From: Phyllosticta citribraziliensis
Taxonomy: Eukaryota
Direction of reading: 5' to 3'
Assembly: GCF_038025025.1 (NCBI RefSeq)
Contig: NW_027117349.1
Location: 930,001 to 994,000 of the forward strand
DNA length: 64,000 nt
Below, one piece after another: positions 1 through 64,000 of the stretch (positions are counted from its first letter, which is position 1; the number at the start of each line of letters is the position of its first letter). The translations under genes were made by a program, and so were the position numbers. The notes beneath the pieces are model-generated. The model was not told the DNA's origin and ran no database searches. It saw nothing but the letters and a program-made list of their open reading frames with translations.

Positions 1-1106
1 CGAGGGCTGGGCTGGGCTGGGTTCCCCGGCTCAATGCAGCCGCGCCTCGCGCACCAATTCTCGCGAGGGGGCCAGCAATGATTTTGTCCGTGGCAAGCAG
101 CGCTTATGCAGCGTCGGTACTGTACCTGCGCGCTGTCCTCTTTCAATTTTTATTAGTCCTGCTCACAGCTCACATTGCCGGCGGCGATCGAAAGGCCGGG
201 CGGCACTACGTCAAGTTTCCCCACAGTGTGCGGGGGGGGGGCCTGGACAGCTGCCAACCCAAAGCCGGGCGCGACCTGACGAGGACTTGAGAGAGAGCGA
301 GCAGAGAGGGCACAGCACAGTCCACCGGTTCATTGCAGCCGTCCGCGTCCGCGACCGCGACCGCGACCGTGGGCCATATCTTCAATCTATTAGTTACCAT
401 CGGTAGGTAGACTGCGTTGCGCTGCATCCAGATAGGCAGGGGTCGGGGGTGATCTGGGCGCGTGCCGCCGCCAGAGAGAGGCGAGAGGGACGGCTGCGCC
501 GTACGGTGCCGTATTCATGCTCTCCCTCAGTTGTATGTATGTAGCCAGGAACGCGAGGCCCTCGCCAACAAAGAAAGTCACAGAAATAACCAAATGCACT
601 TGATTGTCAGTGCAACGTGCGGCATTCCTGGGCTGAGGCTTGCTTTGACTGCAGGCCGGCCTCAGCGCCATCCGATGGCATCGCGAATAGCAATGGCGCT
701 ATGCCCATCAGCCATGTCCATGGCTTGGCTGGTCACGCTGGCGCCGCCCGTCAGTCCACCTGATTCATCACCTCTCCCAGGCGCCTGGCCGTACACCTCC
801 ACTCCCGCATCCAGCCCTCGCCAGAAACACGACCTGTCCTGTCCTGTCCACATCTTTTTGTTTGCTTGCTCTTGCTCCGTCTCCGCTCCGCCTTCCCTGT
901 CACTTGAACGCTGCGCATTCCCGAATCACCTGCGCGGCACGGCCACTGTGCGGGGACGCTTCACTGTATCATCTCCATAATTTTTGGCCCGCCCTCAGTC
1001 CGACGCATCGCTCCCTATCTCCTGGATCTCGACAACCTTACTCTCACCATCCCTCGACTCTCCCCTTTCCCTCCCTTCTCCTCCCTCAACCTTCTCATCT
1101 CTCACC

Positions 1107-2528
1107 ATGACGGCCACAAGGGTATGTTTGCCCATCTCCCGCCCGCCCCCCCCATCTTCACCCTGTCGCTAACCCTGAAACCCCCCCAGGAAATATCGCG
1201 CTCGGCCAACTCGCACCGATCTTCGATGGCCACTGTAGCCTCAAGTTTACCTTCCCGTCATTCGCACTCCAGAACTTCCAGCTCTCTGTCTTCCTCGCTC
1301 AACCCCACCCACCGCGTCTCGCGTCGGAAAAGTGTCTCCACCGCTGCTGCCAGCAACGTCGCCGCCATGGCCGCTGCCGTCGAGTCGTCCTCGGCCCCTC
1401 GGAGAACGAACAAGTCTACCCTGACCCCTCGCGGCCCGCAAGGCTTTAGCCACGCTCCTAGCAGCGTTCCAAGTGGTGGTTCAGGCTTCATGGGTCCCGC
1501 CAGCCACGCCAAGGGCAGTGCCGTTGCTGACGGGCCCCCACTCATCTCGCTCGACGACAGGAACAACAAATCCCGAACAAGACGAGCCAGTGAGGGTTCG
1601 CGCGCCAAGGAGGGGGGCAAGCGTGCAAGTGGTAGCGAACTTCGCTGTGAAAAATGTGGTAAAGGGTACAAGCACAGCAGCTGTCTCACCAAGCATCTGT
1701 CAGTATTAACCCTCGTCCGCATACCTTCACACGCCGGAGTTTGAATGCCCTTACGAGGACCCGACCGCTCTCGATTGAAATCACTCGTTGACGCATCACA
1801 GATGGGAGCACACGCCCGAATGGGCCATTACCTCGAAGCTGCTCATCTCGAAACATCAGCAGGTGCAATTGCTCGAGGCCGCCTCGGTCCTGGTCAACAT
1901 GAACCACGAGGCCCAGGCCGAGTCGGTCAAGGCGAGCGAGAGCGACCAGTCGTCGGCCTCGCCCGATGGTTCGTCCTCCGACTATCGCGATGGCATGAGC
2001 TCGGCAGAGACGACCCCACCGCCTCAAGGCGATGACTTGGCCGGCTCGTTTGGGCGGTCCTTCCCCGACAAGCGATTCAGCAGCAACAGCAGTGCCTACT
2101 CGCAATCCTATCAGTCGAGCGCGTCCATCTTTTCCGAAAGCGTCCCCAATGCTTACTACCACGACCGTCCCACCACATCGGGCACGTCGACGACCGTCTA
2201 CGACGATGAGGACCAGGCCGACTTGGCTGCCGCTGTCGGTCTGCTGAGCTGCAGCTTCGGCACGCCACAAAGCAAACCCGTCGTGCTTCCGCCAGACGTG
2301 CCGCCCGTACCGCCCCTCCCCGCGCGTTTTGCCGGCACCAGCTTTGGCTCGACCGCCGTTGCGACCCCGCCCGGCGAGCACCAGTACGCCACTTCGATGC
2401 GCTCGTATTATGCTTCCCGTCACAAGGAAGAAGATGTCGACATGGACGACGACGACGAAGACGACCACCGGCGGCGCGGTCGCAGCGATGACGACGACGA
2501 GGGCATGTTCGGTCGCATGGAAGAGTAA
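1107..2528 (+). CDS. C2H2 zinc-finger protein, probable transcriptional regulator
   Basis: Exons 1107-1121, 1190-1698, 1802-2528. Introns GTATGT..GCTAAC..CAG and GTCAGT..GTTGAC..CAG join in frame and complete the finger CEKCGKGYKHSSCLTKHL|WEH. The rest is S/P-rich with an acidic tail. Confidence 0.85.
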
Positions 2529-3214
2529 AATCGTTCGTCGGTCCGTCGGCTCTGTCCTCGGTTCGTTAGCTTTGTTTTATAAACAAAATTTTGGATCCTA
2601 GCTCCGCACCAGACAACCCTCACCTCTCCGGCACCGAAGAGAAGACTCGTCGTGCGCTCGCTTTCTCGGGCTGCTGCTCGGACGTGCGAGGACACATGTA
2701 GTCTTCGAGGTTAAAGTGGGGAGGCGGGCTCGCGTCGAGCAAGGATCCTGTCACATTCAGCCTGTTCACTGTCGTTGTATTTTCCGTTGGCGGCATTTTC
2801 AGGTGTCGGTCATTGTCACAGCAGCTCCAGTCGCTACCGGAACTTTTTGTTCTCTTGTTCTTGTTGTCTTGTGGATGATTTTTTGCTTCTCTTCGCAATT
2901 CTTACTTGGACACACACAGCCGCTGTCGGTCATTCCATCAAACCAAACCCACCCACCCCCTTCTTGGTCATTTCCAACTTGTCGGTTACGCGGCTTTTTC
3001 TGACAGTGTGGAGGCATAAAGACAAAAGCGTTGTTGTCGGTTGAGGGAAGCGAATCGTCGTAAGGGAGCAGTCGGTTGTTGTCGTCGACTCTCGGTGGAC
3101 CAAAGAGCGGCGGCGGTCCACGGTGACGAAAGCGCGAGCGAGAGGGAGCGGCGCCTTTGGGAGATGTATATGGCGGTATGAATCAAGCGGATGAGAGCAT
3201 GCGAGTCGTGCAAG

Positions 3215-4538
3215 TCATGCGATGGGTGAACATGAGCCACAACCACTGCCACAGCATCTGCAGCAACCTGGGGTCGTCAACGTTAGGGATCGCTGGGGAA
3301 AATGCGGATAGCAGCGTAGGTCGATAATATAAACCAGCAAGGCGCGCTCGTTGACGTCGCCATTGTTGCCACCCAGCTCCCGTCCGTCCATCCACACCCA
3401 CATATACCCGCTCATCATTTTCAAGTCCCTCCCCTCCCCTGCCCCCCCACACGCCGCCCATCACTCTCCCCCTTGGCGTGCCCTTGACTCCCTGCCTGCG
3501 TGCTTCCCTCCCCTATCGGACTGTGTTCCGCCTCCACGCTCCACGCCCCGATCGTCTCCCTCCCCCGCGTCGTCGTCGTCAATGTCAGGTCAGGTCAGGT
3601 TGCCTCGACGGGCGCCGCCGCTGCGCCGGCTTGGAATGCGGGTGAGGGTGGCTGGCCTGGATGGCATGGCATGGCATGGCGATCAAACTAACCGTCACTG
3701 GCCGCCCTTGGAGGACGACATGTAGGTTGGTAGGTACCCACTCGGAGGTGTATCATGTACGCAAGCGATCGTCGACGTTGTGCCCTATGGACCTACAGCA
3801 ACCCTGCCCGCCTCTCTCTCGTTTGCGTTCCTGGAGGAGAGACCGCTGGCTGACCGTCTACCTGGCTGGTTGTCATTGGAGACTCCTCAGGCAGCTGGAT
3901 GAGTTGCTGGGCATATATCCACTCTCGACACAATGTTTTCCAAGAGTCAAAGAAGCTGCTACGGCTGGCTACCTTATAGGCAGCTGCTGCTACACCCGAC
4001 CGCTCGCTCGCTCGGCTACGTTTGGCATGGGGTAGGTAGTTGTCGTTGGTTCGGTCAGATTGCACTGGACGCCTGGAGCAGGTGAGTAGGTACCTTACCC
4101 TGGATGTTCTTATCTTTGCTATACAACAGGGCGTGGATGTTGGATGCCGGTGTCGAAAGGAATTGCCTTGTTGTTCTGTCTGAGTTTGACTTTGCTCTCT
4201 GCTCTACTATTCTGTTGTAAGGTAGGTACATAACTATTTCATGTCATGTCAATTTCTTTCGTCCGTCCCCTCTTCTCATTCATGTCTACTTCCTCCTTTC
4301 TTTCTCCTTTGCCTTATCGTCCGCGCTGGAATGGAAAAGAAGAGCTACAGCACAATCACACTTCCCCTTGCTCCTCTCACTCTATTGTCCAACTCGTCCA
4401 TCCATCCATCCGTTCACTCCTCTACCGGCGACTTCCGCCCACCAGCAGAAACCAACAACGACCAAGAAAAGAAAAGAAAGCACCCGATGACGTACACATA
4501 CATCCGTAGGTCCGCAGCCGGAACCAGGCGCCCGACAT
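3215..4538 (-). CDS. Candidate small multi-exon protein (MSGAWFRLRTYG..KDKNIQ..); structure uncertain
   Basis: ATG exon 4538-4502 ends at GTATGT. A 20-nt exon 4118-4099 is flanked by TAG and GTAAGG. Candidate last exon 3267-3215 follows CCCTAAC..CAG. Keeping the frame needs an extra micro-exon or an alternative donor. Confidence 0.3.
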
Positions 4539-5284
4539 CGTCGCAGGTGGGTATCCGCAATGACGTCGCCCGCTATCGGTGGACCGCCGATTTGCCTGGC
4601 CGTCCCGATGCGCATCGTCGGAGCGCCGGCAGGGGTACGAGGGGTGGGGCGGGGCGGGCGCCTGGGGTCATCCGTCGCTGTGGTGGCGGCGGTTTTTCGG
4701 GCCGGCTTTTTTTTTTGTGCGTGGGTGTGGTTGTGGGGTACCTACGGTATGTTGAAGCTGGTTTGTTGGCGATGGTTGATGGGCGATGATGATGGTTTTG
4801 TTTTGGGGTGGGGGAGATTGTGTGAAGAAGAGAAACCTGAGGAGTGGATTCTATGCTGTTTGTATGGGGAAGGGGACTTGTGGTTATGAGAGAGCTATCA
4901 TTGAGGTGAGATGAAGCTTTCTTGAGGAAGAGGTGATTTTTCTCTTTCCATCTTGATTCCTTTCCTTCCCTTTTTCTCCTTCCTCTTTTGTAAAGACCTT
5001 TCAGAAGGAACACGTACCAGAAGAAACACGCATTTCTCAATTGGCGGTCCAGCATCGCTGCTCCGGTAAGTCTGCCTTCTCAACCCTTCCAAGCCCGCAT
5101 GCTCCCTGAGCTTGAGCAACCCCCATCCACCAACCCCTTGAAACTGCGAATCCTTCCAGTCAATCGCCGTCTTTGTCGCAGTCGCTTCTGTTGTTGTCAT
5201 GTGGCACGATATGCCTCGGATTGTGAGTTGTGGGTGTCTGTACCACGCTTTCTTAGCCTGCCTCCTCGCTTGCTTGCCCTTCCT

Positions 5285-5314
5285 CTCGCCCTCGCCCTCG
5301 CCCTCGCCCTCGCC
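5285..5314. repeat. (CTCGCC)n microsatellite
   Basis: About 5 tandem hexamer copies read directly. Confidence 0.9.
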
Positions 5315-7321
5315 CGTGCAACACATGCTCCGTTCGTCCCCAGCTTTGCATGACGCAATTGGCCTGCAGCATAACAACGCGCCGAGTCTTCCTGTGCCCT
5401 TGACAGTCAGGCTCCTTTGCTCAGAGCCAAGCCGCTCTGTGGTAGGAAATGGAAGGTACCTAGGCATGTACGAAGATAGACACTCACACCGCCTGGCCCA
5501 GTAGAACCACGGAAATCGTACCTTGGACTGCATCTACCCCTTGTCATCTGCCCCCCACACCAACCCCGCTCTCCGCGCCGCTGTTGCTTGCTCGCTTGCC
5601 GCATTCCACGGCCCTGCTTGCCGAGGTGCAGAGACGGTATCGGTATCAACTCTACCGATGTGTTTCCATTCTTCCGGCGGCATTGGTACGATTTACTTAC
5701 CCCTGCCAAGTGGGCGGATGCCCCAGCTTTCTGGGCCGGCCGTGGGGTTAGCGTGGGGAGTAGTGCGGACGTGGAGACGACGACGCTCTGCAGGCGACAC
5801 GCACTGGAGTTACATACAAGCTGGGCGGTTGGCACACCGAAGACAGAAGCACCAGAAATTCCTGATGGACTTTTGGTCGAGATGAGTAGTGCATCAGGAG
5901 AAGAAGTCCACCCGTCCCGAGAACGATACTGCTGGCACCATCAGCATCTCTTGACACCGCCCTCCGGTTCCCCTCCGTACACGGCGAAAGGAAGCGTATC
6001 CATCATCCGATTCAATGCTTACACAGCACACACAGCCTCTCGCTCGTTCGCTTGCCAACTCAACGTCCACCCAACTCGCCTCATCTCACCTCCGCCATAC
6101 GTGTGCCCTGTCGGCCGACGCGGAGCCCGTCCACATTTCCATTCGTTTCCTGCAACAAGACATGTAGACGTCGATGTCTTCTCCGCGCTTGAAGAAACAC
6201 CGATGCCAGCCTCACGCCAACATCCCAACTTTTTGCTCCGACTGCCCTATCAGCCAATCCCCGTCGATGTGAAGGTATCCCTGCCCTCCATTGTTCAGCC
6301 ACCTCACCTTGCAGGCTCACCGCACCGCCACCACACACTCGCTCTCCAGTCGTCCAGCGAACATCCACGTAGCTGCGTATCGGTAGGTACCTGACCTTAC
6401 TTTGCCCAGTCCGTCTGTCCGTAGCTCCCGCCGCCAGCGTGCCAGCCTCCCGCTGCGCCTCCCGCTCAGCTCAGGCTCCAGTCAGGAGGATGTCACTTTT
6501 CAAGGTTCCCCCTTCATGTCTTCCGGAGTCTCGGTGTCAATCAATGGGTGAGGCACATACAGCTACGCGAATTGCGACCTCACATATTCACATTGTGAGC
6601 GAGCTTGAATGCTCCGCATCCCTACGTCCCTCAACGCCAACCACCGTCAAATTTCTCCAATTCTTTTTTGGGTCGTGTGCGGCGACATGTGACGACAACA
6701 CCAACCCCATCCTCCCCGCCCCTTGGCCACCGCTTGGCCCTTCGCTCCAATAACCAAGCGCCCAAATCGAGCGCGCCAAGCGAGCGGGGGACATCCAGTC
6801 GCAGTGTACCCGGCTCGGCGTCGGCGGAGTGCCAGTGTGTCTTGGTCTGCGATTGATTAAGGCACTGGCCGGCTTACTCACCCACCTACCCTAGGCTGCC
6901 TATGCTGCTTAGGCACCAGAGCTGCACTGTACCTAGATGCCGCATTGCTGTGCTGGACGACACTTTGCACGGCTGTTGCCGGCGCTTTGGCGGAATTGTG
7001 CTGGTGGGTATGTCGTGGCGGCTCTTCCGTATCGGACGTGGATACCGCTGGGGAGGCTGGGAAGTGTTGTTTCTGCGGGTACCTAACCAGGAAGTCGATG
7101 GCTGAAGCGAATCGCCGCACAGCTGGCGGTAGGAGCCGGAGGACGGGGAGCTCACCTCCGTGGTCTGCACGCCTGCTGTACTGGATCGGCGCAATGATAG
7201 GTGGTCTTGGGCAGCCTAGCGGGGCGGAGCGGAGCGGAGCGGAGTGCTGTGCTTTTTCCGCTTTGGGCTTGGTGTGTTGACAGCATTTATCCCTATCACT
7301 TCCTCCTAATAGACCGATAAT

Positions 7322-7825
7322 TCATAGGGAGCATTCCTCCCTATGACTCCAACCAAGGGTAGACTCTTAAGGAGCGTTCAAGCTCATCGCTTGGCGAGAA
7401 GTAGGCCGCTCAGGGACCGTTCATTCACATCACCTAGCTGGAAGTGGCCCGCTCAAGGAGCATTCATGAACATCACTTCAGCCCCCAAAAATAAAAAGTG
7501 GATAGTACAGACTCTTAAGGAGCACTCGTGCGCATCACTTCAAGCAAAATAGTGGGCAACTGTCATGGAGCATTCATCCACATTACTCCAGCCAAGAAAG
7601 TGGGCGACCGTCAGGGAGCATTCATAACCATCACTTAACCTAAGAAAAGCAGGCGATTGAAACGCACAGGGAGCATTCATCTCCCATGAAATTAACCAGT
7701 TGTGCACGGTCAGGGAGCATTCGTCTTCATCACTTACCCAGAAGCAGCCCTCTCAAGGAGCTTTCACCTCCATAACCTCATGGGCAATAGAAACGCACAG
7801 GGAGCATTCACGCCCACCCGTTCAA
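7322..7825. repeat. Array of 11 degenerate direct repeats (core ANGGAGCATTCA..CATCACTT) with variable spacers
   Basis: GGAGC cores start at 7328, 7371, 7414, 7457, 7519, 7567, 7615, 7670, 7714, 7757, 7801. Periods are 43,43,43,62,48,48,55,44,43,44 nt. Confidence 0.9.
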
Positions 7826-8300
7826 GCCCATTCTCCCCACAAAAGAGAAGCGCCAGCAGCGTTTCGAACACCGGTCCACCGACCCTCCTCACCGCATTCG
7901 GAAGCTCCAAAAGGCAAAAAGATCTGGCGATCGTACCACCGCGCCACTAGTCTGATGAGCTGGGACTTGGTAGGCAGTAGACGCGGTGGGTGGGGGTGTT
8001 GAGGGAAGAGTGAGCAGATAATGTGATATATATACCTGTGCGCTGGGAGATGGAAAGGAGAACGGATGCGTGTGCATTTGAGAGAAGCTTTAAGCGCATA
8101 TTCAGACTACCACGCCGAGCACCGAGTAGCCGCAGCTGGCTTCCTTGACAGCGCGTCTTCGGCATCAATGCAGCGCAGCGCCTCTCTTCTGTTTCTGGAA
8201 TCCGGAAAAAAGTAACGCGACGCAGTTTAACTTGAACCCCCCAGCCTCGTCCTATTCCAGCCCATCTCAGCCCAGTCCAGCCCAGTCCAGCGCGGGCCGA

Positions 8301-8341
8301 AGCTCAACTCAGCTCAGCTCAGCTCAGCTCAGCTCAGCTCA
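8301..8341. repeat. (AGCTC)n microsatellite
   Basis: About 8 pentamer copies with one mismatch. Confidence 0.9.
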
Positions 8342-9482
8342 CTGATGCTTAGCTTCGCCTCGCTTCTTCCGGACACACTCAGATAGCACACTCAGATAGC
8401 AGCAATAGAGTTCCCCCGGTGGGCAAACGACAAGGTGAGGTAGGGGTCGGGTGCGAACAGTTGGACCGAGCGCGCGGTTACTTGTCCGCCCGACAAGGTT
8501 TGCGAAAAGGTTCCGAAGGTGCGGTGCGCCGTATGCAAGTATGCTTGTGTATGGGGCGATGGCAAGGAGGGAAAAGCGGAGTCTGAACGTACGGGGTGCA
8601 TGCGGGCGTTTCGATTGTTGGTCTGGGGGGAGGAGATGGGCCGATGTGTATGTATTGTACTGTATGTGGTTCGGGACTTTTTGACACGATGGGACAGGAG
8701 AGGTTTGCGGCACGAAATGCACATGTGAGGCTGTGAGAGAGTGGCCAAATGTAGGTTAGAACGGATGGACGCGCGCGAGAAAAATTGGAGGTTGGGTACA
8801 GCTCGAATGCGCAGACACACCTGAAGGATAGACATGGACGGCGGTCTAGACGTCAGTTCAGCAACAAGCTCCAAAACACCAAAAATTTTGTTTTCGACAG
8901 TGGCTGGCTGACCGGCAGGCGGGCGGGCGAGCAAGCGCGTGCGAGGTGCATCGCCGCTCGCTCCGCAGAAAGGCCCGGCTGCGATAGAGTTTGCTGCTCG
9001 TACGGCCTGGAAGGGGGACGTTGGGAGCCAAGTTCGGCAGGCCGTCTGCTTGTGGAGGACAGAGACGAAAGTCGGGCAGAAGGAGGCTGTAGGGAACCCC
9101 CTGGTTCACTGGGAGAGGGGGGTTTCGGACAGGGATAAACCCAACTCTGGCATGTCGTGTTGAAGAAGGGCCAGGTGGGTTTGAGCTTATGTGGAGTTGG
9201 ATAGAATTGATCACCATAGGATTCGCGCAGCCTTTTCTTCAGTGTTTCATGGAAGAGTGATGATTGCCCGTCTCTGACTTGGGTCCTTGCTCAAGTCGGT
9301 CCGTCCCGAGCAGCCGGGATGGATGAGGATTAGCATGCACTTCTTCACGCCAACTGGGATCTTTGCATAGTCAGCATGCGGCAAGTTGTACCAACGCTCC
9401 AGTCATTGATCTAATTCCTTCCTTGATGCTGACCAATCCGATGCTCTTTCTATTCGTATACACATCTCGTTGCCCGACCTTA

Positions 9483-10514
9483 TCATAATCCTGGCATGCC
9501 AATGATTGCCCTCAACGCAGGGACACCTCTTGGGAGAAAGTAGACAGCCCAGATGGTCATCCACGCGACCAAAAGCCCGGTAAACTTTTCGAACCAGGTG
9601 TGGAAAAAGGCCGCAGTCATGAGCAGCATCCACCAACTCAGAGTCATGACAGCCAGCGCAGCCTTGACTCCAACTCCCGGATCTCTTTCGCCGACCTGGT
9701 TGGCGTTGTCCGCTCTGGCCTCCGCTGCCGCAGTCCTCACTTTGCCATCATCCATGACCACTCTCCTGCCGTCGCGAAGTCCTTCGGCCCGCGTGACTGG
9801 GGGAAGAATTTCAAACCACAGCAGCATGCTTCCCAAGATGAGCAAAAAGACGTGCCCGCTGATGTCGTGTCCGCCTTTCCAGGCACCACCAGCGAGCTTG
9901 CACGTGGCAGCTGTAACATATTCGCGCGTGTCCGACATGGTCTCTCGCGCTTCGGGATCCCTCACCAATTCGCATTGTCCACCGGTGAATCGGAAAAGCG
10001 TATCAATCAATGGTGGTCCAAAGCACCACTGGGTGACGAGCACCCATGCCAGCGTCACCAGGGCCCAGCGCAACAATCCACGAAAACGGCGGGGAGTCAG
10101 AGTAAGCCGCATCGGCGGGCCAAGCGAAGGATGCGTGAACAAGAACAGGAGAGTGGCAGCCGTTGTCCAAGCCCAGCCCTTTTTGACAAAATAGACGTTG
10201 AAGATGTTTTTCTTGGTTGCAAAATACGACGGGGCGACGTCGACCGGGTGAGACTGGGTGGCAGCACTGTAGGGTGTGTTTCGCGTCGTCGGCGAGATGA
10301 TGGAGAAGATGGAGCCGAGAACGAGTGTCGCGGGGTAAATGGAGAGAAGGAGGAGCTCGAGACGCGTCGGGAGAAAGGGTGAACGCGCAGCGGGTGAGGT
10401 GCGGAGAGGACTGCGGTCGTGTTTCGAATCGTCCATGGTGCCAGGTTGGCTGCTTGAGGAGGAGGTGGTGTCGGCGACGCCTTCGTCGGGAAGAGGGCGA
10501 CGCCTGGTGGACAT
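9483..10514 (-). CDS. SCS3: FIT-family ER acyl-CoA diphosphatase / fat-storage-inducing transmembrane protein
   Basis: Single exon, likely start MSTRRR at 10514. Motifs FATKKNIFNVYFVKKGWAWT, TQWCFGPPLID, GGHDISGHVFLL and MTAAFFHTWFEK; several TM segments. Confidence 0.93.
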   Translation of the reverse strand: MSTRRRPLPDEGVADTTSSSSSQPGTMDDSKHDRSPLRTSPAARSPFLPTRLELLLLSIYPATLVLGSIFSIISPTTRNTPYSAATQSHPVDVAPSYFATKKNIFNVYFVKKGWAWTTAATLLFLFTHPSLGPPMRLTLTPRRFRGLLRWALVTLAWVLVTQWCFGPPLIDTLFRFTGGQCELVRDPEARETMSDTREYVTAATCKLAGGAWKGGHDISGHVFLLILGSMLLWFEILPPVTRAEGLRDGRRVVMDDGKVRTAAAEARADNANQVGERDPGVGVKAALAVMTLSWWMLLMTAAFFHTWFEKFTGLLVAWMTIWAVYFLPRGVPALRAIIGMPGL

Positions 10515-10608
10515 GATATTGCAAGATGGAGGACGTTTCTTGTTTGTGAGTCGAGCGCCGTGATGCAACGCGAAGTTTCCAGTTGGCGATGACGTCGACT
10601 TTAACTAC

Positions 10609-10630
10609 ATCACGTGACTAGGCACGTGAC
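10609..10630. promoter_or_regulatory. Tandem CACGTG E-boxes upstream of SCS3
   Basis: ATCACGTGAC (10609-10618) and GCACGTGAC (10622-10630), about 100 nt upstream of the SCS3 ATG. Confidence 0.45.
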
Positions 10631-12534
10631 CACCTAGCCTCCATCAGATTACTACTCCGTAGGATGTATCACGACGTTTTGGGCCTTCCGGCTTCATATC
10701 TGATGCATCTCCCCAGGCCGCGCCTGTGTTTCGAGTTGGGGCTGTGCATTCATGCCTCCAACTCTCAACTTCAAACCTGCACCTCAAGTCAAAGCGGTTG
10801 CTCGCCTCGTTCCGCCAGCCGAGCCGCTACAATGCCCAACCACAATTCGCCGGGGCACCTGTTCGGCTGTTGATGAGGGCATCTCTGGCCTTTTCTCGCA
10901 CGACTCAGGAGATTGCCGGGCACAAGGCCTCTATGGGCTGAACACGGGCACTAAATCTCCTGAAAATCGGAGCCATGGCCACCAACTCGGGCCCACTCGT
11001 CTCGAACGTCATTTCATTGGGTGGATGGCGGCGGGAGCTTGCGGCTTCATTGTTCGTAAAAGCTTCTGGAAGTAGCCTGGCAGCGTTCTTGAAGCTCGCT
11101 TTGGACGGGCCGAATCTCGTGTCCACCAACGGTTGATGTGGCGATCGACGCGAGAGCCGTTCTGCGCATCTGCCCTACACGCTCGGGCATGGAGCGTTTG
11201 GCTGAATGGGGCATAGTAACATGTTCTTCAAATGAGACGAGCTGCTCAGTGCGTGAACAACTGACTGCACCGGCCGTATGGAAAGGCTCAGGCCAGCTTC
11301 TGGAAGGGTGATGGAAACTAGAAACACGCACGGTGTTGACAAGAGGGTTGCAGTAGCCCTGACTCTTCTGATGCCGCCCAAAGCACGCCGACTGTTCAGT
11401 GTCAGCGTCGGACAAGGTTGCGGCAGCAAACCCTATCTTTGCCAATGAGTCGATACGACGCAGTGATGTCAAACATGTAAAGGATTCGAGAAATTGGCAA
11501 ACCGGATTCGCAGAGTGGCATTGCGTTGGAGCAAGGGAAAGAAGTCTGCCCAAACGAGGTGGTACCTTCGTGGCCGCTGTATATCCGAGTTCAGGGGGGC
11601 GGTCAATCATTTGGGAAGGCTCTACGTCAAGACTCTCTTGATAGTCGACCGACTGCGTTTGGCGGTGGAGGCTTGTGTAGCTGTGCAGGGCGGCCGTTTA
11701 CAACCAAGGTCATTTGGCCAGCCGGAAGCAGTCGAGGCATCTGCGAGGTGTTCCACGATTGGAAACGGCATGTAGATTGACGAACAGCGGCTACTGTACG
11801 AAATTCCCGGTTCAAAAGTCCATCTTTTTCTGGAGCCTAGCCTGGCCCTGTGCAACGGCCGTCCCGCGAAGGCGGCATCTGGATCCGTGTTCCCCGACGA
11901 GGCCAGGTAGCACAACAGCTTGGTTCCCTGCCGGTCCTGGGACTCGTTCAGTCTGGCAATGCGAGATGCAATCAGTGGTGCGTGGGCGTTTGGCAGAAAA
12001 TTCTAGACGGCATCCCGCGAGAAAACAGCCGTGCATCGCAGATTGCTCCACTGGGCCACCCGTAATTTGTGATGATCGTGGGGGCTTGCTGGGGGATCAA
12101 ACGGGCTGATGGAGACAAACGGCCGCTCTGTAGGATCGGCGCGACAGTCAGGGGAGACCCAGGGAGGCAGGTGAAGAAGGCAAGCTGGGACTCGAGTGAA
12201 ACGTCAGCGCAATCGTTTCTCCAGCTGCGACGCAAGGTCGAAGAGAGGTAGTTGTCGGTAGAGGCTGAAAATGGACCTGGGCTGGCTGTAACGTTGGCGG
12301 TGCATATGCACGACGCCTCCTTTTCACACTCCACTTCCCACGTGTGGTCCGGGATGACGTCTGCTGCGAAGTTGATCGCTTTTTGCTCATCCCTGTGTTC
12401 GCTTCCGCGCGCTTGGAAGGACGATGCAGAGCTAACGAAGCCTCCGAACCGTTCGCAGCGCTTCCGCCCATCCCCGCAGCGCAGCAGGGCTGAAGGGGAA
12501 AGGCTGATTGACAAGGGGAGAGCAGGAAGAGAGG

Positions 12535-12554
12535 AAAAAAAAAAAAAAAAAAAA
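12535..12554. repeat. Poly(A)20 tract
   Basis: 20 consecutive A in intergenic DNA. Confidence 0.9.
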
Positions 12555-14152
12555 GAACCAACGACCCCAAGACGCGCAAGGAACCCGGTCCCAAAACAAG
12601 CTCTCCTGGCCGCCCAACTCTGCCCGTCGGCGTCGCTCGCTGCCCGTTGATTGCCCGTCGCGGAGTCTGATCCGTTCAAAAAAGTTATTGCTTCACAAAC
12701 ATGCCCAACACCACCCCGTTAGACAGGCTGAGCCTGAAAGTGGCAGCGTCTCGAATGATGGAGCGCCAATTGCTGCGTCATGTTTCAGTAGTGTGCCGTG
12801 GGTCATGTTCAACCGCTCTGATTGCCGTCCGAAAATGAGACCGATTCCTGGGGTAGATTCGCAAATGGCGCAGTCGTCAGTCAATGCGTGGTGGTTTGCA
12901 TGTCTTTTGTTTTTGTTCCTGTCCTGCCTTGCAGAGAGCCTTGTCGGAAGGATAGGCGCAGCTTGCTCCGCGGAAGGCTTGCATGCGCATCCGCAGTGGG
13001 TGCGATCAAAAAAAGAGACTGAGATCTGAGGACAAGAATGTGACACGACAAGGAAAAACCGGGTTGGGGATTGCTTTTTTGCTGAAAGGGCAGGGCAATG
13101 GTTGACGCGCGTTGGTTTGCACGGCGGCAGACAGGGCACCAACAGACATGGACGTGACTCGCAAGTCGAGCTGCCAGCAACCTTAATGCGGCCTCGGCTC
13201 GGACTCCTGATCCGCGCCTTTAGCCGTCCGCTGTGGTGTGCTCTGACTTCAGGCACGGGGCGCGTTGATGAAGAGTCCAACGGTGGTGAGTAAGGTAGAT
13301 ACCTGAGGTGGGCTGCTAGCCACCACGGCAGCCAGTGGGCAGGCCAAGCCGCCGTCCAGTGCTCGTCTCGTCGTCGCCGCCCAAGTCAATATCAAGACAT
13401 GTCGACCTCAGCCAAGTGGCTTGCCGCTGGGTGCCAAACAGGATGCGACATAGACATGTTCCGTTCGCTGCCATAGCATCAATGCGCCGGCGCGGCGAGA
13501 GCGTTGTTCATGCCAGGTACGATACGGCAAGCCAGGGGCATCCCTCCCGCTGGGACTTTTGGAACATCTGTGCCGTCGATCCCCTTGCCAGAAATTATGG
13601 CTTCTGCGCAGCAGGGTCTCCTTTGAAACAGCCCGAAGAGCCGTCGGCCGGCACGTCATGTCATGTCGCTGCGAAATGCGTCCAAATTTCATTTGTCTCT
13701 CGCTTCCCGCCAAGTGCTTTTGGCCCAGGACCAGGAAAGGGGGCCTTCTCTATAACTACCCGCGCTGCCCTTTCTCCACCCGTTCTTGGATTCTACTACC
13801 TATCCAAACCCACCTCACCTCGCCTCGCCTCGCCGTGTCTACTCTACGACACTCCCGTCCGTCCGTCCGTCCTCTTCGCCCGGCCAAGTGCCCCCTTTGC
13901 TGCCTCTCGCCCTTGGCGCCCACCTCTTACACCCACTACGCTCTTGCTTTGCGCCGCGGCACCACCACCCCGTCGTTTTGATACTCCCGCACCAGCCCGG
14001 CTCTCCCTCCAATCCCGTCACTTGGACACCCTCGCACCACCCTACCCCCGGCTATATTTCCCACTCCTGCTTCGTAAGTCTCAGCTCCGGCTGACGGCCC
14101 TCTCTCGACCGGCTGGGCGCTGACCTTTTTAAAGCTCGCCTTCTCCGCCATC

Positions 14153-14254
14153 ATGATTACTCGGGAATCCTCCGCCATTGCGACCAACATGGGCCGTGGT
14201 GCCTACGACACGACGGGCGCGCCCAAGCCTCCTCCGCCAAAGAAGAGGAGATGA
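14153..14254 (+). CDS. Candidate micropeptide MITRESSAIATN-MGRGAYDTTGAPKPPPPKKRR (33 aa; 21 aa from the second ATG at 14189)
   Basis: TATAA at 13751, pyrimidine-rich leader, canonical intron 14074-14134 upstream and 14400-14461 downstream. Both ATGs have A at -3 (ATCATG, AACATG). Confidence 0.55.
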   Translation: MITRESSAIATNMGRGAYDTTGAPKPPPPKKRR

Positions 14255-15782
14255 AGACCGACTCCCCACCAATCGTCTCCCAGCAATTGCTCTCCAGCGC
14301 CTCCTCACACTCCGCGGGCGTGGGTGATTTTTTTCCGTCGTCGCCGCTGCGAGCTGCCCGTTGCTGGCCGGAAGCCCGAGGGACGGCTGCTTGTGAATCG
14401 TAAGACTCGGTTCGCCTGTCAAGCGACGACACCTTGCATGCTGACGACTATCCCTGCGCAGGCGAGCCGCCTCCCTCGCTCCCGTCTACCCTTTTTCCTC
14501 CTCGTCTCCAGCGGGCGCCTCACTTTGACGGCACCGCCGCGCTTCCTACGATCTTTGTAATACCACCACTTGCGAATACCTTCCGACATGTTTAATACCC
14601 CACATCGAGCGATTGTTATGCTGGCGCTTGCTGCATCGGCCTCGACACGAGACGTCCGGCCCTGTATTACTATTTTGGAGGCGGCCCTCCTTGCTTTTTT
14701 CTCATGCCAAAAGTGTTTCATCTGGCGTTATATTAGATGATTGGGGGTTTTTGCTCACGCAAAGGGATACCAAAATTCGAAGTTGGTTCTGCTGTTCCAG
14801 TCTGCACGCACGCATTTTGCTACTTGGAGCCCGATTTTTGGACCCAACAAGGCATAGACCTGAACCACCGGGGGACTGGCGCACGGCGCAAGAATGATGG
14901 ATGGAATGGCGCTGAACAACGGCCAAGGCATTTGGAGCAGGCGTGGCTTGCTTGCTTGCTTGCTCGACTTGCTACATAGCCACTCTGGAAGAAAGTGTAT
15001 TACTAGACTACTCTACTTTTGGCGCACACCAGGAGGCGGTGAGATAGAAACATGGAATAATCACGATTTGCATTCTCGGCAGCAAACAAGGGCTCCTTGG
15101 AGAGAGGTGATTGATCCTCGTACTGGCGACTGGACCCCGGACCGTGGGCCCTGCATGGTGAGGTGGTTACACACAGGGCTGCATCGGATGGGTGCTCCCG
15201 CAGGTCGTTGTCGGCGCTCCGCTCCCGCGACTGCGGCGTCATCCGAGTCGGGACAAGCGACGGTGCTGAGGGCGAGAGAGTCGTCCAAGGCACCTGGATG
15301 GCGACCCGTTTCCCGGTCAGCAAAAGGAAGCAATCGAGCAAAAGGAAAAAGTCGCGCATCCGTCTCGTCTGGGGAGTGCCGCGCCGCGCTGAGCCCTTGC
15401 TTGTGCGACAAGTCGGAGTGCTGTCTCGACCTGCCTCTAGTGTCTGTTGAGGCGTCGGCTTGGCGCTCCCGCTGCGCTGAGGTTAGGTACCTTACGGTAG
15501 CGCCCGGCCCCGCTGCTTCCTTAGCTGCCCAGGGCTGTACCTTAGCTTGACGGCGTCACCGCCCGCGCTGACCTCACCACGGCGTTGCTCCCATCTCTCC
15601 TGCCTACCACCCACGCCATCCTGTCGACAAACGGCCAACATCTCGCCCTGCCTCCCTCTCGTACGCCGCCCGACACCGCCAAATCGCGCCCCTCTCGTCT
15701 GTCTCATCTCACCTGCCACGAAGAAAACCGCCTTCGGCAACCGTCGTATCCCCCCCCAAGCTCCCTGCACCCTCGACCCACC

Positions 15783-17255
15783 ATGTCGCAGCTCAACTGG
15801 CGGACCATCAACATCGATGCTCTGGACCCGGACTCGCCGGCCAACTTCGACATGGCCACCATGGCCCCGACCGTCGTCCCCGTCTCCACCCCGGACGTCC
15901 AGACTCTGGCCGGCCAGGTTCGCCAGCTGCTCAGGGGCGGCGACAGCGAGGGCGCGCTGAGGGGAGCCCTGGAGAATGCGCCCTACGGGGCTGATCAGCA
16001 AGGGAAGGTGAGTGATGGCAGGCTCCTTTTGGGCTATTGAATATTCAATTCGAGATATGGAGAGGGGTCAAAAAATGACACGCCCGCCCTGTCTGGGGAA
16101 GAGCAAGAATGCCATGGCGCGCTGGACGCGATGAAAAAAGGGTGGAAAGATGCCAGACTTGATCGCGACAGACAGGAATCTGGCTGCACTGTCTGCGCCA
16201 TGTTCGCCGTCTTTGGTTGTCGCTGTTGCCTGGTTGGAAGCATCCGTGATAGAAGCGGCGCTAACATTGCACCCGCTCACAGGACATTCACTCCGCCACC
16301 GTCATCGAGGTCCTCCAATCCATCCGCCAGTCGGAAATGTCACCTATTTTGAGCAGAATATACCAATCCGAGGGCGGCTCGGAAGTGTTGGACACCTTGA
16401 TGAAGTACCTGTACGTCTGCCGCGTTTCAGCACCGAACACTCAGCATCACGCGTCAAACTCTATATTCTCCTGCATACCTCGATTGCCACTTTAGACATT
16501 CATTGACTAATTCCCCCCTAGTTACAAGGGCATGGCCTCGGTGCAGCCCTCGGGCTCCAAGCAAAATCTCACCCCTCAGCCCACTGGCTTCTCACAAGTG
16601 TCTGGGCGCAACTTTGGAGCTGGCGATGGCGGTCAGTCGATGAGCGTGTTGCTGAGCTGGCACGAAAAGGTACGTGCCTTGATTCTCATTTTCCCATTTC
16701 AGCATCCGCCTTCCCAATCCATCACCAAGGCATCCCATCCACAGCGCCATCGTGCCGGTTCCGGCATGGTTTTGCCCGCCCCTTGGCCGAGCCGCTACAC
16801 AGACGACCCAATGAAGATGATGACTCTCGTAAACGGCAAGTTGGCGGTGCTTGGTGCATCTGGCGGGGTTTGGCGCTGGCTGGCGCCGTGTGCAAGGTCA
16901 GAGTGGGGTACTTTGTGCTTGGGTCGTGGCTTTCTTCATGCCACTTTCAACCGGCTTGCTTGCCGTGCGCTTTCGACCCGACAGAACGGTGATACAGCGA
17001 CGGCTGAACGGGTGGGCGGGCCCTCGTCTGCCCCGGCCGCAGCGTTCCAGCCTCCGCCTGGGTGGATGAACCGTTCCACCCACTGACTCAGGCGCCTTTT
17101 CGTCTCACGTCCACTGCAACCTCTTTGTCTCAACGCTTTGCACTCTTGTTCAAACCTCGCAACAACAGACTAACGCATGCTGTGCGCTATAGACTGTCGA
17201 GATTGCGGGCCTTGGAAGCATCGCTCGCGTCATGGCTGACAGGCGCACCGTCTAA
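15783..17255 (+). CDS. ARC15: Arp2/3 complex subunit 5 (ARPC5/p16)
   Basis: Exons 15783-16007, 16283-16410, 16522-16669, 17193-17255. Reads NWRTINIDALDP..GALRGALENAPYG..DTLMKYLYKGM..LLSWHEK|TVEIAGLGSIARVMADRRTV. Confidence 0.95.
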
Positions 17256-18804
17256 TCGCGCGCTTGGCCCGTCTTGTCCCAAGACAAAACAATATTCATC
17301 TTTGCAGGCCGATGTATCGCGTCCCCACGCCTCGTCTCATCGCCACATATGATGCGCATGAGCTAACAAGGGCATGCCAGCTTTGCGAAATATCCAAAAC
17401 ACTGGAGTGCAAAAGAAACTGACTGCAAGAGACAGCGCGAGAAAGGATGGGAAAAGTATCGACCACGACGTCGACAGCACAGATACCAAATCTACGCATG
17501 TAGTGGTGCGTATCCGAAACGAATCATCAATGGACATCACGTCGTGCCTGATTTTCCTTTCTGTCCTTCTGAGTTATCTCACTTGCGACTATGCTGCGAC
17601 TCCAATTCTGAGTGTTTGAAGTGCGACACTTTTATGTCGATTGGGTTGCATTGAGGGCGTGCCCGTGCCAGCGTCCCTTTCCCTGGTATCTGGCTCCAAC
17701 TTTCCACATTATCAACTAACCAAGCCGACTCCCCTTCAGAGTGAATGTGCAACATTGCTAATAGGTAGAAGCTACTGGAACGTCGCACCGACTAATACCA
17801 TCCGAAGGTTGCTATCAAAGTCGTGTCACATACCTTGTATGAACGGCTGAATCGAGAGTATTCTCATTGCTACAGGAGCGCATGCAAAAAGCATTCGGAC
17901 CCTTACCCATAGTAGGGGCAAGAAACAATGGAGAACCAGTCCAACGAGCTTTGGCATCAAGCCCCCCTGATCGCGCTCCATCTCGGGCCATGGCTCCGTG
18001 TCTAGCACTAGAAGTGCTATTGACGGAAATTCTCTTCAATAGCCTGCAGCCAGCCACCAAATTGGTAGACCCGAAGGCATCGTCCGAAGGCATCGTCATT
18101 TATCTCACGCGAGCGCGCGGACCCATCTCGTCGAAAAGAAAACAAAGTCGCCCACGTTAACTAGCCAGCCAGACGGGTGCGTGGGTTGTCGCGCATGCGC
18201 AAAACCGCCGCCATCGCATGCATCGCGTACAGCACGAACCGAGCCGATCGCGCCGCCTTGCGCCACTCCGTTATTCAATCGACATATCGCCGCCCACATG
18301 AAGGAGAGCACGCCCGGGACGAGGGTTCCGCAAGTACGTTTGCGCTCTATCTGGTTCATGGACCCCAAATCTCTCTCTCCTCTGGACCAATAGCGGACGG
18401 CCGAATAGCCACAGCCGCAGCTCCCCCGTGAAGAAAAAGAAACGGCCCCCCCTGACGACGTGGTCGGGGCGCGGAGAAAAAGAAAGAGTGATGATTGAGG
18501 TGACATGTCACTTTTTTTGTGGGATGAGAGAGGGAGAGACTCTGCTTGCTTTGTCTGCAGCCACTACTGCGGCCACGGCGTCCACCACACCACCACGACC
18601 ATGTGTTGGCGCCGCCGCCGCCGCCCCCGATGCTGCCCCCTGCCAACGGCACTTCATCACCACCACGGCATACAGTACATGCATGATGGCTTGATGCGTC
18701 GCCGCCGCCCGGGCCAGGACAGGGAACGGTAGGGCAGGGTAAGGCGGAGGCGGAGGCGGAGGAGGCGCGGAGGAGGCGCCCACGCTTTGTTCGCTACACC
18801 ACAA

Positions 18805-18819
18805 CGCGCGCGCGCGCGC
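18805..18819. repeat. (CG)7 alternating tract
   Basis: CGCGCGCGCGCGCGC, next to a (GGCGGA)n run at about 18743-18770. Confidence 0.85.
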
Positions 18820-21687
18820 TCTGGCGCCATCTCATCGCGGCATGCACGCCACTTCATGCCCACGCCGCCACACTAGATCACACACTCCCCCGGCCGTCTG
18901 TCTGTATGTCCGCCGTTCATCATCGGCGACGACGCCATCCCGCTGTCCCGCCATCCTGGCTACCGACGAACCCAGTAACCGACGACTTTTTTGGAGCAGC
19001 ATCGCGATGTGATGGAATCGAATCGAGACGGGCGCGCCGTCCCTTCCGTCTTCCCCGTCCCAGTCCCACTCTCTGGGTTTCTCTTTCAGCCCCCTCCCGC
19101 ACTCCCGCTTTGACTCTAGCTAGTTAGCCCGACCCAGCTCGCCTCGTCGACCCAGCTGCAGCATGTGTGTGGGTTGGATCATCCATGATCCCCGCTCCTG
19201 GTGCCTGGGTGAGGCGAGCATCCGTCCGTCTTTTGTCTGAAGCAGGAAGTTGTTTGACGGGGGAAGCCGTCGGCGCGAGCGGCGCGCTCGCCTGTCGCCG
19301 GGCCGCTCCCCTTGTCGGGCCAAATGAATGGGACGAGGCGAGGCGAGGTGTCAGAACTGCGGCGGTGGTGGTGCTGGTTCACAATGTGTTGTCGGCTGTG
19401 GGTGAAACGAAAGTGAATGGGGAGCTCAAGCTAGATACCTGGGTAGTCTACTTGCCTACCTTGAATCAGAACAACCAAGCAGAGCCAGGGCAAGCAGCTC
19501 GCGGGTAGCCAACCGTGGTGGATGCACACGTTGTAGTGCAACAACAGACTCAAGCCGCGCCGCACTCCCCGGCCATCTTCAACGCGTGAACGCCATCATG
19601 GCTGAGGTATGTCTCCCGCCAGCAGCGCGATCGCCTCTCCATCTCCATCGCCGCACGCATCAATCGCGCGCATCCAGAACATGACATGCATGCATGCATG
19701 CATCCCAGCAATCCGACCGGCCGATGAGCAACAGCTCCGCGCGCACCCAGTCGAGTCCGCAAAAGCAATACGCCACAGAAAGGAAAAGAAAAAGGAAAGA
19801 AGAAGGAGCGTGGCAAGGGCAACGAAATAGAGCGGGTGCTGGTGCCCTGACGCCCTGGTCGCGGAGCTGGTGCAGCGGAGGGAGTACCAGTAACGGCTTT
19901 TGGTGGCGCAGGAAGGAGAAGAAGAAGAAAGTGGGGGGTTTGGCTGGGTGAGGGGAAATGGGAAATAGAAAACAGGAAATAGAAAATGAAACTGAAGGGA
20001 GGCGGGGGAAAAACGATAAAAATAAGGAAAAGGACTTGAGCGAAGCTACGCGCAGCACTTTTGCACAATCAGCGGGAAGCCATTCAGTCAGTCGGTCAGC
20101 TCACTAAATGTTTGCAAATAGTACCTTGAACAATGCTCCGTCTGATGGCTGCGTGCCTGCTTTTACGTCCGTACCATTTTCCAATGCACAGAGAAAAGGA
20201 CAACCCCCCCCAACTCGCTCTACTTCGTGTTTATTCAATGCGTGCAAAAATAGTTGGTCGTATGCTCTAGATACACAAACTAGCCTTTAGGGGGCGCGGG
20301 ACCCGTTGTATTAGTGCTATCCGTTTATCTGGCACCTAACGATTGTGTAGTGTGGCGTGGCGTGGCGCTGCGAATGGGCTTCCACGCGAGCGAGGGAGGC
20401 AGTCTAGATTTGTGAGTTAGGAACCAGTTTGCTTGTACATTGCATTTTCGTTGGTGACGGGCTTCTGTGAAGTACAATGCTGTGTCATTTGCGAAGTGAT
20501 TTGTAGACATTGGCCCGTCCTCTCAGGTCGACTGTATGTCGTCTTCTCGTCAGACTTCGCTGATTCTTTGTGGGAAAAGTACATTGCAGCATTTGCAAGT
20601 GTGGCGATTTCATTCCCCATGAATTTGAGAACCATGCGAGCAGATTTAGGGCAAGCAGCGATGGAGTGCCGAAGGATGCCGCAGGACCAGTCTTGATTTT
20701 GATGGCAATGGCCTATCTAATATGCCTCGATGCATGAATCCTGGTAGCCCGTCGTCCGGGAAGTCGACGCTCTTGTTTCCTCAAGCTAACCGGAAATGGT
20801 CGAGTTTGCTTGCCGGCCAAACTCTGTCCAAATGTATGTACGAATGGTCGAGAGCAGCGGAAGTGAGGGGCAGGTTGGCGCACCCAGGTCGTGGAAGGTG
20901 AAGCTGGCTGTGCGCGCAAACTTGGATCTGGAAGAGTGGAGTGGGAAGATTGCAGTCGGGCACACAAAGGTGGAGTCGAAAGAAGGTGTGTGGCCAAGAG
21001 CGGACAAGGGCGGCTAAGCTAACTTGGCGAGCGGCAGTGGCTCTGTTATCTGCAGAAGTCCAGTACAGGTGCCTGCGCTAGGGTGACGAGTGGCTGGTCA
21101 GCACGTCAGCAGCGAAGGAGACATGGACGTCGACGGGTGGTGGATCGACGTTTCCAGGGTTCCATAAGGGACCAAGATGGACCAAGATGGCCCTTCTGCT
21201 AGCGTCCCGCGTCTTGTTTCGCCCTCCGCGACGCGCCCCGACGCGCAATCCATGTCCCTCCGTCACGTTGACGGGCTCTGTGAAAAAGTTTTGCGGTTGA
21301 ATTTTCTTGGTAAAGGGTCGTCGTTGGTGGTGTTGTCATGGATGCGGGTTGATGGGTGGAGACTGGAAACGGCGATCATGACGAGGGCAGGTTGCCCGGA
21401 TCTCCGCCTCTGTCGTCATAGCTTGGTCCCGCCGCCGGCAGTCACCACTGCACCAACCGTCCACAACGTCAGACCCTGACCACGCCCGACTTAACTTCGA
21501 CCCAATTCTCGACTCTCGCCATACCTCCTCATCTCTCCACCATCCATCGACATCTCCATTCCGCGCACTTCTCCCTCTGTGCGCCCCTCCATTCCATCTC
21601 TGCCATTGATTCTTTGTTTGGCCTGCGCCAATCTGCTCGCATCTCCACCTCCCGCCCCCGAGACATACCAAATCATCACCACTCGCC

Positions 21688-22762
21688 ATGGCACCCGTAA
21701 TCTGGGGTCTCGATCTCAAGGAGATGCAATGGGGCAAGTTCAAGAGTGGATACATGTGGAACACCGACTACCACCTGCGTCGCACAAAGTTCATCGTCTA
21801 CCAGCTCGCAATGATTCTCTGCGTCGTGTCTGAGTCGCTAGGAACAGCAGTTCTCTCAGGCAAGTCTCACGCCTTTCCATTCCTCGCCCTCGAGAGAACT
21901 TATCCCTCTACTACAACATCCCTCTCCCACCCCGTACTGCAACATCAGTGAATGCCAGTCAACTAACCGCCCATCAACAGACTACCTGAACGAGCAGCGC
22001 TTCATCGAGGGCGCCCATCCAGGTGTACGTGTCCACAACAACGACTACGTTGGTGCTGGTAGCTACAACATCTTCGTCGGCGTCTTTGTCGCCTTCATCT
22101 TCGGCTCCGCCTTCTTCTTCGACCTGTTCTGGCCGGAGCGCCGCGAGATTCCCGGTGTCCGCAAGGCCTGGAGAATCACATCGGTCCTTTCGTGCGCCTT
22201 TACACTGTCCAGCGCCATCGTGTTTACCGTCATCACCGCGACGCGTAGTGTGCACATCACGGGTGTTTCTGCTGCCCGCGGCCAGGAACTCGCTTCGCAG
22301 TGGCCAAAGAACAAGACGAACCCTCTCTTGTACCGCAAGAACCCGCGTGCCGTTGCATCCATTGTATTCTTGTGGATAGGCACCCTGTTTACATGGGTCA
22401 GGTAAGCTTCGCCCCTAGATAATCATCACTTTCCAAGCTAATCCGCCTGCAGCACCGTCATCCTTTACCTCTCACTTTCGCACGATGAGAAGCTCGGCCC
22501 CAAATCAGGTCACGCTCGCGACGCCGAAAAAGCATCCGTCGCATCCGACAGCGCCGCCACTGACCCGACTTCGGCTCCCGCTCATGCCACACCCGCTGCC
22601 GCTGCTCCCGGAGCAGCCCGCGGTCACTCTCCTGTCACGGATGTCGACGGCACGACGGTATCTTCGGAGCGCGGTGTCAGGAGCATGGATGTAGAGAAGG
22701 ATCACGAGGCGGGCATCAGGAACGAGTCCGCACTTCAGTCGAATCCTCCCGCGGCGTATTAG
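21688..22762 (+). CDS. Uncharacterised four-TM membrane protein
   Basis: Exons 21688-21859, 21981-22401, 22453-22762; intron 1 is GC-AG. Four hydrophobic segments (FIVYQLAMILCVV, NIFVGVFVAFIFGSAFFF, VLSCAFTLSSAIVFTVI, VASIVFLWIGTLFTWVSTVILYL) and a low-complexity tail. Confidence 0.85.
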
Positions 22763-24006
22763 AGGAAAAGACCAAACAACCGTGTCAGTCATGGCACGGA
22801 TAGATGCTCTCACTCTTTCGACCGTGTGCGGCAGAGGCGCGCGGTGACGGGGACGAGGAGCAGAGAGCGAGGAGGAAGTACCCCATTACTTTGCATAAAC
22901 GAGGCGTCGGTTAGACAGCAGCAGTCATGATACCCTAATGAAGAATACCCCTATTGTCACCACGAACAGGCGCCGAAGGAAGTGAGAGACGGAAGAAGCA
23001 GACCGCGCATTTTTCTTATCCATGCATTGCGAGCGGCGAGCTTGTGCATTGAGCGCTTTGGTCATGCGTCTACGGGTTACGCGTTACGAATCACTATTAT
23101 TGTACAACATCTTTTCTTTCGGTTTGAGCTTGTCTTTTGCGGGTTGCGGTATTGGCGGAGTGTTTGGCGGGTTATGGCACGGCATGGCCGTACAAGAGCG
23201 CTGCTATGTCGCTTTGGCGATAATAGAAAGAAAGACCTTTTTTTTTACTTGCCTTTTTAATGAGCTTGAGTGATTGATAGTTTCGCCTTGATTTGCACCT
23301 ACCATGCTAGTCATTCATTGTTTGTTCTGGTCTACTCGTGTTCAACATTCCGTTGCATTGTTGTGGTGTGCTAGGTAGCTCCTCCTGAATGAGCAGGTGC
23401 TGGGTGGATGCTGCGTGATTAATATAACTGCCTTCTGCTCTACTTTCGCCCAGGCAGGTAGGCATTTGAATGCTCCTCTTTGCCTGCCGACGACGGCTTG
23501 AGGAGACTTGGTTGGACCTTCCTCTTGATCAATGAGACTATACACTACCTGTACATGGCGTCTTTTGATCCTCGGTTGTTGACCTGTACTCATTGTGCCA
23601 CATTTCATCACCGGGGATTCCTTCGTTTCCAAAGAAGTAGATACTAGATAGTAAGAGTTGCGTCGTCCACAAAGACGTTCCGTAGATTGGAGGGTCTTAC
23701 AGTTGCAAACAAAGCGCAATCTAGGGTGTTTGTGTGGATTCAGGGGTAGTTTTGCAGTGCCATTCGCTTCTCGAAGCGCCATGTATTTCGACTCGTTGAC
23801 TACACTCTTCAAAACAGACGCCATTTCTAATCCAATCTCCAACAGTGACACTAGAACATGGACTCATTGAATCGACAAAGGAAAAACAGATCCAAAAATC
23901 AAAGTCAAACGCCGCGCATGTTTGCCCCTGAAAACTGCCTCTTCGCTGCCACCGTGCACCAGCCCACCGGGCTTCCTCCAGTGGGATCTCATTCAGGCTC
24001 CTCTCT

Positions 24007-27000
24007 TTAGAACAGCCTTTGGAAACTTCGAGGTCGTGGGTCTTTTGGATGCGAAAGCGCATAGTCCGCGTTGTTCTGCAGCGTAAACCGCACTTGCGCC
24101 GTCCACATAGGCAGCGCTTCCTCCAAGGCGTCAGCAACCTTGTTAAACAGAGCGGCATCTGAATCCTCTTCATCCTCCAAGTCTGGTGTCTGAAGGCTCG
24201 CGGTCGTATATCCAGCATCGCTCAAAGCTTTGTCGACCGAAAGGGCAAGCCTCTGGGTGACGTCAGTACTGTCACTCGCGCGGAGAATGTGCAAGATTGG
24301 CACGGCTATGCGGTAGTGGCCCAACACGTCGACGAAATCTGCGCGGACGACTCTTCCAATGCGATCCTCAAAGACTTCGTCATCTTTGAACTTGGCAATG
24401 TATTCATGGCTCCAGAGGACTCTGTCCAGCTCATAGTTGAAACGGGCGCGGTCGAGTGTTCGTGTTTGGGGAGTAACACCATCGTCTTCCATAAAAGTAA
24501 CGTCGTCAAGGTAGAGATTGACGTATCCACCCTCAACAGGAGATGTTCCGGTGAAAAGCTTTCGCCGCACATGCGTAACCCACTCTACTAACACTTGCTG
24601 CAACTCGTCGGCCACCGTTCGGGCGGCACCTTCATTCGTAATCGCGGCGGACAGCAAAGGCTGTTGAATGATTTTAGATTTTAGCATCGCGGCTTCAACC
24701 GCTCTGGCAAGTAGGTAACCCTCATCAGAGTTCTTTTCGGGTTTACGGCGTAGCATGTACAAAACGGGGTTGCTGATGCGGTAGTGACCCAGCAATTCTT
24801 CGAATTTGACCGTCGTGAGAACGTGCGTCATGAGGGCGTAAGCGCTTCCCTTGTCCTGTGGGATTTCGTCATACCGGTTGTGGGCGGCGAGGACGTCTTG
24901 GATGTCTCTTCCAAGACGTACTTGGTCGAACATATCTTCTGAGCGTATGTTGCTGTACATTTTCGTGGGGGATTCTCCGATCTTGCTGCCTAAGCCTGTT
25001 TCTGTTGCTTGGAACGTCCCCTTCTTTTCCCGCACCCTCCTAGCCCAGTCTTGATCATTCAAGTCCAGAACATAAACCACCTGTTTGAAAAAGTCTTGAT
25101 AGTCTAGATCTTCGCTTTCTGTGTATAGAGGCGTACTTCTATATCTTGCATCTACCAATGCGGTATCGACAGCACGAGCAAGCTCCAAGGCGTCTTGGAA
25201 CTCTGCGTCGCCTGGGTCGCTGTGCTTCGGATCAGAAAGAAACTCGATGACGGGCTTACTGATTCGAAGGTGGCTCAGCACATCCCCAAAGTTGTAAACT
25301 GCCAAAACGTGGTGAAGGCGTTTGAAAAAGTTCGTTTGGCCCTGCGGGAATTCCACCAAGATTTTGTGGTGACTGAGGACTTTGTCAAGCTCTCTATTAA
25401 GAAGGCTCTGGTTGAACAACTCGTCGAAGGAGGGATTGTTGCCATATGGATCGATAGGGGTGTAGCCGATCTTGGAATGTAGACCGAGTTCAACTGTCCC
25501 TGAGCCCGTGTCCAGTGAGATACCTGAGCCTGACCCCGATGCTGCAGCTGCTGTGCCAGCTGCTTTGTCTTTGCCGGACGAATCGGCTTTGTTTTCGGGC
25601 CTTTTCCCCATACCCGTTGACTTCTTACCCCCTGTTCCAGCGTCTTTTCCCGACTTGCTTTTCTCCTCCAAAAAGTCTTGCAATGATTTTTCCCTCAGGT
25701 CTTTGCTGAGGTTCAGGTTTCTAGCTTTCAGACCCAGTTTGTAGAATGTATCTCTTTTTGAACCTCCAGGCTGGTGTCTTTCAAACTCGAGAAGAAACAT
25801 GACCCGCACCGAATGGCAAACACGCAAGAGTTTGGTGTATTTGCCATCAGTATCAATCCCATCCTCGAATGGTTTGAGGTAGTAAACAATGGGTGGTGCC
25901 AGAAACTCGGCCTGCATTCTTAGTAATGAAAGAAAACGGCCAGCAACCTCTTCCATGTCACGGCTCAGTTCCTGATGCCCAGTCTCCAAATCAAGGCCTG
26001 ATATATCTTTCTTTTTCTGGTTGAATGCCTTTCTGAGTTGATCCAAGCGTAAGTACTCTGTCTTGAATTTGGTGACCAAGTCATCGATCACTTCTATCTT
26101 CTCGACCTGGTGACCGTCCAGGATTGACTCTCCTCCCCGTGTCTCAATTTCATCGAATTTCGATTTTTCGAGGGTGATGTGATCCCACGAATCTAAAGTT
26201 TGATGCAGGTCGGCAAACAAGAGGGCTATGGCTTCTTTGAGTCGCTCTGCTGCTCTAGTAGGGTTGGCGTCGATGTCCGCTATTTGCTGGATTATGCTGC
26301 CGTCTCTGCGTAAGTCCCACCTCTTGCTCAATCCTAAACTGATCTGATTACCGTTCAGGTACTGAATGGTCGATTGCAAAACATTGTAGGCGATTGTTGT
26401 GGCAAATTCGCCGGCAAAGTCTAGCATCCCATTGTTGTCTTGCTGGTCTCGCTCGAGCACCTGCTTCTGGATGGCACCATAATCGACTTCAAGTCTCCTC
26501 ATGATTGATAGAATGGAATCAAAATTCCTACACAGATATTCGTCTCGTGGCTGGTCTTTATTCGCATGTTCGTTGCGTGGCTGGTCTTCATTCGCATGTT
26601 CGTTGCGTGGCTGGTCTTCATTCGCATGTTCGCTGCGTGGCTGGTCTTCATTCGCATGTTCGTTGCGTGGCTGGTCTTCATTCGCATGTTCGTTGCGTGG
26701 CTGGTCTTCATTCGCATGTTCGTTGCGTGGCTGGTCTTCATTCATATGTTCGTCGCGTGGCTGGTCTTCATCAAAGTTTTTCTCTGTAGAGAAGTATGAT
26801 TTCCACAGAGCATGGTATACCCGCTCTCGTTCTCGGGGGTCGCTTGAAAAATAATCGGCGCGGAAATAAGTATCGTTCACCATTGCATTACGCTGTTGTA
26901 CCAGGATTTCTGGCTTGCCGTCATCATTTTTGGTTTGAAAGATGTTCCAGGGAGTGTTCCAGTAAATCTTGTTGAGTCTACCTCCGCTTGCCATGTTGTT

Positions 27001-28179
27001 GAAGTGTGCAAGCCTTTCGTCGTTGTTGTTTAAGGGACCAGGGCCCTTATCGAAGTGATTACTTGCAGTGTTGCGGTCGTGTCTCGAGGGCTCCCCACGC
27101 GTGTTCTGCCGTTCCTCTGTTGAGAACTGCCCTCCTCTCGCCGATTGTCTCCACCTGAGGATTCTCTGGGACAGATACGTGTAAATACCAGTTTCTTCTT
27201 CACTCTCTTTGGTCTTTTCTTTCTCCTCGCCTTTTTTGATATTTTTTCGACCAGCGATCCTGAAGGGTTTTCTGATCCGGGCATGTATGTCCCTGTAGTG
27301 GATATCAGGGTCATACAGCATCCACATGACAATCCTCCAACCTTCTACCTGGCTCGAAATGTGACGTGGTAGGATAGGGTTTTCCTTAATTTTGATTTCC
27401 GTCCTGATGCCGCGCTTCTCCAATGACATAGACACTTCATTTCCGTTTTCATCCGTCAAATTCTCTCGTTCGTCTTTAGTCTTCTTTTTCTTCTTGGATT
27501 TTTTTGGTTTTTTCATTTTTTCAAACTCCTCATGGGTCCTGGCCAAGAGCATCAATCGGAAGCGCCGTGGCAGATTGTTCTCATGGGCATAGGTTTGCCC
27601 GTGTACCCACTCAGTCGTATCCCCCTCCTTCCCTGCTTCTGGCTCATACCCTGCAGCGTAGGCTTGTACTTCACCTTCACCGAGAGCGTCGAGAGGTCGT
27701 GGGATATCATGTTCAAGTATCCGATGAGGCTCAGTCAATTGGATTGCGTCGATGATTTGCCGTACGGCGACCGGTGGATTCGGGAGTTGTGGCTCCAAAC
27801 TTTGTGCCAGAACCGGTGTGACGTGGAGCCAAGGTCTGTCTGCAATCTGCTTCTGGTCCTGGCCCTGGTTCTGATTCTGGTCCCCAGATCGCCCCTGGTC
27901 CTGGTTCGGATTTTGATCCCCAGACTCTTCCCCCTGATTCGACGCCATCGTCCAAGGAGATAAAACCTTCGGCACCGAGTTTTGATGGCCGCGTAGGAAA
28001 CCCTTGTTTTGGTCGGTCCAGAAAACACTTGACAAGTCTGCGTCGGAGGAATCCAAGTCCAGATCGACGCGCTGAAAACTGGTGGAGAAAGAGAGGAGAA
28101 GAACACGGGGACGCTGTGCGCGTTGACGACATGGCCTTTACTTCAATGGCCCAGCACAGCAGCTGAGATCGTTGCCCAT
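24007..28179 (-). CDS. Large (~1369 aa) hypothetical protein with predicted N-terminal acylation motif, internal VNTR and three C-terminal repeat domains
   Basis: 4-kb uninterrupted ORF 28078-24007. Proposed exon 1 (28179-28142, MGNDLSCCAGPL) joins in frame through a 63-nt GTAAAG..CAG intron. No family recognised. Confidence 0.8.
26539..26772 (-). repeat. In-frame 30-bp minisatellite encoding about 8 copies of (N)EDQPRNEHA
   Basis: Unit TTCGCATGTTCGTTGCGTGGCTGGTCTTCA on + strand; the inner copies are almost identical. Confidence 0.97.
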
Positions 28180-28963
28180 CCTTTCATGCCGTCAAAGAAG
28201 AAGAGCAGAATGCCAACTCTTGAAAGTCTTCCGCATCTGGTCATGCGCTTTATCTCTGCTTTGCCGCGAGTGAAAACATCGGACTGATTGAGTTAACGCC
28301 CTGAAAACCAAAATGGAATGCGTAGATCGAGTCATCTGCGACTAATCATTCTGACAGACGTCTTTTGCCAACGGAGAGCGATTGACCGGCCAGGCTCTCT
28401 GAATTGAACTCGACAACTGCATGTTGCGCAAGTCGTGATGCACAGAATCCGGACGTCTGCACGGGGACCACCACCTCGGGGCTTAGACAAAGGAAAACCT
28501 GTTGATGTCAATGTTCTTTTGGTTGCGCTGATTCCCTTTATTCGAGTCGGTGCTTACCGCATCTGTCACAATGCTTGGAGCCCCAACTTCGACTGAGCGC
28601 CCTTTGTTCTCGAGTCGTGTCGAAAGAGGCCTTGAATTGCGACCACATGATACCGCTCTCGATTGAATCAGGCTGGAGCATTTGGTGGAAAGCAACGGGA
28701 TTCACTGGGAAGCATCAGCTGTGAGGTAATAAACCATATTTTGAGCCAGTGGCCGAGCAGCGCTAAAGCTAAGCAGCAAGAAAAAGGAGAATTGTCGAAA
28801 TCTGCAAATGATGGATGCTTCGACCGTACGCCTGACCTATTTGACCAAATGTCGCCCATAAGACACCGATAACCATCCCGTCGCCGTATAAACCTCTTTA
28901 TGCACGGGGCCCAAATCAATACCATCTGTATGCCGAAATAAGTCGCAATAACTCGATCAGAAA

Positions 28964-29836
28964 TCAGGCCTCGTTGAAGAGCCTTGCAGTGATGTCCCCC
29001 ATGTACGCCTCTTCGAGCTCGTAGTCCTGGCCGTCCATCTTGTCGATACCTACGTACTCAAATGCGGCGACGACACTTTCGACGTCGAAACCCATGGCCA
29101 CAAAGCGGTCGATGAGATCTTTGTTGTAGCCGTGGTATCTGTATGGTCTTAGCAATTTGGTCATGTCGAAGTGGTGGGTCAACTTACGCAGCCAGCTTTT
29201 GCTTCTCCTGCTCTGCCTTTCTCTCTTCCTTCCTCTTGCGCAGAGTTTCTTCCGTTACGCCGCCACTGCCTTGTCCAACGTCCTTCTTTTGGGCTCCAGC
29301 ATATTTGACTGCCCACTCGCGAGCCTTGTGTTCGAACTCTGCGGGGTGCTTCAAAAGCTGGCCGGCAACTTCGGCGTCCTGCGGGTCTTTGGGTTCGGGG
29401 GTGGAGAGGAGGGACTGGAGCGAAATGAGGGCGGATTTGATGGTGAGAACGGGCGACCACGCCTGTGAGAGTGTGTCGAGACAGATGGCGCCCTAAAATG
29501 TTGTCAGCACTATATTCAAAGGCGGCACAAGGCTTGAGCGCAAGCTTCAAAGCTGCGGGAGCGACAGGCTCAACTCACAGTCTGAGAGCTGACGTTGGGA
29601 TGCCAGATTCGGGTTTCAAACTTCATAAGCGGTGGTCTGAAGGGATAGTCGACTGGTATCTTGATGTCGACAGAGAACTCTCCTCCCTCGTACGGCGTGT
29701 CTGGCGGTCCTTTGAAGAAACCGCGCAGATGTGTGAGATCCTCTTCGCGATGCGGCTCCACTCTGATTCCTGAGTGAACGTCCGCCTTGATGTCGGCAAT
29801 CTCCTTTGCAATGCGGCGGGTACGGCTGCCAGCCAT
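28964..29836 (-). CDS. UBC1: Ubiquitin-conjugating enzyme E2 with C-terminal UBA domain (Ubc1/UBE2K)
   Basis: Exons 29836-29579, 29492-29188, 29138-28964. Motifs RRIAKEIADI, GPPDTPYEGG, WHPNVSSQT|GAICLDTL (catalytic Cys) and UBA-like LIDRFVAMGF. Confidence 0.95.
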
Positions 29837-30591
29837 TGTAGCAAATGTCGAGGGTTTCGGTCGAGGACTTTTCGGAGGGGAATGGATCCTGCAAGTTGGA
29901 TGAGGTTGACGGCCCTCCGTGTACACTCGCGGTGCACACACGACAGCAGTTTCAGGCTCAAAGTGTTGCTGGAGTGAGAGTGCCCCACTAGAGGACTCGA
30001 AGAGGCTTTGGTCGGAAATGTATGTCTAGGATCGGGTCGAAGCGGATGGCAGTCTCGGTTGAGGAGAGAAGTCTTTGTGGCACAGACAACACTGGGCCCA
30101 AGGGAGGAACAGGAAAGCGTTGAGGTAGAGCCTAAAGCACTGGGTTCGTGACGAGTTGTCGGAGGTGATGCCGCACGGCCTCGAGGTCAAGTTGAAGCGC
30201 CTGGAAGCGACGACACCGCGTCCACAAACGAGGAAATAGCGTTGATGGGTGAGGCAGGTGGGAGAGAGTGTTGGTGAGTAATTCGAGGCCTGCAGAGGAG
30301 TTGGACGTGGATTGCAGCCTCTGGGTAGCCGAAGTTCGAGTACAGCGGCTGGGCGGCCAATAAGGTGAAATGACGAAAGATCTCCATCACGTGACCGTCG
30401 GCGGAAGCCGCGCCTTCCCCGACGGGCAGCTCTTGGATACAGCTACGAACCACTACCAACTCCATCGCCTCCATCACTACAGCTCGATCTGTTCCATCCA
30501 CGCACTCTGTCTCCGCCATCTGCTGCATTGCACCATCTTCTATCCCCCCGCGTGATCGCCCGTTGAACAGCGCGTTGGAAAAGCCGCCATC

Positions 30592-32200
30592 ATGGTAGGA
30601 TCTTGGCTGTCGCCGCTGAGCTCAGGATCACGATGCTGACAACTTTCTAGGGCGCGAATCAGTCTCAGATGGGTGGTGGACCGCCCGGAGGAGACAAGGA
30701 CAAGAAGGACTCCAAGGTACATCTTGCGTACTTGCAAAGGGTCAACAAAGCAGCAAGCTGACTCCCGTTTCTACAGAAGGACAAGCCCAAGTATGAGCCG
30801 CCGCCGCAACCCACGACCCGCCTCGGGCGCAAAAAGAAGAGGAACGCTGGACCCAACGCTGCTGCCAAGCTGCCGACGGTCTACCCCACGGCTCGATGCA
30901 AGCTGCGCTACCTTCGCATGCAGCGGATCCACGATCATTTGTTGATGGAGGAAGAATACGTGGAGAACCAGGAGCAGATTCGCAAGGCAAAGGCGGCAAG
31001 CCAAACAACGCCAGCATCAGCTGGTGGTGACGCGGATGCGTTGGACCGGAACGCCGACGAGAGGAGCAGAGTAGATGACATGAGAGGAAGCCCCATGGGT
31101 GTCGGCAATCTCGAGGAGCTCATCGACGACGACCACGCGATTGTCTCTTCTGCAACCGGTCCGGAATACTACGTCTCAATCATGAGTTTCGTCGACAAGG
31201 ACCTCCTCGAGCCCGGCGCGTCGATTCTCCTCCATCACAAATCCGTCTCGGTCGTTGGTGTCTTGACAGACGATGCAGACCCGCTCGTTTCCGTCATGAA
31301 GCTGGACAAGGCCCCTACAGAGTCATACGCAGACATTGGTGGTTTGGAATCTCAGATTCAAGAAGTTCGCGAAGCGGTCGAGCTTCCGCTGTTGCATCCG
31401 GAGTTGTATGAAGAGATGGGCATCAAGCCGCCGAAGGGTGTTATCCTCTATGGTGGCCCGGGAACTGGTAAAACGCTACTTGCCAAGGCAGTGGCCAACC
31501 AGACAAGTGCTACCTTCTTGCGTATCGTCGGTTCCGAGCTTATCCAAAAGTACCTCGGCGACGGCCCCAGGCTGGTCCGCCAGCTGTTCCAGGTGAGTAC
31601 CTTGACCTTGGAAAACGCACAACTTACTCACAATGTACACAGGTCGCTGCGGAGCACTCTCCCTCGATTGTCTTCATCGACGAGATTGACGCCATCGGTA
31701 CTAAGCGTTACGAGTCTACCTCGGGCGGCGAGCGTGAAATCCAACGTACCATGCTCGAACTTCTTAACCAACTCGATGGTTTTGATGACCGCGGAGATGT
31801 CAAGGTCGTCATGGCTACCAACAAGATCGACACTCTTGACCCTGCCCTGATTCGTCCTGGTCGTATCGACCGAAAGATTCTGTTTGAGAACCCTGATCGT
31901 AAGCTTTTCCGGCACATGATAACCATGACATTTTGCTAACTCGAAACAGAAAACACCAAGAAGAAGATTTTCACCCTCCACACCTCCAAGATGTCCCTCG
32001 CTGAAGATGTCGACCTCGACGAATTCATCAACCAAAAGGACGACCTTTCTGGTGCCGATATCAAGGCTATTTGCTCGGAGGCTGGTCTCATGGCTTTGCG
32101 TGAGCGCCGCATGCGCGTGCAGATGGCCGACTTCCGGACCGCAAGAGAGCGTGTGCTCAAGACCAAGAGCGAAGGCGAGCCGGAGGGTCTGTACCTCTAA
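30592..32200 (+). CDS. RPT2: 26S proteasome AAA-ATPase regulatory subunit 4
   Basis: Exons 30592-30594, 30651-30716, 30777-31592, 31643-31898, 31950-32200. N-terminus MGANQS, Walker A GGPGTGKT, Walker B FIDEID, C-terminal EGLYL. Confidence 0.97.
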
Positions 32201-34274
32201 GGAGTGGAAAGGGAATCGGCGGCGATTTGCGGCATCGGGGCACAGGCATAGACGAGGCTAGCGCTGAATGAATGCTAATGGGTGATTAGATCCAGCAAAT
32301 TTAATCAGATGCACGCATTATGTGGCTTGAAGCAATTGTTGGATTCCTGCATCTTTACCGAATCTTCCCTCTACGGTTCCCCAGTCACCAATGCCTTCCC
32401 GACGCTAATCGACGAGTGCCCTTGACAATCTCTAGACTCCTTCCGGCATGCCCAAACTGTCTACGAACTACTCAAAGAACCCAAAAAGCCTCCGACTTCT
32501 TCTTCACCTCCTCCCTCCCCTCATGCTCCTCCTCCTTCATGCCAGCCCTTGTCCTCGCAGCATTATAGACCGCCCTGGAGACCTTGAACGCGGCTGTCGC
32601 AGTCTGCGAGCGGCGTCTCTCCCTCAACGCCTCCTCGTCTATCTCGCCGTTTGCCAGGAGAGCAAAGGGCACCCTGAAGGCTGTGCCGAGCGGCCGCTTG
32701 CTCGATTCGTGGACGCTACTGGTATGCCGTGCGGAGGGTCTCGGACGGCGGCCGCCGCGAGGTTCGGTGAGCGTAGTCGTGATGGTGATGGTTGAAAGGC
32801 AATGAGGACAACACTGATGGACGAGTAATCAAGCTTCAGGTCGTGAGTAACAGGAGCGGCAGAAGCTTGACGACCCACTCTGGCTTTGATTCGCATTTCT
32901 CTGGCTTTCGCTTTGGTTGTTGCTTCGCAAAGGCGTAGGCCGTTGGGCCTTCGATTTCCTGGTCAGTGAGAAGGTGATGCGGGCGCAAGCCATCTGACCG
33001 AAAGATTGCTTGAGCAGACGAGCGTAGGGAGTCTTCAGAAACACATTTGGTCAGGCCCATTGGCAAAATTTCGAAGTGTTTGGCTCCTTGGGTGAAGTGA
33101 CGAAGGCAGCGGCGGCGGCGAGGTCGCCATCAACACCAGGCACCACCGACAACGACGATGACGACAACCACCACCACCACCAAGAAACCAAACGCCCCTA
33201 ACCGCGCACCACACATTCTACTACCCTATATAACCCAATCAGCGAGCATCAAACCCTCAGAACGACGGAGCCGGCGGGCAAGATAGCGTAGTTGGAGAGT
33301 AGGGAACGCTCTGTGCCCGGTTCTCGGGTGCCGAAATCCAATGCCTATCTGTAGCACATGCACGCAATGGTTCCGAGTTCGAACCACAGTGGAAAAGTCC
33401 GCTGGGGAAACCTCCCGTACCCCTGATGTGCGTGGTAAATTAGGAGGTTTGTAGGGGCCACCGCGGGGCCTTGATTTTTGCTCTGCTGGCACTCTTTTTT
33501 GATGGTGCTTTCGACACACTCTCTCTTTTTGCTATTGCTGTCGGGGTCTTGGTGGTTTCTATGTGGTTGTGTTCACGGCCGCGGCTTTGCCTGGTGGTGT
33601 TGCTTGTTGCTTCTTCTTCGCTTCGGAGTGACGGAGGGTCGTCGAACTTGAGCACGTATCCCCTTCTCTATTTGTCCAGCCCTGTGGCCATACCAGTAAT
33701 GAGGTGAATTTCCGAAATGAGAGTCTTGTCCATGACTTTGAGACAGCTAAAATCTTGTAAAATTCGGGGGGAAGATGTCAAAAAGTGTGTCGTCCTCCTC
33801 GAGACGTGCTCTTCGAGCACAACTCGACCAACCCTCGACTAGCACGTCGATTTTGTGTCACTGCCTGGAGCACGCAGCTTCGACCTATGAGCGTGCTCTG
33901 AGATATGTGAACAAGTTGTTGCCTTGATCGTTAGGTTGCAGTGCTCGTCTGGAAAAGAGGTCGAATGCTTGCCAATCACTTTGCATCCGTCAGCCCAGTA
34001 GAAGATGATCTCGAAAGCTCTAATTGACAAAGTGCTTCACTGACCAAAGATATTGCAGAAGCGGGTTCCACGTCCGCATTCGCCGCTGGGAGACTCAAAT
34101 GCGGAGGGGCCAGCGTAAGCGCTTTGGGAGGTTCTGCCGTAGCCTAAGGTAGAGACATGATTTTTCGACCGTGCTTGTGTGTGGTACCAATGGGCATTGG
34201 AAGACTCTCAGCATGTCTAATCTCTTCTCATAAGCTCCCCCTAAGTCTTCTAGATGTCCGTCTTCCCTGGTGGC

Positions 34275-36308
34275 TCAGCCCAGCTTCGGCAAGGCTCCTA
34301 TCCTTCCCGCTCCAAGCACACACCAAAAAGCCTCTTCCCTCCTGACTTTGCCCGGCGGTAGCGCAGGCGTCCCCCGTTCTTCGCCTCTTTCCTTCTCCTC
34401 GCCAACATCGTCCTTCCCACCTCCCAGCTTTTCTCTCGCCTTCTCCCTCTCACGTTCCCTTTCCCTCGCCTCTCTTGCCTCTTCCACCGCAACTTCTGTT
34501 TCGTACTCGATCCGGACGAACAGAGGCACCTCGAGGACGTCTTCATCTTCATCTAGGCCGCCCTCCAGCTCGGCAGGCTCTGCGCGGTCAGGCACGATTT
34601 CGACCACGACGGTCGTCCAGTTGCGGCCGCGGTCCCAGATCTTGCCTGCCTCGAGAGCGTGCGACCCTCCACCATAGGGGTCAAGTGAGGCGCCGGGCCG
34701 GCCGCGCAACGTTCCCGGCGCGCTGGCAGAGCCGCTGCCTGCTCCGCCGGCGGAGGGATTGCTAGCATTGAGGGCCTCGTCCCAAACATCCGTGTTCGCG
34801 CCGACGTCGAACTCGGGGCATAGAATGGTAATCTTCGAAGCAATACGACCAGGCGTGACGGCTGGCGTGGCAAGAGTGACGTGGATGGAGTCGAAGAGAG
34901 GGTTGCGGATGGTAAGCAGGAAAGGGTGAGGCAGGAATGGTTGGAGTGCGTCGTAGTTGACCGGCGAGCCAGGAGGTGCTGGCTGCGCAGGCGGGAGGGT
35001 CATGGATGAGGATGTGCTCGTGTTGAACTGTTGCGGGTTCGGTAGCGCGCGCAGGGAGATGTGCGGGATGTTGTTCAGGGCGAGAAGCTTGATTTTGTAC
35101 CGCGAACTAGAGATTTTGGTCTCCGGGCGCGCGAGGATATGGCGACATGTGCGACAACGTTTGGCGCGTTTGGTGCGCAGGAGAGTTGGTATGGGGCGCA
35201 AGTCTGCTGTGAAGCGTACATCTTTAGACAGCTGTGCTGCACGCTGATCGGAGGCTGTCAAGCTGTCCCAGTCGCTATCTTTGAGCCGATTGATCATGGC
35301 CTCTTCGCCAGCCGGGTCGAATTCAGCGAGACCCTCATCCATTTCCATGGCTTCGCGCATGGCGGCGGGCTTGTCCTTTTTGGCCTTTTTCAGATTGGTG
35401 CTGCTGTACAAGCTCATGATGCGCGAGAGGGTGTTTGGGTTACCGTAGCCAAAGCCATAGTCTGTGCCGTAAGGACCGCTTGAGTCGGACTGGAGTTGGT
35501 TCTTGTAAAAGGAGGTCAGATTAGAGAATTGCAAGTCGTGGTCCAATTCGGTAGCGTCTGGAGAGTCGAGCTCTTCATCGGGGTCGAACTTTTGGCCGCT
35601 TTCTTCTATTTCACGTCGTCTATCCCTGGCCCTTTCATGCTCTCTGAGCGTAGGCATTTTCTTGCCTCCGTTTTGAAGTTTTGCAAGTTGGCTAGAGATG
35701 CTTTGCGGTTTCTCGAACTCGAGGCCTACTTCAAGGCTAGTCCATTGGCAGTAGGGACAAGTCAAGTAAAAAGGACCTTGTGCCGTAGCAGGCTCGCCGT
35801 CTGCTCCGACTCGAGCATGACGCTCGTTCTCCGAGTCGAGTGAATTGACAATCATCGGAGATGTGCATACTGGGCAGTTGAAGCAGCTCCGCATGCATCT
35901 GGAAAGTCAATTAGAGGCATTGACAGATTTTAAACGTGCCAGAGATTACCTGTTGCCGTCGCTTTTGATGTTGGAGCTTGGTACTGCTTGGATCAGTCTT
36001 CAAGCACGAGAAATTTGGTGAAAAGTGGTACCTTCAAACAGGCAGCTCGGGCAGAACCAGGTGATGACTTCTTCGTTCACGCATCGTGGACAGCGGATCT
36101 GATGGCAGTCTTCGCAATAGAGTAGATTCTCCAGCGGATACAGGGCATAATTTGCCCGCGAGGAGCGCGGATCAAAAGTTCGTCCTTCCTCTTCCTCGGG
36201 CTGTGAGTGCTGGGAGAGCCGCTTAGACTCCTTCAGGACTCTCGAGCTGGGGCAAGTCGTGTCTACGCATGGACACGAGAAAAAGACGTAGGGAAAGGTT
36301 TGCGCCAT
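34275..36308 (-). CDS. DCTN4: Dynactin subunit p62 (ropy-2-like)
   Basis: Exons 36308-36032, 35983-35950, 35898-34275. Zn-binding pattern LLYCEDCHQIRCPRC..CPSCLFEV..RCMRSCFNCPVC, plus LRTKRAKRCRTCRHIL and CPEFDVGANTDVWDEAL. Confidence 0.93.
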
Positions 36309-36469
36309 TGCGTTTGCGGGGTTGGAGCACACGCTTCGGACGACGCGGTGTACGCGATGGTCGGCCGGCCGGGGCCTGCGTTGTTTGGGAGCTTGGACCA
36401 CATCGACACTGCGTCATCTCGAGGCGCCTGGTTGGGCAGCTCGATCCTCGACATTCATCCTGTTGCAAA

Positions 36470-37602
36470 ATGAATCCGCCAGCATTACGAGCATTCAGGC
36501 CGTGCCAATTTCTTTGGAGGATACGCACTTCGCAAGCGAGACATTACGCTGTCCAAACCCCCGGTGCCCCAACCATCGAAGTCTTCAACCGTCGCGCCAA
36601 ATGGCTACACAAGGAACGAGCTGCTTCAGATGTGGAGAAGAGCCGGCAGGTTGACTATCTCAAGGATGAATCTGCTTTCAGACTGTGTGAGCGGCTGTTG
36701 GTAAACCTTCCAGCGACATGACGAGAGAAAACAACTAATGGCTCGTTCAGGACATCAACCGCCACTTTGACCGCGTTCTCGACCTGGGTGCCAACGCTTG
36801 CAACATTGGCCGCACTTTGACCCTCCCAGATCCCGACAAGGACTCGCTGAAACCAGTCCACGAGCCTCTTGCGGCCAAGATTGGCGAACTCGTTGCCGCC
36901 GACTCGTCCCCCACAATGCTCTACCGTGACGCCGATATGCCGTTCAACGACGAGCTCCAAATCACTCGCAAAGTGCTCGACGACGAAGAAAACCTTCCCT
37001 TTGAACCGAATTCCTTCGACGCTGTGCTGAGCAGCCTGTCTCTACATTGGATAAATGACCTGCCTTCGGTCTTGAAGCAGGTAAACAACATCCTGAAGCC
37101 GGATGCGCCGTTCATGGGAGTCATGCTCGGAGGCGACAGCCTGTTCGAGCTGCGGACAAGTCTACAGCTGGCAGAGCTTGACCGTCGCGGCGGCGTCAGT
37201 ACTCGCACTTCCCCGCTGGCCGATGTGCGAGACGTGGGAGGTCTGCTGCAAAGCGCTGGCTTCAAGCTGCTCACCGTTGATGTAGACGACATCGTTGTAG
37301 ACTATCCCAACATATTCTCTCTGATGACGGATCTACAAGCGATGGGCGAGTCCAACGCTGTGCTTGGTCGGGAGCCGGGCCCCATCCAAAGGGATGTTTT
37401 GCTTGCTGCCGAGGGAATCTACAGGGCTCTGCACGGCAACGATGATGCGGATGGCAGCCTGCCAGCAACTTACAGGCTCATTTACATGATTGGATGGAAG
37501 GACTCGCCACAGCAGCCTTCCCCTTTGCCTCGTGGAAGCGGCATGGTCAGCATCAAAGATATTCTAGAAGGCAAAAAGGATGGGGAGGGAGAAAAGAATT
37601 GA
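36470..37602 (+). CDS. NDUFAF5: Mitochondrial complex I assembly factor, SAM-dependent methyltransferase fold
   Basis: Exons 36470-36700 and 36751-37602. Presequence-like N-terminus; VDYLKDE, VLDLGANAC, SSLSLHWINDLP, LFELRTSLQLAE, DLQAMGESNA. Confidence 0.93.
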
Positions 37603-37901
37603 AGCTATGCGTGCAAGACATGCAATTCCAGCCAATTACACATTTGACAAACAGGCCATGTGCTCCTTCTTGGTTCTTTGACATGAAGTCTACGCGGTTC
37701 GGTTTAAAGGACATCCATCGAATCGGCTGCCGCTAGGCCAAGGTCAGTCAGGGCAGCATTAGCGAGGGCATACGTCACCGGCCCTTCATCCGCAACCACA
37801 GCTGCTTACCTTCGAGCAAAGAAACCCAGCAGCAACACCCAACTCTTCAGATTACTCTCTTCCTTCTTTTCCCAAGCATTTGCCAACTCCAAATTGCCAA
37901 G

Positions 37902-38645
37902 ATGAGCATCGATGCCATACTCTCCGGCTTCCATGTGCTCAAAGCCCTCAACAGGTACCACCCAGTTTCCAGCTAAGCCCATGCTCTCTTTGCACAAAAA
38001 CACAGAATGGAGCTGACGACCTAAAGCATCCACGGGCTTTACTACTGCGCCAAATCAATAACGAATTTGCAAAAATACGAAAAGAAGACGGAAAAGGCGG
38101 CAGAGTACTCGCAAACAGTAGCCGATGAGCTGCGCAAGACGCGGACGACGCAGGCCAGCGCGCTTGTTGCTGTGAGGCTCCCTCTCTCGCCCAATTCCAC
38201 CTGCACAACCCTTCCCCTTTAATCTGCTCGTTCTTCTTCTTCTCCTTATTCTAGGCAAGGCTACGATTTAACCCGCGCAGACCATCATCTCCCTCGGCGC
38301 CTCCCTCTACCTCAGCGCAACGCGCCTGCAGCCCCCGCGCTCTCCCTGGCCCGACCTCGCCCTCAACGCAGCCAACATCGCACTGCTGTACGGCGCGCGC
38401 GTCTACGTCAACGGCTTTTGGAAAGCCAAGGCCAAGGTGCCGTTTGTGACGGGCTACAACGAGGCCATTAGCAGCACGCAGAATATTATTGCGATTCTTG
38501 ATCGGTGAGTTGCTTTTGTTTTGTGTAATGAGGAAGGGTGCTGGGCAGAGTGCTAATTTTTGTTATGTGTAGGTCGTGGAGGGCGTGGTCGGGGACGCTC
38601 GTGTGGACGGGCGTTGTGGCGGTTGCGATTTGGCTGCGTTTGTGA
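37902..38645 (+). CDS. Small (164 aa) putative membrane protein, absent from the ORF track
   Basis: Exons 37902-37954, 38027-38171, 38281-38504, 38573-38645 join in frame through GT-AG introns: MSIDAILSG..LQKYEKKTEKAAEYS..RTTQASALVA..GFWKAKAKVPFVTGYNEAI..VAIWLRL. Confidence 0.8.
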
Positions 38646-38998
38646 GGCTGGCTAGGTAAGTAGGGCCAGAGTATTGGTGTTGTAAGAAGAGCTGCAGATC
38701 AACCAGCGCATGACGAAAGAGCGAGTGTGATTTTGTTGTCTGGAGGATTACGAAGGGATTTGAACTTTCCAGAAAATACATGGCATGAAGCAAAAGACAG
38801 CATTCGGTCATGGTTTTATCGATGACACCCGGACGGTCAAGTAGCTCACCAAAAATTCCGAGCCCCACCAGGGAGGGACCCCCACCAGCAGCCAGCATCA
38901 ACCCAGCTCTGCCCTCTCCCCGTCTCTTCCACAAACACCTCCCACATCACCACCAGCAACGAGCTTCAAGCCCACCACCCTTTGACTAATCCCCAAAA

Positions 38999-40203
38999 AT
39001 GCTACCCCGCCTCCTGCACATAACCTACCCCTCCACATCGACCGAGTCCGACGACCCAGCGACGTTCTTCTCGTCCGCGCTCGGCACCATCTTCAGCGAC
39101 GACCTGCGCAACCAGCACGGCGAGCCCGACGCCCTGATCACGTACCTGCCGTCGTCGCACCCAGCGTACCCCGCGATCGAGCTGCGAGCGGCGGACCCCG
39201 CGACGGAGGACGGCCGCCGGAAGTTTGCGCACTATCTGTGGAACGCGGGCGTGCTGATGGCGGAGCTGGTCGCTGGGCGGGGGCGAAGAGGAGGCAGCGT
39301 GGGAGAGGATGCGGAACGAGGGGAAGATGAGAGGCAGGAGAAGGATGGCGGCGCGTGGGTGCCGTTCCAATTGGCCGACAACAGGGCGTGGTGGGTTGGG
39401 CACGAGGAAGAGAAGCTGTGGAGCGTCAAGGGACACGCAGTGTTGGAGCTGGGGGCAGGTGCGTCGTCATCGCTGCAGTGCCTTGTTGGGACTTCGGCCG
39501 CTTGGCTTCAAGCAGGGAGAAGAAACGTTTGTGTGCGTTGATTCTGATGTTGGGCTCTTTTCTTTTGTAGGCGTCGGTCTGGCTGGCATCATGAGCGTTT
39601 TGGCGGGCGCTGAAGAGGTAGGTCGTTTTGCTTATCCCTTTCTCTAACTCGTTTTCTCCTTGCCATCGGCGTCTTTCAATTGCATACATACATTTAGTCG
39701 TCGGACTAGGTACTAAAAGGCCATCGCAGGTGGTCATTTCAGACTACCCGGCCCCAGAGATCCTTCAGAACCTGCGCTCCAACGTATCGACCAACATCCC
39801 CGCCCATCTGCGCTCCAAGGTCGCCGTCGAGGGCCACGCATGGGGCGACGTGACGTCGACGTTCCCTGCCGCCAGCGCCGCCAAGTTCACGCGCATCCTG
39901 GCGGCCGACTGTCTCTGGATGCCGCACGAGCACCTCCACCTGGTGCGCTCGATGCTGCACTTCCTGTCTCCGGCGGCTGACGCGCGCGTCTTTGTGATTT
40001 CTGGCTTCCACACGGGCCGCGCGCGCATGGCGGCGTTTTTCGACGTCGCCGCCGACGAGGGGTTGCTGGTTGAAGACGTGTACGAGATGGATGCCGAAGG
40101 GAGACGGAGGGAGTGGGCGAAGGAGAGGGACGGCGGAGCTGAAGACCACGGCGAGAGGAACAAGTGGCTCGTGTTGGCGCGGCTGAAGCGGAGCAGCGCT
40201 TGA
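38999..40203 (+). CDS. EFM7: Protein N-terminal/lysine methyltransferase (Efm7/Nnt1 family)
   Basis: Exons 38999-39458, 39571-39617, 39730-40203. Motifs FAHYLWNAG, VLELGAGVGLAGI, VVISDYP, GHAWG, ILAADCLW. Confidence 0.85.
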
Positions 40204-40253
40204 ACTCCCCAAACACCATACCATCCATATACTAACCGGGCTCTTCTCCATCA

Positions 40254-41066
40254 TCAAGCAGCGGCCTTCCTCCTAAACACCAACGAGCACACCTGCTGTC
40301 CCGTCTTGCCACCAAAGGTAAAGCTGGGATACGCAATGGCGTCTTCGTAGGCCAGCTCGCCGCCAGGGACGTCGAACCAGCCCTTCAGCTCGTCGGCGGT
40401 CCAGTTGCAGCTCGTAATCAGCAGCGCGCCGCCGGGCTTGACCAGCGGCTCGACCTTCTCGCGGTAGCCCTCGCACACGCGGCGGCCCTGCGCGTCCGTC
40501 TCGCCGCTCAGGCTGATGGCGTCGAAAGTGCCCTTGTCGAGCACCACGTCGAAGCCGCCTGCTGCCCACGGGCCCGGCGCTGCGCCTAGAATGTCGAACT
40601 CTTCAAACTCAATGTCGTCCGCTGTCTCTTCTTCTTCTCTTTCTTCTTCGTTGCCGTTGCCATTGTGACCCAGGCCCTCCTGCTTCCTCGCCTCCTGTAT
40701 CCTGCGCGCCAACTCGACGCTCCGTGTGCTGTAATCCACGCCGACCATGCGCCCGCCCCACCCATCATCGCGCAGCGCAAACAACAAGTGCCCGTTCCCC
40801 GTCCCCAGATCCAGAAACGACGTTGCCTCTCTCTCCTCGCGCTCCTTCACCAACCTCCCCTCGTCCGCCCAGTCCTCCAGAAACCCGCACACGCGCTCCT
40901 CGGCCCCGGCGTCCGCGAACCAGATTGTGCCCTCGTCCGCTGCTCCGCTCTCGGCGTGGTTTGAGATTTCGCGCTCGTACGCTGTGTCCCAGTATGCGCG
41001 CGTGCCGAGGGCGGACGGGTCGAGGTGCGTTGGGCGGTCGGGGTCTGCTGTCGTCGACGATGCCAT
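40254..41066 (-). CDS. EFM4: eEF1A lysine methyltransferase (Efm4/See1)
   Basis: Single exon. Motifs PSALGTRAYWD, EGTIWF, LDLGTGNGHLL, GVDYS, VVLDKGTFDAISL, ITSCNWT, YPSFTFGGKTG. Confidence 0.95.
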   Translation of the reverse strand: MASSTTADPDRPTHLDPSALGTRAYWDTAYEREISNHAESGAADEGTIWFADAGAEERVCGFLEDWADEGRLVKEREEREATSFLDLGTGNGHLLFALRDDGWGGRMVGVDYSTRSVELARRIQEARKQEGLGHNGNGNEEEREEEETADDIEFEEFDILGAAPGPWAAGGFDVVLDKGTFDAISLSGETDAQGRRVCEGYREKVEPLVKPGGALLITSCNWTADELKGWFDVPGGELAYEDAIAYPSFTFGGKTGQQVCSLVFRRKAAA

Positions 41067-41862
41067 AGCGTTGGTGGGTTGTGGGTTGCAGTGCTAGTGG
41101 GCGGAGCAGGAGGTGATGTCGGCGCAGAGGCGGTTCTGAGATCCGATGGAAACGTTGGGAGTGCGGTCGGACAGTTTTCTGTTGAGGTTGTGGCAGGCAA
41201 GGTCTTCCGCGGGTTTGTTGTTTGTGGACTGCTCGACGACGCGTCGACGGGGAATTTTTTCGCCAAAATTCCGCTCGCTGTCCCCCGCGCGGGGCATGTC
41301 GGCCCATCGGCATGCCGACCTGGCCCGAGGCGGACCCAGGTAGCCGCCGACGGGATCGACCGCGAGCCGAGTCCTAGACGGGACGCTGGGTGCAGGACAG
41401 CAACGGCATCCACCAATGTCACGACGACTAGAGCTGACGACGAGAACGGCTCTATTCAGAATAAGCCTTCTGTGCCATGTGGCCCACATCCGCCTGTAGG
41501 GATTAAAACATTTGCCTTTCTCGGCCAAAAGCTTTTCGAGCCTGGGTGCATCCATCCCGCTCGCTCCACGCCGGTGTGCGTCATGATAAGGGTACGTATA
41601 CTTTGCATACCTACTACACACTCTGCCGTATCTGCACCCTAGAAACGCACGGCTGCTGCGATGCGGTTTGCTTCGTTCAGAGACTCGGCCTGACTGCAAA
41701 CACACCAAGAAACTCGGCCGAAAAAGACGTGACGATAATACCAGATAATCTCGACTCGTAAGACCCAACCCCCGAATGCTTGCGCATCCACCAACATACA
41801 TATGCAATGCTGCATGCCTGCCTACCTGCCTTCTACTGTAGAACACCCCCCAAAGCCACCGG

Positions 41863-44800
41863 TTACCGAGACCGCCCCGTCGGCACCTCCGTCTCGACCA
41901 TCTCCAGCCCGCTCAACGACGGATACCGCTTGGTGAAGCGCTCTTCCCATTCGTCTGGATCGGCGTTCAACACCACGTTGCCCAGCTCGCTGCCGTCACC
42001 AAAACCCACCGGCGCGCCCTCTTGAATCGGTCTGCCGGCCAGCGCCGACGGTTTCGACGCCAGCGGCGGCAGATCGTCGCCCTGTCCGCCGGTCCTCAAC
42101 GCCTTGGGTTTGGGCGGCGCCGTGGGCCGCTGGCCAGTCGGTTGTCTGCCAACGCCTGGACCGGCAGCAGCAGCAGTGCCTCCAGCGGTGGGAGGGCGGT
42201 CCGCCGATTGCTGCGGGGCTCTGACTCTTCCGTACGTCAGTTCCTGTACGGGCGCCCCCTGCGGCAGGGCGACTGGTTTCTTGCCCACGCTTGGCTTTTC
42301 GCCTGGACGCACTTCTCCGTCCTTTTCCGTGAAGCGACCGTACCCAGATGCTGTGCGCTGCGGACTCGTCGCCTGGCTATCATGCAGCAAGCTCTTGACG
42401 CGATCCTGGATGGTCGACGCCTTGGACGGGCCCCCTGCCCCGCTGCTGGAGCTGCGGCCGCGCCCTGTTTCCCCCTGTTCTGCCAGCCGCTTGCGGTACT
42501 CGGCGGCCGCTTCGGCGACGCGCTTTTCCTCGGCGCTCAGACGGCGGCGCTCAAGCTCGCGGCGCACTTCCGGGGGCAGGTCTTGCGTCTCGTCAATGGC
42601 CGTCTCGTCGTCGGAGCGCTCGCCAGTGACCACTGACCCGGCGATGGTTGTAAGAGAAGTTTCCATCCTTCCGGTGCGCTCGTACTGCGGGCTGGGTGGC
42701 TCAAAGTCTTGACTGGAGGGCCGACCTTCGTTCCCGGCTTCGAAGCGGCGGAAAGCGTCGCCAAACTTGCCCGCCAGTATCGATTTTGTGTTTGACAGCG
42801 AAGGAAAGCTGGATCGTTTGGAGTGCTTGCTCGCGTTGCTAGCGGAGCGGCGATGGGACTTGTGAGTCCGCTTGGAATTGTCGCCATCGTCTTCCAGCGC
42901 GCGGAGAAAGTCGACGTTGGAAGCAATGTTGTTCTCCTGCTCCCACTCGTCTGCCGAGGGCGCTGATTTGACACGGTTGAGATCCGGCTCCGTGTCGATC
43001 AAATTGCCAACCCTATTGCGAGATGCCTCACGATCCCGAAGGAACTCGATGCTGGATTCTACATGCAAGCTGGTTGGTCTTGCTCGGGAATTTGCCGACT
43101 TGGACCTGCTGATCGGATCGTTCCAGTTAATGTCCAGGGCCGATGGTCTCGATCCTTCTAGTGAGGGCCTAGAAGAAGCGGGAGACTGAGGCAGCGGGAG
43201 TGCATGAGTTTGAGATTTGGATCGGTGGGCCTCGAGGTAGGTCGGACGCTGTAACTCGGGCTTCAAAGACGACGTGGAAGTCACATGGCGGGGCTCTTCG
43301 CCAGGTTTGTGGGATCCAAATTCCTTTTGGAATGGGGACTGGGTCCCTGGTGCTGGGAAGCGGTAAATAGGACGAGAGCTGACTTCGGGGTATTTTGTCG
43401 ATTCCGGAGGGGACGGCGAAGACGGAGGAGAAGTCATGGTGCCAGTAGAAACCATCGCAGAACGTTGTGGTTGCGGTTGGTAGATCTGCGATTGCGGACG
43501 TCTTGGCTCTTCCCTCGGAGGAAGCTTCTGCGCTGTTGTACGAATCGTCTCATTCTTGGAAGCTGCAGCAGATGCCGCAGCCGAAGCTGCCGCTGAAGCC
43601 TTTGCAGAAGCAGCTTGGTCCACGTTTTGCGGTGATCGAGCGGAGAAAACCTCGTCTGCCAGTGCCTCGGTGACGCGCTTATTCGGCAGCTCTTGCTTGG
43701 GCTCGGCAGCGGATTGTTGGGAAAAGTTGAACTTGCCACCGCGATCGTGAAGCAGCGAAAACTCATCCAACGATGGGAATCTCGAGGCTAGCTCATCGGC
43801 CGCTGCCCCTCTGACAGATGGATTTGCAGAATCAAGAGCTGCAAATGGGTCGGCACCAGGCCCAGCTGCTCTCTTCATGGGCGAAGGGCTTGTGCGAGGA
43901 GTATGCTTTGGAGCTGGCGCAGTAGGCCTTCCTCGCCTCATGGGCGTAATTTCTGGCAAGGCCTGGACCTGCTGTACCGGTGCCTCCTTCGTAAGACCAA
44001 TCATAGGCGGCGATGCGGATGGCGGCTCGGGAGACGGCAGCTGCTGATTGTTGCGGGCTTCCGATGCAGTTCTACTCGAGTAAATCTGGCATTGTTAGAA
44101 AGATTCAAAATGATTTCGATGACCTTACATCTTTCACTGGGCATTCTGTGTTGCGCATGGCGCAAACCTCACGGAGGACTTGGTAAATGTTGGGTCGTTT
44201 TGCAGGATTTTCCCTCAGCATCGATCCTGGTCCGCGGTCAGTCTGCGCTTTGCTTCATCTCATCCAATTCCGTACCTATCAAGGCCTTGAGGCGTTCCGA
44301 AAACGAAGGATAATGTGGGAATTTGTAGGTTGCATTGAGTATGGCCATTTGTCCCTGCTCTTCAAAGGGAGTCGTGTAATAGCACAGCTTGTACAAGAGG
44401 ACGCCCAGCGCCCATATGTCGCTCTTTTCATCGATTGGCTGCCGGCGGTAGACGTCAATCATTTCCGGGCTGCGGTACTGCATGGTTGTATGCTTTTGTA
44501 TGTCATCCTCTATCAGACGTCCCTCGGCGGCGTTGGCCGCGGCAGGCCTAGGTGGGGCGGTGGAGCCAAAGTCGCAGAGCTTGTAGACCTTGGAGGATCC
44601 AGCGTAGGATATGAGGACGTTTTCGACCTTGAGGTCGCGATGGAGAAGCGGCGGCTTGAGGTAGTGCATGCAGGCGACGCCTTCTGCAACGTCTCCAAAG
44701 ATCTTGAGAATTTCGGGCTCGGTGAGGCGGTGCTGGAGGCGGGTGTTCATGAAATCGATCAATCCTCCACCCTGGCAGTATTCCATTAACAGAAAGACTT

Positions 44801-45204
44801 CATAGCCGGACGAGTCTTTCAATTGAGACGCTAGTAGGGCATAAGTACGCTTTGTCGTGAGCAGCGGCAGCCGGGCAAAACTGACCATGCGAGTCTATGT
44901 ATGTGACAATCTTGCGGTGGCCCTTGAGCTTCTTCATGGTCTCAACCTCGGTCCTCATGTTCGCGAGCGCCTCCTTGTCAGGCACAGCTACTCTCTTCAG
45001 CACCGCCGTCTCTTGCTTTCCTCCAGCTGCCTCATACCGCACGCGATAGACATGGGCAAAACCGCCCTCGGCGAAAAAGGCCTCGACAACGACCCTATGG
45101 TTGCCGACTTGTACTTTGGTGCCTGGTTGGAAGACGCCCGGGGCTCTTGGTTGAGAGAAGGCGCCAGCAGGGCGACTGACGGCGGCGGGAGGGAAATGCG
45201 ACAT
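41863..45204 (-). CDS. ARK1: Ark1/Prk1 (NAK) family Ser/Thr kinase with long disordered C-terminus
   Basis: Exons 45204-44886, 44830-44276, 44226-44129, 44085-41863. Motifs [49 protein letters not shown] motif in the tail. Confidence 0.9.
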
Positions 45205-46905
45205 GACAGCCTGCCCGGGAGCAAGAGGAGATGTTGCAGGTTCACGGGGCCGACATGGGCTTGCTGCTGGCGAATGCGACGGGGTTGGAGAGCGAGGTAG
45301 GTGTGTCTGTACCTAGGAGTGTGGATAGGTGCTGTAGCTTGGGTCCCGCGGCGGCGTTGGCCATGCGGTGCTTAGATCGTCCCTCGTCCCGCCGCATGCC
45401 CGCCCCACGCCAGAAAGGGACCCAAGCCAGATGGCCACTCTCCTGCCATCAATCATCTGCAATGACGACGACCAGCCTCAAAGGAGGCTCCCACGGCTCA
45501 CAAAATCACGAATGGCTACTTGAAGCAATGAGGCTGCCGGCTCAAATGCTGGGAAAACACTGAGGTGGGCTTTGCAGCACCACTGACAGCCTGCGGAGCT
45601 CGGTGGCCCCCGCAAGGACGCGTTCCCCTGGTCCCAATCGCCCAGGATCGCACATCAAGCATCCTGTTATTATTCCACAACCACCCACCACATGAGCAGC
45701 GAGCGCGGCTCTGGCCCGACCCTTGTTTGCCGCAGGATGGGACAGGGCAGTCAGCCGGGCTGGCGGTGGTATGCGCTTGGCGCACACGGGCATTGGTAGA
45801 GAGTGTCGCAGTCGCCCTGGACGAGCAGAGACACGAGTTTTGAGACGTGCCGCAGCGACTGACGTAGGGCGCGGCGCCGAAGCGGGTACACGTACAATGG
45901 GATGGGGAAACAACATGGCGAGGTGCAGAGCGTGTGCAGAGGGTTGCGCGTTTGGCGACAAGGCTGAGGAGCGTGGCTTGTAGGGTCGAGTCACCAGTTC
46001 CCCCCCTCTGCCTAAGTACATGGAGTTTCATGCACATTCGGGCGACTTGGGGAGTTCGTACGAGGCCAAGGCAGAGAGGCAGCGTGACCATGAAGGATGG
46101 GATCAAAGTGTCAGCGCGCCTTAGCGCTCCACAGGACGCCTCTTTCGCATGCGATGATGCAACAAGGCCAGAGAAAGGGGAGTCGACGTCTACCTTGGTT
46201 GCTGCAATGTCGTGCATGCTGTGATTGGGTTGAGGTTTGAGACGACCACCGCAGACCACAGCACACATTGTCTGTACCCTGCGCATACATTAGCTTCACC
46301 CAAACCCTCTCTCAGCCGCGCCCCCCAAACCCCTCCCAAGAGCCAAACGCGCTGCCAAACGCTCAAGTCGACCTCTTGTTCTTCCTGCTCGCGCCCCGCC
46401 CTGACTGGACGCGCTACTCCTGGCTAGCACCCGAGTGGTAGAGTGGTAGTGCGGTGGTCTCGTGTGCAGTGCAGCGCCGGCACACGGCAGTCCCTGGGCC
46501 TCAGCTGGCAGTCGTCCCTACCCAACCACTTTGACTCCCTTCCCGCCAACATCGTCACCACCGCCCCAGCAACCACCACCACCACCCTCGCCAACCCACC
46601 TACCCGACCCACCTATTTACCTCGTCGTCCTCCCCACCATATCGCAACCCTCGACCTCGACCCTCCTCTCCCTCGTCGACCCTGCCTCGTTGCTCCGATC
46701 CCGCGACTCGACCTCCACGGTCCTCGATCGCTTGCGCTGCCGAATCGACTCGTTTCGCCGACGTCCTGACGCCGCTTGCAAACACGAATCGCACTGAGCG
46801 CCTGGAATCTCGACACGTCCACCCGCGTCTGACCGATAAATCACCTCCTCCCTGAAGTCCGCTCCGCCTCGTTCCCCCATTCTCCCAACCCACACAAGAT
46901 CCGCC

Positions 46906-48859
46906 ATGCTGCGCTCACGTCGACAAGAACGTGTGCCCGGTGGCCGCTACAGCTCCGAGTCGTCGGCCTCGACGTCACCAGAGCGGGGCGTCGACGATGA
47001 CGGAGACTCGTTCATGCTGCAGCCCAATGACTCGCAATCCTCTGTCAACTCGTCAACATCACAAGACCTCGACGCTCTCTACGCCCGGGAAATGGAAGAA
47101 CGATGCCGCCTCTCGCCCATAAGCCGCCTGCCTGCCGAGCTCATGATTGCCATTTTCGCAAAACTCTCCTCCCCCAGCGACCTCAAGAACTGCATGCTAG
47201 TCGCCAAGGACTGGTCCAGGAACAGCGTAGGATTGCTGTGGCACCGGCCGCAAACCAGCAAGTGGCCAAATCTGCAAATCGTGGCGCAGGCCATAAGGAA
47301 GGTTGACAGCTACTTTGACTACGAGCCTTTGGTCAAGAGGCTGAACCTCTCCAACCTGGGCGCCGAGGTTAGCGACGGCACGCTGCACCCCTTCAATGGA
47401 TGCAAGAGGATCGAGCGCTTAACTTTGACCAACTGCAACAAACTGAGCGACCAGAGCCTCGTGGCCATGCTGGAGGGTAACCGCAGTCTCCTGGCCTTGG
47501 ACGTTACCGGCATTGAGAACCTCACTGACCGCACCATTTACGCCTTGGCCAACAACTGCATGAAGCTTCAGGGCCTCAATGTCACAGACTGCAGGAAGAT
47601 CACTGACGAGTCTTTGGAGGCCGTGGCGCAGCACTGCAGAAATCTGAAGAGGGTAAGTCTGTAATGTTGAATTTGCGAGACGAAGCTGACAACCCAAAAG
47701 CTCAAGTTCAACAACTGCTACCAGCTGACCGACAAGTCCATTATGGCTTTTGCCAACAACTGCCGCTACATTCTCGAGATTGACCTCCACAACTGCAGGA
47801 TTCTGGAGGACGCATCGGTGACCGCGCTCTTGAAGGAAGGTCGCTACCTGCGAGAGCTTCGCCTGGCACACTGCATGCGCATCACGGACCACGCATTCTT
47901 GAGCCTTCCCTCTGATGCCACTTATGACAGCTTGAGAATCTTGGATCTCACTGATTGTGGTGAGCTCACCGACACTGGTGTTCAGAAGATCATCTCGGCA
48001 GCACCACGCCTCCGCAACCTCGTTCTTGCAAAGTGCCGCCAAATCACAGACCGCGCCGTCGCTGCCATCACCAAGCTAGGAAAGAACTTGCACTACATTC
48101 ATCTGGGCCACTGTTCTAGAATTACGGATGCCGGAGTGTTGCAGCTAGTCAAGATTTGCACCAGGATACGGTACATTGACCTTGCTTGCTGCCAAAACCT
48201 GACAGACAGATCGGTTGAACAGCTCGCCACTTTGAGCAAGCTGAAGCGCATTGGCCTGGTCAAGTGTGGTAACATCACAGACAGGAGCATTGCGGCGTTG
48301 GCAAGGCAGAAGCATACCGGTCAAGTTGGACAGGTGCTGCCCAGCTGCCTTGAAAGAGTGCACCTCAGCTACTGCACACTGTTGACCCTCAACGTAAGTT
48401 TGATTATCCTCTGGACACGGGGCATTCGTTGACAGCGATTTCAGGGAATCCATGCTCTGCTCAACAACTGCCCTCGCCTCACGCATCTTAGTTTGACTGG
48501 AGTCCAGGCCTTTTTGCGTGAAGACTTGCTTGTCTTTTGCCGAGAGGCTCCTCCAGGTGAGTACATTTGGACCGAGACCAGACAATATCTAACAGTCCCC
48601 AGAATTCAACGAGCACCAACGCGACGTATTCTGCGTCTTCTCAGGCAATGGCGTCACGCGCCTGCGAGACCATTTGAACCAGGAAGAAACGAATCCGCCC
48701 TACGAAACCGACGGAACCATGTACGACGACGGCGACGACGCAGATGTCATCAACGTGAACCAGCAACTCCCAGCCATGATGGGCGCCACAGTCATTGGCG
48801 AAGAAATGGACGAGGATCTTGGCGAAGGCTTCGGCGAGGGCAGCGAATTCATGGGCTGA
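46906..48859 (+). CDS. GRR1: SCF F-box/leucine-rich-repeat protein
   Basis: Exons 46906-47652, 47701-48393, 48445-48556, 48603-48859. F-box ISRLPAELMIAIF..LLWHRP, multiple cysteine-containing LRRs, FCREAPPEFNEHQRDVFCVFSG. Confidence 0.95.
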
Positions 48860-50766
48860 ACACAAGTCCGACTACTCTCCTCGCATCATGACGCCTCACG
48901 ACATGGGTTCTCCTTTACGCAAACGAAACTGGCGCAGTAGAGTCTTCTTGCATGGACACGAATCATCGACCGCATGAACACTCAGCATTGCTTTTTCGAA
49001 ATCTGGCATTCTTGCCCACGACATGGCAAAACGGCGTTTTACTGGTGGCCTCATGGCGAACAAAAACTTGACATGAAACGCGAGCAAACCGATGCTGCCG
49101 CTTTGCGAACATTGAAATTGGACCCTCAAGGTCTGAATTCGATCTGCGTTTCATTGGTTGGTGGCTGGGAGTTTTCTTGGGCGTTTTGACGTTTTATTCT
49201 CCGAGTTCGTTACCCACGTTGTTGGCACCTTTTTTTTTTTTTTTTCCTTCCTTTTTTTTCGTTCCTGATAGCATGACCGGATCGGATCGGATGCTTTTTA
49301 GGGTTGGCAGCCTTTGCCTTGCCCCCTTTTCTTCCTTCCCCTTTCCCGTCTCGGCGGTATATTGCGTAGGGGGCTTGAATCCGCCGGCGGCGACAAGGAA
49401 CACCTATGACAGGGCAAGGCGTGCATGCTCATGGGAGCATCGTTCACGAACACGACGTCTCTCCTCCCATGCATCGGGTTCTTGCTGCCCTGACCTGGCC
49501 CCTTTTCTTCCTTTTCTCACTTGTTGTCCTTCACAGCCTCCCTTTTTTTTTCACTTCTTTTCTTCTTTTCCTTTTCCTCTCCCTCCTCCTCTCCCTCCCT
49601 TACTCCCTTTTTTCGTTTTTCGTCTTTACCCCGTCCTTCATAGTCTCGACTCGGCACGAATACCCCCCAAATGGACCGGACTGGACCGCCTTTCCGCCGG
49701 TCCATTATTAGCAGAAGTAGCAGTAGTTGTGGTAGCAGTAGCGGCAGTAGTTGTTGTATCGAACAAACCTTTTTCTCTGGCTTTTTTGATGTGCGTGGGA
49801 TGTGCTGTAGGTGATGGTAGGTGCCTATGGGGGACAATCTGAGGATCGAGGTATGAGATGTATGTGAGTGTGGGTACATAGGAAGGTAGGTACCTAGGAA
49901 TGCAGGTGGGGAGGTAGGTAGGAGGGTGGCAGGCTTTTCTAACATGACACCGATGATGCATATACGGTACTCCGTCGGCCATTTTGCTGCCGGTTTTGTT
50001 TGCTTCGTGGTGCGTGGTGGGTCGAGAGTGTTGCGGTGGCGTGCCGTGCTGCTGTGGACTCATAGGGCGGTTGCTCTCCCGACCGGTTCTTCAATCATGG
50101 TTGAGAATACAGGTACCTTATGTAGGGAAGGCCTGTGGAGTTGGTGCTTGTTGGAGGAGAAGAGAGAGAGAGAGTGATGGACGCGGAGCTAGGCGTGGTT
50201 GTTGCGGCGTTGAGCATGTCTGTCTATCTACCTTCCGCATGTGCCTATAGATATGTGCGTCTATAGGGATCTTACATTGATCCCAGCCATACCTTATACA
50301 CAAGGCACAATCACTTCTTCCGAGTGCCGACAGCTGTCTGCCGTGAAGCTCTGATTCACTGACTGATCACGTAGGTACATGCATGAATGTAGTAGATTGA
50401 TTGGTTTAAGAATTATTTGTCATCTTTTTTATGTGCTGTTTCTGATCTTTTGCTTCTACTTATTTGTGTATTGCTTTCTTTCTCTTTTTTCCGGGGGGTC
50501 GGAGTGCTTGCTAGCTAAATGCGTGCATGCCTCTCTCTGTGCCTACCTAGGTATTTTTCAGTCTGTCGTCGCCGTCTTCGGTCAAGATGTGGCGTGCGGA
50601 CAGAGTTGGACGCGTGCAGGGAGGGAGAGAGGTAGTTCTCAGGGCATGTGCTTGCTTCTCGCGCACACACACGACGCTACCTCCCCGCATTCTCACCTTC
50701 ACTCCTATTTCTCATTTCACTTTCTCAACACATCATCTCCGCCTGCGCACGCCGCTTGTCTCCCAC

Positions 50767-51906
50767 CTACGCATCACCGCTCTCCCGGTCCAACTCGGGA
50801 TAGTGTCTAAACATGCCGTCGCCGAACGGCAGACGGCGGTCGCTGGCAATGTAGGCGCTGACGGCGCCCTCGTCGTCCTTGATGCCCGGGTAGAACTTGG
50901 TGAAGATGTGCGGGTAGTCGGGCTTGCGGGCGGCGAGCTCGTTGGGGAAGGCGAAGAGGAGACTACAGGGTGCGTGGAGTGTGGTGTTAGCGAGTTGTCT
51001 GACTGCCTAGCTCTGCCTGTCTCTCTCTTCCTCACGGATACCGGGCCACTCTTACCCGTCAATGACTTGCCACCACACCAGGTCCGCATACGACAGCTTT
51101 TCGCCGACGGCGTAGCGGCCCTCTCCGCGCCTCCCATCTGCATCGACCGCGTTCCACGCGAGCACGGCCTCCAGGTGCGCGAGGAACTTGGGCAGGCGCG
51201 CGCTGCGGAAGTTGGCCGCGCGCCGCTTGGACTCGACAGTCTGATCTTCATAGTAGAACTCGACGCTGATGGGGTGATGGGAGTCGTGGGCCTCGACCGT
51301 CAGGTCCAGCGCCGTCAGCGCCAGCTGCCGCGCGTGCAGGTTCGCGGCGCTCTGCGGGGGCCCCGGCGCCAGGCCCAGCTCGTGGCCCAGGTACTCGACG
51401 ATGGAGGTTGTTTGCGAGATGATGAGGTCGTCGGAGGACGGGGGGCTGCCCTTGGTGGAGACGCGGAGGGCTGGCAGCGCGTAGATGGGTGGGTGCGGCT
51501 GGTCGGGCGACTTGGAGAGGATGGAGTAGACATCGTCTTTGGTTGCGTTGGACACGTCGACGTAGGGCGTTTGCGATGCTTCGAAGATGAGCCGGATGAA
51601 CTCGACGCGGCCGGGGATGGTTGGGTGGTAGAGCAGGTGGTATGTTTTGCCGTCTTGGTCTTTGGAGGTGCGGGCGCGCTTGGCGGAGGGCGGTGCGGCG
51701 GCCATTGTAGAGAGACGGTGGTCTGTAGAGCAATTGGTGGATTGGAGGAGGATGGCGGCTTGGGAGGATTTGGAGAGGGCACTAGGAGGTTGATATCTGT
51801 CAGGCGGGTGCGGGGGATGGGGGTGCAGTGACGTCAGCGAGAAGCGGAGCGTTTGTAAGCTGGTGCGGAATTGAAGTCGTAGTGCGGCGGAAGTGGGCCT
51901 GAGCAT
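50767..51906 (-). CDS. Glutathione S-transferase (two in-frame starts, 51906 and 51705)
   Basis: Exons 51906/51705-51056 and 50962-50767. Motifs LLYHPTIPGRVEFIRL, ISQTTSIVEYLG, EAHDSHHP, LSYADL, FRHYPELD. Confidence 0.9.
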
Positions 51907-52379
51907 TCAATGTTTGTTCTGGCAGGCGGAACAAGGGATGGATATTCGTGGAGATGTGTTGGTAGGCAGAGTAAGGCGGCGATGCGGAGGTTAGGTGGAG
52001 GTGGAGTCAGGGCGCTGCAGCCACGGCGGCGCCAACAATGAGGCGGAAACGCGCCCGGCGCGTCCATCGATGGAGCCGCCAGATGTTCAACTGGACGCGC
52101 CTTTGCTGACTCGGACGCGTCTCTGTCACGTTGGTCGCGATAAGATTGGCGTCTGATTCCACCCATTCGATTCGATTTCATCTGCACTTGACCCGCCCAC
52201 GCCGACGTCCACGGCAGCACCCACCGCACGCACCGGCCAGCACTTTATTTTGCGTCAGGTCTGCATCTGGTTGGCTCTGAGCTCCATTCACCTCCATCTC
52301 CCAAATCATACGTCCGCTTGCTGACGGACGCTCCTCTCATCCCCAACATTCAAGCCTGCCCCGCCGTCGACCGCCCATC

Positions 52380-54040
52380 ATGAACGGCTACGAAGACCGG
52401 TACATGCCCGCTCTCGAAGAGAAGCTCGACAGCTTCCGTAAGAGCGACCAAGAGCGGGAAGCTTTGCTGTTAGTACGTCAACCTTCCCTCTTCCCGTTCC
52501 AATGCACCAGCTGACGCTAGCCGCTGCCTCTAGGACATGGTGCGCGAGTACAGCCAGCTTAAGATGATGTACGACGAAAAGTGCAGCGACTATGACAACG
52601 AGGCTCAATCCCGGCGATATTGGCAGACCCAGTTGGGAAACCTCAATAGACAGCTCGTCATGATGCGCCAGGAAGCCGATAACAATCCCTTCGTCCTAGC
52701 CCTTATTGACGGCGACGGCGCTATCTTCCAAGACGCCTTTCTCAAGGCCGCTGCCGCCGGCGGCTCCGACGCTGCCCATAAGTTGCTGTCGGAAATTAGG
52801 AATCACGTACTTGACGTCTATGAGGGAGCCGCCGGCTCGTGGTCCATCATGGTCCAGATATACGCCAACTTTGATGGACTTAGCAGAAAGCTAACGTCGG
52901 TGGGCATTCTCAAGTCCCCGGCCGAGTTCTACGCCTTTGCCCGTGCCTTTACTCTCAACCAGCCGCTGTTCAACATGATTGACGTGGGCAGCGGCAAAGA
53001 GAGGGCCGACCACAAGATTAGGGGTATGCAGTCACGTCCTTGGGCGGTCATTGGTCCTAATAGAGTTTAGAAATGCTGCGCCTGTTTGTGACCAACGTGC
53101 AATGCAAGCACGTACTCTTCGGCGGATGTCATGATAATGGCTACATTCCTAATCTCGAGTGGGTGGATTGAGCTCGAGGTTTCTTACCTACATAGCTAAC
53201 GTGCAGCAGGCCTTACAAGCACGATTCCAAGCTGTCCAAGCAGTTTTCGCTGTTGGAGACGACTCCGGCCCAGCCTGGATTCCATGCTCTTAACCTCAAG
53301 GTTGTCAAGTTTGACTCTGTCTTTCGCGACGACGAGCTGCCCGAGCGAATCGAGAGAGTTGTGACTCAACCGCCGCCACAGCCGTCGGCCCCGCAGACTA
53401 CGCTCCCAGTTAGGCAAAACTCGTCGCCAGTGACTACAATGGCCTCGCCTCAGCAAACAACGTCCCCGGTGGCCAATGCCCGAAGCGAGACGCCTACCAG
53501 CGGCAACGCGTCTTGGGCTACTTTGAGCAAGGCTGGGGTCCAAGGCAGAACCATTTCGATTGCTCCGACCAAGCCCGCTCAGCGCAAGTTTGTGTTGCTC
53601 AATGCCTATGACCAGCGATTGGACGAGAGGCTGCCCAAGTATGACCGGCTGACGATGGAACGATTCCACGCGAGGATTGCCAAGCAGAAGCTCTGCAACG
53701 AGTACCATCTCAAGGGCACGTGCTCTGCTGGAAGCCCTTGCCCCTATGCGCACGGAGAGAAGCTCAGCGTCAGCGACAAGTTGATGCTTCAGCACAAGGC
53801 GCGCTCTCTCCAGTGCATTGCGTCGTCGGATTGCCGCAATCCCAGCTGCTTCATGGGACACCACTGCGCGTACGACGATGGGGCCTGTCCTAGGGGTGAC
53901 AGCTGCTACTTTTATTACACTCATGACATGGATAGGGTGAGTGGATCGGTGGAGTGGGTGGATCTAGGCTGACATGAATCCAGAACCCGGCGATGAAGCA
54001 GTACGAGGACGGAGAGGTGGAAATCCTCGGTCGACACTAG
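52380..54040 (+). CDS. CCCH zinc-finger protein with N-terminal coiled coil and alpha/beta (NYN/PIN-like?) domain
   Basis: Exons 52380-52472, 52534-53023, 53071-53158, 53210-53936, 53984-54040. Fingers CNEYHLKGTCSAGSPCPYAH, CIASSDCRNPSCFMGH and CAYDDGACPRGDSCYFYYTH. Confidence 0.88.
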
Positions 54041-55373
54041 AGTATACGTGATTGGCGGGAGGTTAAAGTATTTGGGGGAAGGGAGTTGTGGAGAAGATTG
54101 CAAAAGCCGAGTGTCGCAGGATAGCTGGGTGGTAGATTTGATAGATGTATTAATCAATGGCATGGTGAGTAGTAGATGTGTCGCTCCATTCAGGGGCAAG
54201 GTGGTTTTAAAACAGCACGTCGAGCGCTCTGTGGTGTCTGTCGTGTGCCTAATGTAGGTATGGAATAGTAACGGACCCGGGGCAATGGTTCGGGGTGGGC
54301 CGTCCGTGTGCAACGCAGCCAGTGGAGTGGACACCATGTCGGGCCCCGGATCCAAGTCTTTCCGTGACAGCACGGGCAGCCAGGACCACGGCAGGACAGG
54401 ACCGAGACGGACCAAAAGCGGAGGGCAGTCAGAGGTTGGTGGAGGCGAGGAGAAAAGAAAAGAGCCGACGGCCGTCATCGTCTCAGAATGATGGTGGTTT
54501 GATGGTTTCATGGCGTGCCGGCCCTTCGGCTGTTGGCTGCTTGTGGAATGGCACCATGGCAAGGCGTGCGGCTGAGGCACCGCGTCCAAGCCAACGTCCA
54601 AGCCCTCCAAGCAGGACAAGCAGGACAAGCACGACGCGGTTTTTTCTTTCTTTGCTTCGCTTCGCCTTGGGGCTCCGTGGCATTGATGGTCGAAAGCCGG
54701 CACGGTTGGCGCCGTCATGGACCACACCTCACTCAAGGAAGACCAGTCGTCGACGGCACATGCAGACCAGACCGGACGTCAACACCACGACGACGACCAG
54801 ACGTCGGCTGCGCGGCAGGGCCGAGGGTCCCTTGAGTCCTTGACAGGTCGACGGACGTTGCCGCCTACCGCCCACGGCTCGGGGTGCCGCATGTCGGAGT
54901 CGACGATCCGACTGGCTGATCTGCCTCCAGCTGCGTCGTCGACTGCCGATGCCAAAACGATCAAAGCTCCCTACGGCCATCGCTCGGTAACGTAGCTGCA
55001 GCCCATCTGTACAATGCTTCCAGGAAGTCCAAGCCACATCTTTTCAACACTACCGTACATCTTTTATGCCCTCCCGCTCTCGGCTCGCTCGCTGCGCCAT
55101 GGTACTCTTGTCTTTGACTTAGTCGCCGTCGCTCGCGCCCAGTCCACCTAGCTGCCGTCGATCCTCTTCCCACCAAGGGCCATCTCCTTCTGTTTCCCTC
55201 TCTTGCTCCGAGTCAATCACTCCCAATGTCCGCTTCCCACATGGCACCGTAGCCCTCTTGCTAGTCCGCCTTTGTCTCTGCCCTGCTGCCCCCCCGCTTC
55301 TTCGCAGAAAATTACCACTTTGCATTTCTTCTAAACCATTCCTTCCTTTCCAATCCCATACGTAGCATAGGTC

Positions 55374-57152
55374 ATGCTGTGGATCCTCCTCGTGGCCGTG
55401 GCCTTGGCTGCCCTCTACCTCCAGCATCGCAAGCTCACGGCCACCAAACGCCTGCTCGACGACCTGCCCTGGGTCGGCCTCGATCGAAACCAATGGTTCG
55501 CCAGGGGCCGCGCCCATCTAAGAGAGGCCACTAAGAGCTGGGAATTGTTGCTCGAGGGCTACGAAAAGGTACGTTTCCTCTTTTGATGCTCCCGGTGGAA
55601 AGACCACCCTTGGCGCTCTTCAGCACGTGCTGATAAGCGGCGTAGTGGAGCAAGCAAGACAAGACCTTTGTCATTCCTCACCTGTCGTTTCGACCCGAGG
55701 CCATTCTCGCTCAATCTCACATCCCCTGGTTGATGAAGCAGGGCGAGGAAATTTTGAGCACAAAACCCGCCCAGGTCTCTCTTACCGAGCTCGAATGGCT
55801 GGCTCCGCCCGAAATCCACGAAAATGCTCTCCACGAGGAAGTCATTCGGAAAGACTTGACCCGTCATCTTGGAATGCTGACAGAAGACATTAACAAAGCT
55901 GTAATCGAAAGCATTGACTTGATCTGGGGCATGGATCCCGAGTGGAGGCAAATCAACGCCGTCGAAACCATTTACGAAATTATTATCCGCATCTCAAACG
56001 CCATTTTCCTCGGGGACCCGGTGTACCAACAAGACTTTTACCGCGACCGCGTACGAGGCTTCGCCAATGCCTTTATTTTTTCCGTCACGAGCATCAAGTC
56101 GCTGCTCCCTGACATTCTCCGCCCCATCATCGCCCCAATCTTGGCCTTTCCTGCCAAGTATTGCATGAACAAATGCCATCAATTCCTGGGCCCCGTCATA
56201 GAAGAGCGCCTCGCGGTTTTGCGGCGAAAGCAATTAGACCCGGCAAACAAGGAGCCCGAACGAGAAGACTTTATCCAATGGATGACGCGCAGTGCCTTTT
56301 CGCAACCGTCTGGCCGTGAAGCCGACTCCAAACTCATATGCACGCGCATCATCCTCATGGAAACAACCGCCATCCACACGTCCACATCGACAGTGGCCAA
56401 CACGCTCATCGACCTCGTCTCTAGCCCACCCGAGCACCAATACCTCGAAGGCATCCGCTCGCAATCGCTCCAGATCTTCCGCCAAGACGGCCATCGGTGG
56501 ACGCAAGCGGGAATTCGGCGCCTTAACCGGGCGGACTCGGCCATTCGCGAGTCGCTGCGCTACTCGGGATTTGCGGCGCGTGGCGCCAAGCGGCAAGTCA
56601 CGGCGCCAGGGGGCGTCACGCTGCCGGATGGCACCCATCTGCCGCAGCACGCGTGGCTGTCGATACCCGTGGCTGCCATACATTTCGACGAGCGCTTCTA
56701 CCCCGATCCACGTCGCTACGACGCGTTCCGGTTCAGTGATGCAAGGGAAGAAATGGTCGAGGCGTTGAGGCGGCGGCCAGGGGGGCAGGCGGAGCTGTAT
56801 GAGATTTTGCAGGAAAGGAGATTGAGTGTGAGCACGACGAGTGATGCGTTTGTGCCGTTTGGTCACGGCAGACATAGCTGGTGAGTTCCCTCGTTCTACT
56901 CAGCGTGAAGTGTGAACCATGAACCGGTTGGATTGACGCGTCTCCAGCCCTGGCCGCTTCTTCGCCGCCCAGATGCTCAAGCTCCTCATCGCGTACATTA
57001 CCATCCACTACGACATTGAGCGGCTGCCCGAGCGGCCCAAGAGCGCGGCGCTGAGCGACTTTTCGGCGCCCCCGCAGAGCTGCAAGTTCAAGATTCGCCG
57101 TCGGACAAAGGCTGAAATCGACGCGGATGTGGATGAGGAGACGCCGGTCTGA
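55374..57152 (+). CDS. Cytochrome P450 monooxygenase (ent-kaurene-oxidase-like fungal group)
   Basis: Exons 55374-55568, 55646-56880, 56948-57152. N-terminal anchor, AIHTS I-helix, ESLR (ExxR), YDAFRF, heme motif FGHGRHS-C-PGRFFA with the Cys codon split by intron 2. Confidence 0.93.
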
Positions 57153-58894
57153 TTTCCCCTCCGACTAAAAGGGGGACAGCCCGGCGTTTCAACTGGCATT
57201 GCTCTTTCGCGGAATGGAGATGGACGACGGCCACTCCGCCCCACGCTTTAGTACCGTTGAGATTGGGGAGAATAGTCCCAGGAGTGCCAGGAAGGCGTCC
57301 TACTGCTGGCACAGAGCCCGCGGACATGGTCCGCTCGCCGTCCATCCCGTTCGTTGCGCAGGCGTTTACTTCCGGGATGGTATTGAGGGTTCTGTCGACT
57401 GTTCGATCGCTCGCCGGTACTCCTCCGCCTTGCCAGCCACAGCTGGGGCTCGTGGTCTACGTTCTGCCATCTCGCATGACTTTGCCCGGTCCGTCGATGT
57501 CGATTGATGGAGTACGCGCTTACAATGCGCGGCGACGACGTGATCGTCGTACTCTTCCTTCCGCGGCGTCCCTGTCTACCGGCTCTCTCTCCTCCTCCCC
57601 TTTCTCCCTTCTTCTCTCCACCCGCCTCTTTTCTGTACATGCCTTGTCGCTCGTCCCTCATCCTGTATCTTCTGTACACTGACTGTTGGCTGTTATTGCA
57701 TCACATTGTTTGTTTTGGCTACCGTTGCTGAGGGATACCCCATGTTCTCTTCTCCTTTTTTCTGTCTTCTCTTCTCTTCTCCCATTCCTCCCCGTCCTCG
57801 TCCTCGTACTTCATCTTGTCTCATCTTCCGTCTTTTGTACGTAGTCTTGGAGACAAACGCGGCAGCGCAGTACTTTTGGACACTGCTGCCTCGTGGGCTT
57901 GGCTCATTTGGTTCTGCCACCGACCGATACTGCTGCACGCACGCATCCTCCTGTTAGAAAACACCTATCTTGCGCGGCTGGACGCGGATAGATGGCGCGG
58001 GTGCATTTGACAGGCAACGCAAGGCAAGGCGGCATGGCCTTGGCATGTTGAGCAATTTCGTCTGTCTCTGTCTCTGTCTCTGCGATGGCTCTACCTATTT
58101 CTCTACCTCTCTACCTACCTTTCTCCCTACTGACCTACCTGTGTACCTCTCTTTCTGCCACGACGCCGCGCTTGCTTGTATCCATCTCATCTGTATCCAT
58201 TCATGTGCGCATCTTCGTATGTATGCTTGTTTGTAAGGTTGTATGTATGGTGTAAGTGTGGTGTAAGCGTGGGCTAGTAGATTGGTCGCCGCTTGGCTCA
58301 AGTCAACTCGTCTCGTCTCGTCTTGTCTTTGATCGGATGGATCAAGAATGTTGGATTGCCGGATTACTGGACTACTGGATCGTTGGGTTGTTGGACGCAG
58401 TGTGCTGTATGTATGTATGTATGGCTGGCTGGCTGTATCGACTGTATTGTAATGCTCTGTGCCGTGTGTATGGATCTACGTATGTAGCTGAATCAAGACG
58501 TCACTGAGCTAGCTGTACATGATATACCTTTACCACACGCAATCCTCCATTCGTGTCTCGTATGCGGCGAGTGGGTGTGCGACGTGCGGAAAATGAGAGC
58601 AGGGCAGGGGGCAGGGCAGGGTGGAGCGGAGCGGAGCGGGGCGGAGCGTAACTGTGCGCCGAGTGTCGGCGACCGGGACGTCTGAGATCTGACGCAGCAG
58701 CGCATGAGGTGCGGGAAAAGCTTCAACCTCGGCGGCTCTCTCTTGTCCTGCCTACATACCGAACCATACGGACAGGCGCCTACATACCACCTCTCCACCT
58801 CCACACCTTCCTCTCTCGACCTACCTAGACCTCTCTCGAATCCTCCCCACCAACCCAAACCCAACCTCACAACGACACAGAGAGAGAGAGCGCA

Positions 58895-59441
58895 ATGTCG
58901 CGCCTCTTCTGGCTCCTCGGCTCGCTCAGCGGCGCCACGGGCGTCGCGCTGGGCGCTTTCGGCGCCCATGGCCTCAAGAACCGCATCAAGGACCCGGCCA
59001 AACTGCAGAGCTGGGGCACCGCGGCGCACTATCAGGTACGTCTGCTCGCTAGAGCCTAGCGGCCGAAAAGACGAGGGAAGAGGGATGAGAAGAACGGCGA
59101 GCGAGAAGAAGGGAGAGAGAAGATGAGAAGAAGAAGAGAGAAGCAGACGCTCGCTCGCTCGCCACGCTCGCTCGCGCATTGGCTCACTGACGTTCGCCAA
59201 ACAGCTCGTCCACTCGACCGCGCTCCTCGTCGCGACGTACGCCGCGCCGCAGAACAAACTCGCCATGGGGCTTTTCGGCGCCGGGATAACGCTGTTTAGC
59301 GGCAGCATCTACCTGCTGGTGCTCTGGCCGGAGCGGTTTAGGAAGTTGGGCCCGCTGACGCCCGTGGGTGGTTTGTGTTTGATTGCGGGGTGGTTGGCGC
59401 TGGGGCTGGGGAGGAGGGGGGTGCCGTTGGGTGCGCGGTAG
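58895..59441 (+). CDS. TMEM256: DUF423/TMEM256-family small membrane protein
   Basis: Exons 58895-59035 and 59205-59441. Motifs GVALGAFGAHGL, WGTAAHYQLVHS, LFSGSIY, LGPLTPVGG. Confidence 0.92.
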
Positions 59442-59717
59442 AGAGAGGAAAGATGGAGGGAGGGGAGGAAAGGAGGGGATTGAGAGAGGGCATGGCACGG
59501 CGAATTGGTCAATGGCATGAGAGGCTGGCTTGAATTTGATGGTATTGTACTCCAGTGACTACGGTGTCCGAACCAGATCCCACATTCCAGTGGGGGGCCC
59601 CATTTTTTGCATGATGATGCAGTCGACATGAACTCCAGCGCCAAGTCGAATCATTCATCCACCCTCTTTCCTTCTCAACCCATCATCCCATCACCGACGA
59701 CTTCGCCGCGAAGCAGC

Positions 59718-60596
59718 TTACAAGTCAGCGGCAGACGACTGCGGGAACTCGAAGTTGACGCCCTTGCCGGTCAGGCGCTTGTAGACCTCGGCGTACGTGT
59801 CGAGGCGGTAGTCGACGCCGCCGCGCTCCTTCTCGTCGAGGATGATCTTGAGGATCTTGGAGCTGTCCTCGCGCGTGCGGATGCGCTTGCCGACGATCTC
59901 GACGGGGTAGACGAGGTCGTGCAGGATGGCGTCGTGGACGGCCGTCAGGGTGCGCGAGCGGGGGCGCTTCTGCGTCTGGTTGCTGCGCGAGCGGTTGCTG
60001 CGCTTGGGGCGCGGCAGGATGCGGCGCGACGCGATGATCAGCACGTGGCGGTCCGAGAACTTCTTCTCGAGCTCGCGGGTGATGCTGGGGGTGGGATTAG
60101 CGCCAAAAAGCAGAAATTTGGATTCGTGACGAGTGCTTACCGCTGCTGCACCTTGTGCCAGCCAGAGAGGAGAGGGACGGGGACGAAGATGACAATGGCC
60201 TTCCTGCCGTGGCCGACCTCGATCTATAAGATTCCTGGTGTCAGCAAGCTGCCGCCCAGTGCCCAAGCGCCTCTTCGATGTATTTGACTTCTTTCGGCCC
60301 CACAAGCAGGATTTGTGTCCCAAAGGAAGGAATATCGGTGGTAGGCTCCCCGGCCATGCGAGGGTGTTGATTCATCTTACCTCGCGAGCGGAAACGAACT
60401 GGAGGGGCCTGAGAGCGGCGCGGAGGTCGGGGATGTTGGCCTCGAGGTCGGCAATGGCGCCAGCGACGCTGGTCTCGATCTCAGAGGGGTTTTGGCTGGT
60501 GTTGCTGTCAGTAAAGAAAATTTCGACTTGCCCGTGGAGACGAGGCAAAGCTTACCGGGAGGGCGAGTTCGCCGCAATCTTAGCGAGGGAGGCCAT
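59718..60596 (-). CDS. RPS7: 40S ribosomal protein eS7
   Basis: Exons 60596-60556, 60495-60381, 60223-60141, 60084-59718. Motifs [36 protein letters not shown]. Confidence 0.97.
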
Positions 60597-61897
60597 CTTG
60601 ATGGATCTGGCTGGCTGGAGGGACGGTGGTGCAGTTGAGAGTCGTCGTCGCTGTCAAGGTAGGAGAGAGAGGTGTTGAGCGGGTGGTTGTTCATTGTGCG
60701 CGCTAGTAAATACGCTAGTGCATACGTGGTTAGTGTGTCAGGCTAGCGCCGAGTGATTCGCGTATTCAAGCCCTGCTATCCCTGCGAACCATCAACCACA
60801 GCCAACGCTTTGGAGAGACACTTTAAAACTCTATTTCCTGATGGCAGAATGTTGGGAGACAGCTTATCAAATCAGGGGACTCAGTCAAAATCAGAGACCC
60901 TTCTGATGAATGTCAAGGTGTCACAAACGACCAATTGACCAATCAAATCAAACTGCCCAACAAGTTGCTACCCTACAGATTACATCCAACAGAGCTACAA
61001 GAAGGAGCGCAGGTAAGGAAGAAGAGAACAATACAAGTTGGAGAAATGTAATGAATAGATAGAAAGTCCATTCGCCTCTGTGCTGGCCATCATGCCGCGG
61101 TGCAGACAGACACGCAAGAGGGAGGCTGAATAAGTGAGCAAAGGAAGACAAAAGAAGGCATGCACAATGGTGGAGACCACAGCCGAAATTCGATAGTCAC
61201 TAGTCACCCAGGACTTACTATCCAAGACTAGCGTCCATGGATAATTCGGGACCGTCGAGCCAAGGAAACGGGAGGAGACCGGAAAGGCAAAGATTGAAGT
61301 GGTTGGAAAGTGGTGTCCAGCACCTCGAGACGAAAAGGCCCATCCACTTGGTTTGGTAGAAGGCAGGTGGAATGAAACTCACGACAGGTGGTTGTGCACA
61401 TAGGAAAAGTTTGAAAGAGCGAATGGAGACAGTTGTTGTTAAAGTAGTTGACAACCAACTGGAAGAAAAATGTCTTAATGATGGATCCGTCCTCACCCGC
61501 CGCCGCGCCGGGCAGGGCAGGGCAGGAGGCAAGACTGGAAACAAGAGAAAATATCACCGTCTATCGAAGAATGAAAATCAAAGCGAAGGTCTGTTTTCTC
61601 CCTTTGAGCTCGCCGGACCCAATGCAGAAACACAAACAATACTCCCCATGAAAGAACAGTTTAAGCAGTGGTCCCCATGAAAAGAAGAAGCAAGAAAAGA
61701 CAGGGGACATTACATGGTCTTGAAAAAAACAAAGCAATGGTGGTTGCTTGAAGCACAGACGCGCGAGCGTGTTGTAGAAGCCAAAGAAACCAAAGAAACT
61801 CCATGCTCTCGAATGTACGCCATGCAGTGATCTCGCCATGGTCTTGGTGCTGTCAACGCCGTGCAAAAAAGATCAAACGCCCTCAATGAATACCTGG

Positions 61898-64000
61898 TCA
61901 TCGGTTGCAAGCAAGAAGTTCCACTTCGGGAATGCCGTAGCCGAAGTCGAGCAGCAATGCACGACCGTCCTGGCTCGTCGCTACTATGCGGCGGTAGTCA
62001 CTCTTGGCGCTGAGAATCCAGCTGGTTGTCCAGTTGTCGTAAACGGAAATCTCTTCACCGGTGGTGTAGTCGTAGACGCGGATCGACTGGTCGTAGCTGC
62101 CCGAGAGGACACGCGAGTTGGGAGTGTCGAGGAAGAGGGAGCGCACCAGGCCGGTGTGCCCCACGAATTTCCTGACCACTTCTCCGGTTGCAACGTCAAA
62201 CTTGTACACTGTCTGGTCGTTGCCACCGGCGAGGACGTACTTGGCATCGTCGCTAAATTCAACGGCTGCCAAGCCACGGTCACCGCTCCTCAGCTCCTTG
62301 ACAAGGGCCCTGGTCTTGAGGTTCCAGAGCATGGCAGCACCATCGCCGCTTGCCGACACCAAAAGGTCGCCGCGCATTTGAACAGCATTGACCGGCCCGC
62401 GGTGGCCATGGAGCTTCTTGATCAATTCACCCGTGTTGCGGTCCCAGATGCAAATGTGGTTGTCCTTGCTGCACGACACAATGTAGCGCGAGTCGAAGCA
62501 AACGTCGAGGACACCAGCGTCGTGCGCCCTCAATTGCCATTTGGGCTCCCAAGTCTTGATGTCCCAAACAATGCAGCTGCTATCCGAAGAGCCAGTGACT
62601 ACAATCTCGTCGTCGAATTGAAGGCAGAGAATGCTAGCCTCGTGGTAGAACTTGGGCTGGTGGAAGATGGCCTGACCCTCAGGCGTGCCATTGACCGACG
62701 GCTGATTGTGCTGGGTGTAGGCGCGCTTGACCTCGAGCGGCTGCGGCGTGTTAGGCTGAGGCTTCGAGTCGGGTCCTCCTATGACCTTGAGACACTTGTA
62801 CGTCTTCAGGTCCCACACGCGAATGGTGCGGTCGCGAGAACCGGTAATGATCTTGTCTTCGTCGAATTGGCAGCAGTAGACGCTGTCGGTGTGGCCGTTG
62901 AAGTAGACGGCGGCCGGGTGGGAGCTCGTCCAGCGCCTCTCAATCGTCTTCCTGATGCGGTACATTTTCTTCCAATCCTGGTTTGGGCGTACCGAGCCGG
63001 CGCCAACACCGCCCATCTGAAGCGGAGGTGGGTCCACGTGGATCCTCTGGCCGTACCGACGCGAAAAGACCGTGCGCCAGACGTGCCTGGACGATGCGTG
63101 AACGGACCACGACCTGCTGACCCGCTCACAGGTTGTAAGGGATGCGGCGTCGAGGAAGGAAAAGACCTGCTCCGCGATTTCGCGGGGGAACAGGGCGACA
63201 AAGTCTGTGCTGGTGTCAATGGAGCGGTTCAGGACGGCGGCCGGCGAGGACGTACCCATCTTGGGGGGCAGCGGGGCGACGAGCTGACACTGGTCATCCC
63301 CTATGACGCTGTCAGTCTCGGAGGGCTGGGCGCCGGGCGAGGACAGCTTGGAGTAGCTCCTCGAGAAGATGTTCATGTTGGCGGCGTTCAGTTGGTTGGC
63401 AGACTCGCGAGCGGCATTGCCAGCGGTGAAATTGATATAGGGCGGACCGACGAGAGAGGGCGGCGGCACGGGGTTCCATCGGTCGTTGGCAGGGCCGGAG
63501 ACGGCAGGGCGTCGGAACTTCTTGAGGCTCCTGCGTGCACTTGCCCAGCGCTTAGGCATGATGGACGAGTGCGAGATTGACGACGACACGTTGGCGAGGC
63601 CATTGGAGAGGGAGGAGGAAGAGGGCTGGTCGTCGTCGTCGGCGACGACGTCGACGTCGGGGGAAGGAGCATAGGCGGGCGTGGGGACGGCTACCTCCTG
63701 ACGGCGGGACGGGCCAGATGATGAGCCGGCCATGGTGACTGCACCGTCGCGGGAGCGGTGCGAGGCGCTCTTGACCATTTGCTTGACCTGCTCCAAGGCA
63801 ATCTCGAGGCCCTGTATGGTGGACTGGCGGCGGGAGTGGGACGACGTGGTCGTGTTCATGCTGAGCGAGGCCTTGTGCTTGGCGTGTGGAGCATGGTGGT
63901 GGTGGTGAGCGTGGTCAGGCTGGTCAAAGACCTGGCTCTGGGTGCGCTTTGGGGGGCGTGGCGACGACGTGGTGGCAGACGAAGAAGACGAGTCGGCCGC
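61898..64000 (-). CDS. FWD1: F-box/WD40 protein (FWD-1/beta-TrCP-like); 5' end probably outside the window
   Basis: F-box DFVALFPREIAEQVFSFLD followed by WD40 repeats (GHTDSVYCCQFD, GSRDRTIRVWD, HRGPVNAVQ). The frame stays open 47 codons beyond the ATG at 63859, up to the window edge. Confidence 0.85.
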   Translation of the reverse strand, partial: AADSSSSSATTSSPRPPKRTQSQVFDQPDHAHHHHHAPHAKHKASLSMNTTTSSHSRRQSTIQGLEIALEQVKQMVKSASHRSRDGAVTMAGSSSGPSRRQEVAVPTPAYAPSPDVDVVADDDDQPSSSSLSNGLANVSSSISHSSIMPKRWASARRSLKKFRRPAVSGPANDRWNPVPPPSLVGPPYINFTAGNAARESANQLNAANMNIFSRSYSKLSSPGAQPSETDSVIGDDQCQLVAPLPPKMGTSSPAAVLNRSIDTSTDFVALFPREIAEQVFSFLDAASLTTCERVSRSWSVHASSRHVWRTVFSRRYGQRIHVDPPPLQMGGVGAGSVRPNQDWKKMYRIRKTIERRWTSSHPAAVYFNGHTDSVYCCQFDEDKIITGSRDRTIRVWDLKTYKCLKVIGGPDSKPQPNTPQPLEVKRAYTQHNQPSVNGTPEGQAIFHQPKFYHEASILCLQFDDEIVVTGSSDSSCIVWDIKTWEPKWQLRAHDAGVLDVCFDSRYIVSCSKDNHICIWDRNTGELIKKLHGHRGPVNAVQMRGDLLVSASGDGAAMLWNLKTRALVKELRSGDRGLAAVEFSDDAKYVLAGGNDQTVYKFDVATGEVVRKFVGHTGLVRSLFLDTPNSRVLSGSYDQSIRVYDYTTGEEISVYDNWTTSWILSAKSDYRRIVATSQDGRALLLDFGYGIPEVELLACNR

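What the first reader, a model, noticed from the sequence alone, without database searches (positions are those of the whole stretch)
13751..14461. Spliced transcription unit that appears to encode only a 21-33-aa basic, proline-rich micropeptide
Seen: TATAA (13751), a CT-rich ATG-free leader, intron 14074-14134 (GTAAGT..GCTGAC..AAG), then ATG 14153 and in-frame ATG 14189 giving MGRGAYDTTGAPKPPPPKKRR*, then a second canonical intron. No longer credible ORF follows before ARPC5, 1.5 kb away. PPKKRR fits the monopartite NLS consensus K(K/R)X(K/R). The peptide is below the ORF-track cutoff, so it is probably unannotated. I recall similar MGRG(A/G)YDTTG peptides among fungal hypothetical proteins but cannot verify this here.
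Basis: partly seen in the sequence, partly recalled or inferred. Interest (0 to 1): 0.7.

Follow-up and report, generated by a model that had tools for sequence, protein, structure and literature searches.

The report
Conserved 33-residue fungal micropeptide gene
This is a real, spliced gene whose only conserved product is a 33-amino-acid, proline-rich peptide with an almost invariant core, found across the filamentous ascomycete fungi, mostly unannotated and of unknown function.

Summary
RNA-derived contigs from two studies of the same organism join 14073|14135 and 14399|14462. That confirms both predicted GT..AG introns and defines a transcript of about 1.1-1.25 kb ending at 15023, separate from ARPC5. 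The only conserved ORF in it is 14153-14254, MITRESSAIATNMGRGAYDTTGAPKPPPPKKRR.

A degenerate DNA scan found at least 112 metagenome loci. Of 109 with a closed frame, 104 stop 19-24 codons after MGRG and 101 have an in-frame ATG 8-16 codons upstream. The consensus is M-I-x-R-(E/D)-x4-6-N-(M/F)-GRGAYDTTG-(V/T)-PKP-Pro-rich. Columns the search did not force vary almost only at third codon positions.

Named members are "hypothetical proteins" in Sordariomycetes (including Neurospora NCU03451), Dothideomycetes, Eurotiomycetes and Leotiomycetes. Both UTR introns are positionally conserved. The downstream gene is ARPC5 in some lineages and Rab5 in others, so this is not a uORF.

The NLS idea fails: 1 of 65 peptides has the motif. 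There is no Pfam family, no related PDB chain and no paper. The best reading is a stand-alone micropeptide gene whose peptide acts as a disordered linear-motif ligand. The partner is unknown.

The parts
13620..13663 (+). Conserved upstream (promoter-region) block, TTGAAACA...GGCACGTCATG, about 100 nt upstream of the TATAA
   Evidence: blastn matches at an equivalent distance (-500 to -630 from the MGRG codon) in L072, L042, L049, L037 and L008. CACGTCA and/or TTGAAACA were found at like positions in 10 of the 11 relatives that had enough upstream sequence, L071 being the exception. Function is not tested.
13751..13755 (+). TATAA box candidate
   Evidence: Read. A TATA at -433 in L072 and at -395 in L042 lies at a comparable distance. 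The X1 contig already starts at 13648, so use of this box is unproven.
13648..14073 (+). Exon 1 (5' leader, C+T-rich). The 5' end is uncertain: the X1 contig starts at 13648 and the X2 contig at 13869.
   Evidence: Contig pieces. No ATG between 13756 and 14073.
14074..14134 (+). Intron 1, in the 5' UTR, 61 nt, GTAAGT...GCTGAC...AAG. It ends 18 nt before the start codon.
   Evidence: Joint 14073|14135 in X1 and X2. A candidate intron lies upstream of the start ATG in 33 of 47 non-redundant loci, most ending 17-20 nt before it, against 6 of 47 in the reverse-complement control.
14135..14399 (+). Exon 2. It carries the whole coding sequence plus 145 nt of 3' UTR.
   Evidence: Contig pieces.
14153..14254 (+). 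Coding sequence of the 33-aa micropeptide MITRESSAIATNMGRGAYDTTGAPKPPPPKKRR, stop codon included
   Evidence: Translation. Family alignment of 65 distinct peptides. Third-position-only variation. 114 tblastn hits in the 112 loci, against 0 for every other ORF of the transcript.
14186..14227 (+). Near-invariant core: N-M-GRGAYDTTG-x-P-K
   Evidence: N at position -1 in 99 of the 110 closed ORFs tallied (109 loci plus the window). P, K, P after the core in 72, 81 and 82 of 85 unique DNA sequences, with varied codons. GRGAYDTTG is invariant in alignments A1 and A2.
14400..14461 (+). Intron 2, in the 3' UTR, 62 nt, GTAAGA...GCTGAC...CAG. It starts 145 nt after the stop codon.
   Evidence: Joint 14399|14462 in X1, X2 and the RNA-seq run X16. 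A candidate intron lies within 500 nt after the stop in 31 of 47 loci, most starting about 110-160 nt after it, against 5 of 47 in the control.
14462..15023 (+). Exon 3 (3' UTR). The RNA contigs of both studies end at 15023.
   Evidence: Positions 14462-14661 differ at only 4 of 200 places in the X16 relative. There is no similarity in distant loci.

Best explanation
This is a stand-alone, three-exon, protein-coding micro-gene. Both introns lie in the UTRs.

**Shown or directly read**
- The mature mRNA is about 1.1-1.25 kb.
- The first AUG after the leader, at 14153, opens a 33-codon frame.
- The product is a 3.6-kDa, basic, hydrophilic peptide with no signal sequence and no predicted fold.

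**Inferred**
- The function lies in the peptide, not in the RNA.
- It acts in trans as an intrinsically disordered linear-motif ligand with three parts:
  - The near-invariant core (N-M/F-GRGAYDTTG-x-PKP) docks onto a conserved cellular protein.
  - The Pro/Lys-rich tail is a polyproline-II, PxxP-type second contact.
  - The conserved Met-Ile N-terminus should keep its Met and be a NatC-type acetylation substrate. This follows from the known specificities of Met aminopeptidase and NatC, which I recalled and did not test.
- The two conserved UTR introns most likely serve expression of an ORF too short to hold an intron, through splicing-dependent export or translation.
- The 3'-UTR intron may also limit expression through EJC-dependent NMD.

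**Unknown:** the partner and the cellular process.
For: **Transcript**
- Both introns and the 3' end at 15023 appear in contigs from two studies. A third run, which is RNA-seq on record, confirms intron 2.

**Coding**
- Of 112 metagenome loci found with the motif, 109 have a closed frame. 104 of them stop 19-24 codons after MGRG, and 101 have an in-frame ATG 8-16 codons upstream.
- 65 distinct peptides of 29-36 aa align as M-I(56/65)-x-R(56/65)-E/D(51/65)...N(58/65)-MGRGAYDTTG-V/T-P(56)-K(63)-P(64)-Pro-rich.
- In 85 unique DNA versions, the columns the search did not force (N at -1; P, K, P at +11 to +13) have entropy 0.2-0.7 bits at codon positions 1 and 2. At position 3, entropy in the two Pro columns is 1.8-1.9 bits.
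- ATGs are depleted in the 200 nt upstream of the start (82 observed, 155 expected, 69 loci) but not downstream of the stop (191 observed, 160 expected).
- No other ORF of the transcript has any relative in the loci (0 hits each, against 114 for the peptide).

**The peptide, not initiation at the second ATG**
- That Met is Phe in Sordaria, Neurospora and Trichoderma, and Gln or His elsewhere.
- Two-copy tandem forms in single ORFs of Xylariales have F, S, T, W or Y before GRG.

**Breadth**
- 74 representatives at E<=1e-3 and 183 proteins at E<=0.01 with a profile.
- Named members come from four classes of Pezizomycotina.
- The loci with a Rab5 neighbour look Lecanoromycete.

**Stand-alone gene**
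- The downstream gene is ARPC5 in some loci and Rab5 in others.
- Both UTR introns keep their positions across these groups.

**Disorder**
- AF2 with the family alignment gives pLDDT 68.8 and pTM 0.18, with no secondary structure beyond one helical turn.
- PxxP occurs in 64 of 65 peptides and PPP in 58 of 65.
Against: - There is no direct evidence of translation. I had no ribosome profiling and no mass-spectrometry hit. The supplements of the Sordaria proteogenomics paper contain neither the locus number nor the peptide.
- No partner is known, so the 'linear-motif ligand' mechanism is pure inference.
- A conserved peptide signature is equally expected for a cis-acting arrest peptide.
- The X1 contig begins at 13648 and then contains three upstream ATGs. 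These would reduce translation of the peptide from that isoform.
- An intron 145 nt after the stop should make the mRNA an NMD target in Neurospora-type fungi. A passage in PMC7746235 says introns near a stop trigger NMD there, and its reference list names Zhang and Sachs 2015. That sits oddly with a simple housekeeping gene.
- The search pattern itself forced MGRG(A/G)YDTTG, so invariance of those ten residues within the 112 loci is partly circular. It is independently supported only by the HMMER hits.
Confidence: 0.78

Rival explanations
1. Cis-acting regulatory sORF. The nascent peptide stalls the ribosome. The invariant core would sit in the exit tunnel while the ribosome decodes the PPP/PxP tail, which depends on eIF5A. 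The stall, together with the exon junction 145 nt downstream, would set the stability (NMD or no-go decay) of its own transcript. In this reading the peptide is a sensor, not an effector.
For: - The architecture resembles known arrest peptides. A near-invariant stretch lies 5-7 residues before a polyproline run: PPP in 58 of 65 and PPPP in 34 of 65 peptides.
- At about 30 aa, the whole peptide is roughly the length of the exit tunnel.
- The 3'-UTR intron is positionally conserved (31 of 47 loci against 5 of 47 in the control). According to a passage of PMC7746235, introns near a stop trigger NMD in Neurospora.
- The third-position-only pattern fits this reading as well as it fits a trans-acting peptide.
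Against: - There is nothing conserved left for the stall to regulate. No other ORF of the transcript has relatives.
- No sequence outside the ORF is conserved in distant loci.
- The downstream gene differs between lineages.
- Tandem two-copy forms within one ORF and a relative with a signal-peptide-like N-terminus (P0009) argue for a function of the released peptide.
- The length from the core to the stop varies (19-24 codons from MGRG). Some tails have no PPP (7 of 65).
Confidence: 0.13
2. Precursor of an exported or processed signalling peptide. A leaderless peptide, exported unconventionally or trimmed after the conserved Asn/Asp before the core, acts outside the cell.
For: - P0009 (96 aa, metagenome) carries a signal-peptide-like N-terminus, judged by eye, followed by HGRGAYDTTGAPKPPPPPPK.
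- Xylariales proteins hold two core-plus-tail units separated by acidic spacers. This layout recalls multi-copy peptide precursors.
- The residue two before GRG is N or D in almost all forms.
Against: - The canonical peptides have no signal sequence and no hydrophobic stretch (GRAVY about -1).
- They have no dibasic processing sites around the core and no C-terminal CaaX.
- The neighbours are housekeeping genes, not tailoring enzymes or transporters.
- P0009 is a single, weak-scoring gene model (E = 0.16).
Confidence: 0.06
3. Upstream ORF of ARPC5. The transcript would run on into ARPC5 and the small ORF would control its translation.
For: - The gene has the same orientation as ARPC5, and the gap is short.
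- In X1 the ARPC5 contig starts at 15125, only about 100 nt after the micropeptide contig ends.
- ARPC5 is also the downstream neighbour in a set of related loci.
Against: - Contigs of both studies end at 15023.
- The depth of the 15038-15154 bin in X1 (597) is fully accounted for by the contig that starts at 15125. So nothing covers 15024-15124.
- In the other synteny group the downstream gene is a Rab5/Vps21-type GTPase.
- Contigs cannot prove the absence of a rare read-through RNA.
Confidence: 0.02
4. Non-coding RNA with a chance ORF.
For: - The ORF is only 33 codons.
- The 3' part of the RNA is very similar in a close relative (4 differences in 200 nt at 14462-14661).
Against: - The frame, its length, both of its ends and third-position-only variation are kept in more than 100 loci.
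- There is no Rfam match at E<=1 in 13000-15800.
- The RNA outside the ORF is not conserved at a distance.
Confidence: 0.01

Closest known systems
tarsal-less / polished rice (tal/pri) peptides of arthropods (recalled, not from a call)
   Same: - Peptides of 11-32 aa from an mRNA long taken for non-coding.
- A short, near-invariant motif kept over hundreds of millions of years.
- The motif can occur once or in several copies.
- The function lies in the peptide, acting as a ligand or switch for a conserved enzyme.
   Different: - No sequence relationship is claimed. The recalled pri motif, LDPTGxY, is not the core found here, AYDTTG.
- The fungal gene is monocistronic.
- It has a Pro-rich tail and conserved UTR introns.
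- No partner is known.
Fungal arginine attenuator peptide (AAP) and other conserved-peptide uORFs (recalled)
   Same: - A peptide of about 24-33 aa conserved across fungi with a coding-type substitution pattern.
- A plausible interaction between the nascent chain and the exit tunnel.
- A link to NMD.
   Different: - AAP sits upstream of a conserved main ORF (arg-2/CPA1).
- Here no main ORF follows in the transcript, and the next gene differs between lineages.
Uncharacterised 'hypothetical proteins' such as Neurospora crassa NCU03451, Sordaria macrospora SMACR_12796, Colletotrichum tanaceti CTA1_1554 and Venturia inaequalis Vi05172_g7821
   Same: They are true orthologues or family members with the same N-terminus, core and tail.
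   Different: - The gene models are inconsistent, from 31 to 135 aa or more. Many are extended at one end beyond the peptide: NCU03451 runs 84 aa, continuing past the point where the Sordaria peptide ends.
- None has a name, a Pfam family or a paper that my searches could find.
Classical monopartite NLS, K-K/R-x-K/R
   Same: The window's own tail, PKKRR, fits the consensus.
   Different: - Only 1 of 65 family peptides fits.
- Many tails end in PKPR, PPPK or PQPQ.
- By general knowledge, a peptide of 3.6 kDa needs no NLS to enter the nucleus.
SH3-type PxxP ligands / polyproline-II tails
   Same: PxxP occurs in 64 of 65 peptides, PxxPx(K/R) in 47 of 65 and (K/R)xxPxxP in 30 of 65.
   Different: Neither class motif is universal, and no SH3 or other proline-recognition partner was tested.

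Membership tests
Stand-alone smORF (micropeptide) gene | Own processed transcript | tested here: met
   Spliced contigs covering 13648 or 13869 to 15023, with two GT..AG joints, in two studies. A third run (RNA-seq) shows the second joint.
Stand-alone smORF (micropeptide) gene | ORF under 100 codons kept by selection on the amino-acid sequence | tested here: met
   65 distinct peptides share one architecture. Columns not forced by the search vary mainly at the third codon position. The frame is closed at 19-24 codons in 104 of 109 loci.
Stand-alone smORF (micropeptide) gene | Peptide detected, by ribosome footprints or mass spectrometry | not testable with these tools
   No Ribo-seq was available. 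The supplements of PMC6794485 hold no match to the locus number or the peptide.
Conserved-peptide uORF (AAP-like) | Lies upstream of a conserved main ORF on the same mRNA | tested here: not met
   The transcript ends at 15023. Its other ORFs have 0 relatives. The next gene is ARPC5 or Rab5 depending on lineage.
Conserved-peptide uORF (AAP-like) | Ribosome stalling dependent on the nascent peptide | not testable with these tools
   Needs toeprinting or Ribo-seq.
Classical monopartite NLS | K-K/R-x-K/R present and conserved | tested here: not met
   Present in the window's peptide only, 1 of 65.
Fungal RiPP precursors (dikaritin type or MSDIN type; features recalled) | Signal peptide with Kex2-flanked repeats, or a conserved leader and follower around a hypervariable core | tested here: not met
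   There is no hydrophobic N-terminus (GRAVY about -1). The core is the invariant part and the flanks vary. The neighbours are ARPC5, Rab5 and a FIT protein, not tailoring enzymes.
a-factor-type lipopeptide pheromone precursor (feature recalled) | C-terminal CaaX box | tested here: not met
   None of the 65 aligned peptides has a Cys near the C-terminus. 60 of 65 end in K or R.
tal/pri peptides | LDPTGxY motif (recalled) | tested here: not met
   The core reads GRGAYDTTG. The resemblance is one of kind only.
SH3/PxxP ligand | Class I or class II PxxP consensus, and binding to a proline-recognition domain | tested here: inconclusive
   The motif counts are 30 of 65 and 47 of 65, and PxxP is in 64 of 65. 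No binding test was done.
Any Pfam family, Rfam family or solved structure | Significant match | tested here: not met
   Pfam: 0 families for 9 members at E<=10. Rfam: 0 at E<=1. PDB: only a chance hit, E = 1.6. ESM Atlas: no usable hit.

The most novel reading that the evidence does not exclude
The peptide could be a leaderless, exported signal common to filamentous ascomycetes. On this reading the invariant GRGAYDTTG core is the ligand of a conserved receptor, which would make it a candidate for the still unidentified conserved cell-to-cell communication signal of these fungi. That such a signal is unidentified and conserved is my recollection, not a result of any call.

Hints, not evidence:
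- The core is near-invariant across at least four classes.
- Two-copy precursor-like forms exist in Xylariales.
- One relative has a signal-peptide-like N-terminus.
- An Asn or Asp is conserved just before the core.
Probability: 0.04. Interest if true: 0.95.

Novelty: new member of a known kind. Interest (0 to 1): 0.62.

Why it matters
Micropeptide genes are systematically missed in fungal annotation. This one is unusually well supported:
- It has an 11-residue core that hardly changes across Sordariomycetes, Dothideomycetes, Eurotiomycetes and Leotiomycetes, and probably Lecanoromycetes.
- Its three-exon structure, with both introns in the UTRs, is conserved.
- It appears in RNA contigs from several studies.
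- It has no family, no structure and no paper that I could find.

Constraint this strong on a 3.6-kDa disordered peptide implies a conserved, still unknown partner in core cell biology of the largest group of filamentous fungi, which includes many plant and human pathogens and industrial species. The orthologue has a locus number in Neurospora crassa (NCU03451), so knock-out, tagging and pull-down are routine.

The finding also gives a clean test case for two questions: whether 3'-UTR introns regulate micro-genes through NMD, and how gene callers should treat ORFs of about 30 codons.

Tried and rejected
- **Own genome:** none is held for this window, so the paralog seen in the loose ends could not be located.
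- **The search for homologous proteins with the 33-aa peptide:** I then used the 58-aa stop-to-stop frame and a family profile.
- **Rfam on 13000-15800:** nothing at E<=1.
- **Pfam on nine members:** nothing at E<=10.
- **ESM Atlas:** no usable hit.
- **PDB sequence search:** only a chance hit, E = 1.6.
- **Earlier findings of this scan:** nothing by sequence, by place or by words.
- **Papers:**
  - 'GRGAYDTTG', 'SMAC(R)_12796' and 'NCU03451' each returned 0 papers.
  - Two general searches on fungal micropeptides and small ORFs listed nothing relevant (listings only).
  - The supplements of PMC6794485 and PMC10578600 hold no match.
  - Zhang and Sachs 2015 (PMC4574236) is not held.
  - Supplements of other papers were not searched and may list NCU03451.
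- **Other ORFs of the transcript:** the 71-aa ORF overlapping the stop as ATGA, the 50-, 80- and 44-aa ORFs, and a read-through of the TGA have no relatives in the 112 loci. A relative has a +4 insertion inside the 71-aa ORF. I rejected them as coding.
- **Conservation of the 3' UTR beyond close relatives:** none at blastn sensitivity.
- **Expression level:** the contig depths cannot rank genes, so I make no claim.
- **AF2:** no fold was predicted, so no fold search was run.
- **Complex prediction:** not used, because no candidate partner is justified.
- **N-myristoylation:** considered and rejected by reading. Arg follows Gly2 and there is no Ser/Thr at position 6; the consensus is recalled. 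The peptide also starts at the upstream Met.
- **Mode I/II 14-3-3 motifs, a WH2-like reading of 'GRGA' and a resemblance to the ENSA 'FDSGDY' motif:** considered from memory. None fits well enough to claim.
Full report
**1. Observation**

- TATAA at 13751.
- A C+T-rich leader.
- GTAAGT at 14074, with GCTGAC and AAG ending at 14134.
- ATG at 14153 and an in-frame ATG at 14189.
- TGA at 14252-14254.
- A second GT..AG interval at 14400-14461.

The ORF reads MITRESSAIATNMGRGAYDTTGAPKPPPPKKRR.

**2. The transcript is real and spliced as predicted**

I laid the contigs of four public runs on 13400-16900.

- *Runs X1 and X2* come from the same organism in two studies. Each holds one contig covering 13648 (X1) or 13869 (X2) to 14073, then 14135-14399, then 14462-15023. 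They skip exactly 14074-14134 and 14400-14461, both GT..AG.
- *Control within the same runs.* X1 and X2 also skip two ARPC5 introns.
- *X19*, a relative, keeps all four introns and so behaves as DNA.
- The tool only guesses that X1 and X2 are RNA. My reading rests on these joints.
- *X16* is RNA-seq on record, from a relative about 90% alike. It also skips 14400-14461.

The contigs of both studies end at 15023. In X1 nothing covers 15024-15124: the depth of that bin is fully explained by the ARPC5 contig that starts at 15125. So the unit is separate from ARPC5, as far as contigs can show.

The 5' end is open. X1 starts at 13648, upstream of the TATAA, and that extension contains three ATGs.

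Rfam finds nothing in 13000-15800 at E<=1.

**3. What is conserved**

*The DNA scan.* The back-translated motif ATGGGNCGNGGNGSNTAYGAYACNACNGG occurs once in the window, with 0 expected.

*The frame.* In 109 loci the frame closes inside the locus:
- 104 stop 19-24 codons after the MGRG Met.
- 101 have an in-frame ATG 8-16 codons upstream with no stop between.
- Eight loci lack that ATG. Five of these have longer or different tails (L024, L041, L050, L054, L097). The other three are L003 and L068, which have a different tail, and L109, which is cut at the locus end.

*The alignment.* The 65 distinct full peptides, window included, are 29-36 aa long and align as follows:

| Position | Residue | Count |
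|---|---|---|
| 1 | M | |
| 2 | I | 56/65 |
| 4 | R | 56/65 |
| 5 | E or D | 51/65 |
| just before the core | N | 58/65 |
| core | MGRGAYDTTG | forced by the search |
| after the core | V or T | |
| after the core | P, K, P | 56, 63, 64 of 65 |
| tail | Pro-rich, ending in K or R | 60/65 |

*Codon pattern.* The search forced only the ten core residues. Conservation of the N-terminal extension, of the Asn, of P-K-P and of the stop position is therefore independent evidence. In 85 unique DNA versions those unforced columns have entropy 0.2-0.7 bits at codon positions 1 and 2. At position 3, entropy in the two Pro columns is 1.8-1.9 bits. This is the signature of selection on a peptide.

*Start codon.* ATGs are depleted in the 200 nt before the start (82 observed, 155 expected, 69 loci) and not after the stop (191 observed, 160 expected). 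The window's own ATG-free leader is not significant alone (P about 0.21).

*Other ORFs.* None of the other ORFs of the spliced RNA has a single relative in the loci at E<=0.01, against 114 hits for the peptide. Those tested were the 71-, 50-, 80- and 44-aa ORFs and a TGA read-through. blastn finds only the ORF itself conserved in distant loci.

**4. The start codon is the upstream one**

HMMER searches that did not force the Met show Phe at the position of the second Met in several genera:
- Sordaria, MITRESQSVNFGRGAYDTTG....
- Neurospora and Trichoderma.
- Gln or His elsewhere.

So the product is the 33-aa form, not the 21-aa form.

**5. Breadth and annotation**

- phmmer against 1.84 billion representatives gives 74 hits at E<=1e-3 and none at E<=1e-10. 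A 33-aa query cannot score higher.
- A 15-sequence profile gives 183 proteins at E<=0.01.
- All named members are 'hypothetical' or 'uncharacterized'. They include:

| Class | Named examples |
|---|---|
| Sordariomycetes | Neurospora crassa NCU03451, Sordaria, Colletotrichum, Fusarium, Trichoderma, Verticillium, Pyricularia |
| Dothideomycetes | Alternaria, Zymoseptoria, Venturia, Aureobasidium |
| Eurotiomycetes | Penicillium, Aspergillus ellipticus, Trichophyton |
| Leotiomycetes | Sclerotinia, Diplocarpon, Phlyctema |

- Many gene models are extended at one end beyond the peptide, for example NCU03451 at 84 aa and others above 100 aa.
- In the loci whose downstream gene is a Rab5/Vps21-type GTPase, that gene's best named relatives are lichen-forming Lecanoromycetes, at 80-84% identity.
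- There is no Pfam family, no ESM Atlas lead and no related PDB chain.
- No paper holds the core motif, the Sordaria locus tag or NCU03451. These searches cover main texts only.

**6. Gene structure and neighbourhood**

*Introns.* I compared 47 non-redundant loci that had enough flanking sequence.
- 33 have a canonical candidate intron upstream of the start ATG, most ending 17-20 nt before it. The window's ends 18 nt before.
- 31 have one after the stop, most starting about 110-160 nt downstream. The window's starts at 145 nt.
- The reverse-complement controls give 6 and 5.
- The window's own introns miss my pattern only because of their AAG 3' end and GTAAGA 5' end. Both are confirmed by RNA.

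*Neighbours.* The downstream, co-oriented gene is ARPC5 in one set of loci. Pfam P16-Arc matches both the window and L016 at E = 1.4e-14. In another set it is a Rab5-type GTPase. Upstream in the window lies a 3-kb stretch without a credible ORF, then a FIT-family gene on the other strand. The micro-gene therefore travels with its own UTR introns and not with a particular partner ORF.

**7. How it most likely works**

*Shown:* a processed mRNA and an ORF under peptide-level selection across several fungal classes.

*Inferred:* the peptide is the functional product and acts in trans.
- It is hydrophilic (GRAVY about -1) and basic, with no signal sequence.
- AF2 with the family alignment gives no fold: pLDDT 68.8, pTM 0.18.
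- Eleven consecutive near-invariant residues in a disordered 3.6-kDa peptide point to a linear motif that fits a conserved pocket.
- The tail is a PxxP-rich polyproline stretch (PxxP in 64 of 65 peptides, PPP in 58 of 65).
- The Met-Ile N-terminus should keep its Met and be acetylated by NatC. This rests on enzyme specificities I recalled.
- Two-copy forms in single ORFs of Xylariales have F, S, T, W or Y in place of the Met. A paralog in this organism shares the core-coding stretch but has a different tail (loose ends at 14189 and 14227). Both show that the core is the functional unit.

*The UTR introns.* They probably support expression of an ORF too short to hold an intron. The 3'-UTR intron would also expose the mRNA to EJC-dependent NMD. 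A passage in PMC7746235 describes NMD triggered by introns near a stop in Neurospora, and its reference list names Zhang and Sachs 2015. I could not read that paper.

**8. Rivals**

- *Cis-acting arrest peptide.* The invariant core would sit in the tunnel while the Pro-rich tail is decoded, coupled to NMD. This fits the architecture, but nothing conserved is left for it to regulate. I give it about 0.13.
- *Exported or processed signal.* This is hinted at by P0009, which has a signal-peptide-like N-terminus before the motif, and by the tandem forms. The canonical peptides have no export or processing signals. About 0.06.
- *uORF of ARPC5.* About 0.02.
- *Chance ORF on a non-coding RNA.* About 0.01.

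**9. The NLS**

The tail KKRR fits K(K/R)x(K/R) in the window only, 1 of 65 peptides. Trichoderma tails end in PQPQ. The NLS is not a feature of the family.

**10. Verdict**

This is a genuine, widely conserved and mostly unannotated or mis-modelled micropeptide gene of filamentous ascomycetes. Its NLS and uORF side-ideas are not supported.

The function is unknown. The gene is a new, uncharacterised family within the known kind 'smORF-encoded micropeptides', and it is readily testable in Neurospora.

Noticed in passing
window 14189-14233 (loose ends): A second gene elsewhere in the same organism, and in the relatives behind X16 and X19, shares the stretch coding MGRGAYDTTGAPK(PP). It then continues differently. 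By my hand translation of the loose-end letters the tail reads ..TPGKTTNKVE.. or ..GKTTNKVDL-stop. Upstream, in frame, it reads ..FDL(P/A)LN. It is not in this window, and no genome was available to locate it.
   Followed up: partly
window 14251-14254: The stop of the micropeptide overlaps an ATG (ATGA) that opens a 71-aa ORF running across intron 2. That ORF has no relatives in the 112 loci. A relative carries a +4 insertion inside it. It is probably not coding.
   Followed up: yes
window 13620-13663: A conserved promoter-region block, TTGAAACA...GGCACGTCATG, lies about 100 nt upstream of the TATAA. It is shared at the same relative position with several loci whose downstream neighbour is ARPC5. 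It contains a bZIP/CRE-like ACGTCA half-site, by my recollection. No test of function was made.
   Followed up: partly
window 14462-14661: The first 200 nt of exon 3 (3' UTR) differ at only 4 places in the X16 relative. The stretch 14245-14399 differs by 13 substitutions and 11 gap letters, and an ARPC5 coding exon by 6 in 130. This suggests a genus-level conserved 3'-UTR element. It is not seen in distant loci.
   Followed up: partly
window 15125-16669 (ARPC5): ARPC5 exon 1 is 15783-16007 (Pfam P16-Arc). Introns 16008-16282 and 16411-16521 are confirmed by joints. A third joint leaves at 16669, and the loose-end letters match the reading frame seen near 17193. The ARPC5 contig starts at 15125 in X1 but at 15586 in X2, which suggests alternative long and short 5' leaders.
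   Followed up: no
window 10605-13600: About 3 kb between the FIT-family gene (9486-10604, minus strand, Pfam FIT E = 3.8e-84) and the micro-gene has no credible long ORF. It includes a poly-A/poly-T-rich stretch near 12500-12560, by my reading of the K- and F-runs in the translations there.
   Followed up: no
P0010, P0014, P0015, P0016, P0051 (proteins): These are two-copy tandem forms of the core plus Pro-rich tail within one ORF. The named ones are all Xylariales: Xylaria arbuscula, Anthostomella pinea and Rostrohypoxylon terebratum. The residue before GRG is F, S, T, W or Y in these copies.
   Followed up: partly
P0009: A 96-aa metagenome protein has a signal-peptide-like N-terminus, judged by eye, followed by ...HGRGAYDTTGAPKPPPPPPK... 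This is the only hint of a secreted form. It is a single gene model with E = 0.16.
   Followed up: no
L024 and L041: Each locus holds two divergently oriented copies of a GRGAYDTTG-coding stretch about 300 nt apart, with atypical tails and no upstream MIxRE extension. They may be a different, rearranged or decaying member.
   Followed up: no
P0022 cluster: Seven of eight members of one cluster of this micropeptide carry a source name. Five are labelled 'dihydrofolate reductase' and two 'hypothetical protein'. The DHFR label looks like a spurious automatic name, since the proteins are only 45-47 aa long.
   Followed up: no
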